A stretch of 59,247 bases of DNA from an uncultured Candidatus Saccharibacteria bacterium (lineage in GTDB: Bacteria > Patescibacteriota > Minisyncoccia > JACQLN01). The position numbers were made by a program, and so were the translations under genes. The notes under the pieces were generated by a model, which saw only the letters and a program-made list of their open reading frames with translations, made no database searches and was not told the origin of the DNA. Positions 1-59,247 of this stretch are shown one piece after another; within the stretch, counting starts at the first letter, position 1, and each line of letters begins with the position of its first letter. The stretch spans positions 1-59,247 of the forward strand of contig CAYIPG010000002.1 in assembly GCA_964365305.1 (NCBI GenBank), written 5' to 3'.

Positions 1-174
1 ACAGCGAAGTTCCCCGCAATGTGGCCGAGGAAATAATTTCGGGTAGAAGAAAATAATCTTCGTTGAATATGGCTGTTTTGCTCGCCAAGGGGGAAGATTC
101 TCTAACCCCCTCTATTTCAAAAAGTTATGAGTCCCCCTTGAGTTCGCAAAACAGCTATATTGCAACTTAAGAAA

Positions 175-1098
175 ATGACAATAAAAGAGAATTTTTCTCT
201 AGCTTCTTTTAGTGGTTATAAAACCGGCGGGCCGGCCGATTTTTTTATTTCCGCTTCCAACTTAGACGAAATTAAATCGGCGGCGGCTTGGGCCAAAGAA
301 CATAATCAGCAAATTTTTATTTTGGGCGGCGGCACCAATATTCTTTTTTCCGACGAGGGATATCGGGGATTGGTTATCAAAATTGATGATAAGAATTTTT
401 GGTTTGAAAACAATAAGTTATACGCCGGCGCCGGCGCTATGATGCCGGATTTGGTTGAGTCAAGCATCAAAAAATGTCGGGGCGGTTTGGAATGGGCAGG
501 TGGTTTGCCGGGCACGCTGGGCGGGGCCATTCGAGGTAATGCAGGTTGTTTTGGTGGAGAAATAAAAGATAATGTTGAATCAGTCACAGTTGTAGATTAC
601 GCCGGCAAGCTGGTAAAGTTTAATAATCAAGATTGCCGATTTAGTTATCGTCATAGCCGGTTTAAAGTTGAACCGTGGATTGTGGTTGAAGCAATTTTAA
701 ATTTAAAAAGTGATCAAGATAAAGAAAAACTGACGCGAATTTCTCAAGACCATATCAACTATCGCTGCGAACGCCAGCCCTTGGAGTATCCCAACTGCGG
801 CAGTGTGTTTAAAAATTTTCCGGTGGCCAAAGCGCCGGCGCAAGTTATTGAACAATTTAAGGCGCTTATAAAAACCGATCCCTTTCCGGTTATTCCCACT
901 GCGGCTTTGATAGATCAAGCTGGTTTAAAAGGCCACACCATCGGCGGCGCGCAGGTTTCGGAAAAACATCCCAATTTTATTATCAATCTCGGTTCCGCTA
1001 CCAGCGCTGATATTTTTTCTCTGCGGAATTTCGTGGTGGATGAGGTCAAAAAAAAATTCGGTGTTAACCTAGAAACCGAAGTAGAGTTTTTGATTTAA
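175..1098 (+). CDS. murB: UDP-N-acetylenolpyruvoylglucosamine reductase
   Basis: Track ORF 160-1098. MurB-like motifs GGGTNILFSDEGYRGLVIKI and RFSYRHSRFK. ATG at 175 preferred over TTG at 160. Confidence 0.88.
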   Translation: MTIKENFSLASFSGYKTGGPADFFISASNLDEIKSAAAWAKEHNQQIFILGGGTNILFSDEGYRGLVIKIDDKNFWFENNKLYAGAGAMMPDLVESSIKKCRGGLEWAGGLPGTLGGAIRGNAGCFGGEIKDNVESVTVVDYAGKLVKFNNQDCRFSYRHSRFKVEPWIVVEAILNLKSDQDKEKLTRISQDHINYRCERQPLEYPNCGSVFKNFPVAKAPAQVIEQFKALIKTDPFPVIPTAALIDQAGLKGHTIGGAQVSEKHPNFIINLGSATSADIFSLRNFVVDEVKKKFGVNLETEVEFLI

Positions 1099-1297
1099 TT
1101 TGATTTAACATATTTCCATTCCATTTTCCAATTACAATTTACAATGTCATTTTTAGGCGATAGCATAAATGTGACATTGTGGTTTTGAATAATTTAAATA
1201 GAGTGAATAGAGATAGAGATGGTCTAACCTCTCTAATCTGACCTTAAATACACTGAGATAACGATGGATTTCTTGAATGGCAGAAAAAAAGAATGAC

Positions 1298-1984
1298 TTA
1301 ATCCTGCGCCAGAGTGAAAGAAATAACTTTGGCGGCGCCCGATGTCTTAAGGACTCGGGCGCATTCTTTTAAGGTGGCGCCGGTGGTGGCGACATCATCC
1401 ACCAATAAAATGGTCTTACCTTTAATCAAATCGGGCTTAGCGCACGAAAAGATATTTTGAATATTCTTTTCCCGCTCGGCCCGTTTTTTAATTTCGGCCT
1501 GCGGCCGGCGGTGGACTTTTCTTATCAAAACATTATTGGCAATTTCTTTTTGGGTTATGGCCGCGATTTTTTGGGTGATTAAATAACTTTGGTTAAAACC
1601 GCGCTCTTTTAATTTTCTGGAGTGCAACGGTATCGGCGCGATCACATCAAAATTCAGTTTTTTTAGAGCTAGCCGTTCTTTTTCCAGAACAACGGCAAAA
1701 ATTTCGGAAATTTCTTTAACCAAGCCGTATTTGAAAGCGTGAATTAATTTTTGGGCCAGAATGTCTTTTTGATAATCAAACAAATGATAGGTCTCGTTTA
1801 TTTCGGGCAGGAGCGAACTTTTGACCCAACGGCTGGTCAAAAATTTATGACAGTTAAAACACAGCCATCGGACACTGGCCGGTTCCTCGGGGGTTTCTTT
1901 TTTGCAATTGATGCAAAAAGAAGGCAAGAATAGTTTAGTGAGAAATTTAGTAAATACAATAGTATTTTGTGATTGTATACTCAT
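1298..1984 (-). CDS. comF: ComF family protein (phosphoribosyltransferase domain with N-terminal zinc finger)
   Basis: PRTase motif ILLVDDVATTGATL near the C-terminus. N-terminal CINC...CFNC cysteine pairs. Confidence 0.85.
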   Translation of the reverse strand: MSIQSQNTIVFTKFLTKLFLPSFCINCKKETPEEPASVRWLCFNCHKFLTSRWVKSSLLPEINETYHLFDYQKDILAQKLIHAFKYGLVKEISEIFAVVLEKERLALKKLNFDVIAPIPLHSRKLKERGFNQSYLITQKIAAITQKEIANNVLIRKVHRRPQAEIKKRAEREKNIQNIFSCAKPDLIKGKTILLVDDVATTGATLKECARVLKTSGAAKVISFTLAQD

Positions 1985-2096
1985 GGTATTGCAGAGTGTT
2001 TAAGTATTAATTTAATCATATAGCCAACCAATATAGTATCAAAGTTGTCTTAATGGGTGGGGATAACTATCCACCCTGAATTTTGCCGCCAAAGCG

Positions 2097-2105
2097 TGAT
2101 ATAAT
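2097..2105 (+). promoter_or_regulatory. extended -10 (TGATATAAT) upstream of pilM
   Basis: Sequence match only. Confidence 0.4.
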
Positions 2106-2125
2106 TAATTCAAAACAATTAAATT

Positions 2126-3271
2126 ATGTGGCCATTTAGTCGTAAAGTTCGGCGTCAGCTTGGCATTGATATTGGCACTTCTTCCATAAAAGTTGTTGAA
2201 CTGGAGCGCGGCAACGGCGGTTTGAGTTTGGCTAATTATGGTTTTATAGACGGTCTGGATTTTTTTGGAGATGTTCCAACCAGCCCTAATAGCCCGTCTT
2301 CGTTTAAGGTTTCCGAAAACGAAGTGGCGATAGTTTTAAAACAGCTTTTCAGTTCCGCCAAAATCAAAACCAAAAATGCCGTTATATCCGTTCCCATTTT
2401 TTCCAGTTTTTTAACCGTGATGGAACTGCCCGCCCTAAGCCAAAAAGAATTGGAAAGCGCCGTGCCTTTTGAAGCCCGATCCTATATTCCCGTACCGCTT
2501 TCAGAAGTTGTTTTGGATTGGATGATTATACCCGCCGCGTCCAACGCGGTTTCATCTCAATCACCAAATCCTAATACCGTTATCGCTTCTCTAACACCCA
2601 ACCCGGTTTCAATTTCGGTTCCTGCGGCTGGTTCCAAGGTTCATATTCTTTTAATAGCTGTGCCGAAAGAAGTTGTTTCTAAATACCAAAGAATTGCCGC
2701 CGCGGCCGGTTTAGCTATAACTGGTTTGGAGACGGAGAGTTTCAGTTTAGCGCGATCGCTGGTGGGCAATGATTTGGGCACAATCATGCTGATTGATTTG
2801 GGCGCGCGCAGCACCAATTTAACTATCGTGGACCGTGGTTATATTTACATGAGCCACAGCGCCGATCTTTCCGGCAGAGAAATAACCAAAGTAATCTCGC
2901 ATGGTCTAGGCGTGGCCGCGGCTCGAGCGGAAGAACTTAAAAAGGTCTCGGGTGTGGCGGCCACCGGGGTTGAAAAGGGTTTAACCCAAGTAATTTCTCC
3001 GATAATAGATAAACTGGTGGTGGAGGTGGAACGGATGAATAATGCTTTTTTTAAAAAAGAAAACCGCCGCGTGGAAAAAATGATTTTAAGCGGCGGTTCG
3101 GCAAATTTGCCGGGAATGAATGAATACTTGAGCCGGCATATCGGTTTGGAGACCATAACCGGCAACCCGTTTAGCAGAATTAAGTTTGAGCCGATTTTAG
3201 AACCGGTTTTAAGAAGAGATCTTTCGCCTAATTTGGCTGTGGCCGCGGGGTTGGCGATGAGGGAGCTTTAA
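2126..3271 (+). CDS. pilM: type IV pilus assembly protein PilM (actin-like ATPase)
   Basis: N-terminus GIDIGTSSIKVVELE and actin-fold length. First gene of a pilMNO-like row. Confidence 0.85.
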   Translation: MWPFSRKVRRQLGIDIGTSSIKVVELERGNGGLSLANYGFIDGLDFFGDVPTSPNSPSSFKVSENEVAIVLKQLFSSAKIKTKNAVISVPIFSSFLTVMELPALSQKELESAVPFEARSYIPVPLSEVVLDWMIIPAASNAVSSQSPNPNTVIASLTPNPVSISVPAAGSKVHILLIAVPKEVVSKYQRIAAAAGLAITGLETESFSLARSLVGNDLGTIMLIDLGARSTNLTIVDRGYIYMSHSADLSGREITKVISHGLGVAAARAEELKKVSGVAATGVEKGLTQVISPIIDKLVVEVERMNNAFFKKENRRVEKMILSGGSANLPGMNEYLSRHIGLETITGNPFSRIKFEPILEPVLRRDLSPNLAVAAGLAMREL

Positions 3272-3370
3272 CACGATGCCAATATACGAATTTATACGAA
3301 TGATACTAATACAAATGCGAATGTTTTATTTGTATAATTCGCATGTCATTCGTTGATTAGCATCGCGTCT
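3272..3370 (+). repeat. TACGAAT-family junction cassette, copy 1 (pilM stop to pilN start)
   Basis: CACGATGCCAATATACGAAT...TTTGTATAATTCGCATGTCATTCGTTGATTAGCATCGC. Nested inverted repeats. Confidence 0.9.
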
Positions 3371-3928
3371 ATGGACAATATTTCACTTATACCAAAAAAA
3401 GATAAAGGGCTGCCCAGTTTTTCCACTTTTCAAAAGCCCAAATTGGAGTTTAACGCTTTAACCAAAGCCGGCATTGTTTTGTTAGCGCTTACTTTGATTG
3501 TTTGGGGCGGTTTGTATTTATGGCAAATTAATCTTAATAAACAGATTCAAACATACTCCCAAGAAAAACAGCAGCTGACGGGACAGAGAAATTTGGAGTT
3601 AGAAAACAAACTCAATAATCTGGGAGTTCTTTTGGAGGTTTTTAACGGCATATTAACTAATCACCGGCGCTGGTCTAAGTTTTTTATCTTATTGCAACAA
3701 AAAACGGTAAGTTCAATTATTTTTAAGACCTTTAAGGGTGATGATAAAACGGCCAGCATTGTTTTAGAGGGTAGTTCGGCTAGTTACGGCGCTTTGGCTC
3801 AACAGATAAAGGTCTTGGAAAATACGGCGGGCGTGGCCGGTGTCGCGGCCAGTGATATTGGTTTATCCGAAGAAGGTCGCGTCAAGTTTAATATCAAATT
3901 AAATTTCACTTCTGATTTAATTAAATGA
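3371..3928 (+). CDS. pilN: PilN-like pilus assembly protein
   Basis: ISLIPKK (INLLP-like) motif, one TM segment, coiled coil. ATG 3371 follows the junction cassette; the track start 3353 lies inside the repeat. Confidence 0.7.
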   Translation: MDNISLIPKKDKGLPSFSTFQKPKLEFNALTKAGIVLLALTLIVWGGLYLWQINLNKQIQTYSQEKQQLTGQRNLELENKLNNLGVLLEVFNGILTNHRRWSKFFILLQQKTVSSIIFKTFKGDDKTASIVLEGSSASYGALAQQIKVLENTAGVAGVAASDIGLSEEGRVKFNIKLNFTSDLIK

Positions 3929-4521
3929 ACAGTCGCTTGATTTTAAATTTATCTATTTTTTTACTGCTGGTTTTTGTGATTCTGGTTGGAGTCAAGCCGG
4001 CTTTCTCGTCGGTCTCAAATTTAAGGGGTGAGGCGGCTTTAAGAAAAGACGAAGTCGAAAAAGAGAGGCAGGTTCTGGAAAAAATAAAATCATTAAGCGG
4101 CGCGGTGGATTCCCGCCAAAGCGAAGTTAAGCGGCTGGAAGCGGCCATTCCCAATTCGGAATCAAAGCCGGAGCTGATTTCTATAATGGAAAATTTGGCT
4201 AGCCAGAATGGTTTGGGTTTGATTGCCATAAGCGCCGAGTTGCTGCCCGATGATCCCAAATCGCGTAAAGAAAGGGTAGAAAATATACTGCAAGGCGCGG
4301 TGCTTAAAACACTAAAGTTGGATCTCAAACTCACTGGAAGTTATGAGGCCTTTAAAAGTTGGCTGGACGCCGTGGAAAATAATTTAAGGATTTTTGATAT
4401 TCAGAATATTTCTTTTTCGGTTAAAGAAAATAGCGGTTCTCAAAATCAGACTGAGGTCTTAAAAATAAATCCGGTTATGGAATACGCTGTGGTAGTGAAC
4501 ACTTATCTGATCAAAAAATAA
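3925..4521 (+). CDS. PilO-like pilus assembly protein
   Basis: N-terminal TM plus coiled coil. 4-nt overlap with the pilN-like gene. The call rests mainly on position. Confidence 0.55.
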   Translation: MNSRLILNLSIFLLLVFVILVGVKPAFSSVSNLRGEAALRKDEVEKERQVLEKIKSLSGAVDSRQSEVKRLEAAIPNSESKPELISIMENLASQNGLGLIAISAELLPDDPKSRKERVENILQGAVLKTLKLDLKLTGSYEAFKSWLDAVENNLRIFDIQNISFSVKENSGSQNQTEVLKINPVMEYAVVVNTYLIKK

Positions 4522-4533
4522 AACATAATTAGA

Positions 4534-4836
4534 ATGGCTGTTGTAATAACACAGGAAATAAAGAAAAAAAGAACGATGCTGGCCTTGGCTGGAATTTTAC
4601 TGGTGGTTACGGCGGTTATTCTTTATGTTGGCCTTAAAAAAACACCGCCGATCGAGGAAACCGTGTCTGCGCCGGCTGGGGTAGCCGGGGCGCCGGAAGA
4701 AATTGCTCCAGCGCCGGAAGTGGGTGATCTTAATATAGGTATTTTGGAAGACACGCGCTTTAAAAAACTTCAGGAGTCGCCGGGCTTGCCGGTGGCGACC
4801 AGCACTACAGGGAAATCAAATCCGTTCTCGGAATAA
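4534..4836 (+). CDS. small membrane protein of the pilus assembly row (function unknown)
   Basis: One TM segment, then a Pro/Ala-rich linker. Tightly packed between the pilO-like gene and pilB. Confidence 0.55.
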   Translation: MAVVITQEIKKKRTMLALAGILLVVTAVILYVGLKKTPPIEETVSAPAGVAGAPEEIAPAPEVGDLNIGILEDTRFKKLQESPGLPVATSTTGKSNPFSE

Positions 4837-4936
4837 CACGATGCCAATATACTAATTTATGCGAATGATACTAATAAAAGATTCAAATGTCTTATTTGTA
4901 TAATTCGCATGTCATTCGTTGATTAGCATCGCATAC
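4837..4936 (+). repeat. TACGAAT-family junction cassette, copy 2
   Basis: Same termini and 3' half as copy 1. Spans stop 4836 to ATG 4937. Confidence 0.9.
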
Positions 4937-6661
4937 ATGGATCTGCTAACCTATCTAATCCAAAACGGTCTTATAAAAGAAAATCAAATCCGGGATATTC
5001 CACCGGAAATTTTAAGCAACCCCAATGATTTAGAGAATGAACTTGTCAAACGCAACTTGATAAGCCCAGACGATATTCTACAAGCCAAAAGCGTTTTTTC
5101 TGGAGTGCCTTATTTGGATTTAACTTCAAAGGCAATAGAAAATAGCGTGCTTCAGGAAATACCCGAGAAGGCCGCTTTGCATTATCGCTTTATACCTATA
5201 GAAAAAAATGGCAATGAATTGACGGTGGGCATGGTTAACCCGGAGGATGTGGAAGCGCGCGAGGCCTTAAAATTTATCTCCTTAAAGGGCAATTTCACTT
5301 CCAAAATTTATCTTATATCCGAAGCCGACTTTAAAAATGTGTCGGCCCAATATCGCACCTTAGGCAAAGAAGTTACTACGGCTTTGGAACAACTGGAAGA
5401 AGAATTGGCCGGCGAAGATAAATCGGGGATCTCGGTCGGAGCGGAAAAAGTGGAGCAGATTGCCGTTGAGGCGCCTATCACCAAAGTCGTTTCAGTTATT
5501 TTAAGGCACGCAGTGGAAGGGCGGGCCTCGGATATTCATATTGAGCCCTTAGAAAACGAGACCCGTGTGAGATTTCGTTTGGACGGGGTGTTGTATTCTT
5601 CCATTATTCTGCCTAGTTCCATTCATAATTCTATAATTGCCCGGATAAAGGTTTTAGCTAGTTTAAAAATAGATGAGACCAGAATGCCTCAGGATGGCCG
5701 GTTTCACACCAAAATAAACAACAAAAAAATTGATTTTCGGGTGTCGTCTTTGCCTACGGCTTACGGCGAGAAAATAGTCATGCGGGTTTTAGACCCGACG
5801 GTGGGCGTGGGCACTTTTGGCGATCTTGGTTTTATCGGTCGAAATCTGGAGGTGTATGAACGGAGCATCAAACAACCCTACGGCATTGTTTTGATAACCG
5901 GTCCCACGGGTTCGGGCAAGTCCACCACTTTATACACCACGCTTAACTCGCTTAACAAAGACGGCGTTAATATCATCACTTTGGAGGATCCGGTGGAATA
6001 TTACATCGCCGGGGTTAATCAATCACAGATAAAACCGGAAATTGGCTATACTTTCGCTTCGGGTTTAAGAAGTATTTTAAGGCAAGATCCCAACATTATT
6101 ATGGTGGGTGAAATCAGAGATAAAGAAACGGCCGGTTTAGCCATGCACGCCGCTTTAACCGGACATTTGGTTTTATCCACCTTGCACACCAACAACGCCT
6201 TGGGAATAATTCCGCGATTGGCGGATATGGGTGTGGATGCTTTTTTAATTCCTTCAACCCTGATAGCCGGTCTGGCCCAACGATTGATTAAAAAACTTTG
6301 CCAAAACTGCAAAACCCCCACCGAAACAGCCCCCGCTCTGGCTAAGATTATAGAAGAGTCGCTGGCTAGCGTTCCCCCCGCCGAATTGGAAAAATACAAA
6401 ATCAAAAAGCCCTTCCAACTTTTTAAATCCCCGGGCTGTGATCAATGCGGCCACAAAGGCACCAAAGGTCGGCTGGCTATTTATGAGATATTTGAAATGA
6501 CTCCTGATTTGGAAAAAATAATTTTGGAATCAATGTCCGAAGTTAAAATTGCGGCCGAGGTTAAAAAACAGGGGATGATAACTATGAAACAGGATGGTAT
6601 AATGAAAGCGTTGCTCGGCTTGTTGCCCATAGAGGAGGTCTTGAGGGTGGTGGAGGAGTAG
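4937..6661 (+). CDS. pilB: type IV pilus assembly ATPase PilB (GspE family)
   Basis: Walker A GPTGSGKST, GspE boxes, C-terminal CQNC...CDQC tetracysteine. ATG 4937 lies directly after the cassette. Confidence 0.92.
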   Translation: MDLLTYLIQNGLIKENQIRDIPPEILSNPNDLENELVKRNLISPDDILQAKSVFSGVPYLDLTSKAIENSVLQEIPEKAALHYRFIPIEKNGNELTVGMVNPEDVEAREALKFISLKGNFTSKIYLISEADFKNVSAQYRTLGKEVTTALEQLEEELAGEDKSGISVGAEKVEQIAVEAPITKVVSVILRHAVEGRASDIHIEPLENETRVRFRLDGVLYSSIILPSSIHNSIIARIKVLASLKIDETRMPQDGRFHTKINNKKIDFRVSSLPTAYGEKIVMRVLDPTVGVGTFGDLGFIGRNLEVYERSIKQPYGIVLITGPTGSGKSTTLYTTLNSLNKDGVNIITLEDPVEYYIAGVNQSQIKPEIGYTFASGLRSILRQDPNIIMVGEIRDKETAGLAMHAALTGHLVLSTLHTNNALGIIPRLADMGVDAFLIPSTLIAGLAQRLIKKLCQNCKTPTETAPALAKIIEESLASVPPAELEKYKIKKPFQLFKSPGCDQCGHKGTKGRLAIYEIFEMTPDLEKIILESMSEVKIAAEVKKQGMITMKQDGIMKALLGLLPIEEVLRVVEE

Positions 6662-6663
6662 GT

Positions 6664-6731
6664 ATTAGGATGTTAGGAATTAGGAGATTAGGTTCTTGCT
6701 AAAATCCTAATGTTCTACCTAACGGCCTAAT
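6664..6731. repeat. TTAGG/CCTAA word-repeat hairpin element (pilB to receiver gene)
   Basis: ATTAGGATGTTAGGAATTAGGAGATTAGG ... CCTAATGTTCTACCTAACGGCCTAAT. Confidence 0.85.
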
Positions 6732-6742
6732 TACTATATTAA

Positions 6743-7117
6743 ATGGCAAACACACATAAAATACTTTTGGTTGAAGATGATCCTTTCTTGTTGGATATGT
6801 ATTCCACCAAGTTTAAGGAGGTGGGTTTTAATATCGTGGTGGCCCAGGACGGCGAGATGGGTTTGGTTAAGGCCAAAGAAGAACTGCCCGATCTTATTTT
6901 ATTGGATATTGTTTTGCCCAAGAAAGACGGTTTTGAGGTCTTGAAAATTCTAAAGTCCGATAGCCAAACCGCCAAAATTCCGGTGATTCTATTAACCAAT
7001 TTGGGTTTGGACAGCGATGTTAAGCGCGGTTTGGAACTGGGCGCCCAGAGTTACATTATTAAAGCCCATTTTACGCCCACCGAAGTGGTGGCGAAGGTGA
7101 AAGAAATTTTGAAATAG
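6743..7117 (+). CDS. stand-alone response regulator receiver (CheY-like)
   Basis: ILLVEDD, LILLDIVLP (phospho-acceptor Asp) and conserved Lys in IIKAHF. 124 aa with no output domain. Confidence 0.9.
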   Translation: MANTHKILLVEDDPFLLDMYSTKFKEVGFNIVVAQDGEMGLVKAKEELPDLILLDIVLPKKDGFEVLKILKSDSQTAKIPVILLTNLGLDSDVKRGLELGAQSYIIKAHFTPTEVVAKVKEILK

Positions 7118-7122
7118 AACCT

Positions 7123-7155
7123 ATAAGACCAATGGGTCCTATCGGTCTTATTTTT
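7123..7155 (+). terminator. hairpin plus U-run between the receiver gene and pilT (terminator/attenuator-like)
   Basis: ATAAGACC-13 nt-GGTCTTAT followed by TTTT. An alternative inner hairpin GACC-AATG-GGTC is possible. Confidence 0.5.
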
Positions 7156-8226
7156 ATGGAGAATTATCAGCGAGAAATTGAGGACTTATTGGCTTTAGCC
7201 GCCGAACAAGGGGCTTCGGATTTGCATATCGCGCCGGGCCGTCATCCGACTTTAAGAATAGACGGCGAACTAATCCAATTGGTCCAAAGACCTATGGTGA
7301 CTCCTGAAAGTTCCCAGGGCTTATGCTTGGCTTTGATGGATGCCGAAAAACAGGCCAAATTTCAAAAAGAAAAAGAAATTGATTTCGCATTTGGTTTTAG
7401 GGATAAAGTCAGATTTAGAACCAATGTTTATATTCAAAAGGGTTATATCTCGGCGGCTTTGCGGTTGATATCCTATAATATCAGGACCTTGGAAGAGTTA
7501 AAATTGCCACAGGTAATTCGTGAGCTTACTCGCCCCAGCCAGGGTTTTGTGCTGGTGACTGGGCCGACCGGTCATGGCAAATCAACCACCTTGGCGGCTA
7601 TGGTGGATGAAATTAATCACTCTCGGGGAGATCATATTATCACCATTGAGGATCCGATTGAATATGTTTTTACGCCCGATAAAGCCATGGTGGAGCAGCG
7701 CGAAGTGGGTACGGACACTTTGAGTTTTCGCCGGGCTTTAAGGTCGGTTTTCAGGCAAGATGCCGATGTGGTGATGTTGGGAGAAATGCGCGACCGCGAG
7801 ACCATCTCCACCGCCGTGACCGCGGCTGAAACAGGGCATTTGATTTTTGCCACGCTCCACACCAACTCCGCGGCGCAGTCAGTCAACCGCATCATTGACA
7901 GTTTTCCTTCGGAACAACAGTCGCAGATTCGTTTTCAATTAGCCGGCACTTTGTTGGGTATTGTTTCACAACGGCTAATACCTCGCGTGGATGGCGGTTT
8001 GACGCCGGCGGTGGAGGTCTTGGTGGCCAATTATGCCGTGCGCAATCTTATTCGCGAAAATAAAGTTCATCAATTGGACTTAGTTATTGAGACCAGCACC
8101 GATAAGGGTATGATTTCGCTTAACAAATCGTTGTCCGAACTGGTGCGACAAGGGCAAATATCGTTAGAGAACGCCGAGACCTATTCGCTTAATCCATCAG
8201 AGTTGGCCAGTATGCTTTCCCGTTAG
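7156..8226 (+). CDS. pilT: twitching motility ATPase PilT
   Basis: Walker A GPTGHGKSTT and PilT-like length. The track start 7132 sits in the loop of a hairpin, so ATG 7156 is preferred. Confidence 0.9.
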   Translation: MENYQREIEDLLALAAEQGASDLHIAPGRHPTLRIDGELIQLVQRPMVTPESSQGLCLALMDAEKQAKFQKEKEIDFAFGFRDKVRFRTNVYIQKGYISAALRLISYNIRTLEELKLPQVIRELTRPSQGFVLVTGPTGHGKSTTLAAMVDEINHSRGDHIITIEDPIEYVFTPDKAMVEQREVGTDTLSFRRALRSVFRQDADVVMLGEMRDRETISTAVTAAETGHLIFATLHTNSAAQSVNRIIDSFPSEQQSQIRFQLAGTLLGIVSQRLIPRVDGGLTPAVEVLVANYAVRNLIRENKVHQLDLVIETSTDKGMISLNKSLSELVRQGQISLENAETYSLNPSELASMLSR

Positions 8227-8327
8227 AACACGATGCCAATATACGAATTTGTACGAATGATACTAATTAAAATTCGAATAACCTATTCGTATAATTCGCA
8301 TGCATTTGTAGATTAGCATCGCATATT
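8227..8327 (+). repeat. TACGAAT-family junction cassette, copy 3
   Basis: Spans pilT stop to pilC ATG. CGTATAAT variant. Confidence 0.9.
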
Positions 8328-9536
8328 ATGAAGTTTAATTATCAAGCCCGTACGCCTCAAGGCGAAGTTCAGACCGGCACAGTGGAAGCGCCCAACCGCG
8401 AGGCGGCCATAGAAACCCTTCAACGCTATCGCCTCACTATTTTGGAGATTGTCGGCGAACAAAAAGGATTATTGGCTTCTTTGGGCGGCGAACTATCTTT
8501 TATCAATCGCGTCAAGAACCAGGACATAGTTATTTTTTCGCGCCAACTGGCGGTTTTGTTTGACGCCCAAGTGCCTTTAGTTCAGGCGTTAAGAACGCTG
8601 GCGGAACAGTCACCTGTTGGGCTCAAAAAAATAATTATGGAGATTGCCTCCGATGTGGATGGCGGCACGGCTTTTTCCCAGTCGCTGGAAAAATTTCCCA
8701 AAGTGTTCTCTTTTTTTTATGTTTCAGTGACGCGGGCCGGCGAGGCCTCGGGGCGGTTGCAGGAGGTCTTAAATTATCTGGCCGATCACGAAGAAAAAAG
8801 CTACGATCTTAATAAAAAAGTAAAAGGCGCGCTTACCTATCCTATTTTTATTGTTTCGTCTTTGGTGCTGGTGGGGGCGTTGATGATGATTTTTGTGGTG
8901 CCTCAACTCACCGCGGTGTTGCAGGAATCGGGCCAAACACTGCCGCTAGTCACCCGAGTCATAATTGGCTTGAGCAATTTTCTTAAAAACTACTGGTGGT
9001 TGGGGCTTATCATAATCATCAGCGCGATCGTAGGCGGGCGATATTATCTTAAGACCCCAATGGGACAAAGAAACTGGGATAAATTAAAATTACGGCTACC
9101 TATTTTCGGCAATGTTTTTCGGAAAATTTATTTGACGCGTTTTTCGGAAAATTTAGGCACTTTAATAAAAGGCGGTATCCCCATAATCCAATCCTTAACC
9201 ATTACGGCTGATGTGGTGGGCAACGCGGTTTTTAAGGATGTTATAATGAGAGCGCGCGAAGAAGTTCGTAAAGGCAATACTATGCACTCGGTGTTTTCCA
9301 CAGAGAAGACCATGCCTATTATGGTCTCCCAAATGATCAGTATTGGCGAACAAACCGGCAAACTTGATCTGATTTTAGCCAAAATTGCCTCATTTTATCA
9401 GAAAGATGTGGATAATCTGGTAGAAAACATGGCGGAGTTGATCCAGCCGATTTTGATTTTAGTGCTGGGCGCCGCCGCCGGAATTTTAGTTGCGGCGATT
9501 TTACTTCCGATATATAATTTGAGCAGTGGACTTTAG
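8328..9536 (+). CDS. pilC: type IV pilus platform protein PilC (GspF family)
   Basis: Two T2SS-F repeats and three TM regions. Typical 400-aa length. Confidence 0.9.
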   Translation: MKFNYQARTPQGEVQTGTVEAPNREAAIETLQRYRLTILEIVGEQKGLLASLGGELSFINRVKNQDIVIFSRQLAVLFDAQVPLVQALRTLAEQSPVGLKKIIMEIASDVDGGTAFSQSLEKFPKVFSFFYVSVTRAGEASGRLQEVLNYLADHEEKSYDLNKKVKGALTYPIFIVSSLVLVGALMMIFVVPQLTAVLQESGQTLPLVTRVIIGLSNFLKNYWWLGLIIIISAIVGGRYYLKTPMGQRNWDKLKLRLPIFGNVFRKIYLTRFSENLGTLIKGGIPIIQSLTITADVVGNAVFKDVIMRAREEVRKGNTMHSVFSTEKTMPIMVSQMISIGEQTGKLDLILAKIASFYQKDVDNLVENMAELIQPILILVLGAAAGILVAAILLPIYNLSSGL

Positions 9537-9645
9537 ACGATGCCAATATACAAATTTATGCGAATGACACGAATAATTATACGAATAAAAATGCATTTGT
9601 GTATCTATTAGTATAATTCGCATGTCATTCGTAGATTAGCATCGC
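9537..9645 (+). repeat. TACGAAT-family junction cassette, copy 4
   Basis: Starts at the pilC stop. Followed by 33 nt of A/T-rich sequence before the pilin ATG. Confidence 0.88.
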
Positions 9646-9678
9646 AATTAATAAATTATAAAAAATAGATATATCCAT

Positions 9679-10143
9679 ATGAACAAATTTAGAAAGGGTT
9701 TTACTTTGGTCGAATTATTAGTCGTTATCGCTATCATCGGCATTTTGGCCTCGGTGGTGTTGGTCTCGTTAAACAGCGCTCGCGGCAAAGCCCGAGACGC
9801 CCGCAGAATTGCCGACTTGCACCAGGTGGTTTTGGCGTTAGAAAATTCTTACGATGCTAGCCAAGCATACCCAACTCAAGATACTGGAAATGTTATTCCT
9901 GCCGTTTTGGTCACAGGCGGTCAATTAACGGTTGTACCAACTGACCCAACGAACAGTGGTTCCTATATTTATACTTATAACTCATCTGGTTGTACTGTCG
10001 CTAATCAAAGCTTTACGCTCAAAGCTGTATTGGAGAATAATAATACCGCTGTTAACAGCGATGTTGATGGTACTCAATGCACTCTGGCTTGCGGTACTGG
10101 AGGGACTGCTGGTAATGAAAAGGAATATTGTATAAAACCGTAA
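9679..10143 (+). CDS. type IV pilin (prepilin with N-terminal cleavage/methylation motif)
   Basis: KGFTLVELLVVIAIIGILA class III signal. C-terminal cysteines. Confidence 0.9.
   Translation: MNKFRKGFTLVELLVVIAIIGILASVVLVSLNSARGKARDARRIADLHQVVLALENSYDASQAYPTQDTGNVIPAVLVTGGQLTVVPTDPTNSGSYIYTYNSSGCTVANQSFTLKAVLENNNTAVNSDVDGTQCTLACGTGGTAGNEKEYCIKP
9724..9828 (+). repeat. 105-nt block shared with pilin 2 (104/105 identical)
   Basis: Direct comparison of 9724-9828 with 10210-10314. The single difference is GCCGACTTG versus GCCGATTTG. Confidence 0.9.
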
Positions 10144-10158
10144 TAAATTATTTTTATC

Positions 10159-10638
10159 ATGAAAAATAAAAAATTCTCATCCGGGTTCACATTAGTAGAG
10201 TTGTTGGTGGTTATCGCTATCATCGGCATTTTGGCCTCGGTGGTGTTGGTCTCGTTAAACAGCGCTCGCGGCAAAGCCCGAGACGCCCGCAGAATTGCCG
10301 ATTTGCACCAGGTGACGCTGGCGTTGGAAAATTATAACGACACTAACCGAAACTATCCCGCGACTCTTTCGTTATTAGTGCCAACTTATATGTCGGCCTC
10401 ACCCAAAGATCCTCAAACATCCGCCGATTATAAATACGCGGCTTTGGGTTCGGGCGCGACCTGCAGTAATTATCATTTAGGAGCTGTTTTGGAAAACTCT
10501 ACCCATGCTTCTTTAACTACCGATTCTGATGCTGCGGCGGGGACTGTTTGTACCGGTAGCGACTCTGACTTTGGTGGTGGCACCACCGATTGCGCGGCTG
10601 GCGCCGGCACTGAAGCATGTTACGATGTTAAGCCGTAA
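10159..10638 (+). CDS. type IV pilin paralog 2
   Basis: SGFTLVELLVVIAIIGILA. The N-terminal block is nearly identical at the nucleotide level to pilin 1. Confidence 0.9.
   Translation: MKNKKFSSGFTLVELLVVIAIIGILASVVLVSLNSARGKARDARRIADLHQVTLALENYNDTNRNYPATLSLLVPTYMSASPKDPQTSADYKYAALGSGATCSNYHLGAVLENSTHASLTTDSDAAAGTVCTGSDSDFGGGTTDCAAGAGTEACYDVKP
10210..10314 (+). repeat. 105-nt block shared with pilin 1
   Basis: See 9724-9828. Confidence 0.9.
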
Positions 10639-10645
10639 AGTAGTT

Positions 10646-10720
10646 TTTAGGTGTTAGGGTATTAGGAAATTAGGCGGTTAGTTTTTGATCTAAAATCCTA
10701 ACTCTTAATATCCTAATTCC
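10646..10720. repeat. TTAGG/CCTAA word-repeat hairpin element (pilin 2 to pilin 3)
   Basis: TTAGGTGTTAGGGTATTAGGAAATTAGGCGGTTAG ... CTAAAATCCTAACTCTTAATATCCTAATTCC. Confidence 0.85.
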
Positions 10721-10729
10721 TGTTTCATT

Positions 10730-11170
10730 ATGATTCGTGATTCAAAAGGTTTTACCCTGGTTGAGCTTTTGGTGGTTATCGCTATTATCGGCATTCTAGC
10801 CACGGTGGCTATGGTATCTTTAAATTCAGCTAGAATAAAAGCCCGAGACACCAAAAGAGTAGCCGATATTCGGCAGATTGCTTTGGCTCTGGAATTTTGC
10901 TACAACGAAACCCAAAAATATATTCCCAGCGCTTCTTTTCCCGCCGCCGGCGCGCCCATGACTTGCGGCGGCAATACCTATATTACGACTATGCCGGCTG
11001 ATCCTAGCGGCGGGGATTATCAATATCGTGTTGATAGTGATGCCAATCCACAAAAATATGTTCTAGGAGTTGCCCTAGAAATACTGGCTAATCCTATTTT
11101 GGCTAGCAGTATTCACGGAACTGTTTTGGGACTGGATTGTGATACCCCAGTTTATTGCATTCAACCATAA
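10730..11170 (+). CDS. type IV pilin paralog 3
   Basis: KGFTLVELLVVIAIIGILA. Ends in YCIQP, like its paralogs. Confidence 0.88.
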   Translation: MIRDSKGFTLVELLVVIAIIGILATVAMVSLNSARIKARDTKRVADIRQIALALEFCYNETQKYIPSASFPAAGAPMTCGGNTYITTMPADPSGGDYQYRVDSDANPQKYVLGVALEILANPILASSIHGTVLGLDCDTPVYCIQP

Positions 11171-11175
11171 GCATA

Positions 11176-11202
11176 GGGATTAGGTGTTAGGCCGTTAGGT
11201 GG
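11176..11202. repeat. TTAGG word-repeat half element (after pilin 3)
   Basis: GGGATTAGGTGTTAGGCCGTTAGGTGG with no CCTAA partner arm. Confidence 0.7.
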
Positions 11203-11215
11203 AATATTAGAAAAT

Positions 11216-11240
11216 AGGGGTCTATTATGACCTCTTTTGT
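11216..11240 (+). terminator. intrinsic terminator after the pilin genes
   Basis: AGGGGTC-TATTAT-GACCTCT followed by TTTTGTG. Confidence 0.55.
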
Positions 11241-11259
11241 GTTATAATTTTATATAATT

Positions 11260-12009
11260 ATGACAGGCGCGTTTGCTTTTATTTTGGGTTTGGTCGGGGG
11301 CAGTTTTGTTAATGCCGTGGTGTGGCGTTTGGATAAAAACGAACGGATAGTGTGGGCTAGATCAAAATGCGTTCACTGCCATCATACCTTAGCCGCGGGC
11401 GATCTTGTTCCTTTAATAAGTTTTTTATGGTTGAATGGCCGCTGCCGCTATTGCCGAAAAAATATAAGTTGGCAATATCCAGCGGTGGAATTGGCAGCTG
11501 GTTTGGGCTTTTGGGTTATAACCCAGTCCGGTTTAAGTCCGGAGAATAAAATTTGGCTGGCCGGATTGTTTTTGATAGGACTGGTGATTTTTGTTTATGA
11601 TCTTAAATATACCCTCATTCCTAATGTTTTCATCGCGGTCGGGTTGGTTTGGACGCTGGCCGGAATTTTATTTTTAGAACCCTCGCGGCTCATTTCAGGT
11701 CTTAGCGCGGGTGTGGTTATTTCGGTCTTTTTTCTGATTTTATATCTTGTTTCCAAAGGAGCTTGGATTGGCGGTGGCGATATTAAACTGGGTTTTTTGA
11801 TGGGTTTATGGTTGGGCTGGCCGATGGCTGTGGCGGCTTTGCTTTTTTCGTATATCATTGGAGCTATTATTGGGCTTGCTTTGATTGCTATCCAAAAAGC
11901 CACATTCAAAAGCCAGATACCTTTCGGACCTTTTTTGATTACAGGAGCCGTGGCAGCTTATGTTTTCGGGAGTAGTTTATTGGAATCGTACTTCGGGTTA
12001 TTTTTATGA
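11260..12009 (+). CDS. pilD: prepilin peptidase / N-methyltransferase (A24 family)
   Basis: CVHC...CRYC zinc-finger loop, GGGDIKL aspartyl motif, multiple TM segments. Confidence 0.9.
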   Translation: MTGAFAFILGLVGGSFVNAVVWRLDKNERIVWARSKCVHCHHTLAAGDLVPLISFLWLNGRCRYCRKNISWQYPAVELAAGLGFWVITQSGLSPENKIWLAGLFLIGLVIFVYDLKYTLIPNVFIAVGLVWTLAGILFLEPSRLISGLSAGVVISVFFLILYLVSKGAWIGGGDIKLGFLMGLWLGWPMAVAALLFSYIIGAIIGLALIAIQKATFKSQIPFGPFLITGAVAAYVFGSSLLESYFGLFL

Positions 12010-12045
12010 CTATAATAGTTTTCAATTATCAGTTGCCAGTTTACA
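12010..12045. repeat. TTCAAT/TTACAAT word-repeat junction element
   Basis: TTTTCAATTATCAGTTGCCAGTTTACA followed directly by the ATG, filling pilD stop to next start. Confidence 0.6.
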
Positions 12046-12606
12046 ATGAATTTTCAATTTTCAAACAGGATTAATGATCGTGGCTTCACCCTTATAGAGG
12101 TCATTGTTGTTGTGGCGGTTATGGGTTTTTTGTCGGCTTCCATATTGTCCAGCCAAAAAAGTTCTTCGGCTCGCCGACAGTTGGGTTTGGATGTTCAAAG
12201 AGCGGTTCAGGATTTGCGCAACGCTCAAAACCTGGCGCTGTCTTCGCAGGTTTCGGTTGATTGCAGTGGTAAGGTTGTGCCCTACGGTATTGTTTTTAAC
12301 ACAGCTTTGTCTGATAGATATCTTTTAGTTGCTGATTGCAATCAAAATAATGCTTATGATTCCGGCGACGCCATTGTTCAAACAGTTTTCTTTCCAGAAA
12401 GCAGAATTAATTCTTTGCAGGCGGAAGGTGTCGGTGTGGGTTCTTTGCAGATTTTTTTTACGCCGCCCTTGCCTGCCGTTTTTGTTAATGGCGTGGTTCC
12501 TGTTTCGGTTGTACCCGCCACCAGCGCGACCTTATGTCATTTTAAACAAACGGCATTGTGCAAAACCATAAGTATAAGCTCTAAAGGGGCAATCAGCACG
12601 CAATGA
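12046..12606 (+). CDS. minor pilin (GspH/FimT-like)
   Basis: RGFTLIEVIVVVAVMG prepilin motif. Confidence 0.75.
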   Translation: MNFQFSNRINDRGFTLIEVIVVVAVMGFLSASILSSQKSSSARRQLGLDVQRAVQDLRNAQNLALSSQVSVDCSGKVVPYGIVFNTALSDRYLLVADCNQNNAYDSGDAIVQTVFFPESRINSLQAEGVGVGSLQIFFTPPLPAVFVNGVVPVSVVPATSATLCHFKQTALCKTISISSKGAISTQ

Positions 12607-13169
12607 TAAAAATCTCAAATCTCAAAAAAGCTTCAAGCTTCAAGCTCCACGATCAGGGGTTTACTTTGATAGAAGCCATTGTGGCTATCGGCGTTATTTC
12701 GGTGGGTTTTGTGGGCGCGTTGGTTATTCTTTCTAAAAGCGCTTCGCAGGCCGGTTTTTTGCGCGAAAGAATTATCGCCTCGCATTTGGCGGCCGAAGGA
12801 ATTGAAGTTATCAAAAACATCAGAGACACCAACTGGTTGGTCAACAGAGATTGGAAAGCGGGGCTGGCCGATACCCCTAACGCTATAGTTAGTTATAACA
12901 GCGGGTCGGTAATCATTGAGGCCGATTCGTCTCGTTGGTGCTTGAGTTACGGACTTGATAACGGTTTTTACAAATACAAACACAGTTATCCCTGCAACAC
13001 TATTTTCAAGCGCCATATCGTTTTAACCACAAAAACCATGGAGGCATACCCTTGGGAGACCGATCCCGAAAAATTGAAGTATCTAGAAATTCAAAGCATT
13101 GTGACTTGGCAGGAGAAAGGTCAGATCAAAACAATACAAGTAATAGATAATTTATATAATTGGAAATAA
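12603..13169 (+). CDS. minor pilin (PilV-like)
   Basis: QGFTLIEAIVAIGVIS prepilin motif. 4-nt overlap with the upstream gene. Confidence 0.75.
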   Translation: MIKISNLKKASSFKLHDQGFTLIEAIVAIGVISVGFVGALVILSKSASQAGFLRERIIASHLAAEGIEVIKNIRDTNWLVNRDWKAGLADTPNAIVSYNSGSVIIEADSSRWCLSYGLDNGFYKYKHSYPCNTIFKRHIVLTTKTMEAYPWETDPEKLKYLEIQSIVTWQEKGQIKTIQVIDNLYNWK

Positions 13170-13210
13170 ATACGAAACCAATCCCGAAGGGATGCCTTCG
13201 GCATATACGA
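13170..13210 (+). repeat. miniature TACGAA junction element with a central GC hairpin
   Basis: ATACGAAACCAAT-CCCGAAGG-GATG-CCTTCGGC-ATATACGA, then the ATG (ATACGAATG spans the start codon), between two minor pilin genes. Confidence 0.7.
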
Positions 13211-13723
13211 ATGAAAACGAATAATGTGAATAATTCAAAATTAGGGTTCACGCTCATAGAACTTCTTGTGGCTATGGCGGTTTTTAGCACAGTGGTGGTG
13301 ATGGTCAGCAGTATTTTTGTGAGCGTGATGGGCTCGCAAAGAAAAAATGTGAACAATCAGGAAGTAATAGACAACGCTCGCTTTGTTTTGGAAAGCATTG
13401 GCCGTTCGGTTCGCCAGAGCCAGGTGCAAAGTCCTAATGGCACTTCCTCAAATTTGACTTTGAATCATCCTATTAAAGGTATTTTTACTTATGGTCTAAA
13501 CGGCGGCCAAGTTTTAGAAAGTGGTGTAGCTTTAAGCTCCAGTAATGTTTTTGTGGACCGTTTGGATTTTACCGTAAGCGGTTTCGGCGATGATCAGATT
13601 CAGCCGCGGGTTACAATTGTAATTTCTCTAAGGATCAGTAATCAGCCAGTGGGCGGCGATAGCGCTATGAATTTACAAACCACTATTACGCCCAGTAATT
13701 TAGATATTGTTACGGGATTATAA
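13211..13723 (+). CDS. minor pilin (PilW-like)
   Basis: LGFTLIELLVAMAVFS prepilin motif. ATG 13211 preferred, because the track start 13160 runs through a repeat-derived junction. Confidence 0.72.
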   Translation: MKTNNVNNSKLGFTLIELLVAMAVFSTVVVMVSSIFVSVMGSQRKNVNNQEVIDNARFVLESIGRSVRQSQVQSPNGTSSNLTLNHPIKGIFTYGLNGGQVLESGVALSSSNVFVDRLDFTVSGFGDDQIQPRVTIVISLRISNQPVGGDSAMNLQTTITPSNLDIVTGL

Positions 13724-13728
13724 AACAT

Positions 13729-14109
13729 ATGAATAACAAAGGTATCGCATTATTAGTTACACTAATTTTATTGGGTACGATTATCGCCACGGTTTTAAGT
13801 ATTTCTGTTTTGATAACCAGCGAGACCAAAATTACCCGTTTGGTGGATGATTCTGTTATGGCGGTTTATGCCGCGGACGCCGGTATGGAAAAAATGTTTT
13901 ACGCTTGTTCGGGCGACAGCGCCAAAATAACTCCTCCGCCGGATGGCCAGGCGTCTTTTACTAATAACAATATTGGCAATCTCGCTAGTTATATAGTTTG
14001 TATGGATAATAACAGCAGTGATCCTTGTACTAATACTTGCGCTGACGCTAAAGTTAGAAGCCGGGGGCAGTTTGGCGCAACCAGGAGGTCTTTTGAAGCG
14101 GATTACTAG
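13729..14109 (+). CDS. PilX-like minor pilus protein
   Basis: N-terminal KGIALLVTLILLGTII hydrophobic helix without the G-F/E motif. Last gene of the pilin row. Confidence 0.6.
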   Translation: MNNKGIALLVTLILLGTIIATVLSISVLITSETKITRLVDDSVMAVYAADAGMEKMFYACSGDSAKITPPPDGQASFTNNNIGNLASYIVCMDNNSSDPCTNTCADAKVRSRGQFGATRRSFEADY

Positions 14110-14116
14110 TAAAAAT

Positions 14117-16159
14117 ATGACTAAGCGGGAAGCCCAAGCATATATCATTAAGCTAAAAGCGGAGATTAATCATCACCGCTATCTTTATCATGTGTTGGAT
14201 AAAGAGGAGATTTCTCCAAGCGCTTTAGATGCTCTAAAGCGTGAACTTTTTAAACTGGAGCGGGAGTTTCCTGATTTAATAACTCCTGATTCTCCTAGTC
14301 AGCGGGTTGCGGGAAAGGTCTTGCCGTTTTTTAAAAAAGTTACGCACGCGGCGCCGATGCTTTCGTTGGAGGATGTTTTTAATGAGGTTGAATTTTCCGA
14401 GTGGCTGGCTCGCATATCAAAACTGGTGCCCAATGAGAAACTGTATTTTTTTGGCGAACTAAAAATAGACGGTTTCGCGGTTTCTTTGGTTTATAAAAAA
14501 GGAATTCTAGAAACCGGTTCCACTCGAGGCGATGGCCGAACCGGCGAAGATGTAACCAATAATATAAAGACCATAGAAGCGATACCCTTAAGTTTAGTTG
14601 AAATCAGAAAAGCGGATATTGATAAACTTGGACTTGATTATAACCATGTTAATAAGGCTATAGAATCGGGCGATCTAGAAATAAGAGGCGAGGTGTTTAT
14701 GACCAAGGCCTCTTTTAACAAGATCAATATTGAACAAAAAAGGTTGAACCTTCCTGAATATTCCAATCCTAGAAACACCGCTGCCGGCAGTATCAGGCAG
14801 TTGGATCCTCAACTAGCCGCTCGACGCAATTTGGATTTTTTGGCTTACGATATAGTAACTGATTTAGGCCAAGAGACCCATTCACGGGAGCATGCTTTGT
14901 TAAGACATTTGGGTTTTAAAACCGATAGTGAAGCCGAGCAACTGGGCAGTTCCCAAGCGGTGTCCAGTTTTTGGCAGAGGGCTCAAAAGAAAAGAGAAAA
15001 ATTGCCCTGGGAAATAGACGGTGTTGTTATTTCGGTAAACAATAACCAAATTTTTTCGCGTTTGGGCGTGGTGGGTAAAACGCCGCGAGGTATGGTAGCT
15101 TTTAAGTTTCCAGGTAAAGAAGCCACCACCAAAGTTGCTAATATTATTATCCAGGTCGGCCGGACCGGCGTCTTAACTCCAGTGGCAATTTTGGAGCCGG
15201 TGGATATTAACGGCGTCACAGTAACTCGGGCTACCTTGCATAATGAAGACGAAATTCGGCGTTTAGATATTCGGGTGGGCGATACAGTTATTGTTCAGCG
15301 AGCCGGTGATGTAATTCCTAATGTGGTCGCGGTTTTAAAAAATCTTCGTCCCAAAAATGCCAAACAGTTTCACTTTCCTAAAAGGTGTCCGGTTTGCGGC
15401 GGCGAGATTATTCGCTTCTCGGGCGAGGCGGCGCATAAGTGCGTTAATAAAAATTGCCCGGCCAAGAAGAGAGAAAATCTATATCATTTTGTTTCCAAAC
15501 GAGCTTTTAATATTGTGGGTTTAGGACCGGAAATAATAGATAAATTGGCGGATGCCGGTTTGATTAAAGACGCGGCTGATATATTTAAGTTAAAACCGGA
15601 AAATATAATTGAACTAGAAGGATTTGCCGAGGTCTCCGCAAAAAAGTTAGTTGGCTCAATCCAAAAATCAAAAAAGATAACACTCGCCCGATTTATTTAT
15701 TCTTTAGGCATAATTCAGGTGGGTGAAGAAACCGCCAATTTGCTCGCCCTTTATTTTGGCAACTGGGAAAATTTAGCGCGGGCATCGTCAGAGGAATTAG
15801 AAAAAATTCCGGGCGTTGGCTCGGCCGCTTCAACAAGTATTACGGCCTGGTTTAGCAATAAAAATAATAAGGACTTGGTGAAGCGGTTAACAAACAATAG
15901 TGTTGAAATTGAGTCAGTCAAACGCCTTAGCCAAAAACTAACAGGCCAAACCTTTGTTTTTACCGGCGCTTTGGACACAATTAGCCGCGACGACGCCAAA
16001 GAAAAAGTTCGCCTGATGGGCGGGGATGTTTCCGCTTCTGTTTCCAAAGAAACCGATTATGTGGTAGCCGGCGCCGAACCCGGTTCTAAATTTGATAAAG
16101 CCACCAAACTCGGCGTCAAAATAATTTCCGAAAAAGAGTTCTTAAATTTAATAAAATAA
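14117..16159 (+). CDS. ligA: NAD-dependent DNA ligase
   Basis: Adenylation motif ELKIDG, CPVCGG...C zinc finger, HhH and C-terminal BRCT-like region. ATG 14117 (MTKREAQ...) preferred over track start 14018, which overlaps the previous gene. Confidence 0.95.
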   Translation: MTKREAQAYIIKLKAEINHHRYLYHVLDKEEISPSALDALKRELFKLEREFPDLITPDSPSQRVAGKVLPFFKKVTHAAPMLSLEDVFNEVEFSEWLARISKLVPNEKLYFFGELKIDGFAVSLVYKKGILETGSTRGDGRTGEDVTNNIKTIEAIPLSLVEIRKADIDKLGLDYNHVNKAIESGDLEIRGEVFMTKASFNKINIEQKRLNLPEYSNPRNTAAGSIRQLDPQLAARRNLDFLAYDIVTDLGQETHSREHALLRHLGFKTDSEAEQLGSSQAVSSFWQRAQKKREKLPWEIDGVVISVNNNQIFSRLGVVGKTPRGMVAFKFPGKEATTKVANIIIQVGRTGVLTPVAILEPVDINGVTVTRATLHNEDEIRRLDIRVGDTVIVQRAGDVIPNVVAVLKNLRPKNAKQFHFPKRCPVCGGEIIRFSGEAAHKCVNKNCPAKKRENLYHFVSKRAFNIVGLGPEIIDKLADAGLIKDAADIFKLKPENIIELEGFAEVSAKKLVGSIQKSKKITLARFIYSLGIIQVGEETANLLALYFGNWENLARASSEELEKIPGVGSAASTSITAWFSNKNNKDLVKRLTNNSVEIESVKRLSQKLTGQTFVFTGALDTISRDDAKEKVRLMGGDVSASVSKETDYVVAGAEPGSKFDKATKLGVKIISEKEFLNLIK

Positions 16160-16188
16160 AATTATCAAACACCGAGTGTTTGATAATT
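16160..16188. repeat. 29-bp perfect palindrome AATTATCAAACAC-CGA-GTGTTTGATAATT
   Basis: Lies exactly between the ligA stop and the stop of the Y1 gene. Confidence 0.9.
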
Positions 16189-16864
16189 AAAGTTCATCAT
16201 CTATATCTATTCTGTATTTTTCTTCTAAACTTTCCTTAGCGCTACTTTTTTTGATAAAATCGTGATACTTGTAATTTTCGCTAAATTGACCAGTTATAAT
16301 ACCAGGAACCAGTAGTTGTCCCCACCTATTTGTCTCTAAATAATCTTGATAACTTGACCACTCATAATTATGTTCTCTGTTTTTCCAATGTTTTAATCCC
16401 CTTGGGTTTTTGTGTATATAAGCAGAAAGATGAAGAAGTTGGAGGTTGTCATTAATATGTACAGCTTTAAAAGGACCTTGAAATAGATGGCCTATTTTGC
16501 GGTATTTGGTATTAAAGTATTTTGTATATGCATTCTGCACTCGTTGCATATAGTCGGATATACCGTTGTCTTTTATCTCTTTCACAATGATATGAAAATG
16601 GTTTGGCATTAGTGTAAAACCAATTAGATTAACCATCTTGTCTTTCATAAATTTATCGATCCCCTTAATTTTATTAAACACTCGGTGTTTAATAAAATGG
16701 GTTACATTGTAGCCAATATTGTTAAAAGATTGTTCGGATTGCAGATGTAAAATAAGAAAAAGGAATCTAACATAATCTCTTTCGTTTGTGAAAATATTTT
16801 GTTTATTATTACCTCTGTTGAATATATGGAAATGTTCTCCGGGAGCAAATTTAGTTTTCCTCAT
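16187..16864 (-). CDS. IS200/RAYT-like HUH-Y1 transposase-family protein
   Basis: HUH motif LMPNHFHIIV and C-terminal YIHKNP tyrosine motif. Flanked by matching palindromes. Confidence 0.8.
   Translation of the reverse strand: MRKTKFAPGEHFHIFNRGNNKQNIFTNERDYVRFLFLILHLQSEQSFNNIGYNVTHFIKHRVFNKIKGIDKFMKDKMVNLIGFTLMPNHFHIIVKEIKDNGISDYMQRVQNAYTKYFNTKYRKIGHLFQGPFKAVHINDNLQLLHLSAYIHKNPRGLKHWKNREHNYEWSSYQDYLETNRWGQLLVPGIITGQFSENYKYHDFIKKSSAKESLEEKYRIDIDDEL
16669..16697. repeat. 29-bp perfect palindrome TTTTATTAAACAC-TCG-GTGTTTAATAAAA inside the Y1 CDS
   Basis: Encodes FIKHRVFNK. Same AAACAC/GTGTTT core as the flanking palindrome. Confidence 0.9.
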
Positions 16865-16925
16865 AGTTATATTTTAATCTATCGAACACTCGGTGTCTAA
16901 TAAAAATTTGATAGAAGGGACGCTT

Positions 16926-16961
16926 ATAAATAAAAATCCCCACCGGTTTTTTCCGGCGGGG
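16926..16961 (-). terminator. intrinsic terminator of the 39-aa ORF
   Basis: Minus strand: CCCCGCCGG-AAAAAA-CCGGTGGGG followed by ATTTTTATTT. Confidence 0.7.
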
Positions 16962-16994
16962 TGTGTGAGTAACCTCTATCGAGGTTCAACCTCA

Positions 16995-17114
16995 CTAATC
17001 TTTCTTGGGTTTTGGGGGCAGTTTATCTACTAGTTTCGTCCCGATCCACAAAAACAATAAATATCCTACTAGCAGCAGTCCTCCCACTAAATACCCCTTG
17101 TCTAAAAAATCCAT
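16995..17114 (-). CDS. 39-aa predicted membrane peptide (below the ORF-track cutoff)
   Basis: My translation: MDFLDKGYLVGGLLLVGYLLFLWIGTKLVDKLPPKPKKD. Strong SD GGAGGTGAG 5 nt upstream (AGGAGG core 8 nt upstream). Intrinsic terminator downstream at 16926-16961. Confidence 0.6.
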   Translation of the reverse strand: MDFLDKGYLVGGLLLVGYLLFLWIGTKLVDKLPPKPKKD

Positions 17115-17182
17115 TTTCTCACCTCCTTTCTAAGAAGAACTCATTTGAGAGACATATTACTCTTTTTAATTAAAATGTCAAA

Positions 17183-17211
17183 TTTAACTATGGTAAAAAA
17201 CTTGCTATCAT
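17183..17211 (+). promoter_or_regulatory. candidate promoter of the gatC leader (TTTAAC-17-TATCAT with TGC extension)
   Basis: Sequence match only. Confidence 0.4.
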
Positions 17212-17217
17212 AAAGTC

Positions 17218-17372
17218 ATATGACCACAGCACCAAAGCCCAGCCGTATCAGTGCTAGTAAAATGGTTGTCTGCGAGATGCCTGCGGCTCACTTCCTACAC
17301 TACGGATTACAGAAGCAGGATTGGTGCTGGGTCTATATTTTATAGTCGTTCACTATCGTTCACGAATAAAAT
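17218..17372 (+). promoter_or_regulatory. conserved structured 5' leader upstream of gatC (paralog of the proS leader)
   Basis: Shares GCCTGCGGCT, GATTTGGTGC(T/G)GGGT(C/T)TATATTTT(A/G)TAGTCG and CTCACGAA(T/C)AAAATATG with 49842-50008. A long-range helix is conserved. Confidence 0.6.
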
Positions 17373-17675
17373 ATGATTTCCAAAGAAGAAGTTAAACATA
17401 TCGCCGAGTTGGCCAGAATTAAGCTGACCGAGAGTCAGATAGAAAAATATCAAAAAGAGCTCTCGGGGATTTTGGATTTTGTCAGCGCGCTAGCGAATGT
17501 TGATACCACAGCTGTCGCGCCGATTAGGCAGATAACTGGACTGGAAAGCGTTTTTCGAAAAGACGAAGATCTTGGTCTGTTGGATCAAAACCAAGGTCAG
17601 ATTTTAATAAAACAAGCGCCGGAGCATCGGGACGGGTTTGTTGTCGTGCCCGAGGTTATTAAAAGAGACAAGTGA
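17373..17675 (+). CDS. gatC: Asp/Glu-tRNA amidotransferase subunit C
   Basis: 100 aa with a GatC-like sequence (EEVKHIAELARIKLTE...). Directly upstream of gatA. Confidence 0.9.
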   Translation: MISKEEVKHIAELARIKLTESQIEKYQKELSGILDFVSALANVDTTAVAPIRQITGLESVFRKDEDLGLLDQNQGQILIKQAPEHRDGFVVVPEVIKRDK

Positions 17676-17722
17676 CCTAATCAAATCCCAATTTCCAATG
17701 TTCAATTTACAATAAATTTTCA
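17676..17722. repeat. TTCAAT/TTACAAT word-repeat junction element (gatC to gatA)
   Basis: CCAATTTCCAATGTTCAATTTACAATAAATTTTCA followed directly by the ATG. Confidence 0.7.
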
Positions 17723-19168
17723 ATGAACCAATTTTCAAATTTGACCATAACTAAAGCGCGGGAGTTGTTGGATAATAAAGAAATTTCGGCGGTGGAATTA
17801 ACTCAATATTATTTAAATCAGATCAAATCCAAAAACAAAGATCTGAACGCTTTTTTGAGTGTGTCCGAATCGGCGCTGGATCAAGCTAAAAAATCAGACG
17901 AAGAAATCAAAAATGGCTCGGCTGGTTCTTTGGTTGGAATACCTTTGGCTATCAAAGATAATATTCTGGTCAAAGACGAAATTTGCACCGCCGGTTCCAA
18001 AATTTTAGAAAAATATAAAGCCGCGTATGATGCCACGGTTATTACCCGGCTAAAAAGAGCCGGCGCGGTGATTTTGGGAAAAACAAATTTAGACGAATAC
18101 GCTATGGGTTCGTCCACGGAAAACTCCGCTTTCGGTCCCACTAAAAATCCATACGATACTTCTCGCGTCCCCGGCGGTTCCTCGGGCGGATCGGCGGCCG
18201 CCGTGGCGGCCGAGATGTGTTTGGGCGCTTTGGGCACCGATACCGGCGGATCTATTCGCCAGCCCGCCAGTTTTTGCGGCGTGGTGGGATTAAAGCCAAC
18301 CTACGGCGCGGTTTCTCGTTTTGGCGCGGTGGCTTTGGGATCTTCACTAGATCAAATCGGCCCTCTGGCTAAAACAATTGAAGATGCCAGTTTAATTTTT
18401 GATGTTATTTCCGGCCACGACCCGTTGGATTCCACAACCGTGCCTAACAATACCCGAACCGCCGAACGAATTGCCGAAATAAACATTGGTGATTTAAGAA
18501 TCGGTTGGCCTAAAGAATATTTTGAGGCCGAGGGCATAGATCCAAAAGTCAAAGAAACTGTTCAAAAAGCCATAGCGTGGTATGAAGCGCAAGGTGCTAA
18601 AATTAAAGAAATCAGTTTGCCGCATACCCAATATGCTCTGGCGGCCTATTATATTATTCAACCAGCCGAATGCTCGGCCAATCTGGCCCGCTACGATGGT
18701 GTTCGTTATGGCGAGAGATCGGGTGATGGAGACCTAATGTCGGTTTATACCCAGAGCCGCGGCGAATTTTTAGGTGAGGAAACCCAGCGCCGCGTCATGA
18801 TTGGAACTTATGTTTTGTCTTCGGGTTATTACGACGCTTATTATTCCAAGGCGCAAAAAGTGAGAAGTTTAATTAAACAAGATTTTATAAACGCCTTTGA
18901 GGAAGTGGATGTGATTATGACGCCAACCTCCCCGGTCACGGCTTTCAAAATAGGCGAGCGGGTTAGCAATCCTTTAGCCATGTACGCCGCCGATATTTTT
19001 ACGGTTACCGCTAACCTTGCCGGTATTTGCGGCTTGTCCATCAACTGCGGCCAAGTAGACGGCTTGCCGGTGGGCTTGCAAATTTTAGGGCCGTGGTTTG
19101 AGGAGAATTTATTATTTAAAGTTGGTGAATTTTTTACACGATGCCAATATACAAATTTATGCGAATGA
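17723..19168 (+). CDS. gatA: Asp/Glu-tRNA amidotransferase subunit A
   Basis: Amidase signature GGSSGGSAAAVAA. The last 10 codons and the stop are encoded by the junction cassette. Confidence 0.93.
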   Translation: MNQFSNLTITKARELLDNKEISAVELTQYYLNQIKSKNKDLNAFLSVSESALDQAKKSDEEIKNGSAGSLVGIPLAIKDNILVKDEICTAGSKILEKYKAAYDATVITRLKRAGAVILGKTNLDEYAMGSSTENSAFGPTKNPYDTSRVPGGSSGGSAAAVAAEMCLGALGTDTGGSIRQPASFCGVVGLKPTYGAVSRFGAVALGSSLDQIGPLAKTIEDASLIFDVISGHDPLDSTTVPNNTRTAERIAEINIGDLRIGWPKEYFEAEGIDPKVKETVQKAIAWYEAQGAKIKEISLPHTQYALAAYYIIQPAECSANLARYDGVRYGERSGDGDLMSVYTQSRGEFLGEETQRRVMIGTYVLSSGYYDAYYSKAQKVRSLIKQDFINAFEEVDVIMTPTSPVTAFKIGERVSNPLAMYAADIFTVTANLAGICGLSINCGQVDGLPVGLQILGPWFEENLLFKVGEFFTRCQYTNLCE

Positions 19169-19233
19169 TACGAATAAAAATTCGAATGTCTTATTTGTAT
19201 AATTCGTATGTATTCGTAGATTAGCATCACATT
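19136..19233 (+). repeat. TACGAAT-family junction cassette, copy 5 (overlaps the gatA 3' end)
   Basis: ACACGATGCCAATATACAAAT...GTATAATTCGTATGTATTCGTAGATTAGCATCAC. The gatA stop 19166-19168 lies inside it. Confidence 0.9.
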
Positions 19234-19785
19234 ATGGATTTTTTATATAACTTTTCCGACAACTTCAATATTTTTATAAAAACCGGCCAGTTTAAGACCA
19301 TCTTGGCCACTTTCAAATGGTTGTTTATTGCTATGACTTTAGTGTTTATAAGTTTGTCGGTGTGGTTGCGAACCAAAGCTGGATTTTATACCGACTTAAA
19401 AATAAAATATTCTTATTATTTTAATCCCAAGAAAAAAGAGGAAGAACTTTCTGGTCCCAATACCAAAGAACTTGTTGATTACTGGGGCCATTTAACCATG
19501 CGTTTGAATTATCAGGACGAGGCCCAGTGGAAGTTGGCGGTGATAGAGTCCGATAATTTTTTTGACTATGTTTTAAGATATTTCCATTATGAAGGCGAAA
19601 GTATGGCCGAGCGGTTACAAAAAGTGCCGCCAGGCGTGTTAAATAACACAGATGATGTTTGGCGGGCGCATCGCATCAGAAATAGTTTGGTGCATGATCC
19701 CAATTACCGAATTTCTTACAAGCAGGCCGAATTTGTTATGAGCACCTACGCTAAAGCGCTCAAAGATTTGAAGATATTGGATTAA
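19234..19785 (+). CDS. hypothetical membrane protein
   Basis: One TM segment. ATG directly after the cassette. No recognisable family. Confidence 0.6.
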
Positions 19786-19793
19786 AAAGATGT

Positions 19794-20702
19794 ATGTTTA
19801 ATTCAACTCCAAAATCAATTTTAGTGTTGGTCGCGATAGCTATAGTATCCGGGTTTATCGGCGGTTATGTGGCCAATAATGCTAGCACCGCTCCGGCTCT
19901 TTTTGTGGGCGCTGATAAAAATAACAATTTGGATTTAAAAACCAGCGCCGCGCCGTTGGCAGTGCCTAAAGCCAGTTTGGCCCAGGAAGAGGCGGTGATC
20001 AATATCGTCAAGAAATATTCGCCAGCGGTGGTGAGTGTGATTGTTTCTAAAGATGTGCCGGTTTTGGAAAAATGTTCCGTTAGCCCTTTCGGCAATGATC
20101 CCTTTTTTAAACAATTTTTTGGCGATATTCAAATACAAACCCAATGTCAAAAGGGCACTAAACTTAAAGAAGTTGGCGGCGGTATTTCGGAAGAGTTGCG
20201 AAACATTATTCAGACCGACGCGGCCATAAACAGCGGCAACTCCGGCGGGCCGTTATTAAATCTAAAGGGAGAAGTTATCGGCGTGAATGTGGCGATGGCG
20301 CAAGACGCGCAGGGCATTAGTTTTGCCTTGCCAATAAACGAGGCCAAAAAAGCGGTTCAGGGTGTAAAGTCACAAGGCAAAATTGTTTATCCATTTTTGG
20401 GAATTAAGTTTGCCACTATTACCGAGAGTGTTCAGAAAGCAAATAATTTGCCAGTAAGCGAAGGTGCGTGGTTGAAGGCGTCTAACGGTGAGTCGTCGAT
20501 AGTCAAAGATAGTCCAGCCGACAAAGCCGGCCTTAAAGCCGGCAACATCATCACCGAAGTTAACGGCGAGAAACTCACCACCAAAAACCTGCTCTCGGAT
20601 GTTATTCAAAAATTTAATGTGGGCGAGACCATAAACCTAAAAGTTCTCCGCGGTGAACAAACCATAACTATTCCAGTGAAGTTGGAGGAGAGGAAGTTTT
20701 AG
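19794..20702 (+). CDS. HtrA/DegP-like protein with PDZ domain, lacking the His/Asp part of the protease domain
   Basis: Has [18 protein letters not shown] (Ser motif) and a PDZ domain, but the segment between EVGGG and IQTDAAIN is missing and the protein contains no His. Confidence 0.8.
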
Positions 20703-20713
20703 GTTTCGTTGAC

Positions 20714-20742
20714 TTGTCAATTTCCGTTGTCAGTGATAATAT
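20714..20742 (+). promoter_or_regulatory. candidate sigma-70 promoter TTGTCA-17-TAATAT with TG extension
   Basis: Sequence match, upstream of the small ORF 20767-20952. Confidence 0.45.
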
Positions 20743-20766
20743 AACAGTTGAAAGGAGGTGGGTCGT

Positions 20767-20952
20767 GTGGCAAAAAAGATCAAGAAGCCCAAGGGAGAAG
20801 CTATCATAGTTTCTTCCAAAAAAGGATTAGAGCCGGATTTTTTCAAGGCGTTGATGGCATTTCAATACGGCGAAGGAGAGGAATCCGACGCTGGCTTTGA
20901 AGAAATGAAACGACAGGCTCAAATCCCGCCCAAGAAAGAGGTGGGGAATTAA
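20767..20952 (+). CDS. small hypothetical protein
   Basis: SD GGAGG 8 nt upstream of GTG 20767 (track start GTG 20758 is too close to the SD). Intrinsic terminator follows. Confidence 0.55.
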   Translation: MAKKIKKPKGEAIIVSSKKGLEPDFFKALMAFQYGEGEESDAGFEEMKRQAQIPPKKEVGN

Positions 20953-20996
20953 AAGAGAAATTTTAGCCGGCACTCCTTGAGCAAGGGTGCGCTTCG

Positions 20997-21031
20997 GCCC
21001 GTCGAGAATAAAAAACTCGGCGGGCTTTTTT
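20997..21031 (+). terminator. intrinsic terminator
   Basis: GCCCGTCGAG-AATAAAAAA-CTCGGCGGGC followed by TTTTTT. Confidence 0.8.
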
Positions 21032-21035
21032 ATCT

Positions 21036-21064
21036 ATTTGTGCAAAACTGAGTTTTGCACAAAT
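21036..21064. repeat. 29-bp perfect palindrome ATTTGTGCAAAAC-TGA-GTTTTGCACAAAT
   Basis: 13+3+13 architecture, just after terminator 20997-21031 and upstream of secD. Confidence 0.88.
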
Positions 21065-21141
21065 TTACCATCAGGAGGTACTTACCTTTCTTTCTGCTTT
21101 TGACTTTTCATTTTAGATTCGTTATATATAGTTGGTAATCT

Positions 21142-22467
21142 ATGAAACCCCGATTCGCTATACCATTAATAATTCTGCTGGCCGTTATCGCCGGATTTTT
21201 TGTTTATCCGGATTTTTTGCAAAAGGGTGGGGTTTATCCCTCATTTTTAGTCAGACCTTTCCGCTTGGGTTTGGATCTTTTGGGCGGCACGCATTTGGTC
21301 TATGAGGCCGATCTTTCTCAAATACCCGATAGCGAACGATCGGTGGCTATGGAAGGCCTGCGAGATGTGATTGAACGGCGGGTTAATTTATTTGGCGTGG
21401 CCGAACCATTAGTGGCGGTTAGCAAAGCCGGCGAGAGCTGGCGGCTGGTGGTGGAACTGGCCGGTGTTAAAGATATCAATCAGGCCATTCAAATGATCGG
21501 CCAAACGCCCTATTTGGAATTTAAGGAAGAACGCCCGGAGGCCGAAACAAAACAAATTTTAGAATCGCTTAACGGCCAAACGCCCGATCCCAAAATTTTA
21601 GATCCTTATTTTACGCCCACAGCTTTAACTGGCCGCTATTTAAAAAAATCAACCTTGATTTTTGAACCCACTAGCGGCCGCCCCGAGGTGTTGTTGGAAT
21701 TTGACGATACGGGTAAACAGATTTTTGGCGAGATAACTAAAAAGAATGTAGACAAACGGTTGGCGATTTATTTGGACGGTTATCCGATTTCCGCGCCGGT
21801 GGTTCAGCAAGAAATTATTGATGGTAATGCCTCTATTACCGGAAATTTTTCGGTGGTGGAATCGCGCCAGTTAGTGGCGCGGCTTAACTCCGGCGCTTTG
21901 CCGGTGCCGATCAGCGTGTTGTCACAACAGAATATCGGCGCTTCGCTGGGGCATGATTATTTGGTTAAAAGTTTGGTGGCCGGCATTGTTGGTTTTATTT
22001 TGGTGGCTTTGTTTATGATTTTTTGGTACCGCTTGGCGGGCGTGGTGGCAGTGTTAGCGCTTAGCATTTATTCAATTTTACTTTTAGCGATTTTTAAATT
22101 AATACCGGTTACGCTAACTTTGGCGGGCATTGCCGGTTTTGTGCTTTCTATTGGCATGGCGGTGGACGCTAATATCCTTATTTATGAACGGCTGAAAGAA
22201 GAATTAAGAAGCGGTAAAATTTTTGGCGCGGCTTTGGAAGAGGGTTTTAACCGAGCTTGGAGTTCTATTCGCGATTCCAATGTTTCCAGTTTAATCACCT
22301 GCGCCATTTTATATTGGTTTGGCAGCAGTATTGTGCGCGGTTTTGCTTTAACGCTGGCCTTGGGCATTTTGGCCTCCATGTTTTCGGCCATAACCTTAAC
22401 TCGAACATTTTTGCGGGGTCTGGCTGGAACTCGCCTCGCCAGAGTTAATTTTTTGTGGAAACACTAA
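21142..22467 (+). CDS. secD: protein translocase subunit SecD
   Basis: SecD periplasmic domain plus 6-TM C-terminus (LGLDLLGGTHLVYE, SIGMAVDANILIYER). Confidence 0.92.
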   Translation: MKPRFAIPLIILLAVIAGFFVYPDFLQKGGVYPSFLVRPFRLGLDLLGGTHLVYEADLSQIPDSERSVAMEGLRDVIERRVNLFGVAEPLVAVSKAGESWRLVVELAGVKDINQAIQMIGQTPYLEFKEERPEAETKQILESLNGQTPDPKILDPYFTPTALTGRYLKKSTLIFEPTSGRPEVLLEFDDTGKQIFGEITKKNVDKRLAIYLDGYPISAPVVQQEIIDGNASITGNFSVVESRQLVARLNSGALPVPISVLSQQNIGASLGHDYLVKSLVAGIVGFILVALFMIFWYRLAGVVAVLALSIYSILLLAIFKLIPVTLTLAGIAGFVLSIGMAVDANILIYERLKEELRSGKIFGAALEEGFNRAWSSIRDSNVSSLITCAILYWFGSSIVRGFALTLALGILASMFSAITLTRTFLRGLAGTRLARVNFLWKH

Positions 22468-22468
22468 A

Positions 22469-23356
22469 ATGATTTCAGTAATAAAGCATAAAAAAAAGTT
22501 TTTATTTTTATCGGGCGCCTTAGTTGTTTTAAGTATTGTTCCTTTGTTGTTGTGGGGACTTAAACCCGGTATTGATTTTACCGGCGGTTCGCTCTGGGAG
22601 ATTGAATTTATCAAAGACCGCCCCAGCAACGAAGCCATACTCTTTTCGCTTAAAAGTTTTAATTTAGAGAACGCTCTGATTCAGCCCACTGGAGAAAAAG
22701 GCGTGATTTTGCGTTTTCGAAGCATTAACGAAAAAACCCGTGAGACGGCTTATCGTTATCTTAACGATCTCTCGCCCCTAACCGAAAAATATTTTCAAAC
22801 CATTGGTCCCACCATCGGCCAGGAATTAAAAACAAAGTCGTTGCAGGCCGTTGTTATGGTTTTGGTTTTGATAGTGGCCTATATCGCCTGGGCTTTCCGC
22901 AAGGTCTCGCGGCCAGTGGCTTCGTGGAAGTATGGCGTGATTGCTATTACCGCTTTGGTTCACGATGTTACCATTCCGGCCGGCGTGTTTTCTTTTTTGG
23001 GAAAGTTTTATGACATAGAAGTTGACGCGCTTTTTATAACCGCTCTGTTAACGGTTTTGGGTTTTTCGGTGCACGATACTATTGTTGTTTTTGACCGCAT
23101 TCGGGAAAACTTAAAGCGCCGGCCTTCGGAAGATTTTTCTAAAACAATAGATGTCAGCATTAATGAAACCATCACCAGGTCCATCAACACTTCGTTCACG
23201 GTTATTTTGGTGCTGTTGGTCATTTTCTTTTTGGGTGGGGAAAGCACCAAATTCTTCGCTTTGACCCTTATTTTAGGCGTTTTTTTTGGAACTTATTCTT
23301 CTATTTTTGTGGCTGGGCCATTGTTGGATTGGGTAGGAAAAAAGGCCAGAAAATAA
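22469..23356 (+). CDS. secF: protein translocase subunit SecF
   Basis: GIDFTGGS motif and HDTIVVFDRIREN. Adjacent to secD. Confidence 0.92.
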   Translation: MISVIKHKKKFLFLSGALVVLSIVPLLLWGLKPGIDFTGGSLWEIEFIKDRPSNEAILFSLKSFNLENALIQPTGEKGVILRFRSINEKTRETAYRYLNDLSPLTEKYFQTIGPTIGQELKTKSLQAVVMVLVLIVAYIAWAFRKVSRPVASWKYGVIAITALVHDVTIPAGVFSFLGKFYDIEVDALFITALLTVLGFSVHDTIVVFDRIRENLKRRPSEDFSKTIDVSINETITRSINTSFTVILVLLVIFFLGGESTKFFALTLILGVFFGTYSSIFVAGPLLDWVGKKARK

Positions 23357-23362
23357 CCTTAG

Positions 23363-23391
23363 TTGACACATTTTTTGCTTAATGATAATAT
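23363..23391 (+). promoter_or_regulatory. candidate sigma-70 promoter TTGACA-17-TAATAT
   Basis: Consensus -35 and 17-nt spacing, upstream of 23487-24521. Confidence 0.55.
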
Positions 23392-23486
23392 GTATATTAT
23401 TAAAAGTAGTTTAAAGCCGGTAGTTTTTAGCTTGGTTGGATAGTTATTTTCTAACATCCTAAAAGTTAACGACTAACAGCTATTCA

Positions 23487-24521
23487 ATGATGCCCAAGTT
23501 TGAGATCAAAAAAATTATTAACCAGTTAATCGGGGGTTTATCGGACCGTTCCAGGGATGTTATTTTATCCCGATTTGGCATTGGCAAAAGCGATTACGAA
23601 ACACTGGAAGCCATTGGCCAGCGCTATGGCATTACCCGCGAACGGGTGCGGCAAATAGAAGCCGACGCCTTAAAACATATCCACAGCCCGGCTGGTGAAA
23701 ATCTTTACCGTCCCATTGTGGTGATGTTGCGCGAGTTCATAAAATCCCGCGGTGGAGTTATGGAGGAGGCCGCTTTGCAGGCAGAATTTGCCAGCGCTCA
23801 TTTTGAGGCCAAACCCGAGACAACTCAAAAATACGAACGGGCCACGATGCTGTTTCTTAACTTGGATAAAAGTTTTTCTCGTTCTAAAGAAGATGACAAT
23901 TTTTGGCCGCGTTGGGCTGTTGACTCTAATTCCGTAAAAAATCAGGAGGGTTTAGCGAGTCATCTTATCGCTTCCTTCAAGAAAACCAAAAAAGTCACTG
24001 ATCTAGCCGGTTTGATTGACTGGGCTGGCAAATATTCCGCTGGTTTGTCGCAGGACATTGTGATGGCTTATCTTTCTTCGGCCAAAGTTATCGCCAAAAA
24101 TGCTTTTGGCGAATGGGGTTTGATTGACTGGCCCGAAATTACTCCGCGAGGCGTAAAAGATAAGGCCTACTTAATAATGAAACGCCAGCGTCAGCCGTTG
24201 CACTTTAAAGAAGTGGCTGAAGCCATAAACAAATCCGCTTTTTCCAACCGGGTGGCCTTGCCGCAAACAGTTCATAATGAACTTATTAAGGACTCTCGTT
24301 TTGTTTTGGTCGGCCGAGGTTTATACGCGCTTAAGGATTGGGGTTATGAAGCCGGCACGGTTAAAGATGTTATTAAAAGTGTTTTGACCTCTGGTGGACC
24401 AATGCACCGCGACGCGGTTATCAAGGCCGTGTTGGCCAAGCGCTTGGTTAAACCCAGCACGATTATTTTGAATCTGAACTCTTTTAAAAAGGGCAGCGAC
24501 AACAAATACACCTCGGTTTAA
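23487..24521 (+). CDS. sigma-70 region-4-like HTH protein with C-terminal HARE-HTH-like domain
   Basis: N-terminal LEAIGQRYGITRERVRQIEADALKHI. C-terminal PLHFKEVAEAI...GRGLYALKDWG. Confidence 0.7.
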   Translation: MMPKFEIKKIINQLIGGLSDRSRDVILSRFGIGKSDYETLEAIGQRYGITRERVRQIEADALKHIHSPAGENLYRPIVVMLREFIKSRGGVMEEAALQAEFASAHFEAKPETTQKYERATMLFLNLDKSFSRSKEDDNFWPRWAVDSNSVKNQEGLASHLIASFKKTKKVTDLAGLIDWAGKYSAGLSQDIVMAYLSSAKVIAKNAFGEWGLIDWPEITPRGVKDKAYLIMKRQRQPLHFKEVAEAINKSAFSNRVALPQTVHNELIKDSRFVLVGRGLYALKDWGYEAGTVKDVIKSVLTSGGPMHRDAVIKAVLAKRLVKPSTIILNLNSFKKGSDNKYTSV

Positions 24522-24557
24522 TTGAAATTCTCTTATCTTATAGATAGAACCTAAAAA

Positions 24558-24586
24558 TCCTCCCGACATAAATTGGGAGGGTTTTT
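24558..24586 (+). terminator. intrinsic terminator
   Basis: TCCTCCC-10 nt-GGGAGG followed by GTTTTT. Confidence 0.7.
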
Positions 24587-24641
24587 AGCAAATTCATAAA
24601 AAATGATAGAATAAAGATATAGATCATCAGTTATAGTAGCC

Positions 24642-25934
24642 ATGACACCATTTGATATAGCCATACAGATATTAAAACCCGTTTGGCGGGCATTTTGGAG
24701 TTGGGGCTGGATTATCGGTCCCATAGCTTTTGGGCCGGTGTTGTGGAATTCGTGGGTGTATTATATCCGCATTCGCACCTTAAAAAAATTCAAATGGCAG
24801 CTGCTGGAATTAAAGATGCCGCCCGATGTGGAAAAAACGCCTTTGGCGATGGAACAAGTTTTCGCGGTACTGCATAGTTCCTATTACAAAGGCGGCTGGT
24901 GGAAGCGAAATATTGAAGGCCGGGTGCAGGAATGGTTCAGTTTTGAAATTGTTTCTTTTGGCGGCCAGTTGCATTTTTATATCAGAACCGTGGATTCGTT
25001 CAGGAATATGGTGGAAGCGGCGGTTTATTCGCAGTATCCTCAAGCCGAACTGACCGAAGCCGAAGATTATGTTTATAATGTGCCCGTAACCGTGCCCAAC
25101 GAAACCCATAATCTTTTTGGCACGGAATATTTTTTGGCCAAAGAGGACGCTTATCCCATTAGAACCTACGAGGACTTTGAATTTGGCACCGAAGAAGGCA
25201 AGGGCAATGTGGATCCCTTGGCGGCGCTAACCGAAGCCATGTCCAAAATGAGAGAGGGCGAGCAGTTTTGGTTTCAGATTGGCATTCGGCCGGCTGACGA
25301 CGGTTGGAAGAAAGTCGGAGATGATTTGGTCAATAAACTTTTGGGAAAAGCCAAACCGTCCCAGAGCGGTTCCTATGTGTGGGCGCTTTTAAAAAAAGAA
25401 ATCATGGATATTTTTTCGGGCGCGGCTCAAATTTTGCATAAAACTCCCGAGTACGACGAATTTAAGTTTGATTCAGCCAAAGATCCCAATAAACCGCATT
25501 CGTTAATGCAGTATCTTTCGCCTCTAGAAAAAGAAGTGGTGGAAGCGATAGAGCGGAACATTTCTAAAGTGGGTTTTGAAACAGTTATCCGCACGGTTTA
25601 TGTGGCCCAAAAAGAGGTTTTCAACATTCCCCAGTTTTTCGCGGTGGTGGCGGCCTTGCGTCAGTTTAACACCATGAATATGAATTCGTTTAAGTGGGAC
25701 TTTACCACCTTAACCGCCGCTAAATTTCCGTTTAAAAAAAGAAAAGAGATCTTCAAAAAGAAATGGCTTTTGTATAAATATCGTTTTCGGTACCGGCCCG
25801 CCAAAATGTTTGTTCTGAATATAGAGGAACTAGCCACGATTTTTCATATACCCGGGCGGATTGTGGCCTCGCCCACTATGCCCAGAATTCAGGCCAAAAA
25901 AGGCGAACCGCCGCCGGGATTACCCACTTATTAA
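24642..25934 (+). CDS. hypothetical membrane protein, partner of the VirD4/TraD-like ATPase
   Basis: N-terminal TM segments. No recognised motif. Co-oriented, 104 nt upstream of the ATPase. Confidence 0.65.
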   Translation: MTPFDIAIQILKPVWRAFWSWGWIIGPIAFGPVLWNSWVYYIRIRTLKKFKWQLLELKMPPDVEKTPLAMEQVFAVLHSSYYKGGWWKRNIEGRVQEWFSFEIVSFGGQLHFYIRTVDSFRNMVEAAVYSQYPQAELTEAEDYVYNVPVTVPNETHNLFGTEYFLAKEDAYPIRTYEDFEFGTEEGKGNVDPLAALTEAMSKMREGEQFWFQIGIRPADDGWKKVGDDLVNKLLGKAKPSQSGSYVWALLKKEIMDIFSGAAQILHKTPEYDEFKFDSAKDPNKPHSLMQYLSPLEKEVVEAIERNISKVGFETVIRTVYVAQKEVFNIPQFFAVVAALRQFNTMNMNSFKWDFTTLTAAKFPFKKRKEIFKKKWLLYKYRFRYRPAKMFVLNIEELATIFHIPGRIVASPTMPRIQAKKGEPPPGLPTY

Positions 25935-26038
25935 GGGCTTGGCCCAAGAGTGAAGCGATTGGTCGCCAAACCTTAACCGCGTCAGACGCGGTGCTCAATT
26001 TTAAAATTATTCATTAATCATTCATAAATAAAATTGGC

Positions 26039-27754
26039 ATGGATAACGAAATAACATTATTTGCCGAGACCAATTTTCGCAACGAACAGCGGAAGTTTGG
26101 CGTTAAAACCGACGATCGCCGCCGGCATATGTATATCATGGGCAAAACTGGCATGGGCAAAACCACCTTGCTGGAGAACATGATTATTTCGGATATCATC
26201 CATGGCAACGGCGTGGGCTTTATAGATCCGCACGGCGATTCCGCCGAAAAGATTTTGGACTTTATTCCCGAAGACAGAATCAAAGATGTAATTTATTTTG
26301 ATCCGTCCGATGTTGATTGGCCCATCGCTTTTAACGCCATAGAAAATGTTGATCCCGAAAAAAAACATTTGGTGGCTTCGGGTTTGATGGGCGTGTTCAA
26401 AAAAATCTGGCCGGATGTTTGGTCGGCTCGGATGGAATATATTTTAAACAACACCATTCTGGCTTTGTTGGATTATCCCGGCGCCACTATTTTGGGCATA
26501 ATGAGAATGTTGTCGCATAAAGAATATCGCAAAGATGTGGTGGATAACATTAAAGATCCGGTGGTAAAATCGTTTTGGGTGGATGAGTTTGCCAAATATA
26601 CCGATCGTTTCGCGGCCGAGGCCACGCCGGCCATCCAAAACAAAGTTGGCCAGTTTCTTTCGGCGATGGTTATCCGCAATATCGTGGGCCAGCAAAAAAG
26701 CGCCATAGACATGAGAAAGGTTATGGACGAGGGCAAGATTTTAATAATGAACCTCTCCAAAGGGCGCATCGGCGAAGATAATTCTAAATTATTAGGCGGG
26801 TTGATGGTTACGAAATTACAGCTGGCAGCCATGAGCCGAGTGGATATTCCCGAAGAAACTCGCCGCGATTTTTATTTGTATGTGGACGAATTCCAAAATT
26901 TTGCCACGGAATCGTTTGCCAATATCCTTTCCGAAGCCCGCAAATACCGTTTGGCCTTGGTGTTGGCCAATCAGTATATTTCGCAGTTGATTCAAACCGT
27001 AGGCGGATCTAAAAGCACTTCGGTGCGCGATGCGATTTTTGGCAATGTGGGCACGATAGTGGCTTTTCGGGTGGGCGCCGAAGACGCTGAACTTTTGGAA
27101 AAAGAGTTCACGCCCGAGTTTTTGGCGGTGGACATTGTTAATTTAACCAAGCATCAAATTTATTTAAAATTAATGATAGACGGCATGGCCTCGCGCGCTT
27201 TTTCGGCCAACACCCTGCCGCCGTATCCCAAACCGGCCGTAAGTTATAGAAAAGAAATTATTGAATTTTCTAGAAAAACTTATGCCACCGCTAGAGAAAA
27301 AGTGGAGCGGGAAATTGCCGAGTGGGCCGGTTTTGACGCGGCGGATTTTGGTTACGCGCCGCTTGATCCACAAGAAAATACTTCTCTTAAAGTAGTTCCG
27401 CAAATAAGCGCCAGACCAGTCGCGTCTTCTTCGGTCGCTACCGGCGGGAAAAAATTATACGAGGCGGTCTGTTGGGAAGGCGGCGAAAAAATAATGGTGC
27501 CGTTCCAGCCCGATGGGGTTCGGCCGATTTATTGCAAAAAACATATTTCTAGATTAACCGAGTTAAAACAGCAAAGCGTCTCTGGCGCGCCTCAAACGGT
27601 CTCGCTCCAAGAGGCCTTGTCTAAAAACATCAGCAACTTTAAGCCCGCCAGTCAGGTCGGATTTAAAAAGAAAAGGCCGCCCAAAAATCCTCATTCCGAA
27701 CCTGATTTAGAAGAACTCCGTTCTTTGTTGTCCGGCATCAAACCCACTTTATAA
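26039..27754 (+). CDS. VirD4/TraD/HerA-like P-loop ATPase (type IV coupling-protein-like) with C-terminal Cys-rich tail
   Basis: Walker A GKTGMGKTT, Walker B YLYVDEFQNF. C-terminal CWEGGEKIMVPFQPDGVRPIYCKKH. Confidence 0.8.
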   Translation: MDNEITLFAETNFRNEQRKFGVKTDDRRRHMYIMGKTGMGKTTLLENMIISDIIHGNGVGFIDPHGDSAEKILDFIPEDRIKDVIYFDPSDVDWPIAFNAIENVDPEKKHLVASGLMGVFKKIWPDVWSARMEYILNNTILALLDYPGATILGIMRMLSHKEYRKDVVDNIKDPVVKSFWVDEFAKYTDRFAAEATPAIQNKVGQFLSAMVIRNIVGQQKSAIDMRKVMDEGKILIMNLSKGRIGEDNSKLLGGLMVTKLQLAAMSRVDIPEETRRDFYLYVDEFQNFATESFANILSEARKYRLALVLANQYISQLIQTVGGSKSTSVRDAIFGNVGTIVAFRVGAEDAELLEKEFTPEFLAVDIVNLTKHQIYLKLMIDGMASRAFSANTLPPYPKPAVSYRKEIIEFSRKTYATAREKVEREIAEWAGFDAADFGYAPLDPQENTSLKVVPQISARPVASSSVATGGKKLYEAVCWEGGEKIMVPFQPDGVRPIYCKKHISRLTELKQQSVSGAPQTVSLQEALSKNISNFKPASQVGFKKKRPPKNPHSEPDLEELRSLLSGIKPTL

Positions 27755-27755
27755 T

Positions 27756-28223
27756 TTATTTTGGTTTATCTAAGTTGAATACAACCTCATCCCCCAGGTT
27801 TATTTTATTGTTTCCTAACCAACCGGAGTTAACTTCTAAAACATATTTTGCTGGCCGGTCTGGTTTGAAAGCGTATTTAGGATAGGTGTCGGGCGTGGCG
27901 TTTTTAAAAATATCAACAATTTTCATATCGGCTCCGATCCAAATCAGGTCCAGTGGAAAATTCATGTCTTTCATCCAGAAGATGTGGTAGTCCTCGTTAT
28001 CAAAAACAAATAACATGCCGGCGTTAGGGAGAAGGGCGGTCCTTCCCGAAAGTCCCGAAGTTCTTTTTTCGGGAGTGTCGGCGATTTCCACGCTTACAGC
28101 CGCTAGGCCTATTTTTATGACGGGCGGATTTGTTTTGATCGGCTGATTTTGAGTTTTTTCGGTAAGAAAGATAATTATAGCCAGAACTATCAAAACGGGT
28201 GAGAGTATTTTTAGTATTTTCAT
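27756..28223 (-). CDS. DUF192 domain protein
   Basis: Signal/TM, then GLSGR...GMLFVF...FWMKDMNFPLDLIWI, typical of DUF192. Confidence 0.8.
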   Translation of the reverse strand: MKILKILSPVLIVLAIIIFLTEKTQNQPIKTNPPVIKIGLAAVSVEIADTPEKRTSGLSGRTALLPNAGMLFVFDNEDYHIFWMKDMNFPLDLIWIGADMKIVDIFKNATPDTYPKYAFKPDRPAKYVLEVNSGWLGNNKINLGDEVVFNLDKPK

Positions 28224-28261
28224 TTTATTAGATTTGTTGTATAACTATTATACAAAAGATA

Positions 28262-28372
28262 ATGGAAAATAAGAACACAAAGGTTTTTGTGGCGATGTCG
28301 GGCGGCGTGGATTCAAGCGTCGCGGTCCCGCCAGTAGAGCAAAGCTCACTACGGGACTGCCTTGAGTTTTAA
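28262..28372 (+). pseudogene. relic duplicate of the mnmA 5' end (PP-loop region) followed by a GC-rich hairpin
   Basis: Translates MENKNTKVFVAMSGGVDSSVA..., then 15 unrelated codons and a stop. Parallels MNEQTKNKKVFVAISGGVDSSVA of the real gene 115 nt downstream. Confidence 0.7.
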
Positions 28373-28376
28373 TAAT

Positions 28377-29504
28377 ATGAACGAGCAAACAAAAAATAAG
28401 AAAGTATTTGTAGCTATATCAGGCGGAGTTGATAGTAGCGTTGCTTTGTTGTTGCTTAAAAATCAAGGTTACGATGTTACGGGCGTGTTTATGAAAAACT
28501 GGGCTGATCCGGCTTGGCCTTGCCCGTGGGCCGAAGATCGCGCCGACGCTTTGCGTGTCTGCGTCAAGTTGGGCATTCCTTTTGAGACCTTTGATTTTAC
28601 AAAGGAATACAAAGCCACGGTGGTTGATTATATGATTCGCGAATATACTTCGGGCCGAACACCTAACCCCGATGTGATGTGCAACAAAGAAATAAAGTTT
28701 GGCTTGTTTTTTGATAGAGCGATGCAGATGGGCGCGGATTATATCGCCACAGGGCATTATGTTAGGTTAGCGACAAGTGACAAGGGACAAGGGACAAGTA
28801 AGAATCAAAACATGTCGCTTCTACGGGCTCGCGATCTAAATAAAGATCAAAGTTATTTTTTATGGACTTTAACCCAAGCCAGGCTTAGGCAATGTTTGTT
28901 TCCGATCGGTGAAATTGAATCCAAAACCGAAGTTCGCCGGCTAGCGGCCGAATATAATCTGCCCGTGGCCGATAAGAAGGACTCGCAGGGTATTTGTTTT
29001 ATGGGGCCGGTGGATGTGGCCGAGTTTATCAAACCATATGTCAAAACCGCTATCGGAGATATTGTAACCACCTCCGGCCAAAAAATCGGCACGCACGCCG
29101 GTTTGGATTTTTTCACTATCGGTCAGCGCAAAGGCATCGGCATCGGCGGCACCGGGCCGTATTATGTGACTCAAAAAAATTACGAAACCAATACTTTGGT
29201 AGTTGCGCCAGCTGCTGATCAAACTTCTTTAGAGTCCAGCTCGCTTATTGCAAGCGATATAAGTTTCGTAAACGATCTCACGAGCATGCGATCGCATGCT
29301 CGTGAGATCGGAGAAGAATCAATCAAGATACAAGCATCAATTCGATATCGGCAAGAACCTGTTCCAGCGACTTTATCTAAGGTCGGAGATGATAAGTGGC
29401 GAGTAGATTTTGAAACTCCCGTCCGCGCTATCACCCCCGGCCAGTCGGTGGTTTTTTATCAGAGCGAAGAAATGCTCGGGGGAGGTGTTATTGACATAGT
29501 ATAG
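28377..29504 (+). CDS. mnmA: tRNA 2-thiouridine(34) synthase
   Basis: PP-loop SGGVDSS, KDQSYFLW, and C-terminal domain. ATG 28377 preferred over TTG 28362. Confidence 0.92.
   Translation: MNEQTKNKKVFVAISGGVDSSVALLLLKNQGYDVTGVFMKNWADPAWPCPWAEDRADALRVCVKLGIPFETFDFTKEYKATVVDYMIREYTSGRTPNPDVMCNKEIKFGLFFDRAMQMGADYIATGHYVRLATSDKGQGTSKNQNMSLLRARDLNKDQSYFLWTLTQARLRQCLFPIGEIESKTEVRRLAAEYNLPVADKKDSQGICFMGPVDVAEFIKPYVKTAIGDIVTTSGQKIGTHAGLDFFTIGQRKGIGIGGTGPYYVTQKNYETNTLVVAPAADQTSLESSSLIASDISFVNDLTSMRSHAREIGEESIKIQASIRYRQEPVPATLSKVGDDKWRVDFETPVRAITPGQSVVFYQSEEMLGGGVIDIV
28772..28799 (+). repeat. four tandem heptamers GACAAG(T/G) inside mnmA
   Basis: GACAAGT GACAAGG GACAAGG GACAAGT. Bracketed by AGCGACA / TGTCGCT. 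Confidence 0.85.
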
Positions 29505-29573
29505 ATAACATAGTATCTTAATATAACCACTGTTCATTCTATAAACCTATAAACTCTAGAGAAAGGATCGATC

Positions 29574-29909
29574 ATGACCAGAAAACCCCGAGAAGCTACA
29601 TCAAAGCAAAAAGAAGTTCTTGTCCGTATGGGGATCTTGTCTCGAGAAAAGGCCGAAGATCTTTTCTTCACGGAGGCAAGTTACCTTCTTCGGATTAATC
29701 TGGCCGCCAGTGGATTGGAGAAAGTACGCAATGCTGCTAAATCCCTAAATGTGGGTGATGATGTCGAATATCATGGGACTATTTGCAGGGTTGTCACTAT
29801 CCACGAGCTTCGTCCGAAGGGTGTGTTCTGTAACATGAACAATGTCACCATCCAACCGCCGGAGGGTAGGAAGAAGACAGTTCAGGCAAACAGCCTTAAG
29901 AAGGTTTAA
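29574..29909 (+). CDS. hypothetical protein (GC-richer ORFan upstream of wHTH-Cas2-like gene A)
   Basis: SD AAAGGA 6-7 nt upstream and its own intrinsic terminator. Codon usage visibly differs from neighbours. Confidence 0.65.
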   Translation: MTRKPREATSKQKEVLVRMGILSREKAEDLFFTEASYLLRINLAASGLEKVRNAAKSLNVGDDVEYHGTICRVVTIHELRPKGVFCNMNNVTIQPPEGRKKTVQANSLKKV

Positions 29910-29946
29910 TTTTGAAAGACCACCAGATCTTTAGGGTTCAACAAAA

Positions 29947-29980
29947 GGGAGATTGCGGAAAAACGCATCTCCCTTTTTTA
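29947..29980 (+). terminator. intrinsic terminator of ORFan 29574-29909
   Basis: GGGAGATTGCG-GAAAAA-CGCATCTCCC followed by TTTTTT. Confidence 0.8.
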
Positions 29981-30048
29981 TTTTCTCGCTTTAATCCAAT
30001 TTTAACCCAAGCCCTGTCACATGCTATACTTTTAAAATATTATACTTT

Positions 30049-30076
30049 GCATGAGATAACGATCGTTATCTCATGC
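30049..30076. repeat. 28-bp perfect palindrome GCATGAGATAACGATCGTTATCTCATGC upstream of wHTH-Cas2-like gene A
   Basis: Follows a TATACT -10-like box. The 26-bp core is identical to 30695-30720. Confidence 0.92.
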
Positions 30077-30129
30077 AATATTTAGTCCAATATCAAATTA
30101 TATATCAAGCTATATATCAACAAACTATT

Positions 30130-30699
30130 ATGAAATCCGGTGGGAAATTACAAAGATTGGGTCCAAATCAGCAAAAGGTTTTATTGCTTTTATTTGGCGG
30201 GGTGGGATTAATGTTATCCCAATCCATTAAGACACAATTTAGAGTTATTAAAGAGGTCTCTAAAGAATGGAAAAATATAAATAATTTGAGTTTGAGAAGA
30301 GCGATTACTACTTTATATAAATCCAAACTTATTTTAGAAAAAGAAAATCCAGACGGGACGACCACTATGTTTTTAACTGAAAAGGGTAAAGAGAAGGCCA
30401 TCACTTTTAATATAGAAACAATAAAAATTATGTCGCCAAAGAGATGGGATAAAAAATGGCGGTTAGTTGTCTTTGATATACCGGAAAAGAAAAGAAAGGC
30501 TCGCGATGCTTTGAGAGAGGTATTAAAGAAGATGGAGTTTTATGAATATCAAAAAAGCATTTTTATTCACCCTTACCATTGTAGAGATGAGTTAGATTAT
30601 ATCATTGAATTTTTTAGGATGAGACCTTATGTTAGGTTAATTGTGTCGGAGGAATTAGATAATGAATTACATCTTAGAAAGATTTTCAACCTATCATGA
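30130..30699 (+). CDS. winged-helix (PaaX-N-like) plus Cas2/VapD-like domain protein
   Basis: WDKKWRLVVFDIPEKKRKARDALREVLKKMEFYEYQKSIFIHPY matches the Cas2-like beta1-alpha1 pattern with conserved Asp. The track N-terminus from 30073 is low-complexity repeat DNA. Confidence 0.75.
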   Translation: MKSGGKLQRLGPNQQKVLLLLFGGVGLMLSQSIKTQFRVIKEVSKEWKNINNLSLRRAITTLYKSKLILEKENPDGTTTMFLTEKGKEKAITFNIETIKIMSPKRWDKKWRLVVFDIPEKKRKARDALREVLKKMEFYEYQKSIFIHPYHCRDELDYIIEFFRMRPYVRLIVSEELDNELHLRKIFNLS

Positions 30700-30724
30700 G
30701 ATAACGATCGTTATCTCATGATAG
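30691..30724. repeat. 34-bp perfect palindrome CTATCATGAGATAACGATCGTTATCTCATGATAG overlapping the stop codon of gene A
   Basis: Stop TGA 30697-30699 lies in the left arm. 26-bp core identical to the upstream copy. Confidence 0.92.
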
Positions 30725-30782
30725 ATATGGTAGGTTAGATCTATTGTTAAATATTTTTTAGCAGATTAGAATTGCTTTATAT

Positions 30783-32534
30783 ATGAATTCTCAAGAAATA
30801 CGGCAACGGTTTCTCAAGTTTTTTCAAGAAAGAGGGCATAAAATCGTGCCGTCGTCGTCTTTGATTCCCGCCGATCCTTCGGTGCTGTTAACCACGGCCG
30901 GGATGCAGCAGTTTAAACAATACTACACCCAGCCGGAATTGGCCGATCGGGATTTTGGTTCGCGCAACACCGTTTCTATCCAAAAGTCATTTCGCACTTC
31001 GGATATAGATGAAGTTGGCGATGAGACCCATTTAACATTTTTTGAAATGATGGGTAATTTTTCTTTTGGCGGATATTTTAAGAAAGAAGCGATAGAGTAC
31101 GCCCATGAATTTATTACTAAAGAAATGGGTTTGGAGATTGACTATGTGAGTATCTTCGCGGGCGACCCCTCGACTGCGCTCGGGGCAGGTCCTGAAGTGC
31201 CAATTGATTCCGAGTCAGAACAGATCTGGCAGTCGTTAGGTATTAAAGATATTAAAAAGTTTGGCCGGGAGGATAATTTTTGGGGGCCGACCGGCGCCGA
31301 AGGCCCGTGTGGTCCGACCACGGAAATTTATGTGAACGGCGTGGAGGTTTGGAATATAGTATTCAACGAATACTATATGAAGTCGGACAAATCTCTCGAG
31401 TCGTTGCCTATCAAGGGCGTGGATACCGGCATGGGTTTGGAGCGGTTAGCTGTGGCAGTTCAGAAAAAAAATAATATTAATAATATTTTTGAAACGGATT
31501 TGTTTGATCTTATCAATCTGATTCCGAAAAATGTTCCCGAAAAGCAAAAAAGAATCATTGCCGATCATCTGCGCGGATCGGTTTTTTTGCTGGCTGACGG
31601 TGTCAGGCCGTCTAACAAGGAAGTCGGTTATGTTTTGCGTCGGTTAGTGAGGCGAGTATTTGTTTATGAAAATATCAATAAGTTGGATAACAATCTAATC
31701 GGCCGGATTGTTTCGGAGATTATAAAAAAGTATGGAGAATTTTATTCGGAAGTAAATAATGCGGATATTTTGGATGTAATAAAAGTAGAGAAAGACAAAT
31801 ATCAAAAGGCGACCGAAGTTGGTATTGATGCGCTGAACAATATTACTTATAGCAGTTCCGAAGAATTAGGGAAGAAATTGTTTAATATTTATCAAAAGTT
31901 TGGTTTTAGTATAGAATTGGCCTTGGAAATTTTAAGGGAAAAATGGGTTGAAAGGGGGGAAGAATGGGAAGCAGATGTTAAAAAATCCTTCGAAATAAAT
32001 TTCGAGAAACACCAAGAAATTTCGCGCTCGGGGGCGGAAAAGAAATTCGGCGGGCATGGCCTGGTTGAGGGTGATTTAACCGCGGCCGACGAGGCAGAAA
32101 TGAAAATTAAAACTCGCCTGCACACTGTCACACATCTATTAAACGCCGCCCTTCATCGGGTCTTGGGTGATGAGGTCTCACAAAGAGGTTCCGATATCAC
32201 AGCTGAACGGACCCGGTTTGATTTTGTTTTTGGGCGTAAATTAACCAATGAAGAAATAAAAAAGGTGGAGGATTTAGTCAATAATGCTATTGCTCAAGAT
32301 TATCCAATCATGATTCAAGAAATGCCGCTTGAAGAGGCCAAAAAATTGGGAGCGCTGTTTTTTTACAAAGGCAATTATCCGAATATGGTCAAAGTTTATT
32401 CAATCAGTGATTTTTCAAAGGAGCTATGTGGCGGGCCGCATGTTAATCGCACGGGCGAGATTGGTAAATTTCGTATCACAAAGGAAGAATCATCTAGCGC
32501 AGGAGTCAGGAGGATCCGAGCTATTATAGAATAA
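30783..32534 (+). CDS. alaS: alanine--tRNA ligase, short form (no C-Ala domain)
   Basis: SSLIPADPSVLLTTAGMQQFK. Editing-domain HxxxH (HTVTHLLNAALH) and CGGPHV. Only 583 aa. Confidence 0.9.
   Translation: MNSQEIRQRFLKFFQERGHKIVPSSSLIPADPSVLLTTAGMQQFKQYYTQPELADRDFGSRNTVSIQKSFRTSDIDEVGDETHLTFFEMMGNFSFGGYFKKEAIEYAHEFITKEMGLEIDYVSIFAGDPSTALGAGPEVPIDSESEQIWQSLGIKDIKKFGREDNFWGPTGAEGPCGPTTEIYVNGVEVWNIVFNEYYMKSDKSLESLPIKGVDTGMGLERLAVAVQKKNNINNIFETDLFDLINLIPKNVPEKQKRIIADHLRGSVFLLADGVRPSNKEVGYVLRRLVRRVFVYENINKLDNNLIGRIVSEIIKKYGEFYSEVNNADILDVIKVEKDKYQKATEVGIDALNNITYSSSEELGKKLFNIYQKFGFSIELALEILREKWVERGEEWEADVKKSFEINFEKHQEISRSGAEKKFGGHGLVEGDLTAADEAEMKIKTRLHTVTHLLNAALHRVLGDEVSQRGSDITAERTRFDFVFGRKLTNEEIKKVEDLVNNAIAQDYPIMIQEMPLEEAKKLGALFFYKGNYPNMVKVYSISDFSKELCGGPHVNRTGEIGKFRITKEESSSAGVRRIRAIIE
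31158..31189 (+). repeat. 32-nt GC-rich hairpin element, in frame within alaS
   Basis: GCGGGCGACCCCTCGACTGCGCTCGGGGCAGG. 27/32 identical to 33527-33558. Encodes AGDPSTALGAG. Confidence 0.85.
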
Positions 32535-32581
32535 AATCGGCGGTTGTTGTATAATAAAATATATAAGAAATTTTATAGTCC

Positions 32582-34357
32582 ATGGCTAGAGAGAATATCT
32601 ATATTGACCTGAACGAAGATGTTCAGTCGGTCATAAGCAAAATTCAAGAAAGCGAATCGGAACAGGTGGATTTAATTATGCCCACCGGCGCTCGCGTGCT
32701 TCAGAATATTGTGGATACTCACTTGATTCGCGAAGCCGGGGCGAACGCCAATAAAGTTCTGACAGTGGTTACGAGCGACCTTATGGGCAAAATTTTTGCC
32801 CAGCGGGCCGGGCTTAGCGTGGCCAGCGAGAACGGCGCGAATGAAGAAAGTATTTTTGGAGCCGCAATTGTTGCGGGTGGTCGAATGAGCGATATTGTGC
32901 CACGGAAGAACACCCTTGCCTTAGCTTCAAAATCAACTGTAAAAAGCGGACTGTTCGCTCCGGTTAAGCCGTTGTCGTTCTCAAAAGTTAAATCAGCCGC
33001 CTTAAAATCAGTTGGTTCAAAAAAGAATATGCCTGCGGGCGAAGTTGCTAAAAACAAAGGTGAAATCGGAGCGGGATTTTTAAAATCATACCGAGAAGAA
33101 AGATCCAAAAATAGCGTTTTTGATGACTTAAGTAAAATCAACCGGAGAAAATCTTTTCTGCCGTTTAAAATAAGCGCTGCTGTCGTGGTGGCGGGTATTG
33201 TGGTTTTAACGGCGCTCGCGGGCGTAGTTGTTTTTTCTAAAGCGCTGCCTAAGGCCGAAATAATTATTTATCCGGCCAGAGAAAGCGTGGATGATAGCGT
33301 GGATGTTTTTATTTCCAGCCGTGATTCCCAAGCGGATTTAGCCAAAGGCATAATACCAGGGGAGTTGCTTACTTTGGAAAAAAGCGAAAATGGGGAATTT
33401 AGCGCCACCGGGCAAAAAGAGGTTTCGCAAAAAGCCAAAGGCAAGATAATTATCTATAATAGTTTTTCTTCACAGCCGCAAACATTCGTGGTTTCCAGAT
33501 TTCAAGCCGAAGGTGCCAATAGCGCCGCGGGCGGCCCCTCCACTGGAGTCGGGGCAGGCAAAATTTTTTGGACCACTAAAGGATTAACCGTTCCGGGCGC
33601 GATTATTAAAGATGGCAAGACCACGCCGGGCCAGATTACAACCGAAGTTATCGCGGCATCGCCGGGCGAGGCCTATAATATCGGCCCTTCCAAATTTATC
33701 ATGCCGGCTTTAAAAAATACGCCCAAGGCCGATAAAATATACGCCATGTCTGATTTGCCTATGGCGGGCGGACAGACAGGACAATCCACAGTGGTTTCCA
33801 ATGATGATGTTAATAAGGCCTATGATTCGCTTAAGGAAAAAATAAAGCCCCAGTTTCAAGGTCTAAAACAAAATTTGCCGGTTGGTTTTCAACTCTGGCC
33901 CGAGGCCTACAACGAAGAATTAGCCGAAAGTTCTAGCGCGCCCGAAGCGGGCGAGGCCGCCGATAAATTTAACGCCAACATAAAAATGGTGGCGCGGGCA
34001 ATTGTGTTTAGATCGCAGGATTTGGATAATTATATTAACCAGCAAATATCGGCTGGCCTGAAAGAAGGCAAAACCTTGCTAATGTCTTCCAAAGAAATTT
34101 CGTTTATAAAATCGCCGGTGGTGGATTACCAAAAAAACGCCATTACGGCTTCGCTGGCGGTACGTTATGATGTTATAGACAATTTTGACGCCGAAGATTT
34201 TAAGAAATCAATTCTCAAGAAAAAAATTTCGGATGTCAATAAAATAAAGTCCGGCTATAAAAATATTGAACGGGTAGAGGTTAAATTTTGGCCCTTTTGG
34301 GTGCGCCGCGTGCCGGCCAATTCCGATCGTGTGACTATAAAAATAGTGGGGATGTAA
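32582..34357 (+). CDS. large hypothetical membrane-anchored protein
   Basis: 591-aa ORF with one central TM segment. No recognised catalytic motif. Confidence 0.65.
   Translation: MARENIYIDLNEDVQSVISKIQESESEQVDLIMPTGARVLQNIVDTHLIREAGANANKVLTVVTSDLMGKIFAQRAGLSVASENGANEESIFGAAIVAGGRMSDIVPRKNTLALASKSTVKSGLFAPVKPLSFSKVKSAALKSVGSKKNMPAGEVAKNKGEIGAGFLKSYREERSKNSVFDDLSKINRRKSFLPFKISAAVVVAGIVVLTALAGVVVFSKALPKAEIIIYPARESVDDSVDVFISSRDSQADLAKGIIPGELLTLEKSENGEFSATGQKEVSQKAKGKIIIYNSFSSQPQTFVVSRFQAEGANSAAGGPSTGVGAGKIFWTTKGLTVPGAIIKDGKTTPGQITTEVIAASPGEAYNIGPSKFIMPALKNTPKADKIYAMSDLPMAGGQTGQSTVVSNDDVNKAYDSLKEKIKPQFQGLKQNLPVGFQLWPEAYNEELAESSSAPEAGEAADKFNANIKMVARAIVFRSQDLDNYINQQISAGLKEGKTLLMSSKEISFIKSPVVDYQKNAITASLAVRYDVIDNFDAEDFKKSILKKKISDVNKIKSGYKNIERVEVKFWPFWVRRVPANSDRVTIKIVGM
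33527..33558 (+). repeat. 32-nt GC-rich hairpin element, in frame within ORF 32582-34357
   Basis: GCGGGCGGCCCCTCCACTGGAGTCGGGGCAGG. Encodes AGGPSTGVGAG in the same element frame. Confidence 0.85.
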
Positions 34358-34360
34358 CAA

Positions 34361-34383
34361 TGTCCAACATCCAATGTTGGACA
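34361..34383. repeat. 23-bp perfect palindrome TGTCCAACAT-CCA-ATGTTGGACA
   Basis: 4 nt after stop 34357. Confidence 0.85.
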
Positions 34384-34389
34384 AGAGCC

Positions 34390-34424
34390 GCCCCGACGCA
34401 AGGTCGGGGCAGCTTTACTTTTTT
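34390..34424 (+). terminator. intrinsic terminator (GC hairpin related to the in-frame GC element)
   Basis: GCCCCGAC-GCAAG-GTCGGGGC followed by AGCTTTACTTTTTT. Confidence 0.65.
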
Positions 34425-34497
34425 ATCTCCGCTAGCTATCATCAAACCCAAGTTGTTAAATAAAACAGAAGCGTACCTTGAAATAAGGAGGTTGGAT

Positions 34498-35223
34498 ATG
34501 TCACTACCACTCTATCAGAAGCAGACCATGATCGCTTTGTTGCAAGCGCCGGGCGCAGTTGTCATTCGAGATGTTGATGGTGGCGAAGCGCCGTTCCTGT
34601 ATTCCTCGGGCAACTATGGTCCGGGATATGTGACCATCAAGGGTATGGTCGGTCAGAAGCGGATAATTGAGCCGCTGACATTTCAGTTGGCGGTTAAAGT
34701 CGCCGAAGAGTTTCCAGCCCTCGATTTTGTGGCCGGAAATGTGAGCGGCGGAGTTGTTCCGGGCTGGATTTTGAGCCAGGCGCTGGAATCGTTGCTCGGC
34801 AAAAAAGTGCCTTTCGTTTACATAAGGGATACCAGAAAGAAGGGAGGACATAAGGAACTCATCACCGGTATTGATAAGAATCCTCTCATCCCCGAAGGCA
34901 ATAACGGCTTGGTGGTTGAGGAACTGGTTAATTTTGCCGAAACCACCTGCAATGGAGCCGAGGCCTTGAGAAACGCCGGTTACGAGGTCACGCATGCGGC
35001 CTGCATTATGTTTTACGGCAATCCGGTATCATTGAAGTCGTTAAAGCAGGCCGAGCTAACCATGATTTATCACTTCACCTTGAGGCAGTTGCTTGATGTG
35101 GCTGAATCATGCGAAACTCACCCACCGAATCTCATCGCGCTCTACCGGGAGTTCCTCGGTGATCCTCTGGCCTGGCAGAAAAAGCGTGGTCTGGAACCGG
35201 TAAAAGAAGGAGGGACGAGGTGA
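34498..35223 (+). CDS. orotate phosphoribosyltransferase-like (type I PRTase) protein
   Basis: SD AAGGAGG 7 nt upstream of ATG 34498. PRPP-loop-like LVVEELVNFAETTCNG. The track start 34288 runs through two hairpins. Confidence 0.7.
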   Translation: MSLPLYQKQTMIALLQAPGAVVIRDVDGGEAPFLYSSGNYGPGYVTIKGMVGQKRIIEPLTFQLAVKVAEEFPALDFVAGNVSGGVVPGWILSQALESLLGKKVPFVYIRDTRKKGGHKELITGIDKNPLIPEGNNGLVVEELVNFAETTCNGAEALRNAGYEVTHAACIMFYGNPVSLKSLKQAELTMIYHFTLRQLLDVAESCETHPPNLIALYREFLGDPLAWQKKRGLEPVKEGGTR

Positions 35224-35915
35224 CGCCGGAGCCCGAACTCTTCATAGCTCTTGATGGCTTGAGAGAAGCGGAATCAGAAACAATTGGAGTCGCCAAATCT
35301 CTAGCCGAGGTGAACGGCAACTTTGGTTTCAAAATTAACCTTGACTACCTGCTCTACAGAGGGGTTGAGGGCGCCGTCAGAAACATTCAACAATTGGGTC
35401 GGCCGGTTTTTGCCGATATCAAAATGTGGAACGGCACCAGAACCATGATCTCGGTTGTTGAGGACATTGTTGGCCTGGGCGTGGATTATTTGAATGTCTA
35501 TGCCTTGGCCGACACACTCATTCCGAAAATGGTTAGGGTTACGCGGGGCACCAAGACAAAAGTTCTTGGTGTTACCGTGCTGACGCATTTTGATGATGCT
35601 TACTGCCAGAGACATTTTTTGAGGCCATTGGTTTCTACAGTTGAACATCTTGCCAGTGTTGCTGTTGAGGCCGGTTGTGATGGGATAATCCTTCCAGGAA
35701 CCACTCTTTCGGTGGTTGAACATTTAGATACCATTAAAGCTGTTCCGGGAATTCGATTTCCCTGGTATCAGGATGATAGGCATGAAGAGGAGGTGGATGC
35801 TCAAACCGCTGTTCAGCATGGAGCCAAAATCTTGGTCTGCGGCAGTCCCATTATGAAGTCAGACAACAAGGTCGCGGCTCTAAATAGAGTCCTGACCGAG
35901 ATGAACTCCTTGTGA
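35220..35915 (+). CDS. orotidine-5'-phosphate decarboxylase family protein (divergent)
   Basis: IALDG..., FKINLD, FADIKMWNGTRT (DxKxxN rather than DxKxxD). GTGA start/stop overlap with the upstream gene. Confidence 0.65.
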   Translation: MTPEPELFIALDGLREAESETIGVAKSLAEVNGNFGFKINLDYLLYRGVEGAVRNIQQLGRPVFADIKMWNGTRTMISVVEDIVGLGVDYLNVYALADTLIPKMVRVTRGTKTKVLGVTVLTHFDDAYCQRHFLRPLVSTVEHLASVAVEAGCDGIILPGTTLSVVEHLDTIKAVPGIRFPWYQDDRHEEEVDAQTAVQHGAKILVCGSPIMKSDNKVAALNRVLTEMNSL

Positions 35916-35923
35916 ATTTTTCA

Positions 35924-35958
35924 GCAGGCGTTGGGAAAAACCAACGCCTGCTTTTTTA
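35924..35958 (+). terminator. intrinsic terminator after the pyrF-like gene
   Basis: GCAGGCGTTGG-GAAAAA-CCAACGCCTGC followed by TTTTTT. Confidence 0.85.
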
Positions 35959-35979
35959 TTGATCTTAATCCATCATTGA

Positions 35980-36118
35980 CCCAGTGAGACAACTTTGACC
36001 ATTAAATCCAGTTGCGTTATTAAATTATTTCAACGCGTTATAATTATCTGAAAATGGAATATCTTATTATAAAATACATATTTAATGACAAAGCAACTGT
36101 CAAAGTTGCTCTACTGGG
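35980..36118. repeat. 139-bp element bounded by 20-bp imperfect inverted repeats (MITE-like)
   Basis: CCCAGTGAGACAACTTTGAC ... GTCAAAGTTGCTCTACTGGG (16/20 complementary). Abuts the infA promoter. Confidence 0.6.
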
Positions 36119-36147
36119 TTGACGCATTAAAGCGGCTTTGTTATACT
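36119..36147 (+). promoter_or_regulatory. candidate sigma-70 promoter TTGACG-17-TATACT (TGT extension) for the infA-rpmJ-rps operon
   Basis: Sequence match. Starts directly after the right inverted repeat of the 139-bp element. Confidence 0.55.
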
Positions 36148-36186
36148 CTTAACGCTGTTAAATTTATAGATCAAATAGATTAAAAA

Positions 36187-36399
36187 GTGAAAAAAGACGC
36201 AATCCGTAAGGAGGGGGTTGTAGTTGAAGCATTGCCTAGCGCCACTTTTAAGGTAAAGATGGCCGACGGCAGCGAAGTGTTAGCCCATCTTTCTGGGAAG
36301 ATGCGGCTAAATTTTATTCGCATTCTGCCCGGCGATAAAGTTACCATGGAGTTCTCTCCTTATGATGATAAAAAGGGCAGAATTGTGTATCGGGGTTAA
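36187..36399 (+). CDS. infA: translation initiation factor IF-1
   Basis: S1-like [36 protein letters not shown] start. Confidence 0.93.
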
Positions 36400-36404
36400 A
36401 AAAA

Positions 36405-36518
36405 ATGAAGGTACGACCATCAGTAAAGAAAATTTGTAACAAGTGCAAAATAGTCCGCCGGAATGGGACGGTTTATGTTATTTGTGAAACCCCCAAGCAT
36501 AAACAGCGACAAGGTTAA
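36405..36518 (+). CDS. rpmJ: 50S ribosomal protein L36 (below the ORF-track cutoff)
   Basis: My translation: [37 protein letters not shown]. Confidence 0.9.
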
Positions 36519-36596
36519 CTTTACGAAATACGAATGGTACGAATTTACGAATTCAATCCATTAGTATATTTGTAAAAATTCGTATTTAGTAAAGAT
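36519..36596 (+). repeat. TACGAAT-family variant junction element (rpmJ to rpsM)
   Basis: TTTACGAAATACGAATGGTACGAAT...AATTCGTA...GTAAAGAT-ATG. Shares its ends with 37430-37514. Confidence 0.85.
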
Positions 36597-36983
36597 ATGC
36601 GTATAGCCGGTATTAATATTCCAGACAATAAAAGAGTTGAGGTCGCGCTCACCTATATTTTTGGCGTGGGGCCGACTGCGTCTAAAAAGATATTAGGCGG
36701 CACTAAAATTAATCCCGATAAAAGAGCTAAAGATATCACACCCGAAGAAGCCAATAAAATTAAGGAATACATGGAAAAGAACTTTAAGATAGAAGGTGAA
36801 TTAAAGCGAGAAATTATCCAAAATATCAAGCGCAAAAAAGACATATCAAGTTATCAAGGCACGCGGCACATGCGGGGCTTGCCGGTGCGGGGCCAGCAAA
36901 CCAAAACGAATAATAGAACTAGAAGGGGTAATGCCAGAAAGACCATGGGTTCGGGCCGAAAACCAGCCGGCCAAAAAACATAA
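36597..36983 (+). CDS. rpsM: 30S ribosomal protein S13
   Basis: MRIAGINIPDNKRVEVALTYIFGVG. Confidence 0.95.
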   Translation: MRIAGINIPDNKRVEVALTYIFGVGPTASKKILGGTKINPDKRAKDITPEEANKIKEYMEKNFKIEGELKREIIQNIKRKKDISSYQGTRHMRGLPVRGQQTKTNNRTRRGNARKTMGSGRKPAGQKT

Positions 36984-36988
36984 AGCGT

Positions 36989-37429
36989 ATGGGAAAAAAG
37001 AGAATCGTATCAGAATCAGTAGTTCAGGAAAAAGCCGACAGCAATAAAAAAGCGGCGGCTGTTTCGGTTCGCCCGTCCAATAAAGTTGAAAGCGGCCGGG
37101 TTTATGTTCAGGCCAGTTACAATAATACTTTGGTGAGTTTAACCGACGAACGGGGCAATCTGATCGCGCAGGCCTCGGCGGGCGCTTTGGGTTTTAAGGG
37201 TCCCAAAAAAGCCACGCCTTACGCCGCCAACAGGATTATTGAATCGTTAGGCGAAAAAATTAAAAAAATTGGTTTAAGAGATGTGGTTGTTTATGTTAAA
37301 GGCATAGGTTCGGGTCGAGAATCAGCCGTTAGAGGTTTGGTGGGGCAAGGTCTTAATATAATCGCTATAAAAGATATTACCCCGACGCCGCATAACGGGC
37401 CCAAGCCGCCTAAACCCCGCCGGGTTTAA
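36989..37429 (+). CDS. rpsK: 30S ribosomal protein S11
   Basis: S11 core (YVQASYNNTLVSLTDERGN...GSGRESAVR) with an N-terminal extension. Confidence 0.93.
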   Translation: MGKKRIVSESVVQEKADSNKKAAAVSVRPSNKVESGRVYVQASYNNTLVSLTDERGNLIAQASAGALGFKGPKKATPYAANRIIESLGEKIKKIGLRDVVVYVKGIGSGRESAVRGLVGQGLNIIAIKDITPTPHNGPKPPKPRRV

Positions 37430-37514
37430 TTTTACGAAATACGAATGGTACGAATATACTAATAAATTCAAAACCCAATTCGTAAATTTGTAAAGATTAA
37501 TAATTCGTAAAGAT
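37430..37514 (+). repeat. TACGAAT-family variant junction element (rpsK to rpsD)
   Basis: TTTTACGAAATACGAATGGTACGAAT...AATTCGTAAAGAT-ATG. Confidence 0.85.
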
Positions 37515-38120
37515 ATGTATAAATTCACTTGTAAAAAATGCAGGCGTTTGGGTTATAAAGTTTGTGATTCAATTAAGTGCGCTATGGTCAAAAAACCCTA
37601 TCCGCCCGGCCAGCACGGCAAAAACAGTTCCAGTCGGCGTTCGGAATTTGGAACACAACTAGCCGAAAAACAAAAATTAAAAGCCATTTATGGTTTGCGA
37701 GAACGGCAATTCCGGCGCTATTTTGATTTTGCTTCCGAGAAAAAAGGCGTAACTGCGCAAATAATGATGGAACTTTTAGAACGGCGGTTAGATAATGTTG
37801 TTTTTCGTTTGGGTCTAGCCCCAACTCGGCACGCTGCTAGGCAGCTGGTGGCCCATGGGCACTTTGCCGTTAACAGCCGTAGAACTTATTCGCCGTCTTA
37901 TTCGGTTAAACCCGGCGACAATATAGCCATAAAGGACTCCAGCCAGCCCAAAAAGATTTTTGAAAATATTAGAACGATCTTAAAAAAATTTGAACCGCCC
38001 AGTTGGCTGGAACTGGATAAAGAAAAATTGGTCAGCAAAATGGCGCGGTTGCCCGACAAAGATTTTTTGAAGGAATTGCCGGTAGAGCTTTCCAAAGTGT
38101 TGGAATACTATTCAAGATAA
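37515..38120 (+). CDS. rpsD: 30S ribosomal protein S4
   Basis: N-terminal Cys cluster CKKCRRLG...C...C, S4 domain RLDNVVFRLGLA. Confidence 0.93.
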   Translation: MYKFTCKKCRRLGYKVCDSIKCAMVKKPYPPGQHGKNSSSRRSEFGTQLAEKQKLKAIYGLRERQFRRYFDFASEKKGVTAQIMMELLERRLDNVVFRLGLAPTRHAARQLVAHGHFAVNSRRTYSPSYSVKPGDNIAIKDSSQPKKIFENIRTILKKFEPPSWLELDKEKLVSKMARLPDKDFLKELPVELSKVLEYYSR

Positions 38121-38218
38121 AATTAATCAATGTGTTGGGATGGAATGGCGGGGATCATGTAAATATAAACGCGCTTTCATGGTTCACGCCAGATCAATCC
38201 ATAACATATTGTTAAATC

Positions 38219-38971
38219 ATGCAGAAATTTTCACTGCCGCAAAAACCCAAAATAGTTAAAAAAGAAGACGGTCTTGCTGTAATTGAAGTTGAGTCCTTGT
38301 ATCCGGGTTACGGCACTACTTTAGGCAACGCTCTTAGACGGGTGTTGTTGTCTTCTATTCCCGGAGCGGCCATAACCACCGTAAAGATAGCGGGGGTGGA
38401 TCATGAATTTTCCACTATGCCGGATGTGATGGAAGATGTAATTCATATTTTACTTAATTTGAAACAAGTCCGATTCAAACTTTTTAAGGATGAGCCGGTG
38501 ACTCTTAAACTTTCGGTTAAAGGCGAGAAAAAAATAACGGCGGCTGATTTTCAGGCATCTAACGATGTGGAGATAATCAATCCCGAGGCCCATATCGCCA
38601 CTTTAACCGAAAAAAAATCATCTTTAGAAATGGAAGTTGAAGTGTCGCCGGGAGTGGGTTATGAACCGGTGGAACGCCGTAAAAAAGAAAAACAGCCGGT
38701 GGGCAGTATTGCCATAGATGCTATCTACACACCCATAAGGCAGATAAAATTTAGCGTTGAAAATATGAGAGTAGGTGATCGGACCGATTTTGATAAACTG
38801 GTTTTTGAACTAAAAACAGATGGATCTATCCAGCCCGAAGCGGCTTTTAAAAGAGCGGTGGAAATTTTAGACGAACATATTACAATACTTTCAGAAATAG
38901 AAATTCCAGAAATTGAGGAAAAAGTAAAAACCAAAAGCAGAGCCAAAAAATCCAAAAAAGAAGATAAGTAA
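38219..38971 (+). CDS. rpoA: DNA-directed RNA polymerase alpha subunit, N-terminal domain only
   Basis: Alpha-NTD (GYGTTLGNALRRVLLSSIPGAAIT). Ends after about 225 aa with a Lys-rich tail; no alpha-CTD. Confidence 0.88.
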   Translation: MQKFSLPQKPKIVKKEDGLAVIEVESLYPGYGTTLGNALRRVLLSSIPGAAITTVKIAGVDHEFSTMPDVMEDVIHILLNLKQVRFKLFKDEPVTLKLSVKGEKKITAADFQASNDVEIINPEAHIATLTEKKSSLEMEVEVSPGVGYEPVERRKKEKQPVGSIAIDAIYTPIRQIKFSVENMRVGDRTDFDKLVFELKTDGSIQPEAAFKRAVEILDEHITILSEIEIPEIEEKVKTKSRAKKSKKEDK

Positions 38972-38985
38972 GAATAAATTAAGGC

Positions 38986-39336
38986 ATGAAGCATCAAAAT
39001 AAAAAAGGTAGAAGATTTGGGCGGGTAAAAAAAGTACGCCAGGCCTTATTCAAGAGTTTAATAGTGGCTTTAATTACGCATGGTAAAATAAAAACCACCG
39101 AGGCCAAAGGCAAGGAACTGGTTAAAAAAATTTCACCCTTAATTACCAAGGCCAAAAAAGGCGGACTAGCCAACACGCGGCTTTTGGCTAAGATTTTACC
39201 GCCAATGGCGCTGGGTAAAATAATTAAAGAAATTGGACCGAAATATCAGGATCGTTCGGGTGGTTATACGCGAGTAATCAAGATAAATCGCCGGCTTAGG
39301 GATGGAGCCAAGATGTGCTATGTTGAACTGGTTTGA
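38986..39336 (+). CDS. rplQ: 50S ribosomal protein L17
   Basis: RRFGRVKKVRQALFKSL...TTEAKGKEL pattern. Follows rpoA. Confidence 0.9.
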   Translation: MKHQNKKGRRFGRVKKVRQALFKSLIVALITHGKIKTTEAKGKELVKKISPLITKAKKGGLANTRLLAKILPPMALGKIIKEIGPKYQDRSGGYTRVIKINRRLRDGAKMCYVELV

Positions 39337-39381
39337 TGCGATGCCAATATACGAATTCATGCGAATGATGCGAATAGAAAT
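39337..39381 (+). repeat. TACGAAT-family junction cassette, 5' half only
   Basis: TGCGATGCCAATATACGAATTCATGCGAATGATGCGAAT between the rplQ stop and the rplM ATG. Confidence 0.8.
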
Positions 39382-39762
39382 ATGAATCAGAAAAATACAA
39401 ATATATATAAATTTGACGCTTCCAAGGAGATTTTAGGACGATTAGCTACAAAAGTAGCTATAATTTTGCGTGGTAAGGATTCAGCTAAATTTTCACCCAA
39501 TAATCCGGATTTATCGATAGAAGTTACGGTCTATAATACCGATAATATTAAAGTTACCGGAAATAAAATGGAGGACAAAATTTATTACCATCATTCGGGT
39601 TATCCAGGCGGAATTAAATCTAGGTCGCTTAAGGATTATATGGCGCGGGATTCGCGCGAGGTTTTTAGAAAAGCGGTGTATGGCATGCTGCCGAAAAATA
39701 AACTTAGAGACAAATGGATTAGATGTCTAATTTTAGTCAAAGGTAATTTAGCCGAAAAATAG
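39382..39762 (+). CDS. rplM: 50S ribosomal protein L13
   Basis: ILGRLATKVAIILRGK..., HHSGYPGG. Confidence 0.9.
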   Translation: MNQKNTNIYKFDASKEILGRLATKVAIILRGKDSAKFSPNNPDLSIEVTVYNTDNIKVTGNKMEDKIYYHHSGYPGGIKSRSLKDYMARDSREVFRKAVYGMLPKNKLRDKWIRCLILVKGNLAEK

Positions 39763-39774
39763 TTTTATCAAAAC

Positions 39775-40278
39775 ATGACAACCGCAGAACAAAAAATAAA
39801 TAATGAGGTCTCCGAGGCGGCGTTGGATTCGGCTGTGGCGGAACGACTAAGCAAAAAAGAACATAGTAAAAGATATTTTGAAGCCGTTGGCCGCAGAAAA
39901 AGAGCGGTGGCCCGGATTAGAATTTTTACGGTCAATCCCAAGGATTCAGCCGCCGAAGGTAATTTTACTGTTAATGAAAAAAAAATCAGCGACTATTTTT
40001 TTAATGAGCCTGGGCTTAAGGAAACAGTTTTTGAATCGTTAAGCAAACTTAAGGCCGCTGATCATTTTAGGGTTTCGGCTAAGGTTAATGGCGGGGGCAT
40101 AAACGCGCAAGCCGAGGCCATTCGGTTGGGTATTGCCCGAGCTTTAGTTAAATTCGATCTTAATTTCAGAAAAAAATTAAAGAAATCAGGTTTGCTTTCG
40201 CGCGATCCACGCGAAAAAGAACGCCGTAAATATGGTCTCAAAAAAGCGCGCCGCGCGCCGCAATTCTCCAAGCGCTAA
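39775..40278 (+). CDS. rpsI: 30S ribosomal protein S9
   Basis: GRRKRAVARI ... RDPREKERRKYGLKKARRAPQFSKR. Confidence 0.93.
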   Translation: MTTAEQKINNEVSEAALDSAVAERLSKKEHSKRYFEAVGRRKRAVARIRIFTVNPKDSAAEGNFTVNEKKISDYFFNEPGLKETVFESLSKLKAADHFRVSAKVNGGGINAQAEAIRLGIARALVKFDLNFRKKLKKSGLLSRDPREKERRKYGLKKARRAPQFSKR

Positions 40279-40482
40279 AACAAAATCAGAAATCAGCAAT
40301 AAAGGTATTGGCCTGGCCATAATTTTTGCCGGCTTGGTTTTGTTGATGGTGATTGGCCTGGCTATTCTTACCAACAGCCCAACCCCTTGGGGAAATTTTT
40401 TATGGGGCTTAAGCCGCAATAGAACACTGGCGCTGGCCATAGCCGCCGTATTAATCGGTTCGTTTATTGTGGATAACTGATT

Positions 40483-41796
40483 TTAAAACTTACCATCCAC
40501 GGATTTTAGGGCGCCATTCTCCAGCAAAAAAAGTTTGGAATCATTGGCCAAGTAATCAATTTCGCTAATAGCTTCGGGCCAGATGTGGATATTTTCTTGG
40601 CCGCGGGTGTCTAATTCAATCACATTCAATTTATCGTCAAAAATAAACATTAAATACTTGTTGGAATTATGCCAATATGGACTGGCGATATTTTTGTTTT
40701 CAAAAATAATTTCCTGATCGCCATTCTGGCGGGGCGGCTGTTCTAGAGAATCCTTTAACCAAATTATACCAGCGGAATTTTTATTAAAATAAGCGGCTGT
40801 GGAAGCATCGGGCGATATTAGAATATTTTTGGGAACAAATTTGGCCTGTCCCAAAGCGGCTACATTTTGAACGCTGGAATCAAGAGAAAGCAGAATATCA
40901 GGATTTTTTAGAGCGATAATTCGGTTTTCTGTAACATCAAAATCAACAATATCGCTTAGGTTGAGATCAGTTATGGTTTTATTTTTAAGATCTAATTGAA
41001 AAAGTTGTTTGCCGATTTTGCTTATAACAGCGTCGTTGTTGAGCCAAACGATTTTATCGGCCTCAAATTTTTTAGGCAAGGGTGAAGCCGAAGGATTTTT
41101 AAGCAGAATTTCTTTTTCGTAAAGATCGTTTAATTGAATAAGCAAATTCGGTTCTTTCCGCCAAACATACCAGATTTTTTGGATGCGACCATTCAAAAAA
41201 ATGTTTCTTGAAAATAATAATTCCTTTGAGTTAGCCGACCAACTTCGCCCGTTTTTTATAAAATCAAGGCCCAGAGTTTTTCTTTTATCGGGAAAGTTTA
41301 TATTGGTCAGCGCCGCGAAGTTGTTTTCTGAAATAGTATTTATTACCATTTTTTGGTCGATTGTTTTGGCGGCAATTATTTCCTGATTGGGCGAAACAGT
41401 GAAATCCGCCAGACCGGCATTAGGCCAGATTACGCTCGTTTTTAAGTCCTGGGGAAACAGAACAACGCTTTTGGCTTCAACTACCAGACCGGGCGTTATT
41501 TCAAAATTCTTGGTCCAGTCCTGATAACCGGCCTTGGCAATTTTAATTTGGTACTTTCTTAACGGCAGCAGGTTTTTTATAAGCGAAGCCGATAATTTAT
41601 CGGTGGATTTATTATTTATATATATCTCGGTATCTGGGGGATAAATAGGCTCAATATAAATGGCTCCAGCCAACAGAAACTTATTTTTATCAAAATCCCA
41701 GCGATAACCGCGAGCATACATAATTAACACAAAACTTATTGCCACAAAAGCAATAACGGCGATTATAAACAACCCTCGGCGAGTTTTTTTAGTCAT
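40483..41796 (-). CDS. membrane-anchored PEGA-domain protein with beta-propeller-like C-terminal region
   Basis: N-terminal TM. PEGA-like TEIYINN...YQIKIAKAGYQDW. Confidence 0.7.
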   Translation of the reverse strand: MTKKTRRGLFIIAVIAFVAISFVLIMYARGYRWDFDKNKFLLAGAIYIEPIYPPDTEIYINNKSTDKLSASLIKNLLPLRKYQIKIAKAGYQDWTKNFEITPGLVVEAKSVVLFPQDLKTSVIWPNAGLADFTVSPNQEIIAAKTIDQKMVINTISENNFAALTNINFPDKRKTLGLDFIKNGRSWSANSKELLFSRNIFLNGRIQKIWYVWRKEPNLLIQLNDLYEKEILLKNPSASPLPKKFEADKIVWLNNDAVISKIGKQLFQLDLKNKTITDLNLSDIVDFDVTENRIIALKNPDILLSLDSSVQNVAALGQAKFVPKNILISPDASTAAYFNKNSAGIIWLKDSLEQPPRQNGDQEIIFENKNIASPYWHNSNKYLMFIFDDKLNVIELDTRGQENIHIWPEAISEIDYLANDSKLFLLENGALKSVDGKF

Positions 41797-41878
41797 GAGT
41801 TTGCGTGATTATTAAAGCATAATATCAATTCCAAGTGTAGTTGCTTTTTATCGCGAAATGTTTTTATATTAGGTTGTG

Positions 41879-43693
41879 ATGTCAAACAGCCCGGTCTTAA
41901 GAGTGCTTAGATTGCTAAAAACCGAGAAAAATACGGTTATTTTTTTGGTCGGACTGATTCTGCTGGCTTCCATTTTTGATATCGCCGTGCCCTTTATTTC
42001 CCAAAAACTGATAGACACGCTTATTAATTTCTTTACCCATAAAACCGCGATTCCGGTAAAGATTTTAATTTTATCGGCGGCTGGAATATTAGCGGCCACA
42101 GTTCTAAATAGAATAATTAAGTCCTTCTATAATTATCGTCTGTTTAAAAATTCCACCAAAATGGAAGATAAAGTCAGGCACGAGGCCTTTGACAAATATC
42201 TGCGGCTTCACACCCTGTTTCATCATAGTTCCAGCGGCGGGCAGATAATCGGCCGGATTGAACGGGGCGCTTCGGCGGTGTATATAATTATCAACGATAT
42301 TTTTGGACAGAATTTATTGCCGCCGTTGGTGATTTTTACGGGCGTGGTTATTTCTTTATTTATTAAAAATTCATGGATTGCGCTGGCAGTGTTATTGCCT
42401 TTGCCGATTTATATTTTGGCCGTCAGAAACATCAGCAATAAAATATATAACATTGAAAAACAATCCAACGAGGAATTTGAGGCCTTGGCTAAAGAGGCCT
42501 ATGATGTCGCTGGTAATGTTCACACCGTTAAAAGATTTTTTCAGGAGGATGTTGAAATTAAAAAACATACCGAATTATTGTCGCAGGCGCGTACCACCCA
42601 ATACGAAGCCGAGAAACTTTGGGCTATGGTGGAAAATACCCAGACATTTATTGCCACGCTGGGGCGGATAGCAGTGATACTTTTGGGCGGATTTTTTGTT
42701 ATCCGGGGTTTAAATACTATCGGCGAATTTGTGCTTTATATCACGCTCCAAAATATGGCTTATCAGCCTTTGGCCCAACTATCTGTTGTTTTGCCGCGCT
42801 TGCGCCGAAACATTTCGCGGGTGGAACGACTCTTTGGCATTTTGGACGAGCCGATTTTAGTTACCGATAAAAAAGGCGCGGCCATATTGCCGTTGTTTCA
42901 AAAACAAATTGAATTTAAAGATGTCGGGTTCAAATTTGGATCCAAAAACAACTGGGCCATAAAAAATTGTTCGGTGATTATTCCAGCCGGCACAACCGTG
43001 GCGTTGGTGGGGCGGAGCGGCAGCGGCAAAACCACCTTTGCCAATTTGTTGTTGCGGTCATTTGATCCGCAAGAGGGTTCAATAATGGTTGACGACCATG
43101 ATTTGCGGGATATTACCCAAGAAAGCTTGAGGAGGCAAATCGGCGTGGTGCCCCAAGAAGTGGATTTGTTTTCGCGCACTTTGGCCGAAAACATTGCCTA
43201 CGGCAAACCGGAAATTGGCCAAAACAAAATAGAAGCCGCCGCCAAAATGGCTTTGGCCCATGATTTTATAATGAAACTGGAACAGGGTTATCAAGCCCAA
43301 GTGGGCGAGCGGGGCATAAAACTTTCGGGCGGCGAACGCCAGCGCATCGGCATCGCCCGCTTAATTCTTAAAGATCCGCAGATTTTAATTTTTGACGAAG
43401 CCACCAGCCACTTAGACACCGAAAGCGAAAAATTGATTCAGCAAGCCACCCAGGCCTTAATCAAAAACAGAACCTCCATAATTATCGCCCATCGGCTATC
43501 CACGGTCATCAACGCCGATATGATTTTAGTGTTTAACCATGGCGAAATAGAAGCCCGCGGCGCCCACGCCGAATTGTTGCAATCCAGCCCCACTTACCGC
43601 AAACTTTATTCTTTGCAATTCAGCCGACAAGAAGAGTCCTTGGGCCAAGAAATCTCCGCTATAAAACAACCAGCTCTAGTATCAAGAGGTTAG
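41879..43693 (+). CDS. ABC transporter permease/ATP-binding fusion (MsbA-like exporter)
   Basis: 6-TM domain, Walker A GRSGSGKTT, signature LSGGERQR, Walker B ILIFDEATS. Confidence 0.9.
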   Translation: MSNSPVLRVLRLLKTEKNTVIFLVGLILLASIFDIAVPFISQKLIDTLINFFTHKTAIPVKILILSAAGILAATVLNRIIKSFYNYRLFKNSTKMEDKVRHEAFDKYLRLHTLFHHSSSGGQIIGRIERGASAVYIIINDIFGQNLLPPLVIFTGVVISLFIKNSWIALAVLLPLPIYILAVRNISNKIYNIEKQSNEEFEALAKEAYDVAGNVHTVKRFFQEDVEIKKHTELLSQARTTQYEAEKLWAMVENTQTFIATLGRIAVILLGGFFVIRGLNTIGEFVLYITLQNMAYQPLAQLSVVLPRLRRNISRVERLFGILDEPILVTDKKGAAILPLFQKQIEFKDVGFKFGSKNNWAIKNCSVIIPAGTTVALVGRSGSGKTTFANLLLRSFDPQEGSIMVDDHDLRDITQESLRRQIGVVPQEVDLFSRTLAENIAYGKPEIGQNKIEAAAKMALAHDFIMKLEQGYQAQVGERGIKLSGGERQRIGIARLILKDPQILIFDEATSHLDTESEKLIQQATQALIKNRTSIIIAHRLSTVINADMILVFNHGEIEARGAHAELLQSSPTYRKLYSLQFSRQEESLGQEISAIKQPALVSRG

Positions 43694-43749
43694 ATCGAAG
43701 GAGGTTTTTGTGTTTGAAATTTATTGGGCTGGTGTTAGGATAATGCCGT

Positions 43750-44754
43750 ATGGCTCTCAAAATAGGTATAGATTTAGGCACGGCCAATGTTTTGGTTTTT
43801 GTGCCGGGTAAAGGAATAATTGCCAACGAACCCTCGGTGGTGGCGGTTACTTTAGACGACAATCGGATTATAGCGGTGGGTGCCGCCGCCAAAGAAATGA
43901 TCGGCCGCACGCCCGAGATTATTGCCGCGGTGCGGCCGATTCGCGACGGCGTTATTGCCGATTACCGCGTTACCGAAGCGTTGATCCGTCATTTTATTAA
44001 AAAAGTAACGGGGCGGTTTAATTTTTTCCGGCCCGAAGTGATGGTGGCGGTGCCGGCCGGCATAACTTCGGCCGAAAAACGCGCCGTTATAGAAGCCACA
44101 CTTAAGGCCGGAGCCAAAGCGGCTTATGTGGTGAAAGAACCAATATTGGCCGCCATCGGCGCCGGCATTCCCATCAACGAGGCCTCGGGCAATATGATTA
44201 TAGACATCGGCGGCGGCACCACCGAGGTGGCAGTGATTGCTTTGGGCGGGATTGTCTGTTGGGCTTCGGCGCGGGTGGGCGGCAACGCCATTGACGCCGC
44301 TATTCAAAATTATATTCATAAGGTTCATAATTTATCGGTGGGCGAACGCACCGCCGAGCAAATAAAAATAACTTTGGGTTCGGCTTTGCCCCAAAAAGAA
44401 GAAGAAATTTTGGAGATCCGCGGGCGCGATTTGGTGGCGGGTTTGCCTAAAACCATAGAACTCCATTCCAACGAAATTCCCAAAGCCATTAAAGACACCT
44501 TGGGCGAAATAATTAAAGCCGTTAAAAAGGTTTTGCAGGAAACCCCGCCGGAACTGGCGGCGGATGTGATGGACAAAGGCATGATTCTTTCGGGCGGTAT
44601 GGCGCTGTTAAAAAATCTGGACAGTTTGATTACCCAAGAAACCGGCGTACCCTGCTATGTGGCCGATGAACCGCTTTTTTGCGTGGCCAAAGGCACTGGC
44701 GTGGCGCTGGAAAATTTGGAACTTTATAAAAGGGCGCTGTTTGCCAAAAGATAA
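43750..44754 (+). CDS. mreB: MreB/Mbl-family actin homolog (stand-alone paralog)
   Basis: IGIDLGTANVLVF..., DIGGGTTEVAVI. Confidence 0.9.
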   Translation: MALKIGIDLGTANVLVFVPGKGIIANEPSVVAVTLDDNRIIAVGAAAKEMIGRTPEIIAAVRPIRDGVIADYRVTEALIRHFIKKVTGRFNFFRPEVMVAVPAGITSAEKRAVIEATLKAGAKAAYVVKEPILAAIGAGIPINEASGNMIIDIGGGTTEVAVIALGGIVCWASARVGGNAIDAAIQNYIHKVHNLSVGERTAEQIKITLGSALPQKEEEILEIRGRDLVAGLPKTIELHSNEIPKAIKDTLGEIIKAVKKVLQETPPELAADVMDKGMILSGGMALLKNLDSLITQETGVPCYVADEPLFCVAKGTGVALENLELYKRALFAKR

Positions 44755-44785
44755 GGCGCAGAAACATCAGTTTTCGCTTCTGCAA

Positions 44786-44817
44786 GCGACTAACCTTGCT
44801 TGAGCAAGGTTAGTCGC
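44786..44817. repeat. 32-bp perfect palindrome GCGACTAACCTTGC-TTGA-GCAAGGTTAGTCGC
   Basis: Downstream of the stand-alone mreB paralog. No U-tract follows. Confidence 0.85.
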
Positions 44818-44902
44818 GAATATCCTCCCTCTTGATAATAAATTATTGAACCTCCTTGAAGTCGTTCAAACCAATGTTTCTACTAGCCACCATCGGTCTT
44901 GT

Positions 44903-45691
44903 ATGATCTATACCAGGCAACTAAATTATTTGGATTTAATTTTACGCAACAACAAACTTCCCCACGCGTTGTTGTTTTATGGCGCCGACACTGATGGGAT
45001 AAAGCAAATTGCCCAGGCGTTGATTTTTAGAATAAACACTCCGGCTTCTAGCTGGGCTGATTTTAATACAGATAATCAGTTAAGCCACACCATCAAAAAT
45101 GAATCCAACCCCGATGTCTTTTTGGTCAAATTAACAGCAGGCAAAAAAGAAATTGGCATTGCCCAAATTCGCGCGCTTAAAAGTTTTTTGTCCCAATCGC
45201 CTTTGGTTCTGGCCAAGAAAGCGGCCATTATTGAAAACGCCCACCGTTTAACCGAAGAGGCCTGGAACGCTTTGCTTAAAACGCTGGAAGAACCGTCGCC
45301 CAACAGTATAATTTTTGTGATCAGTTCTGGGATCGGATCTATCCCCAAAACCATTATTTCTAGAGCCCTGGTTGTGCCTTTTAATTTAACAGCAATTAGC
45401 GCCAAAATTGTTGAAAGTGATATAATTAAAAAATTGGCGGGCAGTGACGATATTTCTATTTACGAAAAATTTGATCTGGCCGAAAAGATTGCGGCGTCAG
45501 ACCGCCTGGCTGAATTTTTAGACGAGTGGATGCTGGTGTTGTATTCGCAGCTTAAATCAAATAGTCATTCTCAAGAAAATATTCTAACCCAAATCAAATT
45601 GATTCTTAAAACAAAAGGCCTTGTTTCTAAAACTAATGCCAATCCCAGAATAATGCTGGAGCGGCTCATTTTAGAAACCCATATTAAATAA
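44903..45691 (+). CDS. holB: DNA polymerase III delta' subunit
   Basis: LPHALLFYG, LLKTLEEPSPNSIIFVIS. ATG 44903 preferred over TTG 44846. Confidence 0.8.
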   Translation: MIYTRQLNYLDLILRNNKLPHALLFYGADTDGIKQIAQALIFRINTPASSWADFNTDNQLSHTIKNESNPDVFLVKLTAGKKEIGIAQIRALKSFLSQSPLVLAKKAAIIENAHRLTEEAWNALLKTLEEPSPNSIIFVISSGIGSIPKTIISRALVVPFNLTAISAKIVESDIIKKLAGSDDISIYEKFDLAEKIAASDRLAEFLDEWMLVLYSQLKSNSHSQENILTQIKLILKTKGLVSKTNANPRIMLERLILETHIK

Positions 45692-46794
45692 TGCAAAAAG
45701 CCATTCAGGTAATTTTTTTCTTTGTGCTGGGACTCATCGCTATTGTGGCGCTGACTGGTTTTTATTTTAGCGATCTATTGGCGTCGCAATCCGGTATTTT
45801 TTTAACCAATAATAAAGGCGCCGATTGGGGGCGTTACGGCGCGTTGGTTTCGGGCAGTAATTTAGGGCGATTAGATATTGCTGATTTGCAATACAATCCC
45901 AAAGACCATCGCATAATGTATCTGGCTACTATGGGCGGGGGTCTGTATAAAAGCGTGGATTCGGGGGCTAACTGGTACAAGTTGGACGATGCCAATAAAA
46001 TTCTTTCGCCTAGTTCAATCGTTTATAGCGTGGCCGTGGATTATACTTTGCCCAAATACGAAAAAAATAAAAACACGCCCGACCGGTTTTACGCGGCGGT
46101 TTATCAAAATGATTACGGCCGGATTTTAAAAACAGATAATGGCGGACTTTCGTTTAAGCAGGTTTATATAACCAGCCGGCCTAAGTTTGCTGTTTTTTCT
46201 GTGGTTGTTGATCCGCGCTTACCCAGCACGGTCTGGGCGGCCACGGCCGAGGGCTTATTATTAAAAAGTAAGGACTACGGCGAAACCTGGAAATTGGTTC
46301 AGGAATTTGGCGGTATTTTAAATTCAGTTCTGATAGATCCGCGTTCGCCCAATAATATCTTTGTGAGCACCTTTGGCAACGGAATTTTTACTTCGGCGGA
46401 TGGCGGAGCAAGTTGGACCGATGAATCCGAGGCCTTGCAAAGTTTTCCGCGCGCCGCCAGCATAGAAATGGCTTATCGCGATCCGTCCACCAACGCTATT
46501 TATTTAGCCACTCAATTTGGATTGTTAAAATCCACCAACGGCGGCGTGAATTGGCAGGCCGTCGGCGTAATTTTCTCCGATGAGGTTTTGCCGGTAACAG
46601 CCGTGGCGGTATCACCTAAAAATAACCAGGAAATATATGTGGCCGCGGGCAAAACAATTTATAAGACCGCCAACGGCGGTGAGTCCTGGCAGGTGCGCCA
46701 ACTGCCCGTCAAACAGCGAGTTCGGGTCTTATTGGTCAATCCCGACAATACCAATCAGGTTTTTGCGACTATAGGCAAAACCTCGCGGAGATAG
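45691..46794 (+). CDS. BNR/Asp-box repeat beta-propeller protein (Ycf48-like)
   Basis: Six SxDxGxxW-type repeats: SVDSGANW, TDNGGLSF, SKDYGETW, SADGGASW, STNGGVNW, TANGGESW. Confidence 0.8.
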   Translation: MQKAIQVIFFFVLGLIAIVALTGFYFSDLLASQSGIFLTNNKGADWGRYGALVSGSNLGRLDIADLQYNPKDHRIMYLATMGGGLYKSVDSGANWYKLDDANKILSPSSIVYSVAVDYTLPKYEKNKNTPDRFYAAVYQNDYGRILKTDNGGLSFKQVYITSRPKFAVFSVVVDPRLPSTVWAATAEGLLLKSKDYGETWKLVQEFGGILNSVLIDPRSPNNIFVSTFGNGIFTSADGGASWTDESEALQSFPRAASIEMAYRDPSTNAIYLATQFGLLKSTNGGVNWQAVGVIFSDEVLPVTAVAVSPKNNQEIYVAAGKTIYKTANGGESWQVRQLPVKQRVRVLLVNPDNTNQVFATIGKTSRR

Positions 46795-46828
46795 ATCTTT
46801 ATTATTCGTGATATGCTAACTTGATCTT

Positions 46829-47359
46829 ATGGAAATTGCTGATTTTAAAAATAAACTAAAAAATGCGTCGGAGTTTTTGGGTGGGGAATTAGCTAAAATA
46901 AGAAGCAACCGTATTAGCCCGGCTGTGGTAGAGGATATTTTGGTGGATTACTTTGGGGCCAAAACTCCGATTAAGGGTTTAGCCAGTATTAGTTTATTAG
47001 ATGCTCGCACAGTGGTGATTGAACCCTGGGACAAATCGGTTTTAGAAACAATTGCCAAGGCCTTGGGCCAGGCCGGTTTGGGTAGTCAGCCAGTGGTGGA
47101 CGGCGAAAAAATTCGTTTCGGTTTACCGCCCTTAACTCAAGAACGCCGATTGGAATTGGTAAAAATGGTCTCGCAAAAAGTGGAGGAGGCCAAAATAAAA
47201 AGCCGCCAACTCCGTGATGAAGCCGTCAAGGCCATTCAACAGGAAAAATCCGAGGACATTAAATTCCGCAAGAAAGAAGAAATAGAAAAAGCCATGAAAG
47301 AACATAATCAAAAACTGGAGGAATTAAGGGCTAAAAAGGAGAGGGAATTGATGAATTAA
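46829..47359 (+). CDS. frr: ribosome recycling factor
   Basis: RRF-like sequence (IRSNRISPAVVEDILVDYFG..., LPPLTQERR). Confidence 0.92.
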   Translation: MEIADFKNKLKNASEFLGGELAKIRSNRISPAVVEDILVDYFGAKTPIKGLASISLLDARTVVIEPWDKSVLETIAKALGQAGLGSQPVVDGEKIRFGLPPLTQERRLELVKMVSQKVEEAKIKSRQLRDEAVKAIQQEKSEDIKFRKKEEIEKAMKEHNQKLEELRAKKERELMN

Positions 47360-47364
47360 TTTTT

Positions 47365-48441
47365 ATGACTGTTTTGATATTTTTTATAGTTTTATCAGTT
47401 TTAGTGCTGGCCCATGAGTGGGGCCATTTTATAACCGCCAAGCGGGCCGGCGCCAAGGTGGAAGAGTTTGGTTTTGGTTTTCCGCCGCGGCTGTTTTCGT
47501 TCAAAAAAGGCGAGACGGTTTTTTCTTTGAATCTGATTCCTTTCGGCGGGTTCGTAAAGATTTTTGGCGAAAGCGGTGAACACGAAAATGAATCCGGCAG
47601 TTTTTCTTCGCTTAAGGTCTCTAGACGCGCTGTAGTAGTTGTGGCCGGTGTGGTGATGAATATTATTTTGGCGTGGGTATTGTTAAGCGTCGGCAACATT
47701 ATCGGCCGGCCGGAAATAATAGACAGCGCTAATGAATCCTTGGCCAAGGATATTAGTATTCAGATTCTGGAGGTAACTAAAAATTCTCCAGCCGAAAAAG
47801 CGGGCTTAACTTCTTCCGATCAAATAATGAATGCTACCCGAGACGGTATCACCCAGACCTTTATCAACATAGATGATTTTCAAAGATTTATTTCCCAAAA
47901 CGCCGGAACAGAAGTTAAACTAAGTATAAAAAGGGGCCAAGAAATTATCGGGATAAATATTATTCCAAGAATTAATCCGCCGGCGGGCGAAGGCGCGCTG
48001 GGTGTATTTTTGATAAAAGTTGGTTTGGTGAGCGTCCCTTGGCATTTGGCCTTGTGGCAAGGCGCTAAAGACACTATTGGTTTGATCGGTATGATTGTTT
48101 CGGGTTTGTTTTTTTTCTTTAAGACGCTGTTTTTGGAGGGTCGGATTTTGGGCGAGATTGCCGGTCCGATTGGTATCGCTTCGCTAACCGGCCGCGCTTA
48201 TCAACTTGGCCTAAGTTACTTAATTCAACTCACGGCGGTGCTTTCGGTCAATTTGGCCATACTCAATATTTTGCCTTTTCCGGCTTTAGACGGCGGCCGT
48301 TTGATTTTATTGGCGGTGGAAAAGATAAAGGGCTCGCCCTTAAACCAAAAAATTGAGCAGTTCATCAACACTTTTGGTTTTGTTTTATTGCTGGGTCTGA
48401 TGCTGTTTATTACTTGGAAAGATGTGGTCAAGTTATTTTGA
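47365..48441 (+). CDS. rseP: RIP metalloprotease RseP (M50 site-2 protease)
   Basis: HEWGHF zinc motif, internal PDZ domain, C-terminal LDGG motif. Confidence 0.9.
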   Translation: MTVLIFFIVLSVLVLAHEWGHFITAKRAGAKVEEFGFGFPPRLFSFKKGETVFSLNLIPFGGFVKIFGESGEHENESGSFSSLKVSRRAVVVVAGVVMNIILAWVLLSVGNIIGRPEIIDSANESLAKDISIQILEVTKNSPAEKAGLTSSDQIMNATRDGITQTFINIDDFQRFISQNAGTEVKLSIKRGQEIIGINIIPRINPPAGEGALGVFLIKVGLVSVPWHLALWQGAKDTIGLIGMIVSGLFFFFKTLFLEGRILGEIAGPIGIASLTGRAYQLGLSYLIQLTAVLSVNLAILNILPFPALDGGRLILLAVEKIKGSPLNQKIEQFINTFGFVLLLGLMLFITWKDVVKLF

Positions 48442-48542
48442 CTGTTTTGTTTGAATGAATATAGTCAAAAAAGATAAAAAAAGGTTACAATTCTATGCGA
48501 ACGCCTTTTATTGTAACCTTTAATTTAAGACCACTCGAGATT

Positions 48543-49088
48543 CTATGCGAGTTCAAATTTAAGTTTTAACTCGGCTTCATTTGTGATTTTTGTGGCAGTT
48601 ACTAAACGCACATAAGGCCGCAATTGAAAAAATTCAGTAACAAAATTTATTTCATTTTCACATTCGTAGGGCAACACAAAAACACTTTTTTGATACAACA
48701 TAAATCCAAGCTCTTTTAGTTTTGATCTCAATAATTCACGCCTTTGTTTCTTTTTGTCGGGGATGTCGAATATCACCAAGCGCCACTTTTTATCCCATTG
48801 CTTCGGCAACTTTATTTTAATCTCATCGATATTATATTTGAGTACTTTCTTGGTGCCATCTTCTGTCAGCACAATTTTTATAGTTCCATCTCTATTTTCC
48901 TTAAAATCAACTAGGCGTTCATATTTAAATTCTTTTATCAACCGAATAAGATATTTTCGATCAAGATCTTTGAAAGCATTGTGAGTGGTCTTGATTATTT
49001 TGTAATATTTTTGGGGCGATCTAGTTAAACTCAAAGCTAAACCAGCACTTAGCAACAATAAGATTTTCTTTTTGGTGGATGTTCGCAT
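48543..49088 (-). CDS. winged-helix (PaaX-N-like) plus Cas2/VapD-like domain protein, paralog B
   Basis: WDKKWRLVIFDIPDKKKQRRELLRSKLKELGFMLYQKSVFVLPY. Clear paralog of 30130-30699. Confidence 0.78.
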   Translation of the reverse strand: MRTSTKKKILLLLSAGLALSLTRSPQKYYKIIKTTHNAFKDLDRKYLIRLIKEFKYERLVDFKENRDGTIKIVLTEDGTKKVLKYNIDEIKIKLPKQWDKKWRLVIFDIPDKKKQRRELLRSKLKELGFMLYQKSVFVLPYECENEINFVTEFFQLRPYVRLVTATKITNEAELKLKFELA

Positions 49089-49270
49089 TTAACTTTCTTC
49101 TCTTTGCTTGTGTTCGTAATAATAAAAGGTGTTAAAACTATGCGATCGCTTAAAATAAACACCATTTTATTTTACCATATTACCATAGTTACCATGTTGT
49201 TGTACATTGTTAAATGTAGAGATGATATATATTGCAGAGATGATGTGTATTTACCGCAATATAACCAATA

Positions 49271-49307
49271 ATTAAAAATACTCCGAGGGATTTTTTCCTC
49301 GGAGTAT
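49271..49307 (-). terminator. intrinsic terminator of the Cys-rich ORFan
   Basis: Plus strand reads ATACTCCGAGG-GATTTTTT-CCTCGGAGTAT. A U-run follows on the minus strand. Confidence 0.8.
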
Positions 49308-49341
49308 TTGATAAGGGTTTGGTAGGTCAATGCTGTTTCAG

Positions 49342-49722
49342 CTACTTCAATTGACAATGGGGAAATAGCTCCGTTGGTTCTCGTTTTGACACCATACTGC
49401 TTTTGCGGAAAACCAGGGTCCAACGCAGGTTTCCGAACCGCTCGCATTTGGGCCCGTTTGCTCCCACAGCAAGAAAAATGCAGCAGTTGTCTTCTTGCCC
49501 CGCGCCGCATTTCTTGAGGTCAGCCACGGCATTTTCCGGACCGATAACCTCGAGTCGGCCAAAGAGCGTGCCACAAGAAGCTGACACCCCTTCGTAAACA
49601 ACTGGAACCTCGTCATCCGTGCAGCAGGAAAGCATTCCACCAAGATCGGGGCACACTACTCCCATGCTGCCACTTTTCTTGTTTTTGACCACCGTTTGAA
49701 TAGGGATCTTATCGCAAGCCAT
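49342..49722 (-). CDS. cysteine-rich hypothetical protein (GC-richer ORFan upstream of wHTH-Cas2-like gene B)
   Basis: SD AAAGGAG upstream of ATG 49722. 9 Cys, including two CC pairs. Intrinsic terminator at 49271-49307. Confidence 0.7.
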   Translation of the reverse strand: MACDKIPIQTVVKNKKSGSMGVVCPDLGGMLSCCTDDEVPVVYEGVSASCGTLFGRLEVIGPENAVADLKKCGAGQEDNCCIFLAVGANGPKCERFGNLRWTLVFRKSSMVSKREPTELFPHCQLK

Positions 49723-49806
49723 TTTTTACTCCTTTCTTTATTGGGTTTTTGATTGGGAAGGAACGATTTCAAACTAGCATTATTAATCAAATGGTGTCAA
49801 GTTTTG

Positions 49807-49835
49807 TTGTCAATGGGAGTTAGTGGTGCTAAAAT
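49807..49835 (+). promoter_or_regulatory. candidate sigma-70 promoter TTGTCA-17-TAAAAT (TGC extension) for the proS leader
   Basis: Sequence match. Confidence 0.5.
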
Positions 49836-49841
49836 CAATCA

Positions 49842-50008
49842 ATTATTTGGTATGCGACCCCAGCATCAAAATCCGACCATGCTTTGACAACTAATAAAAT
49901 TTTTTCAGCGATACGCCTGCGGCTTCTATTCTGCACTAAATTATATCATCGGCAGATTTGGTGCGGGGTTTATATTTTGTAGTCGCTCGCTTCGCTCACG
50001 AACAAAAT
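49842..50008 (+). promoter_or_regulatory. conserved structured 5' leader upstream of proS (paralog of the gatC leader)
   Basis: See 17218-17372. Helix GACCCC-A-GCAUCAAA / UUUGGUGC-GGGGUU. Confidence 0.6.
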
Positions 50009-51256
50009 ATGAAATACTCTCAATCATTTATTAACACTCTGCGGGATGATCCTAAGGACGAGGTTTCTATTAACGCCAAGTTGTTATTGCGGGGCGGGTT
50101 TGTGGATAAACTCATGGCTGGTTCCTACTCGTTTTTACCGTTGGGCTGGCGGGTTTATCAAAAAATAGAAAATATTATCAGAACTGAAATGAACGCCATC
50201 GGCTCGGAGGAAATTTTAATGCCGCTGCTGCATCCCAAAGAAATCTGGAACGAAACCGGCCGTTGGAATGATCCAGGCGTAAAAGAAATAATGTATCAGT
50301 TTAAAACCGGCGATGGCAAAGAATACGGCCTGTCTTTTACCCACGAGGAGATATTTTTGGATATTGTCCGCAAAAAGTCCTTAAGCTATAAAAATTTGCC
50401 GGTAAAATTGTATCATTTTTCCACCAAGTTTAGAAATGAATTTCGGGCCAAGTCGGGTTTGCTTAGGGGCCGGGAATTTTTAATGAAAGATTTATACAGC
50501 ATTCACACCAACCAGAAAGATCTAGACAAATTTTACTGGGAAGTTAAAGAGGCCTATATGAGAATCTATAAGAAGATTGGCCTGGGCGATACCAAAGTTG
50601 TGGAGGCCTCGGGCGGGGTTTTTACCTCGGGGCGCACGCATGAGTTTCAAATTCCCAGTTCCGCCGGCGAAGATATTATTTATGCCTGCGCCAAGTGCGA
50701 TTGGGCCCAGAACAAAGAGATTTATACGGATAAAATCGGGGGCAAATGTCCGCAATGCGGAGGCCATGTTGAAGAATCAAGTTCCATAGAAGTCGGCAAT
50801 ATTTTTAGGTTCGGCACGGTTTATTCCGAAAAAATGAAAGTTAATTTTAAGGATAAAGAGGGCCAAATTAAACCGGCGTTTTTGGGCAGTTATGGTATTG
50901 GCGTGAGCCGTTTGGTGGGCGCGCTTGCCGAAAAATTTAACGATGAACAAGGCCTCATTTGGCCGAAAACAGCAGCGCCGTTTTTGGTTCATTTGGTTTC
51001 TATTGGCAATGTCGCGGCTGAAGCCGAAAAAATTTACCAGAAAATGTTAAGCGGCGGTTTAGAGGTTTTGTGGGACGATCGCGATGAATCGGCCGGAGTT
51101 AAATTGGCCGATGCCGATCTTATCGGCATACCTTATCGGATGGTGATGAGCGAAAAAACATTGGCCCAAAATAGCGTGGAGATAAAAAAAAGAGATAGTC
51201 AAAAAACGGAATTAATAAAATCGGATCAGGTTGTTTCATATGTATCTGCTAAATAA
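50009..51256 (+). CDS. proS: proline--tRNA ligase, short bacterial-like form without the INS editing domain
   Basis: Class II motifs (FRNEFRAKSGLLRGREF, GSYGIGVSRL). CAKC...CPQC knuckle where INS normally sits. ATG 50009 preferred. Confidence 0.88.
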   Translation: MKYSQSFINTLRDDPKDEVSINAKLLLRGGFVDKLMAGSYSFLPLGWRVYQKIENIIRTEMNAIGSEEILMPLLHPKEIWNETGRWNDPGVKEIMYQFKTGDGKEYGLSFTHEEIFLDIVRKKSLSYKNLPVKLYHFSTKFRNEFRAKSGLLRGREFLMKDLYSIHTNQKDLDKFYWEVKEAYMRIYKKIGLGDTKVVEASGGVFTSGRTHEFQIPSSAGEDIIYACAKCDWAQNKEIYTDKIGGKCPQCGGHVEESSSIEVGNIFRFGTVYSEKMKVNFKDKEGQIKPAFLGSYGIGVSRLVGALAEKFNDEQGLIWPKTAAPFLVHLVSIGNVAAEAEKIYQKMLSGGLEVLWDDRDESAGVKLADADLIGIPYRMVMSEKTLAQNSVEIKKRDSQKTELIKSDQVVSYVSAK

Positions 51257-52301
51257 AATTTTTGGCCATTTTGCCAAAGATATCGGGGTTGATTTAGGCA
51301 CGGTTAACACCCTGGTTTATGTTCAAGGCCGGGGCATTGTTATCAATGAGCCGTCGTTGGTGGCGATCAATAAAAAGACCTCGCAGGTGTTGGCCATCGG
51401 CCGCGAGGCCAAAAAAATGGTGGGCCGGACGCCCAGTCATATTGTAGCCGTCAAGCCGCTGGTGGACGGAGTTATTTCCGATTTTGAAATTACCGAACAG
51501 ATGCTCCGTTATTTTTTTCAAAAGATCCAAGGCGAATCATTTTTTATTATGCCGCGCCCGCGGGTAGTTATCGGCATTCCTTCGGGTGTAACCGAGGTGG
51601 AAAAAAGAGCGGTGGAAGAAGCCGCGCGCAACGCCGGCGCGCGGGAGGTAATGTTGATAGACGAGCCCATGGCGGCGGCCTTGGGCGCGCGCCTGCCGGT
51701 GCAGGAGGCCTTGGGCAATATGGTGGTTGATATTGGCGGCGGCACCACCGAAGTGGCGGTGATTTCTTTGGGCGGCATCGTGGCGGTTAGAAGCTTAAGA
51801 GTGGCCGGCGAAAAACTTAATGACGATATTGTTCAGATGGCTCGCGAAGAATACAATCTGTTGATCGGCGCCCGCACCGCCGAGGATGTTAAAATCGCGG
51901 TGGCGAGCGCGGTGGATCTTAGCGAAAAAATAGAAACAACTATGCGCGGCCGCGATTTGGTAACCGGTTTGCCCAAAGAGATCACGATAAGTTCCAAAGA
52001 AGTGAAAAAGGCGATTGCTAAATCGGTTAAAACATTGGTGGAAGTTATCCGTGAAATAGTTGAACAGACCCCGCCGGAACTTTTAGGCGATATTATGAAG
52101 CGGGGCATAGTACTGGCCGGCGGCGGCAGTTTGCTAAGAGGCATAGACGAAGTTATAAACCGGGAAACCAGTATTGTCGTTAAAATAGCCGATGATCCTC
52201 TAACAGCCGTGGCTCGCGGCACGGGTGTTGTTTTAGAAGATGTTTCTAAATACAGAGATCTTTTGGCTTCCCGTGAATATTTAACCGCTCCCAGAGAATA
52301 A
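51231..52301 (+). CDS. mreB: rod shape-determining protein MreB
   Basis: IGVDLGTVNTLVY, DIGGGTTEVAVIS. Followed by mreC. The start could be 51240. Confidence 0.92.
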   Translation: MFHMYLLNKIFGHFAKDIGVDLGTVNTLVYVQGRGIVINEPSLVAINKKTSQVLAIGREAKKMVGRTPSHIVAVKPLVDGVISDFEITEQMLRYFFQKIQGESFFIMPRPRVVIGIPSGVTEVEKRAVEEAARNAGAREVMLIDEPMAAALGARLPVQEALGNMVVDIGGGTTEVAVISLGGIVAVRSLRVAGEKLNDDIVQMAREEYNLLIGARTAEDVKIAVASAVDLSEKIETTMRGRDLVTGLPKEITISSKEVKKAIAKSVKTLVEVIREIVEQTPPELLGDIMKRGIVLAGGGSLLRGIDEVINRETSIVVKIADDPLTAVARGTGVVLEDVSKYRDLLASREYLTAPRE

Positions 52302-52305
52302 TTTT

Positions 52306-53100
52306 ATGGTGAGATGGCAACAGGCGCTGGCGATTTTTATTTTAACGCTGGTCTTGTTCTTTTCCGACAAGGCCGGTTTTTTTGATTTCGGCGTTAATAT
52401 AATCAATAAATTCACAGTGTCTCCCATCACTAAATTTACCGCCGGCGCGTTGGAAGAATCTTTTTTTATTTTTAAAAACTTCTTGGGCATCCGCCAGATA
52501 ATCAGAGAAAATCTTTTTTTAAGGAGTCAACGCGATTTTTTTAGGGGGGAGTATTTTAAATTGTTGGGAATAGAACAAGAAAATGATTTTTTGCGTCAGG
52601 CCTTAAATTCAGAAAAAGAAAGCAGCTCTAAAATTATTCTGGCGCGTATTGTGTCGTTTGATCCGTTTTATGCCAGCGAGGTGTTTTTAATAGACAAGGG
52701 TTCGGCCGATGGTGTCAACGCCAATGACGCGGTTATTCTGCCTGGCGGGATAGTTGTGGGGCATATTAAGGGTATAAGTTCAAAAGAAAGCCGTGTTTTA
52801 TTGATAACTTCGGCTCAAAGCCGGGTGACAGTGTCTTCGAAAAATAGCCAAATCAGCGGGGTTGTTTCTGGATCGGCCAGCGGCGCTTTAAATTTGGATC
52901 TTGTCTTAAAAAACACCCAATTAAGCCCAGGGGAGATTTTAATTACTTCCGGGTTAGATGGAATTTTTCCGGCGGATTTATTGGTGGGCGAAATAACAAA
53001 AATTACCGATAACAGCGCCGCGTCTTTCCGCCAGGCCTCGGTCCGGCCATTTTTCACACTCCGAGATCTCAAGCAAGTTTTTGTGGTTGTCTCAAAATAA
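52306..53100 (+). CDS. mreC: rod shape-determining protein MreC
   Basis: TM, coiled coil, then GLDGIFPADLLVGEI. Directly after mreB. Confidence 0.85.
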   Translation: MVRWQQALAIFILTLVLFFSDKAGFFDFGVNIINKFTVSPITKFTAGALEESFFIFKNFLGIRQIIRENLFLRSQRDFFRGEYFKLLGIEQENDFLRQALNSEKESSSKIILARIVSFDPFYASEVFLIDKGSADGVNANDAVILPGGIVVGHIKGISSKESRVLLITSAQSRVTVSSKNSQISGVVSGSASGALNLDLVLKNTQLSPGEILITSGLDGIFPADLLVGEITKITDNSAASFRQASVRPFFTLRDLKQVFVVVSK

Positions 53101-53102
53101 TC

Positions 53103-53125
53103 ATATCGGTTTGCGAAACCGATAT
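53103..53125. repeat. 23-bp palindrome ATATCGGTTT-GCG-AAACCGATAT
   Basis: 13 nt upstream of ATG 53138. Confidence 0.9.
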
Positions 53126-53137
53126 ATAATACGAATT

Positions 53138-53857
53138 ATGTATAGTAAAAAGTCATACCCAGGTAATTTGTATCATGTCCTTAATCGTGGTGTTGATAAG
53201 AGGATTATCTTTATCGATAAAGTTGATTATTTAAGATTTATTCGTATTTTGTACGATTTTAATAATATTGAACCGGTGAGTAATTTTAGTTATTTTTTTG
53301 CTAAACAAAAACAAGAAAATTCTATTGGTTTCGCAAACAGATATGGAGTTGGATATAATCAGGGTTCTAGAAAGGTGCTGGTTGATGTTTTGGCTTTTGT
53401 TCTTATGCCCAATCATTATCATTTATTATTAAAACCGCGAATTGAAAATGGTGTAACTCTTTTTATGAAGAAAATTAATATTGGCTATGCGAATTATTTT
53501 AATAAAAAATATGAACGGAGTGGTGCTTTATTCCAAGGGCGTTACAAATCTGTGATTGTGACTAAGGAAGCTCATTTTATACATTTACCTTATTATATTC
53601 ATGCTAATCCTTTGGACTTGGTTATTCCTGAATGGAGAGATGGAAAAGTAAGAAACCCAAAAAAAGCAATGAACTTTTTGAAAAGTTATCGTTGGAGTAG
53701 TTTTAGTGATTATATCGGTCGTGTGAATTTTCCACTAACAACTCAAAGGGATTTTCTTTTGGAATTTGTAGGTGGAACTACAAGGTACAAAATAAATTTT
53801 TCAGAGTGGCTTCGAGCGATGGATATGGATAAACTAAACAGCTTTACTTTGGAATAA
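53138..53857 (+). CDS. IS200/RAYT-like HUH-Y1 transposase-family protein, paralog 2
   Basis: LMPNHYHLLLKP (HUH) and YYIHANP (Tyr motif). ATG 53138; the track start 53081 reads through the flanking palindrome. Confidence 0.8.
   Translation: MYSKKSYPGNLYHVLNRGVDKRIIFIDKVDYLRFIRILYDFNNIEPVSNFSYFFAKQKQENSIGFANRYGVGYNQGSRKVLVDVLAFVLMPNHYHLLLKPRIENGVTLFMKKINIGYANYFNKKYERSGALFQGRYKSVIVTKEAHFIHLPYYIHANPLDLVIPEWRDGKVRNPKKAMNFLKSYRWSSFSDYIGRVNFPLTTQRDFLLEFVGGTTRYKINFSEWLRAMDMDKLNSFTLE
53323..53343. repeat. degenerate intragenic copy TATTGGTTT-CGC-AAACAGATA
   Basis: Encodes SIGFANRY. Differs at 2 positions from the 3' flank copy. Confidence 0.8.
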
Positions 53858-53863
53858 TTTAAT

Positions 53864-53884
53864 TATCGGTTTCGCAAACCGATA
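53864..53884. repeat. 21-bp palindrome TATCGGTTT-CGC-AAACCGATA
   Basis: 6 nt after stop 53857. Its last base is the A of the next ATG. Confidence 0.9.
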
Positions 53885-54234
53885 TGGGGTTATTTAACTT
53901 TATGGACTACCAAATTAATAAAAAGTTATTGGGTTCGAAATATCGGCGGGAGATGTGGCAAAACTCCAAAAACATAATTAAAAAATTGGAGAAAGTTTTA
54001 CCGATTTCAGAGGCCTACTTAATGGGTGGTTTTACCACCAAGAAGCCCCGCCCCGCCGATGTAGATTTTATAATTTTGCTGAAAATAAAAGACAAAAACC
54101 ATAAAGCCAAATGGTCGGTGGATTTGGTCATCGCTCCCGACAACAAATATGGCCAGTTTGTGCTGGAAGATGGTGATAAATGGGTCAAAGAAAAATATGG
54201 GTTGGATAAATCAACCATGATAAGAATTAGATAA
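53884..54234 (+). CDS. minimal nucleotidyltransferase-fold protein (Pol-beta superfamily-like)
   Basis: MGGFTTKKPRPADVDFIILL resembles the GS-x(n)-DxD NTase motif. Confidence 0.5.
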   Translation: MGLFNFMDYQINKKLLGSKYRREMWQNSKNIIKKLEKVLPISEAYLMGGFTTKKPRPADVDFIILLKIKDKNHKAKWSVDLVIAPDNKYGQFVLEDGDKWVKEKYGLDKSTMIRIR

Positions 54235-54280
54235 CCTATTATTTGCCTTTAGTTTTTTGTTTTGCTAGAATGTCGGCATT

Positions 54281-54964
54281 ATGGAAAATGAAAACAACAA
54301 TAATTCATCAGCCGAAAATAAAAACAGCCCTTTAACTATTCCGGTTGCCATTTTGGTGGCTGGAGTGTTAATAGCCGGATCAGTTTGGTTTAGAACCGGA
54401 AATAAAATTGACACCACGGCTACTGTCGGTAATAAAAAGTTAGACAAAATAGAACTGGGCAATTTGCCGATTTTGGGCGATGAGAAAGCCAAAATAGAAA
54501 TAGTGGAATTTGGCGATTTCCAGTGCCCGTTTTGCGGCAAATTTTTTATGGAGACCGAGCTGTTGATCCGTGAGCAATACATTAAAACCGGGAAAGTTAA
54601 ATTTGTCTGGCGCGATTTTGCTTTTTTAGGGCCGGAATCGTTTGAGGCGGCCGAAGCGGCCCGTTGCGCCAATGATCAGGGCCAGTTTTGGCAGTATCAT
54701 GATATTCTTTTTAACCGCCAAAGTGGTGAAAATGAGGGCGCCTTCAGTAAAGATAAACTCAAAGGTTTTGCCGTAGAATTGGGTTTGAATCAAACTGACT
54801 TTGATAGTTGTTTGGACAGCGGCAAATATATTCAGGCCGTAAAAGACGATACTGATTATGCCAAAACAGTGGGCGTGGACAGCACTCCTTCAACTTTTGT
54901 GAACGGCGAACTACTGAAAGGCGCTGTGCCATTTAGTAATTTTAAGGCGCTCATAGAAAAATAA
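54281..54964 (+). CDS. DsbA-family thiol:disulfide oxidoreductase
   Basis: TM anchor. FGDFQCPFCGKF thioredoxin CxxC. Confidence 0.85.
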   Translation: MENENNNNSSAENKNSPLTIPVAILVAGVLIAGSVWFRTGNKIDTTATVGNKKLDKIELGNLPILGDEKAKIEIVEFGDFQCPFCGKFFMETELLIREQYIKTGKVKFVWRDFAFLGPESFEAAEAARCANDQGQFWQYHDILFNRQSGENEGAFSKDKLKGFAVELGLNQTDFDSCLDSGKYIQAVKDDTDYAKTVGVDSTPSTFVNGELLKGAVPFSNFKALIEK

Positions 54965-54969
54965 TTAGC

Positions 54970-55593
54970 ATGGACGAACAAAATAATTCAGACGGTCAAA
55001 ATAGTCAGGAATTTGATAAAAAAGAACGCCGCGAGTTGAGGCGTCAGGAAGAAGAACAACAGCAGGCGTCTAGACAGATACACAAAAAGACAAAAAAGAT
55101 ATTTGTTTGGATTGGAGTTGTTGCTGTTTTGGCGTGGGGCGGTTGGGGTGTTTACAAATGGGTCAAGACATCTGAAGCCGATAAACCCGGCGAGGCCATT
55201 TCTATTCAACCGGCCGAGCATATTCAGCCCGGCGAACCTTTGCCTGGTTTATATCTTTCCAATCCGCCGGTCTCGGGTTGGCACTATGGTCAAACGGCGG
55301 AATGGGGTATTTATGATAAAGAATTGATTGATCAGAATGTTATTCATAATCTAGAGCATGGCGGCATTTGGATTTCTTACAAGCCCGACGCGCCGACGGA
55401 ACTTATCGCCAAATTAAAAGAGGTGGCGGGCAGATACAGTCGGAAAGTGATATTGGCTCCGCGCGCGGCCAACGATTCCATAATCGCTGTGGCCGCTTGG
55501 GGGCGGTTGGATAAATTTGGTTATTTTGACGAAGCCCGCATTGTAAAATTCATCAAGGCCTTCAAAGACAAAGGCCCCGAATTTGTTCCATAA
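54970..55593 (+). CDS. DUF3105-like membrane-anchored protein
   Basis: TM, then HNLEHGGIWISYKPD motif. Confidence 0.7.
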   Translation: MDEQNNSDGQNSQEFDKKERRELRRQEEEQQQASRQIHKKTKKIFVWIGVVAVLAWGGWGVYKWVKTSEADKPGEAISIQPAEHIQPGEPLPGLYLSNPPVSGWHYGQTAEWGIYDKELIDQNVIHNLEHGGIWISYKPDAPTELIAKLKEVAGRYSRKVILAPRAANDSIIAVAAWGRLDKFGYFDEARIVKFIKAFKDKGPEFVP

Positions 55594-55620
55594 ATGTTAA
55601 ACATCGGATGTTTAACATTT
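55592..55620. repeat. 29-bp perfect palindrome AAATGTTAAACAT-CGG-ATGTTTAACATTT
   Basis: 13+3+13. Overlaps the stop codon 55591-55593. Confidence 0.88.
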
Positions 55621-55632
55621 GGGTAATTAAAA

Positions 55633-55663
55633 ATCCCCGTCGGTTTTTTGGCGGGGATTTTTG
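55633..55663 (+). terminator. intrinsic (bidirectional) terminator between convergent genes
   Basis: ATCCCCGTC-GGTTTTTT-GGCGGGGAT followed by TTTTGTG. Closely resembles 16926-16961. Confidence 0.75.
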
Positions 55664-55691
55664 TGTGCCAAGCTTAGCTTGGCGCAGGGAT

Positions 55692-55931
55692 TTAATCCAG
55701 ATGGGGTTCGTTGGGGAAGTGACGCTTTTTGCGGTCAATTCCATAGAGCATTCCTGGTACAAGAAATATCCAGGCCGTCAGGGTTATCACTCCGATGAAG
55801 AAGTTGACCCTGAAAGAAGTTGTTATTGAAAATATCGCCAAGGCGACGGTGGCTAACCCATATACATCGCTATGGCCTTGGATGAAATTTTTCCACGAAA
55901 CCATAATGCCGTAACGCAATTGGCCAATCAT
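55692..55931 (-). CDS. small membrane protein
   Basis: Two TM segments. SD GGGAGG upstream of ATG 55931. Confidence 0.6.
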   Translation of the reverse strand: MIGQLRYGIMVSWKNFIQGHSDVYGLATVALAIFSITTSFRVNFFIGVITLTAWIFLVPGMLYGIDRKKRHFPNEPHLD

Positions 55932-56113
55932 TCCGCCTCCCTTTTGTAAGGATAAAGAACCGGCTCACTACTATAAAAAGAACAAAATTATCTTAATAGT
56001 TTTGTTGAGTCCAGCGCATTCTATAGAGGCCTCGCCTCGATAATAAATAAGCCGCCTCGGGGCGGCTGGCGCCATGCCTTTAGGCAGGGTGGATTTCTAA
56101 CAGGGTCAGTTTG

Positions 56114-56143
56114 TTGAGTCCAGATTGGATTTTGTGCTATCAT
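56114..56143 (+). promoter_or_regulatory. candidate promoter TTGAGT-18-TATCAT (TGC extension) for ftsK
   Basis: Sequence match. Confidence 0.4.
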
Positions 56144-56173
56144 GAACCTGTTTAGAGGTCTAAATTTTTAAAA

Positions 56174-58417
56174 ATGGCATCAGAACAGGAACCGAAAAAC
56201 GGCAAGAAAAATTATTCCAAAAAAGCAAAGAAAAGCGGCTGGTTTCATTTGGAACATGGAGTCAAACGGGGCGTGGCTGGTGTAATACTTTTAGCGTTGG
56301 CGCTAGTAATGACGATTTCTTATTTTGGCGTGTCGGGGTCGTTTTCTTCGCTGGTTATCCAGGTTTCGCAATATCTTTTTGGTTCCGGCAGTTTTTTTGT
56401 GCCGTTGACTTTATTTTTCACGGCCTTTTTTGTTTTAACCTCGGAAAAGAAAAAAATTCTGGGCTCAACCGTGGTGGGCGCGGGACTATTTTTGTTAAGC
56501 GCGCTGGGGCTTTTTGAAATTCTTACGAATACCCGCGCTGGCGGCCAGGCGGGTTATTATTTTGCCTGGCCTTGGGTGTATTTTTTTGGTTTTTGGGGCG
56601 CGCTGATATTTTTTACGGCCTTTGTATTTTCGGCTTTGCTGGTTATTTTCCGGGTGCCCTTGAAAGATCAAATCAAAGAAAAATTTACTTTCAGCCCCGA
56701 TGAAACCGGCGAGATGATTCCCGAAAAAAAATTGGTTTTGGAAAAAGGTTTGGTGAGCCATGTTTCCACGGTTCTTGCCAAAGCCAAATCGGTTAAAGCC
56801 ATACCCAAGCCCTTGCCGGCCGAAGACACAGTTACTATAAACAGTCCGGTTGGATCTGTTACTCCGACGGCGGAAAGCAAAAAGAAACCGTCAGCAGAAA
56901 ATCCTTTCGGATTAAACATTTTACCCGCCGCCGCCGGTTACAAATTTCCGCCTTTGGATTTATTGGAAGAAGACGGCGCTATGCCGGTTACAGGCGATAT
57001 TAAAGCCAACGCCATTATTATTCAAAAAACGCTGGAGAATTTTAATATTCCAGTGGAAATGTCGGAGGTGAACATCGGTCCAGCCGTAACCCAATTTACC
57101 TTAAAACCGGCCATTGGCGTAAAACTTTCCAAAATAACCGCTTTGCATAATGATCTTTCATTGGCTTTGGCGGTTCATCCCATCAGAATAGAAGCGCCCA
57201 TTCCGGGAAAATCGCTGGTGGGCATTGAAGTGCCCAACCATAAATCCATGGTGGTTCGGTTAAAAGGCATGTTGCAAAGTTTTGACGCCGAAGAACGCAA
57301 GAGTTTTCTTAATATTGCCATAGGCAAGGATGTTTCCGGCCGGCCGGTTTGGACCACGCTCACAAAAATGCCGCATCTGCTGATCGCGGGCGCCACCGGT
57401 TCCGGAAAAAGCGTGGCTATAAATTCCATGATTATAAATCTGCTGTATCAACACTCGCCCGAAATTTTAAGGTTTATAATGATTGATCCCAAAAGAGTGG
57501 AATTAACTCTTTACAACGGCATCCCGCACCTACTGACTCCAGTTATCGTTGAGCATAAAAAAGTTGTTTCGTCGTTAAGGTGGGCGGTTTCGGAAATGGA
57601 AAGAAGGTATGAAACATTGTCACAGGCCGGTGTGCGCGACATCCATGGCTACAATACTCATGTCAATTCCAGCAAAGATAAAGATCTAATGCCCTATATT
57701 GTGATTGTGGTGGATGAATTGGCCGATTTAATGGCCGCTTACGCGCGTGAAATAGAAGGCGCGGTGGTGCGGTTGGCGCAGATGGCGCGGGCGGTAGGCA
57801 TTCATTTGGTTTTGGCCACCCAACGGCCTTCGGTGGAAGTAATCACTGGTTTAATTAAAGCCAATATAACTAGTCGGGCGGCTTTCGCGGTGGCCTCGCA
57901 AATTGATTCGCGCACTATTCTGGATTCAGCCGGCGCCGAAAAACTTTTGGGCTCGGGCGATATGTTGTTTGTTTCGGCGGAATCCTCCAAGCCCAAACGG
58001 CTTCAAGGCACTTATGTTTCCGATAAAGAAATTAAAAAAGTGGTGGGCTTTATAAAATCCCATCAAGCCGAAGCAGAAAATTCCGATCAAAAAGAAGAAG
58101 ATGCGTCTTTGGATAAAACCTTGGCCGATAAAAATATTTCTTTAGTTATGGATCTGGAAAAAGTGGAAGACGGCGGTGTTGATGAAGATGAATTATTGCC
58201 CCAGGCCCAAGAAGTGGTGATGCAAGCCGGCAAGGCCTCGGCTTCGTTGTTGCAACGCCGTTTAAGAGTCGGCTACGCCCGCGCCGCGCGTATTTTGGAT
58301 ATTCTGGAAGCGCGGGGAATTATTGGGCCGGGGGAAGGAGCTAAACCGAGGGAAGTGTTGATCAATATTGCTGTCGCGGATAAAGAAAGCCCAGAGGAAA
58401 ATCTGGAGTCATTGTAG
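56174..58417 (+). CDS. ftsK: DNA translocase FtsK/SpoIIIE
   Basis: N-terminal TM segments, Walker A GATGSGKS, C-terminal gamma wHTH SLLQRRLRVGYARAARILDILE. Confidence 0.93.
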   Translation: MASEQEPKNGKKNYSKKAKKSGWFHLEHGVKRGVAGVILLALALVMTISYFGVSGSFSSLVIQVSQYLFGSGSFFVPLTLFFTAFFVLTSEKKKILGSTVVGAGLFLLSALGLFEILTNTRAGGQAGYYFAWPWVYFFGFWGALIFFTAFVFSALLVIFRVPLKDQIKEKFTFSPDETGEMIPEKKLVLEKGLVSHVSTVLAKAKSVKAIPKPLPAEDTVTINSPVGSVTPTAESKKKPSAENPFGLNILPAAAGYKFPPLDLLEEDGAMPVTGDIKANAIIIQKTLENFNIPVEMSEVNIGPAVTQFTLKPAIGVKLSKITALHNDLSLALAVHPIRIEAPIPGKSLVGIEVPNHKSMVVRLKGMLQSFDAEERKSFLNIAIGKDVSGRPVWTTLTKMPHLLIAGATGSGKSVAINSMIINLLYQHSPEILRFIMIDPKRVELTLYNGIPHLLTPVIVEHKKVVSSLRWAVSEMERRYETLSQAGVRDIHGYNTHVNSSKDKDLMPYIVIVVDELADLMAAYAREIEGAVVRLAQMARAVGIHLVLATQRPSVEVITGLIKANITSRAAFAVASQIDSRTILDSAGAEKLLGSGDMLFVSAESSKPKRLQGTYVSDKEIKKVVGFIKSHQAEAENSDQKEEDASLDKTLADKNISLVMDLEKVEDGGVDEDELLPQAQEVVMQAGKASASLLQRRLRVGYARAARILDILEARGIIGPGEGAKPREVLINIAVADKESPEENLESL

Positions 58418-58507
58418 TGAATTTTCAATTTTTAAATTCCAATTATCAATCAATTTTCAATGTTTCAATTTTCAATGTTTTCTTACTTGTAAATTGTAAA
58501 TTGTAAA
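58418..58507. repeat. TTCAAT / ATTGTAAA word-repeat hairpin element (ftsK to RodZ-like gene)
   Basis: TTTTCAAT x4 in the 5' half, (TGTAAAT)x3 and ATTGATAATTG in the 3' half. CAATTATCAAT pairs with ATTGATAATTG. Confidence 0.8.
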
Positions 58508-59191
58508 TTGATAATTGTTAGCGTGCCCATCGCCCACACCAAAGACAATTTGCTGTTGAATGAATATCTGGCCCAAAGAAGAAAATTTTTAAAAATCGGC
58601 CTTGGAGAACTGGCCTTAAAAACAAAAATTCAACTTAAACACTTAAAAAAAATAGAAGCTGGTGATTGGACTAATTTGCCGTCGGCCGCCTACACCAAAG
58701 GATTTTTAAAAAAATACGCCCAGGTTATCGGTTTGGATGAGGGTGAGGTTGGCCAGCGCTATGAAATGGAATTGGCGGAGTTATCCGAGTCCATTGACGG
58801 TTCGGCCGATAATAGTTTTTTTTCTGGTCTTGCCAACAAAGTGGATTTTTTAAAGGATTTGCCCATGTGGAAAGTTATGGTTGCGGTAGGCGTGGTGGCA
58901 GTGTTAAGTTACATGTCTTGGCAGATCAGCGTAATTTTGGAAAAACCTAATTTGGAAATTAGTTTTCCTAAAGAGGATATCACGGTTTTAGGTTCAAATT
59001 TAACAGTTGAAGGCCAGGTTTCTTTGGGAGACGCATTAAGCATAAATAATGAGCAAATTTATTCCGAGGAGAATGGATTTTTTAAGAAAGAAATAGAATT
59101 GTTAAGCGGAGTGAATATTTTGGAAATAAAAGCGGTAAGCCGCTTTGGCGAAGAAACAAAAATTATAAGAAGAGTAACTTACAATCCTTAA
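58508..59191 (+). CDS. RodZ-like HTH membrane protein
   Basis: HTH LGELALKTKIQLKHLKKIEAG, then AYTKGFLKKYAQVIGLD, a TM segment and a C-terminal domain. Start codon uncertain (TTG 58508 or GTG 58523). Confidence 0.7.
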   Translation: MIIVSVPIAHTKDNLLLNEYLAQRRKFLKIGLGELALKTKIQLKHLKKIEAGDWTNLPSAAYTKGFLKKYAQVIGLDEGEVGQRYEMELAELSESIDGSADNSFFSGLANKVDFLKDLPMWKVMVAVGVVAVLSYMSWQISVILEKPNLEISFPKEDITVLGSNLTVEGQVSLGDALSINNEQIYSEENGFFKKEIELLSGVNILEIKAVSRFGEETKIIRRVTYNP

Positions 59192-59247
59192 CACGATGCC
59201 AATATACGAATGTATTCGAATGATACAAATGAATAAACGAATTTGTG
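59192..59247 (+). repeat. TACGAAT-family junction cassette, copy truncated by the window end
   Basis: ACACGATGCCAATATACGAATGTATTCGAATGATAC... directly after stop 59191. Confidence 0.85.

What the first reader, a model, noticed from the sequence alone, without database searches (positions are those of the whole stretch)
3272..3370. Stop-to-start junction cassettes of about 100 bp (TACGAAT family), at least 7 copies in 59 kb
**Copies (seen).** Near-identical elements lie at 3272-3370, 4837-4936, 8227-8327, 9537-9645 and 19136-19233. A 5' half copy lies at 39337-39381, and a copy cut by the window end lies at 59192-59247.

**Placement (seen).**
- Four of the five full copies, plus the window-end copy, begin with (A)CACGATGCCAATATAC directly after the upstream stop codon; copy 5 instead begins about 30 nt before the gatA stop, and the half copy starts TGCGATGCC.
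- Four of the five full copies end with GATTAGCATC(G/A)C 2-5 nt before the downstream ATG (copy 4 is followed by 33 further nt), so the element is the entire intergenic region.

**Internal structure (seen).**
- The 5' half is built from roughly 10-nt phased words: TACGAAT, GCGAAT and TACTAAT.
- The 3' half, TTATTTGTATAATTCGCATGTCATTCGTWGATTAGCATCGC, is the most conserved part and always contains TATAAT. Three copies have the extended form TGTATAAT.
- Nested complementarity in copy 1: CGATGCCAAT/ATTAGCATCG (9/10; the mismatch is C-A on the sense strand and would be G-U on the antisense strand), ACGAATGA/TCATTCGT, and ATGCGAAT/ATTCGCAT.
- No Shine-Dalgarno-like sequence precedes the downstream ATGs.

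**Possible roles (inference).** The options are:
- portable internal promoters;
- an intercistronic RNA hairpin that brings the upstream stop next to the downstream start, for re-initiation, processing or stability;
- a MITE-like element with strict junction targeting.

I know of no described element with this stop-to-start precision.
Basis: partly seen in the sequence, partly recalled or inferred. Interest (0 to 1): 0.82.

Follow-up and report, generated by a model that had tools for sequence, protein, structure and literature searches.

The report
Mobile hairpin repeats between operon genes
The ~100-base cassettes are real: they are gene-less copies of a hairpin-shaped selfish DNA element that is widespread in Patescibacteria, of the same kind as the "intervening sequences" known from ribosomal RNA genes, and here they fill the tiny gaps between genes of operons.

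Summary
There are five full copies, one left-arm copy and one copy cut by the window end. All are far above chance and all lie on the gene strand. The same contig holds the rest of copy 7 and an eighth copy on the minus strand, inside a minus-strand operon.

Each element is an imperfect palindrome. Each 37-nt arm is CGATGCCAAT plus three 8-nt ATACNAAT words, and the loop is free to vary. The family occurs in more than 119 metagenome contigs and in several Patescibacteria MAGs.

- Copies lie between genes in both orientations, inside 16S and 23S rRNA genes, and in frame inside ORFs.
- In four related pilus operons the same junctions are empty (1-14 nt) or hold other word-hairpin families.
- Longer relatives carry a GxxExxY PD-(D/E)XK nuclease gene in the loop, and its first eight codons are the left arm.
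- Sister families carry the 23S-rRNA-IVS four-helix-bundle gene.

Best reading: an ORF-less, MITE-like derivative of an IVS-type hairpin element. Its stop-to-start exactness mostly reflects very short native spacers and the need to be co-transcribed. Promoter and translational-coupling roles remain untested. No published description was found, so I rate it a new variant of a known kind.

The parts
3272..3370 (+). Copy 1. Fills the whole pilM|pilN spacer. Palindrome core 3274-3364.
   Evidence: (108.5 bits). RNA hairpin with z = -3.1 on the sense strand and -6.4 on the antisense strand.
4837..4936 (+). Copy 2. Fills the whole spacer between the 100-aa gene and pilB.
   Evidence: (103.3 bits). 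The orthologous junction in L127 is empty, with 11 nt.
8227..8327 (+). Copy 3. Fills the whole pilT|pilC spacer.
   Evidence: It is the only copy with a full sigma-70-like match on the + strand. Relatives carry other families at this junction.
9537..9645 (+). Copy 4. Lies after the pilC stop, has a longer loop, and is followed by 33 nt before the pilin ATG.
   Evidence: In L127, pilC and the pilin gene overlap by 11 nt, so that site is empty.
19136..19233 (+). Copy 5. Overlaps the 3' end of gatA, supplying its last 10 codons and stop, and ends 3 nt before the next ATG.
   Evidence: The homologous junction in L111 reads TAAATG with no element.
39337..39381 (+). Left-arm-only copy filling the rplQ|rplM spacer.
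   Evidence: 34.7 bits, model positions 4-55.
59192..59247 (+). Copy 7, cut by the window end. On the source contig it is complete and fills the spacer between the HTH_25 gene and recA.
   Evidence: L130 13016-13123, 85.6 bits.
36514..36596 (+). Sister family (termini CTTTACGAAA...TTTAGTAAAG, same TACGAAT words) in the rpmJ|rpsM spacer.
   Evidence: D13; z = -5.3; the hairpin spans 92% of the spacer. This is the dominant family in relative L126.
37430..37514 (+). Second copy of that sister family, in the rpsK|rpsD spacer.

Best explanation
**What it is.** The cassettes are ORF-less, MITE-like copies of a Patescibacteria-wide family of imperfect-palindrome selfish elements.
- Each 37-nt arm is a terminal CGATGCCAAT followed by three 8-nt ATACNAAT words.
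- The right arm is the inverted copy of the left arm.
- The loop is free in length and sequence.

**The full-length form.**
- Full-length relatives carry a small GxxExxY PD-(D/E)XK nuclease gene in the loop.
- The start codon and first eight codons of that gene (MHTNDTNK) are the left arm itself.
- Sister families are built from other words. They carry either GxxExxY or the '23S rRNA intervening-sequence' four-helix-bundle gene.
- Members of this very family sit inside 16S and 23S rRNA genes.

The element is therefore the same kind of thing as a bacterial rRNA intervening sequence (IVS), but seeded into the gaps between cistrons.

**Shown here:**
- the anatomy of the element;
- its wide distribution;
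- presence/absence and family replacement at orthologous junctions;
- ORF-bearing relatives with the same arms;
- copies inside rRNA genes.

**Inferred:**
1. Copies spread or are homogenised with the help of the loop-encoded nuclease acting in trans.
2. They survive only where they are harmless. In these compact operons that means the 1-14-nt gap between a stop and the next start, which produces the stop-to-start look.
3. Sense orientation is inherited from forms whose ORF depends on read-through transcription.
4. In the polycistronic mRNA the insert folds into a long imperfect hairpin. RNase III then cuts it, as in IVSs, or the terminating ribosome opens it, so the upstream stop and downstream start stay functionally close.
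For: **Palindrome and copy number.**

**Distribution.**
- Three further Patescibacteria MAGs carry it.
- No viral contig carries it.

**Contexts.**
- Tandem co-oriented 35, tandem anti-oriented 16, other 30.
- Tandem or abutting copies also occur.
- Copies lie inside rRNA genes in L013, L055, L080 and L104.
- A half element lies in frame inside gatA of L111.

**Junction polymorphism in four syntenic pil operons (PilC 76-93% identical).** The same junctions are empty (1, 11, 12 or 14 nt, or overlapping genes) or hold different word-hairpin families. All families are stop-to-start exact.

**ORF-bearing forms.**
- GxxExxY genes (TIGR04256, E = 2e-27 and 1e-18; PF13366) are bracketed by the same left and right arms in L016, L051, L056 and L121, in four different gene contexts.
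- Four-helix-bundle genes (TIGR02436, E = 8e-36; PF05635, E = 1e-38) lie in loops of other word-hairpins.
- More than 1256 homologues exist, and 12 of 12 sampled start with the arm-encoded MH(T/A)N(D/Y/N)TN, i.e. the MHTNDTNK motif or a close variant.
- The arm family tracks ORF relatedness.

**Known parallel.** The Coxiella IVS is described as a selfish element. It has a 28-bp terminal inverted-repeat stem, an S23p ORF in the loop and heptamer direct repeats, and RNase III cuts within the stem (PMC4990558). Short ORF-less insertions are common in CPR rRNA genes (PMC11270868).

**Whole-spacer hairpins are general here.** Twelve of the 27 same-strand spacers of at least 34 nt are single whole-spacer hairpins or nearly so.
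Against: - No target-site duplication could be recognised.
- No ORF-bearing copy lies on the 75 kb of the source contig that I could read. The mobilising activity of GxxExxY is pure inference.
- Arms are 95-99% identical between orthologous sites whose coding flanks are only 66-75% identical.
- The stop codon ends exactly 2 nt before the element in 19 of 66 co-oriented cases, and the ATG follows after 4-8 nt in 20 of 54.
- On this contig 8 of 8 copies follow the transcription direction, including one in a minus-strand operon embedded among plus-strand genes.

The last three points could equally indicate host-level selection, that is, a function.

- Four arm positions keep mismatches through coordinated changes (G.A to T.C; Fisher p about 1e-7 at three of them, 0.01 at the fourth). 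I cannot explain this.
- No transcript or cleavage data exist.
Confidence: 0.6

Rival explanations
1. Host-selected operon punctuation. The hairpin is kept because it serves the operon in one of two ways:
- It enforces translational coupling. The terminating ribosome melts the stem base and frees the start region, which has no Shine-Dalgarno sequence.
- It acts as an RNase III processing and stabilising site between cistrons, as in phage T7 early mRNAs.
For: - The geometry is fixed: the stop ends 2 nt before the stem and the ATG lies 4-8 nt after it.
- Arms are more conserved than the coding flanks at orthologous sites.
- 8 of 8 copies on this contig are co-oriented with transcription, on both strands.
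- No Shine-Dalgarno sequence precedes the downstream genes, which include recA, rpsR, pilB and pilC.
- Whole-spacer hairpins of several unrelated word families fill the same kind of junction.
Against: - Any given junction can be empty in a close relative, so no copy is individually required.
- 16 of 51 tandem copies are in the opposite orientation. Others lie in convergent or divergent spacers, rRNA genes and ORFs.
- Sense and antisense RNA stabilities do not differ significantly, and the antisense strand is if anything more stable (24 vs 36; p = 0.056).
- The variable stem positions mostly preserve mismatches rather than pairs.
- Most genes in the window lack a Shine-Dalgarno sequence anyway.
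Confidence: 0.2
2. Portable internal promoter. The TATAAT box in the 3' arm starts transcription about 25 nt upstream of the downstream ATG, as described for Correia elements in Neisseria.
For: - TATAAT is present in 6 of the 7 copies on the contig whose 3' arm could be read, always about 32 nt before the ATG.
- Copy 3 has TTAAAA-17-TATAAT.
- Family-wide, TATAAT points to the downstream gene in 30 of 47 tandem cases.
Against: - Only 1 of 5 window copies passes the two-hexamer consensus, and antisense matches are as frequent.
- TG abuts TATAAT directly, which is not the TGn spacing of an extended -10 box.
- Copy 8 has no TATAAT.
- The 30:17 bias is weak, and TATAAT is simply the complement of one state of an asymmetric arm position.
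- Copies occur where no promoter is needed: inside rRNA genes, convergent spacers and ORFs.
Confidence: 0.1
3. REPIN/RAYT-type system. The hairpins are REP doublets mobilised as single-stranded DNA by one of the two IS200-like (Y1) tyrosine transposases encoded in the window.
For: - Two Y1_Tnp genes lie in the window, at 53081-53857 (+) and 16187-16864 (-). Both match PF01797 (E = 7e-9 and 7e-10) and have a weak best hit to the NCBIfam REP-associated tyrosine transposase model.
- The element has REPIN-like size and hairpin form.
- It lacks a target-site duplication.
- Its orientation is biased.
Against: - The Y1 genes here and in L126 and L015 are flanked by their own, unrelated short hairpins (for example AAACACCGAGTGTTT), not by TACGAAT arms.
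- Both score 39 bits against a family cut-off of 80.
- There is no GTAG-type conserved 5' tetranucleotide.
- On this contig orientation follows transcription, not a single replication direction.
- The arms are instead physically linked to GxxExxY genes.
Confidence: 0.07

Closest known systems
Bacterial rRNA intervening sequences (IVS), e.g. Coxiella burnetii, Leptospira, Salmonella
   Same: - Terminal inverted repeats form a long stem.
- The loop is either empty or carries a small ORF of the S23p / four-helix-bundle family.
- Short direct word repeats occur in the arm.
- The distribution is sporadic and looks horizontal.
- Members of this very family lie inside 16S and 23S rRNA genes.
   Different: - The window copies lie between protein-coding cistrons, not in rRNA.
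- This family's loop ORF is a GxxExxY PD-(D/E)XK nuclease, not S23p.
- The family has many copies per genome, about one per 9 kb on this contig.
- RNase III cleavage is not shown here.
- The one rRNA insertion I mapped (L104) is not at a classical helix 9, 25 or 45 site.
MITEs, especially Neisseria Correia elements (CREE)
   Same: - Length of about 100 bp with inverted-repeat ends.
- Non-coding, with many copies in intergenic spacers of operons.
- Transcribed as a hairpin.
- Can carry -10-like boxes.
- A longer ORF-bearing relative has the same ends.

The Correia properties listed here are from my own knowledge.
   Different: - No TA (or any other) target-site duplication is recognisable.
- The partner ORF is a small PD-(D/E)XK nuclease, not a known transposase.
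- The arms are built of phased 8-nt words.
- There is no sequence similarity to Correia elements.
REPINs (REP doublets) with RAYT transposases
   Same: - An imperfect hairpin of about 100 nt, made of two inverted halves and a spacer.
- Extragenic and abundant.
- Copies within a genome resemble each other more than copies between genomes do.
   Different: - The Y1 genes present are not flanked by these arms.
- There is no GTAG tag.
- The family is shared by very diverse lineages and GC contents, whereas REPINs are described as vertically inherited (abstracts listed).
Mycobacterial interspersed repetitive units (MIRU)
   Same: Intercistronic elements inside operons, oriented with the genes, whose ends overlap or abut the flanking stop and start codons (my own knowledge: Supply et al. 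1997).
   Different: MIRUs are direct tandem units containing small ORFs, not palindromes. The copies here are single hairpins.
Rickettsia palindromic elements (RPE)
   Same: Palindromic repeats that can sit in frame inside protein genes. Here a half element encodes HDANIRMYTNDTNK in gatA of L111, and copy 5 encodes the gatA tail.
   Different: Most copies here are intergenic, and there is no sequence relationship to RPEs.

Membership tests
MITE | Short (<300 bp), non-coding, multi-copy | tested here: met
   The elements are 74-142 nt. At least 8 copies lie on one contig and more than 119 loci carry the family elsewhere.
MITE | Terminal inverted repeats | tested here: met
   The termini are CGATGCCAATATAC...GTATATTAGCATCG. 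The whole 37-nt arms are inverted, with 75% of cells paired.
MITE | Target-site duplication flanking each copy | tested here: inconclusive
   The flank logos show only G at -1 and C at +1, which extend the palindrome, plus A-rich flanks. No duplicated flank was seen. No filled/empty pair close enough to read a duplication was available.
MITE | Autonomous relative with the same ends encoding the mobilising enzyme | tested here: inconclusive
   Relatives with the same arms carry a GxxExxY PD-(D/E)XK gene. That this enzyme mobilises the element is not shown.
MITE | Insertion polymorphism between related genomes | tested here: met
   The same pil-operon junctions are filled, empty, or filled by another family in the window, L126, L127 and L129.
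rRNA intervening sequence (IVS) | Located within an rRNA gene | tested here: not met
   The window copies are intercistronic. Other members of the same family are inside 16S (L013) and 23S (L055, L080, L104) genes.
rRNA intervening sequence (IVS) | Terminal complementary sequences forming a stem, with an optional small ORF (S23p) in the loop | tested here: met
   The stem is shown. Loop ORFs are GxxExxY in this family and PF05635 / TIGR02436 in sister families.
rRNA intervening sequence (IVS) | Excised from the transcript by RNase III | not testable with these tools
   No RNA data exist. A motif search for RNase III on the contig stretches held found nothing, which is uninformative for an incomplete genome.
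REPIN/RAYT | A RAYT gene flanked by the same REP/REPIN sequences | tested here: not met
   The Y1_Tnp genes in the window, L126 and L015 are flanked by unrelated short hairpins. They score 39 bits against the NCBIfam cut-off of 80.
REPIN/RAYT | Two inverted REPs separated by a short spacer, forming a hairpin | tested here: met
Sigma-70 promoter cassette | -35 and -10 hexamers at 16-18 nt spacing, oriented towards the downstream gene | tested here: inconclusive
   Only 1 of 5 window copies passes the consensus. TATAAT is present in 6 of 7 readable contig copies. The family-wide orientation bias is 30:17.
Rfam RNA families | Match to a curated covariance model | tested here: not met
   There were no matches at the gathering threshold in the whole window. 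Only sub-threshold hits to miRNA-precursor hairpins appeared.
MIRU | Tandem direct repeat units with small ORFs overlapping the flanking stop and start | tested here: not met
   The copies are single palindromic units, not tandem direct units.

The most novel reading that the evidence does not exclude
Word-built hairpins carrying, or derived from carriers of, GxxExxY nuclease or four-helix-bundle genes form a distinct and so far undescribed class of mobile element.
- The class homes to stop-start junctions and rRNA helices of Patescibacteria by a nuclease- and structure-guided mechanism, without a transposase.
- rRNA intervening sequences are only its best-known special case.
- The ORF-less copies have been co-opted as operon punctuation. 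That would explain the fixed 2-nt and 5-nt offsets, arms conserved above the coding flanks, sense orientation and mismatch-preserving covariation.
Probability: 0.25. Interest if true: 0.85.

Novelty: new variant of a known kind. Interest (0 to 1): 0.62.

Why it matters
- **Origin of IVSs.** How rRNA intervening sequences arise and spread is still described as unclear (PMC4990558). Here the same architecture is found in hundreds of copies, in ORF-bearing and ORF-less forms, at polymorphic junctions of protein operons as well as in rRNA genes. That gives a data-rich system in which mobility, the role of the GxxExxY and four-helix-bundle proteins, and RNase III processing can be tested directly.
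- **Annotation.** Many "hypothetical" N-terminal extensions, odd C-terminal tails and rRNA insertions in CPR genomes are pieces of these elements.
- **Gene expression.** Essential genes such as recA, rpsR and pilB lie a few nucleotides behind a long hairpin and have no Shine-Dalgarno sequence. How they are translated is a concrete, testable question in these unculturable bacteria.

Tried and rejected
**Known RNA or chance**
- Known RNA family: Rfam gave nothing at the gathering threshold, and only weak miRNA-like hairpin hits at E < 10.
- Chance or assembly artefact: rejected by the shuffles and by independent assemblies.
- One genome-contig hit (L006, Vallitaleaceae) is a chance match without the internal words.

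**Mobile-element leads**
- Phage origin: no viral contig carries the pattern.
- Autonomous element between distant arms in L073 and L043: these are separate partial copies at ribosomal-protein junctions, with no transposase between them.
- Clustering of 921 flanking ORFs found no classical transposase family. It did reveal the GxxExxY and four-helix-bundle clusters.
- Y1/RAYT link: the Y1 genes have flanks of their own.
- P0139 (70 contigs): all eight places shown are the same locus in different samples, so it is not evidence of multiple copies.
- L016, upstream of pilB: the upstream gene is not the window's 100-aa gene, so it is not an orthologous filled site.

**RNA-level tests**
- Strand-specific RNA structure: sense versus antisense stability is not significantly different. 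The mismatch state is not linked to gene direction.
- Compensatory covariation within the subfamily: 1 of 31 pairs, with a covariation term of +0.87.

**Not pursued, or found nothing**
- TIGR-Tas arrays came up in a literature search. I did not pursue them because the elements are single hairpins, not tandem arrays. I did not test for a Tas gene.
- Literature searches found no description of such elements in Patescibacteria.
- A look-up of the last window protein with its TTG start found nothing.

Full report
**1.
- The sequences at 3272-3370, 4837-4936, 8227-8327, 9537-9645 and 19136-19233 are as described. So are the left-arm copy at 39337-39381 and the truncated copy at 59192-59247.
- The terminal motifs are far above chance: 11 matches against 0.34 expected, and 6 against 0.40.
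- A profile built from the five full copies finds them at 92-108 bits. It also matches each copy's reverse complement at about 40 bits. The whole element is therefore one long imperfect palindrome.
- The flanking genes are:
  - pilM, pilN/O-like genes, pilB, pilT, pilC and a pilin;
  - gatA;
  - ribosomal-protein genes;
  - an HTH_25 gene.
- Independent gene calls on the source contig confirm the ATG starts 3-5 nt after the element.
- The source is an 89-kb contig from Hainich groundwater. The same sequence occurs in another replicate assembly.
- Rfam has no match, and the window holds no tRNA gene.

**2. More copies on the same contig.**
- Beyond the window end, copy 7 is complete and fills the HTH_25|recA spacer.
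- An eighth copy lies on the minus strand between ssb and rpsR, in a minus-strand rpsF-ssb-rpsR operon. It is again stop-to-start, and it lacks TATAAT.
- All eight strong copies therefore follow the direction of transcription on both strands. This argues against a simple replication-strand bias.

**3. The family is very large.**
- A termini pattern found copies in three other Patescibacteria MAGs.
No viral contig matched.
- The consensus is CGATGCCAAT ATACGAAT GC ATACTAAT G ATACGAAT - loop - ATTCGTAT C ATTAGTAT GC ATTCGTAT ATTAGCATCG. The modal length is 74 nt, with a range of 47-182.
- A subfamily in GC-rich genomes keeps the AT-rich arms around a GC-rich central hairpin.
- The window's version (GATTAGCATCGC end, TATAAT) is a minority subfamily. 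It is shared with L004, L009, L074, L101 and L112.

**4. Contexts.**
- Among de-duplicated full copies, 35 are tandem and co-oriented with the genes, 16 are tandem and anti-oriented, and 30 lie in other contexts.
- When co-oriented, the upstream stop ends 1-6 nt before CGATGCC in 42 of 66 cases, with a sharp peak at 2 nt (19 cases).
- The ATG follows the right end after 4-8 nt in 20 of 54 cases.
- TAA at positions -5 to -3 is seen only when an upstream gene is co-oriented. It is therefore the stop codon, not part of the element. G at -1 and C at +1 extend the palindrome.
- Copies also lie inside 16S and 23S rRNA genes. In L104 the insertion sits at LSU model positions of about 225-232.
- A half element lies in frame in gatA of L111. 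Tandem or abutting arrays also occur.

**5. Junctions are polymorphic.** Four syntenic pilus operons were compared, with PilC 76-93% identical.

| Junction | Window | L126 | L127 | L129 |
|---|---|---|---|---|
| pilM-pilN | this element | CTTTACGAAA family | TTAGC/GCTAA family | variant of this family |
| pilO-p100 | empty, 12 nt | occupied | empty, 1 nt | occupied |
| p100-pilB | this element | CTTTACGAAA family | empty, 11 nt | 218-nt unrelated element |
| RR-pilT | empty, 14 nt | occupied | occupied | occupied |
| pilC-pilin | this element | CTTTACGAAA family | genes overlap by 11 nt | variant of this family |

- Every family is stop-to-start exact.
- L037 carries yet another family at pilT|pilC. 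L111 reads TAAATG at the gatA junction.
- In the window itself, twelve of the 27 same-strand spacers of at least 34 nt are single whole-spacer hairpins or nearly so. Most have z of -3 or below and span at least 80% of the spacer; two are borderline. They belong to several word families.
- Exactness is thus largely a consequence of native spacers of only 1-14 nt.

**6. ORF-bearing relatives.**
- In L016, L051, L056 and L121 the same left arm is followed by a GxxExxY (PDDEXK_3) gene and then the right arm. The four gene contexts differ.
- In L126 a GxxExxY gene sits in the loop of the sister family, exactly at pilT|pilC.
- Four-helix-bundle ('23S rRNA intervening-sequence protein') genes sit in loops of other word-hairpins in L042, L100 and L120.
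- The GxxExxY start codon and first eight codons, ATG CAT ACT AAT GAT ACG AAT AAA, are arm words.
- More than 1256 homologues exist. All 12 sampled, from five candidate phyla, begin with the arm-encoded MH(T/A)N(D/Y/N)TN.
- ORFs 57-85% identical share these arms. ORFs 33-44% identical have other arms.
- This matches the published anatomy of an IVS, as described in the Coxiella paper (PMC4990558):
  - a terminal inverted-repeat stem;
  - an optional small ORF in the loop;
  - direct heptamer repeats;
  - RNase III cleavage within the stem;
  - an unclear origin.
- It also fits the many short ORF-less insertions reported in CPR rRNA genes (PMC11270868).

**7. Tests of function.**
- Promoter: only copy 3 passes a full sigma-70 consensus. 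TATAAT points downstream in 30 of 47 tandem cases.
- RNA structure:
  - The hairpins are significant (z = -2 to -6). In the window the antisense strand folds better in copies 1-3.
  - Family-wide, sense and antisense do not differ significantly (24 vs 36; p = 0.056).
  - Within the subfamily there is almost no covariation.
- Across 86 distinct copies:
  - arm positions 15, 19, 29 and 34 keep mismatches through coordinated changes (G.A to T.C; Fisher p = 5e-8, 3e-7, 4e-8 and 0.01);
  - position 25 shows true compensation (T-A to G-C; p = 2e-5);
  - the mismatch state is unrelated to gene direction.
- Orthologous copies whose coding flanks are 66-75% identical have arms 95-99% identical and unrelated loops. 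This implies either selection on the arms or continuing homogenisation.

**8. Reading.**
- Best supported: an ORF-less, MITE-like derivative of an IVS-type hairpin element. It is tolerated only in inter-cistronic gaps, and it is sense-oriented because its parent depends on read-through.
- Inferred, not shown: mobilisation or homogenisation by the loop nuclease, and RNase III or ribosome opening of the hairpin in mRNA.
- A host function (coupling or processing) is the main rival. The fixed offsets, arm conservation and strict orientation on this contig all favour it.
- A REPIN/RAYT link is unlikely, because the two Y1 genes in the window have their own unrelated flanking hairpins.
- I found no published description of such elements in Patescibacteria.

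Noticed in passing
window 6662-6742, 10639-10729, 11171-11259: A second word-hairpin family. TTAGG words in the 5' arm and CCTAA words in the 3' arm fill the pilB|response-regulator spacer and the spacers between pilin genes (z about -5.5 for the first two).
   Followed up: partly
window 1099-1160, 12010-12045, 17676-17722, 58418-58507: Spacers built of phased (T)TTCAAT / CCAAT words. The last one ends in three TTGTAAA repeats. Some do not fold into a hairpin (z about 0).
   Followed up: partly
window 25935-26038; L127 9884-10000; L129 6137-6354 and 8622-8813: Another recurrent intergenic element. It starts GGGCTTGGCCCAAGA...GGTTGCCAAACCTTA-CCCCGCCC and ends ...GGGCGGGGTGCTCAATTTT. It runs 100-220 nt, lies at different junctions in different genomes, and has no Rfam match.
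   Followed up: no
window 16187-16864 (-) with 16156-16188 and 16873-16905; window 53081-53857 (+): Two IS200-like / RAYT-like Y1 tyrosine transposase genes (31.6% identical to each other). The first is bracketed by its own palindrome TATCAAACACCGAGTGTTTGATA. A relative (L126) has a homologue inserted in the pilin cluster, with different flanking hairpins.
   Followed up: partly
window 30034-30086 and 30679-30731: A perfect 26-nt palindrome, CATGAGATAACGATCGTTATCTCATG, occurs on both sides of the 208-aa gene at 30073-30699. It could be an operator pair or the ends of a small cassette.
   Followed up: no
L111 about 11555-11591 (minus strand); L108: Half elements lie in frame inside genes. In gatA of L111 the arm encodes HDANIRMYTNDTNK in place of a variable linker. 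In L108 an arm is read through in an aminoacyl-tRNA-synthetase-like ORF.
   Followed up: partly
arms of 86 family copies (positions 15, 19, 29, 34 vs 25): At four arm positions coordinated changes preserve mismatches (G.A to T.C) and Watson-Crick combinations are depleted. The middle word shows ordinary compensatory change. The pattern is unrelated to gene direction and remains unexplained.
   Followed up: yes
L013, L080, L104 (rRNA genes): Nearly identical copies with the same loop and the same outer GAGCG-word inverted flanks (GCTTCGCTCACTG.AG ... ATAGCGAGCGGAGCGAGC) sit in 16S and in two different 23S positions. The mobile unit there seems to be a composite of an outer and an inner hairpin.
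   Followed up: partly
L126 vs window, pil operon: PilC is 93% identical between the two, yet every junction that holds the CGATGCC family in the window holds the CTTTACGAAA family in L126. Copies within each genome are near-identical to one another. This points to lineage-specific replacement or homogenisation at the same junctions.
   Followed up: partly
window 16865-17372 and 49723-49957: Two long leaders (508 and 235 nt), upstream of gatC and of a class II aminoacyl-tRNA synthetase gene, share a GCCTGCGGCT-containing stretch. Neither has an Rfam match.
   Followed up: no
window 9679-11170: Three tandem pilin paralogues whose 5' 181 nt are 66-85% identical (repeat family D1).
   Followed up: no

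Follow-up and report, generated by a model that had tools for sequence, protein, structure and literature searches.

A Y1 HUH nuclease gene with three copies of one hairpin

In a 59,247-bp stretch of DNA (hereafter the window), we found a minus-strand gene that codes for a Y1 HUH nuclease and is accompanied by three copies of one short hairpin, termed DN, IN and UP for the copies downstream of, within and upstream of the gene (Table 1). Its product displays the motifs LMPNHFH and AYIHKNP, with the HUH residues in NHFH (88-91), the tyrosine in YIHKNP (149-154) and a WSSY tail. It matches the Pfam Y1_Tnp profile (PF01797; E 7e-10, 39.5 bits vs a cut-off of 23), and 111 homologs show no variation at NHFH, Y149 and other core residues. 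An AF2 model (pLDDT 87.5) has 4er8, 2xm3, 2a6m and 2vjv as its top Foldseek hits (probability 1.00), the best match being the E. coli RAYT bound to a REP hairpin (4er8; E 1.3e-6). The tyrosine motif is of the RAYT-type Y...NP form both here and in a second cassette of the window (YIHKNP and YIHANP, respectively). By a comparison of motifs, as distinct from a phylogenetic placement, the two proteins bear the signature of subclass 2.1 (NHFH/NHYH, LFQG, YIHKNP/YIHANP, WSS; 225/239 aa), which is published as NH[YF]H, FQ, Y[IV]H.NP and an SS tail in proteins with a median length of 238 aa (PMC6006769). The NCBIfam RAYT equivalog cut-off (NF047646) is not reached by the protein (38.6 bits vs 80), and a Pfam search of its tail recovered no C-terminal HTH-like domain.

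Table 1. Features of the two HUH cassettes and of the orphan hairpins in the window
Feature	Position	Strand	Description
Downstream hairpin DN	16160..16188	.	AATTATCAAACAC-CGA-GTGTTTGATAATT, perfect 13-bp arms; overlaps HUH stop codon, abuts ligA stop
Y1 HUH nuclease gene, RAYT/TIRYT-like	16187..16864	-	225 aa; profile, motifs and fold match
Intragenic hairpin IN	16668..16698	.	Perfect 14-bp arms; loop TCG on + strand; encodes FIKHRVFNK
Predicted promoter	16871..16899	-	-35 TAGACA in UP left arm, 17-nt spacer, -10 TAAAAT, 6 nt to ATG (leaderless); 10/12 match
Upstream hairpin UP, degenerate	16880..16903	.	Core AACACTCGGTGTC at 16885-16897, 1 mismatch
G+C-rich intrinsic terminator of upstream unit	16938..16961	-	Outer limit of cassette; same layout in L081 and L085
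Orphan family-type hairpin	21036..21064	.	Upstream of secD, in a 65-nt segment absent from the 90% relative L081
Orphan family-type hairpin	34361..34383	.	TGTCCAACAT-CCA-ATGTTGGACA
Upstream hairpin of second cassette	53103..53125	.	ATATCGGTTT-GCG-AAACCGATAT; overlaps -10 TATAAT
Second Y1 HUH paralog, founder of family 2	53138..53857	+	239 aa, 32% identical to the first
Degenerate in-frame hairpin of second cassette	53323..53343	.	TATTGGTTT-CGC-AAACAGATA; encodes IGFANRY
Downstream hairpin of second cassette	53864..53884	.	TATCGGTTT-CGC-AAACCGATA; loop inverted vs upstream copy
Orphan hairpin	55592..55620	.	AAATGTTAAACAT-CGG-ATGTTTAACATTT; core identical to hairpin class of L019, L045 and L055

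The DN palindrome spans the entire gap between the stop codon of ligA (16157-16159) and that of the HUH gene (16187-16189), and is terminator-like in that TTATTTTATT follows it on the minus strand. The loop of IN constitutes codon 61 (CGA, Arg), and its codons are those of residues 56-65. The 24-nt stretch of UP is 88% complementary to DN; UP has lost its stability (-1.5 kcal/mol, as against about -10.2 to -10.7 kcal/mol, z -8 to -9, for DN and IN) and is well formed in L085, an ortholog with 77% identity. Read along the coding strand, UP and IN have CGA loops and DN a TCG loop. With up to one mismatch, AACACNNNGTGTT has three occurrences in the 59247 bp, all inside one 740 bp; as three copies are reached in 17 of 100 shuffles, it is the clustering that matters and not the count. 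Perfect palindromes with a 3-nt loop number four in the window for arms of at least 13 bp (0.01 expected) and nine for arms of at least 9 bp (0.46 expected). Profile, motifs and fold bear out the original prediction of an HUH-Y1 gene with both motifs. Its perfect 29-bp palindrome at the stop and degenerate upstream copy are likewise in place, no copy of the palindrome lies away from the gene anywhere in the window, as claimed, and the proposed flank-to-flank, REP-RAYT-like unit of about 740 bp is supported. The intragenic palindrome, which had been placed at 16669-16697, is indeed perfect and within the coding sequence, but is slightly longer than stated.

Conservation and co-variation of the hairpins

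Across a sample of 75 homologous loci (family 1), UP is present in 64, IN in 57, DN in 63 and all three in 50, with IN centred at codon 61 (centre at nt +181 in 53 loci). The copies within a locus share 17.7-18.8 of 21 positions, whereas those of different loci share 14.1-15.1, and none of 10000 permutations attained as high a within-locus identity. Syntenic orthologs differ in hairpin class at all three sites together: L008 encodes HRM where L014 and L018 encode RRR, and L020, L028, L068 and L070 follow the same pattern. Compensatory change has altered 11 of the 12 stem pairs on both sides; here only the diversity is informative, as the hairpins were chosen as palindromic and the percentage paired is circular. 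YCG and CGR loops are seen in all eight combinations over the three sites. Inversion between TCG and CGA at IN swaps the encoded residue between Ser and Arg, and the DN arms of the window and L081 are identical to those of L085 with the loops opposite. At stem position 3, read on the strand with the YCG loop, there are 11 G.T and no A.C pairs, a strand preference that is a hint only, since the 11 all come from a single related hairpin class. The flank hairpins are rich in A+T and devoid of the GGGGWSAS TIR motif, and a loop-oriented logo of 104 flank hairpins revealed neither a conserved asymmetric flank nor a GT[AG]G foot.

The codon usage of family 1 points to a constraint on the DNA itself: GTG is used for Val(+1) in 40 of 44 cases (16% elsewhere in family-1 genes), TCG for Ser(0) in 28 of 31 (8.5% elsewhere) and CAC for His(-1) in 41 of 50 (31% elsewhere), while IN forms 8.79 of 12 pairs against the 6.16 expected from peptide and codon usage. 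On these statistics, synonymous codons are bent toward keeping the IN palindrome; the alignment of homologs that had been suggested as a check on the original prediction thus finds IN kept at the DNA level beyond what the protein needs. The differences between IN and its flanks comprise 16 synonymous and 46 non-synonymous changes and one stop (18.5% synonymous expected); they are not enriched for coding-forbidden changes, and a homogenisation limited only by protein selection is accordingly not demonstrated. Six strain-level Hainich contigs carry hairpins identical to those of the window, with no variation and no live loop flips among them.

In the structural model, IN falls in a surface segment of ~30 aa, predicted with low confidence, that is lacking in the E. 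coli RayT and canonical Y1 enzymes: residues 51-70 have pLDDT values of 70 and 59, the rest lies above 90, and residue 68 aligns with residue 38 of E. coli RayT. We take the encoded peptide to be, in all likelihood, a passenger of the DNA element.

A second family and the status of the intragenic copy

Two HUH paralogs lie within the one 59-kb window, and the second is the founder of a family of its own, sampled here as 67 non-redundant loci. In family 2, 81% of the flank hairpins are copied (up to 3 mismatches) in their own CDS, compared to 6% in other CDSs; the in-CDS copy has its median position at nt 180, where the palindrome persists although the encoded peptide is hypervariable. The in-frame copy of the second cassette is identical to its own downstream copy at 19 of 21 positions and has decayed at two synonymous sites. 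Family 2 is an independent replicate of the three-site design.

These data bear on two readings of IN. In one, conservation of the peptide would by itself produce the palindrome, with UP and DN as pieces broken off the gene. Family 1 does show fair conservation of F[VI]KH[RS]VFN, as this reading would have it, but both the strong synonymous-codon skew and the hypervariable peptide of family 2 with its palindrome retained refute it; moreover, the Arg/Ser switch tracks loop inversion, and the similarity between flanks and IN stops at the hairpin edges. We assign it a negligible probability. The other holds IN to be functionless, an in-frame REP that is tolerated where it was inserted, in a peripheral loop, and that stays similar to the flanks only through continued copying in cis by the enzyme or by recombination. 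There is published precedent for such insertions, and for this reading of them, in subclass 2.4 (Quentin et al. 2018); the peptide lies within the low-confidence insertion, about a quarter of family-1 loci have dropped the site yet keep the gene and matching flanks (e.g., L039, L043, L048 and L078), and the synonymous-site decay in the second cassette adds to this. On the other side, one fixed place is kept in two families only 32% identical and retention is close to that of the flanks (57 vs 63-64 of 75), while the occurrence of REPs within their own gene in a second independent subclass suggests a strong cis bias or a benefit. A functionless IN strikes us as unlikely, though as an alternative to be taken seriously.

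Promoter phasing and the level of action

A -10 box with at most one mismatch to TATAAT is found in 52 of the 64 UP-bearing loci. Among these 52, the hairpin centre lies ~15 nt upstream of the -10 (range 12-17) in 24 loci and ~28 nt upstream (range 26-31) in 20, and, on our reading, both spacings leave 17 nt between the -10 and a -35-like hexamer in one of the arms; the distance from -10 to ATG is 6-8 nt in 29 of the 52. The promoter in the window was located independently of this family-wide phasing. As UP sits upstream of the -10, the level common to all three sites is DNA rather than RNA. This bears against a role of the hairpins in mRNA stability, termination or translational control, which the terminator-like DN and the transcription of both IN and DN would otherwise suit: UP, lying just after the neighbour's terminator, is not in the mRNA. 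Further, hairpins of the AAAC-CGA-GCTT class have A.C mismatches on the coding strand and G.T on the other (11/11), and the search for known RNA families yielded a single sub-threshold Rfam match (Yfr10, E 0.3), which we take as chance. We see only the slimmest prospect of such RNA-level action.

The overlap of UP with the -35 lends some support to autoregulation, and IN may serve as an autoregulatory or a cleavage site, two roles contemplated at the outset. An internal promoter at IN feeding Met72 was dropped because Met72 is not conserved in the homologs. Regulation could also take another form, with the palindromes as double-stranded operators for a symmetric dimer, the protein as a domesticated repressor and hairpin extrusion irrelevant. 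The upstream copy does overlap the -35 or the spacer, the loop orientation is free, as expected of a two-fold symmetric duplex site, and intragenic auxiliary operators are an established design (e.g., lac O2 and gal OI). However, no homolog departs from the catalytic HUH and tyrosine residues, the proteins with the closest solved folds bind single-stranded DNA hairpins, and the central 3 nt are conserved with outer positions that are never self-complementary (YCG/CGR), such that a 3-nt loop is preserved and not a continuous duplex palindrome. Hence, we regard the operator reading as improbable.

Vertical inheritance and lack of dispersal

HUH orthologs keep their gatCA-ligA neighbourhood and have diverged at much the same pace as these housekeeping genes: over the same relatives, the identities are 90/77/69/55% for the HUH protein, 91/-/76/55% for gatA and -/68/67/45% for ligA. 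No HUH relatives were found in the viral contigs of IMG/VR, and carriage by a phage or mobile element was rejected on that ground. Paralogs in one MAG are diverged and each has a different hairpin; several MAGs have two or three family-1 copies. REP-like dispersal, sought through further AAACAC-N3-GTGTTT palindromes as the original prediction had proposed for the whole genome, was not found, there being no further copy in the 59-kb window, and the flanks of the homologs (75 loci, 334 kb) hold only 14 extra hairpin copies, mostly <500 bp from the gene. High-copy REP behaviour is rejected for the sequence at hand, i.e., the 59-kb window and the 334 kb of homolog flanks. Upstream of secD, where the window has an orphan hairpin, L023 has an HUH gene; orphans may mark places from which such a gene has gone. 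Four contigs from the ortholog with 90% identity share an end 51 nt past the stop; as the arms are shorter than assembler k-mers, we do not take these shared ends as a repeat signal.

An IS200-like unit had been entertained in the original prediction; as an active insertion sequence, it would have the flank hairpins as its ends and IN as an alternative end. Its appeal lies in the compactness of the unit (about 740 bp), in its subterminal hairpins and left-end promoter, in the several paralogs per genome and in the 65-nt hairpin-bearing indel by which close relatives differ. The conserved synteny and housekeeping-like divergence speak against it, as do the diverged same-genome paralogs with their different hairpins; identical copies are not seen, and none occur in viral contigs. 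The tyrosine motif is Y...NP, which marks RAYTs, and not the Y...Q of IS200, and the protein has 225 aa where IS200 TnpA has about 150 aa (Table 1 of PMC6006769). We therefore hold active IS200-like mobility to be very improbable. A recombination scar, raised alongside it, is a poor fit for a site that has tracked its flanks as long as the family has existed.

A proposed mechanism

Taken together, we consider it probable, with some reservation, that the locus is a vertically inherited RAYT/TIRYT-type Y1 HUH cassette with its cognate hairpin in frame and kept matched to the flanks; on its motifs, whose signature resembles that of subclass 2.1, it would fall into class 2 as defined by Quentin et al. 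2018. The predicted compact unit would consist, in order, of the neighbour's terminator, a hairpin arm with the -35, the -10, a leaderless ATG with the CDS and a stop overlapping the second hairpin, the cognate hairpin being additionally embedded in frame at codons 56-65. We propose that an ongoing homogenising process keeps the three copies alike in place. Its most likely agent would be the HUH protein itself, predicted to recognise the hairpins and to act on single-stranded DNA by binding, cutting and rejoining folded hairpins in cis; alternatively, short-tract gene conversion or template switching would be responsible. As the arms are palindromic, copying would be possible in either alignment, and the 3-nt loop would flip. 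The probable pay-off is binding in cis, whereby the enzyme on UP would occlude its own promoter and thus autoregulate, with IN and DN as auxiliary sites. Several observations count against this cassette model: the free loop orientation fits a symmetric double-stranded site more easily than strand-specific single-stranded DNA recognition, IN is dispensable, as its losses in family 1 and its decay in the second cassette indicate, and there is neither a GT[AG]G foot nor any hairpin variation in the six strain-level contigs.

A bolder version, which we offer tentatively and ourselves find doubtful, has IN as a working third site: with its own recognition element in the reading frame, the gene would couple enzyme and target physically, and the internal copy, protected through selection on the protein, would be the reference from which the flanks are re-copied in cis, and the reverse. 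This would explain the private, orthogonal hairpin of each paralog, as well as the slow evolution of the flanks in family 1, where the peptide is constrained, and their fast evolution in family 2, where it is not. If true, IN would be an inbuilt means for enzyme and site to co-evolve and a route to Arg/Ser switching through loop inversion.

Implications

The function of RAYT-like domesticated Y1 nucleases has been an open question since their first description, and a cassette with self-matched hairpins offers a new handle on the role of such transposase-like enzymes. Its minimal make-up (one gene, one private hairpin, three fixed positions) renders the partners of the enzyme unambiguous, so that a 30-mer would suffice as a substrate for binding or cleavage, and the co-variation, loop flips and hairpin-dictated peptide are a natural readout of the activity of the enzyme on its own locus. 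The two families, with >2500 and >4200 clusters at 90% identity, constitute a very large, uncharacterised branch that may be widespread in the genomes of Patescibacteria. There are consequences for annotation, too: genes labelled 'transposase' behave like resident genes, and the short perfect palindromes beside HUH genes, orphans included, are easily mistaken for terminators.

Comparison with known systems

The cassette shares with the RAYT/TnpA_REP systems (E. coli RayT, 4er8) the Y1 HUH fold, the Y...NP tyrosine motif, low copy number with diverged paralogs, vertical inheritance and a gene flanked by its own cognate palindromes, one kind per paralog. According to PMC8266576, TnpA_REP co-evolves with its cognate REPs, which it cuts and rejoins as single strands. 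Unlike these systems, the cassette has no GT[AG]G foot and no high-copy dispersal, and its protein has about 30 extra residues before beta2; in the E. coli rayT control, REPs are present in the flanks only and none in the CDS. Closer in its motifs is subclass 2.1, equivalent to Bertels group 1 and to the TIRYTs of the 'TIRtrons' (De Nocera 2013; Quentin 2018), where FQ likewise replaces W, the other signature motifs are shared and the proteins have about 230-240 aa. The flanking inverted repeats of TIRYTs, which are of low copy number and may be self-complementary and overlap the gene ends, also resemble the arrangement seen here. However, REP-like hairpins are not reported in the literature for subclass 2.1, whereas the cassette has short perfect flank hairpins and a third in frame, and neither the GGGGWSAS TIRs nor the C-terminal HTH (by Pfam) of TIRYTs was found in it.

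The TnpA enzymes of IS200/IS605 elements (IS608, ISDra2) likewise combine a Y1 HUH fold and subterminal hairpins in a very compact unit, but unlike the cassette those elements have multiple near-identical copies and two ends on one strand in a fixed orientation. Gene A of phiX174 codes for an HUH enzyme with its site in its own CDS; it is a Y2 enzyme, and the site is a replication origin. Palindromic repeats translated within host proteins are known from the Rickettsia RPEs and from intragenic REPs (PMC3733652), which, in contrast to IN, land in unrelated genes and are not matched to the flanks of a cognate enzyme.

The nearest parallel to IN comes from subclass 2.4, whose tnpA_REP genes contain in-frame REP insertions (Quentin et al. 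2018, PMC6006769, Fig. S10): there, too, a cognate palindrome lies in the enzyme's own reading frame, which it leaves unbroken, in a peripheral variable region. The original statement that a perfect intragenic copy falls outside either paradigm was in this respect overstated. Subclass 2.4 differs in its signature (WQ and YIxNNP, against FQ and YIHKNP) and in the place of its insertions, which lie in loop beta3-alphaC, past the HuH motif and ahead of the Tyr motif, and vary in number and length, whereas in the cassette a single copy occupies a fixed codon position ahead of the HUH motif; over two families, the co-variation of the three sites and the loop inversion further set it apart. In-frame REPs in RAYT genes are thus already known, and what is new here is their occurrence in another subclass, at a fixed position and with three-way matching.

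A HUH gene and its private palindromes

The minus-strand HUH gene between ligA and gatC/gatA matches the Pfam Y1_Tnp domain (E 7e-10), and the original prediction that it carries three related palindromes was confirmed and greatly extended, both to homologous loci and to a second family. The copy within the coding sequence is perfect, as predicted, and proved to be two bases longer than first described. Both perfect copies fold as DNA at about -10.2 to -10.7 kcal/mol (z -8 to -9), and no stable DNA fold was found for the upstream copy. The 13-mer core (at most one mismatch) occurs three times in the 59 kb, always at this cassette; since 17 of 100 shuffles also reach three, the signal is the clustering and not the number. 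The window has four perfect palindromes whose arms reach 13 bp or more around a 3-nt loop, where 0.01 are expected, and 11 hairpins that enclose a 3-nt loop, pair at nine or more positions and have one mismatch at most, where 3.3 are expected. A second Y1 HUH gene in the window has its own private palindrome, separate from that of cassette 1.

Features of the HUH cassettes and related hairpins in the window
Feature	Position	Strand	Remarks
ligA	14018-16159	+	neighbour on one side of cassette-1 HUH ORF
Cassette-1 downstream palindrome	16160-16188		perfect 13-bp arms; loop CGA on + strand
Terminator-like element			downstream hairpin plus TTATTTTATT; same generic scan as promoter
Cassette-1 Y1 HUH ORF, 225 aa	16187-16864	-	motifs LMPNHFH and AYIHKNP
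Cassette-1 intragenic palindrome	16668-16698		perfect 14-bp arms; loop TCG
Predicted promoter TAGACA-17-TAAAAT	16899-16871	-	generic promoter scan, independent of family phasing
Cassette-1 upstream palindrome	16880-16903		degenerate; core AACACTCGGTGTC
G+C-rich terminator	16938-16961	-	just outside cassette 1; generic scan
gatC/gatA	from 17373 onwards	+	neighbour on other side of cassette-1 HUH ORF
Orphan family-type hairpin	21036-21064		intergenic; no adjacent HUH gene
Orphan family-type hairpin	34361-34383		intergenic; no adjacent HUH gene
Cassette-2 upstream hairpin	53103-53125		ATATCGGTTT-GCG-AAACCGATAT
Cassette-2 Y1 HUH gene	53138-53857	+	32% identical to cassette-1 protein
Cassette-2 in-frame copy	53323-53343		degenerate; 19/21 identical to downstream copy
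Cassette-2 downstream hairpin	53864-53884		past stop; loop inverted
Orphan family-type hairpin	55592-55620		intergenic; no adjacent HUH gene
Orphan family-type hairpin	about 55664-55686		intergenic; no adjacent HUH gene

The three-site design in two families

Homologs of the 225-aa protein (family 1) form more than 2500 clusters, nearly all from Patescibacteria, and are full-length and about 60% identical. About half of the 80 genomic loci retrieved display the 11-mer ACAC-TCG/CGA-GTGT at three fixed places, namely 20-50 nt 5' of the ATG, at CDS nt +177 and directly past the stop, and the remainder have another palindrome at the same places (e.g., AAGC-CGA-GCTT, ACAT-CGG-ATGT or ACCT-CGG-AGGT). 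Among the 75 loci whose gene model is clean, a hairpin is present upstream in 64, within the gene in 57, downstream in 63 and at all three sites in 50; in 53, the center of the intragenic one is the second base of codon 61 (nt +181). The three sites co-vary by locus: their 21-mers agree at 17.7-18.8 of 21 positions within a locus versus 14.1-15.1 between loci, a value reached by 0 of 10,000 permutations, and the likeness is still seen using the outer arm positions alone. Some flank hairpins (in loci L022, L037 and L068) are doublets 14 nt apart with opposite loops, forming a larger REPIN-like palindrome, and in one synteny group (L031, L037, L040, L052, L062 and L075) a tRNA gene starts (GCGGGATTAGTTTAGTGG...) 4-20 nt past the downstream hairpin.

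The second gene founds a separate family 2, with over 4200 clusters. In a non-redundant set of 67 metagenomic loci of this family, a copy with at most three mismatches is present in the own CDS for 81% of flank hairpins, versus 6% for other CDSs, at a median position of nt 180, and alignment places the intragenic sites of both families in the same inter-element segment. Family-2 hairpins are far more diverse than those of family 1, and the peptide at the site, which varies in sequence and length, is clearly set by the hairpin (e.g., L092, with 29 nt identical at all three sites; also L113, L140, L142, L151 and L162). Both sides have changed in 11 of 12 stem pairs of the flank hairpins, a figure in which, because these hairpins were picked as palindromic, the diversity alone is informative. 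At similar protein divergence, the flank hairpins are conserved in family 1, where the peptide is constrained, and diverse in family 2, where it is free, a contrast that favours a real coupling between internal and flank copies.

The intragenic copy as a DNA element

Conservation of the intragenic palindrome at the DNA level beyond the needs of the protein, which the original prediction had left to a comparison of homologs, is borne out by both pairing and codon choice. Its arms pair at 8.79 of 12 positions, against 6.16 expected from the peptide and family codon usage, with P below 0.05 in 45 of 75 family-1 loci. Relative to elsewhere in family-1 genes, the site strongly prefers GTG for Val(+1) (40/44 versus 16%), CAC for His(-1) (41/50 versus 31%) and TCG for the loop Ser (28/31 versus 8.5%), and never uses GTA for Val(-3) (versus 30%). 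On this evidence, we take the family-1 intragenic copy to be a DNA element and no by-product of the peptide.

In family 1 the loop reads YCG or the reverse-complementary CGR, and residue 61 switches accordingly between Ser (TCG) and Arg (CGA, CGG); the eight possible combinations of loop orientation over the three sites all occur at about equal frequency. The inspected ACAT-CGG-ATGT-class loci have both CGG and CCG at the flanks but only CGG (Arg), never CCG (Pro), within the gene, which suggests that loop flips are filtered by selection on the protein. Most non-canonical family-1 loops (TGA, TCA, TGG and CCA) differ from YCG/CGR by a single transition, CpG to TpG or CpG to CpA, suggestive of decay of the central CpG by deamination-type change.

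A strong function of the intragenic copy is argued against by its absence from about a quarter of family-1 loci, by the decay of the in-frame copy of cassette 2 at two synonymous sites, by a comparison of synonymous and non-synonymous differences between intragenic and flank copies, which gave no signal, and by the lack of strain-level hairpin variation in six Hainich contigs.

Overlap of the upstream copy with the promoter

A -10 box (at most one mismatch to TATAAT) is found in 52 of 64 family-1 loci, with the upstream hairpin centered either about 15 nt (24 loci, 12-17 nt) or about 28 nt (20 loci, 26-31 nt) upstream of it. In our reading, both phases would put a -35-like hexamer of one arm (TAGACA, TTGAAC or TTGACA) at a distance of exactly 17 nt to the -10. 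Upstream copies, unlike the other two, often have TAGACA in place of TAAACA, an A-to-G change that probably reflects additional promoter selection. In 29 of 52 loci, 6-8 nt separate the end of the -10 from the ATG, a gap (16865-16871 in the window) that is too short family-wide for a Shine-Dalgarno sequence and suggests that HUH mRNAs are leaderless. Family-2 upstream hairpins likewise abut or overlap the -10. As the upstream copy is untranscribed, DNA is the level common to the three sites.

Inheritance and concerted change

The gene is vertically inherited: the gatCA-HUH-ligA context is kept in the orthologous loci L081 (HUH 90% identical, gatA 91%), L085 (HUH 77%, ligA 68%) and L001 (HUH 69%, gatA 76%, ligA 67%), and the distant orthologs L036 and L080 (55%; in L080, gatA 55% and ligA 45%) still lie beside gatA or ligA, the HUH protein thus diverging at about the pace of its neighbours. 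The downstream hairpin of the window or L081 has arms identical to that of L085 and an inverted loop. In other synteny groups, the neighbours are unchanged and the hairpin class differs at all three sites (e.g., L008 encodes HRM, and L014 and L018 encode RRR; likewise L020, L028, L068 and L070). Paralogs sharing one MAG always have different hairpins, and a search of viral contigs found no relatives. The conserved synteny, the neighbour-like divergence, the differing hairpins of within-MAG paralogs and the negative search of viral contigs fit a resident gene and speak against an active IS. The interpretation given in the original prediction is supported in part: its IS200-like alternative is unsupported, and its REP-RAYT-like unit stands. 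Four independent contigs with the 90% ortholog (L081-L084) all stop exactly 51 nt past the stop codon, just beyond the downstream hairpin and within the ligA 3' end, possibly from strain heterogeneity or an assembly effect.

The orphan hairpin at 21036-21064 lies within a 65-nt segment missing in L081, and in locus L023 the place directly 5' of secD, occupied in the window by this hairpin alone, has a HUH gene; accordingly, orphans may be remnants of lost cassettes or small mobilised units. Two palindromes of a separate family, with a CGATCG center (30047-30078 and 30691-30724, with arms TTATCTCATG in common), bracket the ORF 30073-30699, one covering the start region and the other the stop; this is another gene flanked by private palindromes, and its PaaX-like product has a Cas2-like domain. 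A third (29273-29310), with different arms, lies within an mnmA-like tRNA methyltransferase CDS.

Structure and possible mechanism

The AF2 model of the 225-aa protein (pLDDT 87.5) has as its best match among solved folds the complex of E. coli RAYT with a REP hairpin (4er8, E 1.3e-6), and next the TnpA proteins of ISDra2 and IS608; sequence-profile matches to the PDB are weak and confined to the same proteins. Residue 68 aligns to RayT residue 38, giving about 30 additional residues ahead of beta2, and the model is less confident (pLDDT 70 and 59) at residues 51-70, a stretch that takes in the hairpin-encoded 56-65.

TnpA_REP is described as cutting and rejoining its cognate single-stranded REPs and co-evolving with them (PMC8266576); by analogy, the HUH protein would recognize its cognate hairpins. 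The homogenised copies and flipped loops could arise by HUH action in cis or by short-tract conversion, and protein bound at the upstream copy might autoregulate the HUH gene.

Comparison with known systems

Y1 proteins have been split into 12 subclasses (Quentin et al. 2018, PMC6006769). The window proteins (225/239 aa), with NHFH/NHYH, FQ replacing W, YIHKNP/YIHANP and a WSS tail, fit the signature given for subclass 2.1, the counterpart of Bertels group 1 and of the De Nocera 2013 TIRYTs. In that subclass, REP-like sequences were not found and the genes are flanked by inverted repeats, some self-complementary (PMC6006769); the low repeat copy numbers of Bertels group 1 agree with the confinement of the core to the cassette in the window and with the few extra hairpin copies in homolog flanks. 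At E. coli rayT, REPs lie at the flanks only and none in the gene. The original prediction placed an intragenic copy outside either paradigm, a view overtaken by subclass 2.4, whose "unique feature" is REPs inserted in frame within tnpA_REP genes, between the HuH and Tyr motifs and with variable length, read as tolerated peripheral insertions (PMC6006769); a REP inside its own gene is thus already known in general. As far as our literature searches show, what is new is a second, unrelated subclass with an in-frame hairpin, a copy that is single, precedes the HUH motif at a constant codon and is common to two deep families, quantified in-place co-variation of the three copies and a codon switched by loop inversion. 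The window cassettes are of the RAYT/TIRYT kind, with a cognate hairpin in frame.

Follow-up and report, generated by a model that had tools for sequence, protein, structure and literature searches.

The two leaders that precede gatC and proS in the window (the whole stretch of DNA analysed, 59,247 nucleotides) are homologous members of a structured element that shows real covariation and is absent from Rfam. Insertion in this lineage occurred precisely at the gatC and proS start codons: the element's terminal ATG(A) took the place of the native one, the native copy was left stranded beside the promoter, and both genes are intact. We consider it probable that the leaders are copies of a small, noncoding, non-autonomous mobile element family of (groundwater) Parcubacteria, the transcript of which serves as a start-codon-sequestering leader.

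The upstream regions of gatC (17218-17372) and proS (49842-50008), which the sequence-only reading had described as alignable, proved homologous with a mean column identity of 79% that extends up to the ATG (17373 and 50009, respectively). The window contains exactly two copies of a 28-nt block, TTGGTGCNGGGTYTATATTTTRTAGTCG, where shuffles expect none, and the shared strings were found in both leaders as first noted, with GCCTGCGGCT at 17279 and 49915. A promoter scan recovered the extended -10 promoters proposed to precede the leaders: TTAACT-16-TGcTATCAT for gatC (17184-17211, forward strand), which is kept in relatives that lack the element, and TTGTCA-17-TGcTAAAAT for proS (49807-49835, forward strand), also found in relatives. 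Because these are the native promoters and only the sequence downstream of them is shared, the alternative of a duplicated promoter region is wrong. A Shine-Dalgarno (SD) sequence is indeed missing at both genes, yet this is undistinctive, as an SD-like motif is found in only ∼11 of 62 long ORFs of the window. Promoter scans listed none within the element, and a candidate outward promoter inside it (TTGGTG as -35, with TAGTCG/TAGCTA or TATAGT as -10) was rejected because the spacing or key -10 positions fail. A third candidate copy in the window, at 37935-38020, is a chance match given its E value (0.11) and its location in a coding region.

The core of the element spans ∼110 nt and is closed by a 14-15-bp helix, P1, made up of a conserved outer part (CCCCGCACCAA/UUGGUGCGGGG), a bulged A, and three to four covarying inner pairs; the core also contains a variable hairpin, the GCCUGCGGCU motif, and a variable linker of ∼33 nt. 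The long-range helix with a bulged A that had been drawn for both leaders was confirmed, in the MFE fold for gatC (z = -3.1) and in the centroid fold for proS. On the basis of folding and alignment, the 5' and 3' strands of P1 (all on the forward strand) are GACC-A-CAGCACCAA (17222-17235) and UUGGUGCUG-GGUC (17321-17333) in the gatC copy and GACCCC-A-GCAUCAAA (49856-49870) and UUUGGUGC-GGGGUU (49957-49970) in the proS copy; the latter copy folds weakly by itself (z = -1.07) and without a stable P2. The public proS gene call (P0001, 431 aa) takes as its start the TTG in the P1 3' strand, inside the element, which adds 16 residues to the 415-aa ProS read from the ATG at 50009. The GCCUGCGGCU motif lies at 17279-17288 and 49915-49924 on the forward strand and is invariant in 21 aligned copies; the nusG copy in locus L049 reads GCCUUCGGCU. 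The pattern used for scanning demanded GCCTGCGGCT and TTGGTGCNGGG, so the conservation of those 21 nt is partly by construction.

A hairpin that pairs the start codon, missed at first reading, follows on the 3' side, with UAUAUUUU(A/G)U opposite A(U/C)AAAAUAUG and one A-U to G-C compensation between the gatC and proS copies. Within the start-codon class of copies this ∼40-nt hairpin comes directly after the core and ends in the element's own ...AAAAUAUGA. For gatC (17334-17375, forward strand; -8.5 kcal/mol at 37 °C and -14.9 kcal/mol at 12 °C) UAUAUUUUAU pairs with AUAAAAUAUG, which places the AUG (17373-17375) inside the stem, and for proS (49971-50011, forward strand; -11.0 kcal/mol at 37 °C) the pairing of UAUAUUUUGU with ACAAAAUAUG does the same for the AUG at 50009-50011. 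The predicted 3' stem gains stability at groundwater temperature, reaching -15 to -20 kcal/mol at 12 °C.

Comparison with relatives revealed how the two leaders arose. At gatC the sequence ATATGA flanks the element on both sides (17218-17223 and 17371-17376, forward strand); the left repeat holds the ATG (17220-17222) with which gatC originally started and which now lies where the transcript is predicted to begin, and the inserted unit of 153 nt (17224-17376, forward strand; 60 bits and E = 4e-14 with covariance model (CM) R1) comprises the core, the 3' hairpin, and its own ATGA. At proS the left TATG(CG)A (49851-49857, forward strand), a remnant of the original start (ATG 49852-49854), is matched by TATGA at 50008-50012, and the inserted unit is 157 nt in length (49855-50011, forward strand; 88.7 bits with CM R1). 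Neither unit is present in any close relative examined. The gatC loci of three relatives (91%, 90%, and 75% GatA identity) keep TGnTATCAT-N7-8-ATG without the element; gatC is essentially leaderless in these loci (L013, L015, and L017), because the -10 box stands only 7-8 nt before the ATG. In the proS loci with 88% and 73-74% identity the promoter is retained and the leader measures ∼35 nt, the element is missing from L001, L003, L004, L006, and L007, and a strain co-occurring in the same metagenome skips window positions 49847-50017. A CM search of the syntenic gatC and proS loci of relatives found no copy in any of them. Since close relatives keep the promoters without the ∼155 nt, each copy in the window is a 153-157-nt insertion at a start codon, flanked by (T)ATG(A). 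A leader peptide was considered and rejected, as the upstream ORFs opened by the stranded ATGs (41 codons for gatC and 11 for proS) are unrelated, end differently, and are unconserved.

A pattern scan combined with CM R1, applied to Parcubacteria contigs, recovered at least 27 distinct copies scoring 50-103 bits. They reside at rplB, rplK, nusG, rpmJ, lepA, tsaD, uvrA, comM, a U32 peptidase gene, and a NUDIX-grpE fusion, in three tRNA genes (tRNA-Leu, tRNA-Cys, and tRNA-His), and in plain intergenic DNA; the copies diverge by 10-40%. An ATG lies 38-41 nt past the core in eight copies and farther away in three that carry nested insertions or an extra hairpin. The first 4-7 nt recur at the left flank in seven of ten copies, the other three having no match. 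The right end is constant within each subfamily (..ATATGA or ..ATGGCA), and the left flanks of all copies have only a preceding A in common. Copies of the other class are accompanied by a duplicate, 15-76 nt long, of the end of the target gene, and it is this second copy that leaves the gene intact, as was found for lepA (for which relative L153 has the empty site), uvrA, tsaD, comM, and the three tRNA genes. Flanking repeats thus come in two size ranges, 4-7 nt and 15-76 nt, one for each class, and are missing from several copies. Beyond the inverted repeat of the core the insertion runs on for ∼40 nt (the 3' hairpin) or 14-77 nt (a spacer). There are also shorter hairpin elements with the same stem and no core motif, and other palindromic elements are nested within some copies. 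A phage origin was rejected, as six chance pattern matches in viral contigs yielded none that matched the CM. Rfam and the literature, including searches with the literal stem sequences, returned no description of the element.

Both helices are supported by covariation, including compensatory changes between orthologous rplK copies. The inner pairs of P1 vary across the family as UA9/GC5/AU4, UA9/CG8, and CG14/UA3, its covariation score was reached by 0 of 500 shuffles, and the fraction of paired cells dropped from 88% to 31-47% once the 3' partner was slid. In the 3' stem three pairs are changed on both sides, and again 0 of 500 shuffles reached the score. Counts of G-U versus A-C in P1 do not decide between the strands. 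Covarying inverted repeats may also stem from co-evolving transposon ends, with no RNA role. The core is conserved better than the linkers. Orthologous copies at rplK are 90% identical in the core and 87% in the hairpin compared with 48% at third codon positions of rplK, and their hairpins show three compensatory double changes. For proS orthologs the element is 97% identical versus 77% at third positions, and all 37 positions of the 3' hairpin are identical in the orthologous copy L045; high identity continues beyond the element for 16 nt on the upstream and 45 nt on the downstream side, a profile that would fit recent recombinational transfer as well as selection. From these comparisons we infer that the pairing of the 3' hairpin and the core sequence are probably under selection in orthologous copies.

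This putative selection on the hairpin pairing and the core sequence is why the leader is read as acting in cis on initiation. Transcription from the native promoters would read through the element and give both mRNAs a structured 5' leader of 150-160 nt that base-pairs the AUG; gatC and proS would still be driven by these promoters, with the hairpin limiting translation. Occlusion of the start codon could be constitutive or relieved by a factor that binds the core. We take the leader not to sense tRNA or amino acids. Among known systems it most likely works like the operators that occlude a start codon or SD sequence or like RNA thermometers. ROSE and fourU thermometers and such operators are fixed, gene-specific leaders; the element resembles them in its AU-rich stem that pairs the initiation codon and is predicted to be more stable at 12 °C, but differs in being a mobile cassette.

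No mobilizing enzyme accompanies the element. All-against-all BLAST of the ORFs within 4 kb of 25 copies revealed no recurrent family other than one of the HSP70 type (three loci), and no related autonomous insertion sequence with the same ends was present in about 1 Mb of fetched loci, nor did any pair of stem arms bracket an autonomous element at long range. Because the element is accompanied by no transposase, integrase, or reverse transcriptase, the enzyme would have to act in trans. The window does contain a Y1_Tnp gene (53138-53857) flanked by ATCGGTTTCGCAAACCGAT palindromes, which was rejected as the cognate transposase because these palindromes are unrelated to the element. A role of the ∼33-nt linker as a target guide was likewise set aside, as no complementarity to the flanks was apparent by eye and orthologous copies differ there with an indel. 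An RNA-templated model, in which the stretch between the transcription start and the insertion point is duplicated, agrees with gatC and perhaps tRNA-Leu; it does not agree with proS, lepA, or uvrA and is unsupported. The sharp 5' end, the 4-7-nt terminal match, and the gene-end duplications of 15-76 nt point to a mechanism that relies on structure and on homology at the termini; they do not fit DDE-type cutting with its fixed target duplication.

That both genes act in tRNA charging had suggested a divergent T-box-like or riboswitch leader sensing uncharged tRNA or an amino acid and controlling such genes. Two tRNA-charging genes of the window do carry the element, base pairs could form between the UUGGU and an ACCA end, CCCCGC-A-CCA in the 5' strand of P1 resembles a tRNA 3' end, and the AUG is sequestered; translational T-boxes, too, sequester the start region. 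Like T-box leaders (RF00230), the element is a long structured leader before genes of the aminoacyl-tRNA synthetase type with a strand containing UGGN, but it has no Stem I, specifier, or T-box sequence and no gene specificity. The proposed Rfam scan gave no matches, either for the window at the gathering score or for the gatC leader at E ≤ 10, a level at which even a T-box failed to appear, and five other family members had no match at E ≤ 1. The element is missing from the orthologous leaders (proS in five relatives and gatC in three), unlike a T-box conserved among orthologs, and most members sit at non-aminoacylation genes or within tRNA genes. In all 21 aligned members the UUGGUGC proposed as the contact for an NCCA end pairs in cis with (G)CACCAA, and no alternative pairing, specifier-like feature, or terminator/antiterminator alternative was seen in the element. 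A sensor tied to tRNA charging is therefore unsupported, and we regard it as highly improbable. What survives of the idea of a divergent or new class is a homologous structured element outside Rfam, and the concern that no further homologous leaders would be found was dispelled by the ≥27 distinct copies and by P1 covariation beyond that of 500 shuffles. A tRNA-derived or tRNA-mimicking element was considered on the basis of P1, which reads like CCCCGC-A-CCA plus its complement, and the GCUCAU after P1; the tRNA CM gave no match, no tRNA with that end exists in the fetched loci, and the likeness is taken as no more than a putative resemblance. Phenotypically silent insertion was also considered, with the element either cut out of the RNA like an intron or bypassed by the ribosome from one matching AUG(A) copy to the other. 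This would account for the matching short repeats at the element's flanks and for a compact two-helix fold that joins both ends, and the mobile "byp" elements and T4 gene 60 are precedents for ribosome-bypassed sequence that offer an analogy. Against this, Rfam shows no group I or group II intron match, the left remnants decay (GTG and GGG at rplK), several copies have no matching left repeat, and genes are restored through a second start or gene-end copy rather than by excision; at lepA, uvrA, and tsaD the start codon and coding sense persist in the second copy of the gene end, so translation starts after the element. Silent insertion of this kind has hardly any likelihood.

Two further explanations were weighed. 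One is that the core is a trans-acting small RNA that has no promoter of its own, is co-transcribed with highly transcribed translation and tRNA genes, and is then freed by processing (e.g. by RNase P at a downstream tRNA or RNase III at P1). Many copies do follow closely on the promoters that serve r-protein, translation-factor, and tRNA genes, the L034 copy sits between two terminators like a free-standing gene, and the core is conserved above the linkers, but among the intergenic copies some precede the next promoter or run antisense to their neighbors (L137, L047, and L037), no processing signal was found, and the divergence among copies is unusual for a multicopy functional RNA; we judge it very unlikely. 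The other, which we hold to be unlikely, is that the element is nothing but selfish DNA (MITE, REP, or PATE type), whose hairpins serve a transposase, possibly HUH/Y1, solely as single-stranded DNA or cruciforms, with the RNA effects being incidental and tolerated. It draws on the insertion polymorphism, the conserved 11-bp inverted repeat at the core ends, the shorter and the nested palindromic elements, the Y1_Tnp gene, and the order ATGA, element, terminal ATGA, with junctions after each ATGA, which resembles the IS200/IS605 arrangement, where the target is the tetranucleotide at the left flank and the final four nucleotides of the right end form a cleavage site (PMC6006769). Like the IS200/IS605 derivatives (PATEs) and REP/REPIN, the element is hairpin-based and strand-asymmetric and has no signature of terminal inverted repeats plus target-site duplication (PMC6006769; PMC3597680), and in seven of ten copies the sequence to its left resembles its last nucleotides. 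Those systems have subterminal hairpins of 20-25 nt, a guide 5' of the foot, and cleavage sites outside the hairpins (PMC6006769; PMC3597680), whereas the element has a 110-nt multi-helix core and a terminal ATGA/ATGGCA inside the 3' stem. Its left-flank motif is inconstant, the palindromes around the Y1 gene are unrelated to it, there is no fixed target duplication, and the inserted unit goes 40 nt past the inverted repeat. The maintenance of the vertically inherited rplK copy (87-90% versus 48% synonymous identity, with three compensatory changes in the AUG stem) also counts against a selfish origin, because selection for mobility is not expected to maintain such a copy.

The mobile, start-codon-sequestering element that we favor shares features with several known groups without coinciding with any. 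MITEs, Correia/CREE, RUP, and ERIC are small non-autonomous bacterial repeats that are co-transcribed with genes. Like these 100-160-nt sequences, the element is noncoding, multicopy (at least 27 distinct copies, 153-157 nt in length), and polymorphic between close relatives, which have empty sites; its ends pair into a long stem, and its 5' UTR location makes it able to alter expression. It differs in that the inverted repeat closes only the core and is not found at both ends of the insert, which exceeds the repeat, in having no fixed-length target duplication flanking that repeat, in its asymmetric internal motif GCCUGCGGCU, in supplying a start codon, in the duplication by some members of 15-76 nt of a gene end, and in the lack of any parent insertion sequence among our finds. 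Integrative elements directed at conserved housekeeping genes or tRNA genes, such as tRNA-3'-end islands and SXT, which occupies prfC at its 5' end, bring along a replacement for the gene end that they enter. The likeness extends to direct repeats that equal the gene's terminal segment, an intact gene restored on one defined side, targets among tRNA and conserved genes (lepA, comM, and tsaD), and a second copy with diverged codons, as though from another lineage; yet the element is only 150-250 nt long, has no ORF, integrase, or recurrent neighbor gene, has repeats that range from 4 to 76 nt in length, and uses both 5' and 3' gene ends. Rickettsia palindromic elements (RPE), which are translated in frame as part of a protein, are also small, palindromic, and mobile, and their insertion into essential genes is compatible with gene function, but the present element lies apart from the ORF and supplies the gene with a new end.

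A bolder reading, which we offer tentatively as a possibility, is that these sequences represent a new class of mobile element of candidate-phyla-radiation (CPR) bacteria, a "start-codon cassette" that would integrate at gene or transcript ends through structure and terminal homology by a route mediated by single-stranded DNA or RNA, donate a folded 5' UTR with its own AUG or renew a gene end, and be kept by the host as a translational control module. This reading excludes a DDE transposase or linked integrase, and its hosts largely do without SD sequences and use leaderless mRNAs.

If the interpretation is correct, Parcubacteria hold a widespread family of structured elements that is missing from the RNA and repeat catalogues searched, and core genes, among them those for ribosomal proteins, translation factors, and tRNAs as well as gatC and proS, have their translation-initiation regions rewritten by the element while remaining intact. 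For annotation, such ∼150-nt leaders should not be taken as riboswitches specific to aminoacyl-tRNA synthetases, and false upstream starts arise from them. The finding bears on initiation and its control in the SD-poor, leaderless CPR bacteria and on the tolerance of mobile DNA in essential genes of tiny genomes, and it may possibly reveal a transposition or integration chemistry that recognizes a folded strand and a few terminal bases.

The gatC and proS leaders, described in the sequence-only reading as alignable, share 79% column identity over ∼165 nt, and the similarity reaches the start codons (gatC ATG 17373, proS ATG 50009). A 28-nt block common to both has no other occurrence in the window and none in shuffled sequences. 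The extended -10 promoters claimed ahead of both leaders were found by a promoter scan on the plus strand (gatC, TTAACT-16-TGcTATCAT, 17184-17211; proS, TTGTCA-17-TGcTAAAAT, 49807-49835), and the claimed long-range helix with a bulged A (P1) is present in the predicted folds of both. Absent from that reading were a 3′ hairpin that pairs the start codon (UAUAUUUUAU/AUAAAAUAUG in gatC, UAUAUUUUGU/ACAAAAUAUG in proS; one A-U to G-C compensation between the two) and direct repeats that bracket each copy of the element. The repeats, on the plus strand, are ATATGA at 17218-17223 and 17371-17376 for the gatC copy (17224-17376), and TATG(CG)A at 49851-49857 and TATGA at 50008-50012 for the proS copy (49855-50011). 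The proposal of a T-box-like leader was not supported by the Infernal scan suggested along with it: with Rfam 15, cmscan gave no match at gathering scores across the window, nothing relevant for the gatC leader at E ≤ 10, and genuine tRNAs only at E ≤ 1 for five other element-bearing loci; these scans matched neither a T-box nor an intron, a ribozyme, or a leader of ribosomal-protein genes. In all family members, the 5′ strand of P1 (CCCCGC-A-CCA) resembles a tRNA 3′ end (acceptor strand, discriminator A, and CCA), and its 3′ strand resembles the complement of that end, like a primer-binding site. No tRNA ending in CCCCGC-A-CCA was found within the fetched loci, the tRNA model did not match the element, and we take the likeness as a resemblance in sequence only.

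Comparison with relatives shows that the element was inserted. The window contig derives from Hainich groundwater Parcubacteria, and on contigs encoding GatA homologues of 91%, 90%, and 75% identity the same gatC promoter is kept with its -10 box (TATCAT/TATTAT) only 7 to 8 nt before the ATG, making gatC essentially leaderless there. In the window, the same promoter is followed by CATATGA, 153 extra bases, and then ATATGA and the gene. The promoter TGCTAAnAT...ATCAATTA is likewise kept ahead of proS on contigs whose ProS homologues are 88% (L006, L007) or 73 to 74% (L001, L003, L004) identical; the leaders in L007, L001, and L003 are ∼35 nt long and lack the element, that of L004 is longer and unrelated, and the L006 sequence ends 97 nt upstream of the ATG. 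For a co-occurring related strain in the same metagenomes, position 49846 is joined to 50018 through 30 unrelated bases. R1, a covariance model of the element core, detected no copy at these syntenic gatC and proS loci. The old ATGs left stranded in the window open unrelated uORFs of 41 (gatC) and 11 (proS) codons. The public ProS protein P0001 (window 49958-51256) was called with 431 rather than 415 residues from TTG 49958, within the 3′ strand of P1; the element gives this gene call a false N-terminal extension.

A search for further homologous leaders, named as a check in the sequence-only reading, extended the family well beyond the window. A GTDB genome scan added one copy, between rplW and rplB of another Parcubacteria MAG (L020), and a two-block pattern scan of metagenomes, in which the ascertaining pattern fixes 21 nt, yielded many AT-rich CPR-type contigs of the same architecture among the matches listed, together with chance matches. 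R1 recovered at least 27 distinct copies at 50 to 103 bits, with the window copies at 60 and 89 bits, and none on viral contigs. Across 21 aligned cores, the order is 5′-CCCC(G/A)CACCAA with the bulged A and 3 to 4 variable pairs; a variable hairpin with CCG/CGG or CGCG/CGCG as its usual closing pairs; YRCG(G/A)AAnC; GCCUGCGGCU, invariant in the 21 sequences but to be read against the 21 nt fixed by the pattern; a variable linker of ∼33 nt; and UUGGUGCGGGG-3′. P1 is 88% paired and its inner pairs covary (UA9/GC5/AU4, UA9/CG8, and CG14/UA3), with a score reached by none of 500 shuffles, and sliding the 3′ partner lowered pairing to 31 to 47%. A highly conserved sequence without relation to the family, cgccaagtcgtagcacaaaaagcagcgg...GCCTGCGGCTGCCGCC..., accounts for further matches of the two-block pattern on many gut-type metagenome contigs (L028, L031, L032, L050, L056, and ∼20 more).

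In class A copies, the core is followed by a 3′ hairpin ending in ATG. At gatC, at nusG, at the genes for a U32 peptidase and a NUDIX-grpE fusion, and in both orthologous copies each of proS and rplK, this ATG lies 38 to 41 nt past the core; the distance is greater at rpmJ, which has an additional hairpin, and at rplB and the gene for a small membrane protein, both with nested insertions; the assignments L11, L36, S21, and a 35-aa UvrA fragment are based on N-terminal motifs only. The bases directly after P1 pair with the final bases of the element (UC...GA or UGC-U-CAU...AUG-GCA), the ATG included, so the element itself supplies the start codon. One sub-family ends in ...AAAAUAUGA (rpmJ, ...AAAUAUGA) and the other in ...AUGGCA. 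The left flank repeats the last 4 to 7 nt of the element in 7 of 10 copies (ATGGCC versus ATGGCA at nusG), and an empty nusG site is present in L095. Among eight class A hairpins, three pairs changed on both sides, a score that 0 of 500 shuffles reached. Third codon positions of the rplK orthologs from L049 and L095 show 48% identity, and the preceding elements 90% (core) and 87% (hairpin), with three compensatory double changes in the hairpin (CAUAAUUUU/AAAAUUAUG versus CAUUUUUGU/ACAAAAAUG); the two copies share a decayed remnant of the old start (GTGGCTA/GGGGCTA), which favors a single old insertion over two recent ones. Between the window and L045, the proS element is 97%, the third positions 77%, and the upstream spacer 68% identical, but the identical tract overruns the element by 16 nt upstream and 45 nt downstream, so recent transfer by recombination is an alternative explanation of this identity.

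Class B copies consist of the core, a short spacer, and a second copy of the end of the target gene; the first copy of that end abuts the 5′ end of the core, and the intact gene lies on its 3′ side in every case. The 5′ end is duplicated for lepA (45 nt, from the ATG), uvrA (∼45 nt), tsaD (76 nt), tRNA-Leu (15 nt), and tRNA-Cys (29 nt), and the 3′ end for the opposite-strand tRNA-His (17 nt) and comM-like (34 nt) genes. The empty lepA site is seen in L153, an 86%-identical relative; overlap with the stop of the upstream gene marks the left copy as native, and the insert comprises the core, 31 nt, and 44 nt of the lepA 5′ end with codons 2 to 5 differing. Intergenic copies lie between two terminators (L034), upstream of an hrcA promoter and CIRCE (L137), and in L047, L070 (S21-like gene), L116, and L037. 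By a raw count, at least 12 of ∼22 copy contexts involve translation-related genes or tRNAs. Among ORFs within 4 kb of 25 copies, no recurrent protein family adjoins the copies apart from one of HSP70 type at three loci. The gene behind the L099 copy (∼4820-5740, plus-strand coordinates) codes for a fusion of a NUDIX domain with GrpE and adjoins dnaK; with the L137 copy before hrcA and its CIRCE operator, two copies are thus at heat-shock genes. Small palindromic elements are nested in family members, always in loops (L020 2546-2650; L048 3162-3250; L061 ∼955-976; L141 ∼62-82; also the upstream flanks of L080 and L048), and include one hairpin of 105 nt in the rplB copy, another of the form CCCGCAC...GTGCGGG, GCCTGCCTGACGGCAGTCAGGC, present in two unrelated copies, and hairpins of the GTCATCCCGAGCG type; hairpin insertions seem abundant in these genomes.

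Origin as a DDE-type MITE is disfavored by a duplication of no fixed size and an inserted unit longer than its inverted repeat. A hairpin-dependent HUH/Y1 route would fit the asymmetry of the element strands and the resemblance of the left flank to the final bases of the element, the features used for this comparison (PMC6006769), and the window carries a Y1_Tnp gene (IS200-like by Pfam, 53138-53857, region 53098-53890); against this route, known end hairpins are far smaller than the structures of the element, a stem encloses the terminal bases, the left motif is not constant, and the palindromes of the Y1 gene are unrelated to the element. These palindromes, ATATCGGTTTGCGAAACCGATAT and ATCGGTTTCGCAAACCGAT, flank the gene, with a partial third copy inside it, and the Y1_Tnp and DUF6932 genes are missing at this position in L001 and L004; the locus is an insertion of the REPtron/IS200 type and has no relation to the leader element. 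The class B arrangement exactly matches the attL/attR of islands integrating at gene ends and would suit a circular intermediate recombining at a gene end, but an integrase is lacking and, of four half-sites, a single one is conserved.

Hairpin elements of 65 to 75 nt (L070 12679-12751; L060 88-153) have the stem CCCCCACACCAA/UUGGUGUGGGGG in common with the family but contain neither GCCUGCGGCU nor the inner hairpin; they may represent a sister family or have arisen from the family by deletion. That they keep the stem without the core motif suggests that the stem is what a mobilizing enzyme recognizes. The element fails at least one tested defining feature each of T-boxes, MITEs, IS200/IS605-PATE/REP elements, integrase-borne islands, and introns, and Rfam 15 and literature searches, including literal stem sequences, retrieved no prior description. 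We file it among small non-autonomous mobile elements and consider it rather doubtful that it is a new kind of mobile element.

An SD-like motif, searched within 25 nt of the ATG, precedes only ∼11 of 62 long window ORFs, and many have a -10-like hexamer 7 to 8 nt before the ATG, which suggests a largely leaderless or SD-independent mode of initiation in the organism. The 18-nt motif TTCGTWGATTAGCATCRC occurs six times in the window versus 0.01 expected (3349-3366, 4915-4932, 8305-8322, 9628-9645, and 19213-19230 on the plus strand; 39338-39355 on the minus strand), at least four of the plus-strand copies ending 5 to 8 nt before a long-ORF ATG; it resembles a promoter or -10 box (TAGCAT) common to leaderless genes. 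If the native promoters are active, insertion would have converted a leaderless gatC and a short-leader proS mRNA into transcripts with leaders of 153 and ∼167 nt. The new AUG lies within a predicted AU-rich stem of 9 to 10 pairs (gatC/proS, -8.5/-11.0 kcal/mol at 37 °C and -14.9/-19.7 kcal/mol at 12 °C), and the modeled fold would bring the ends of the element together because the hairpin directly follows P1. In its likely action, the element most resembles a leader that occludes the start codon and is brought in by a small mobile element. We infer that its cis effect on gatC and proS would be occlusion of the start codon, which may be constitutive or relieved by a binder of the conserved core.
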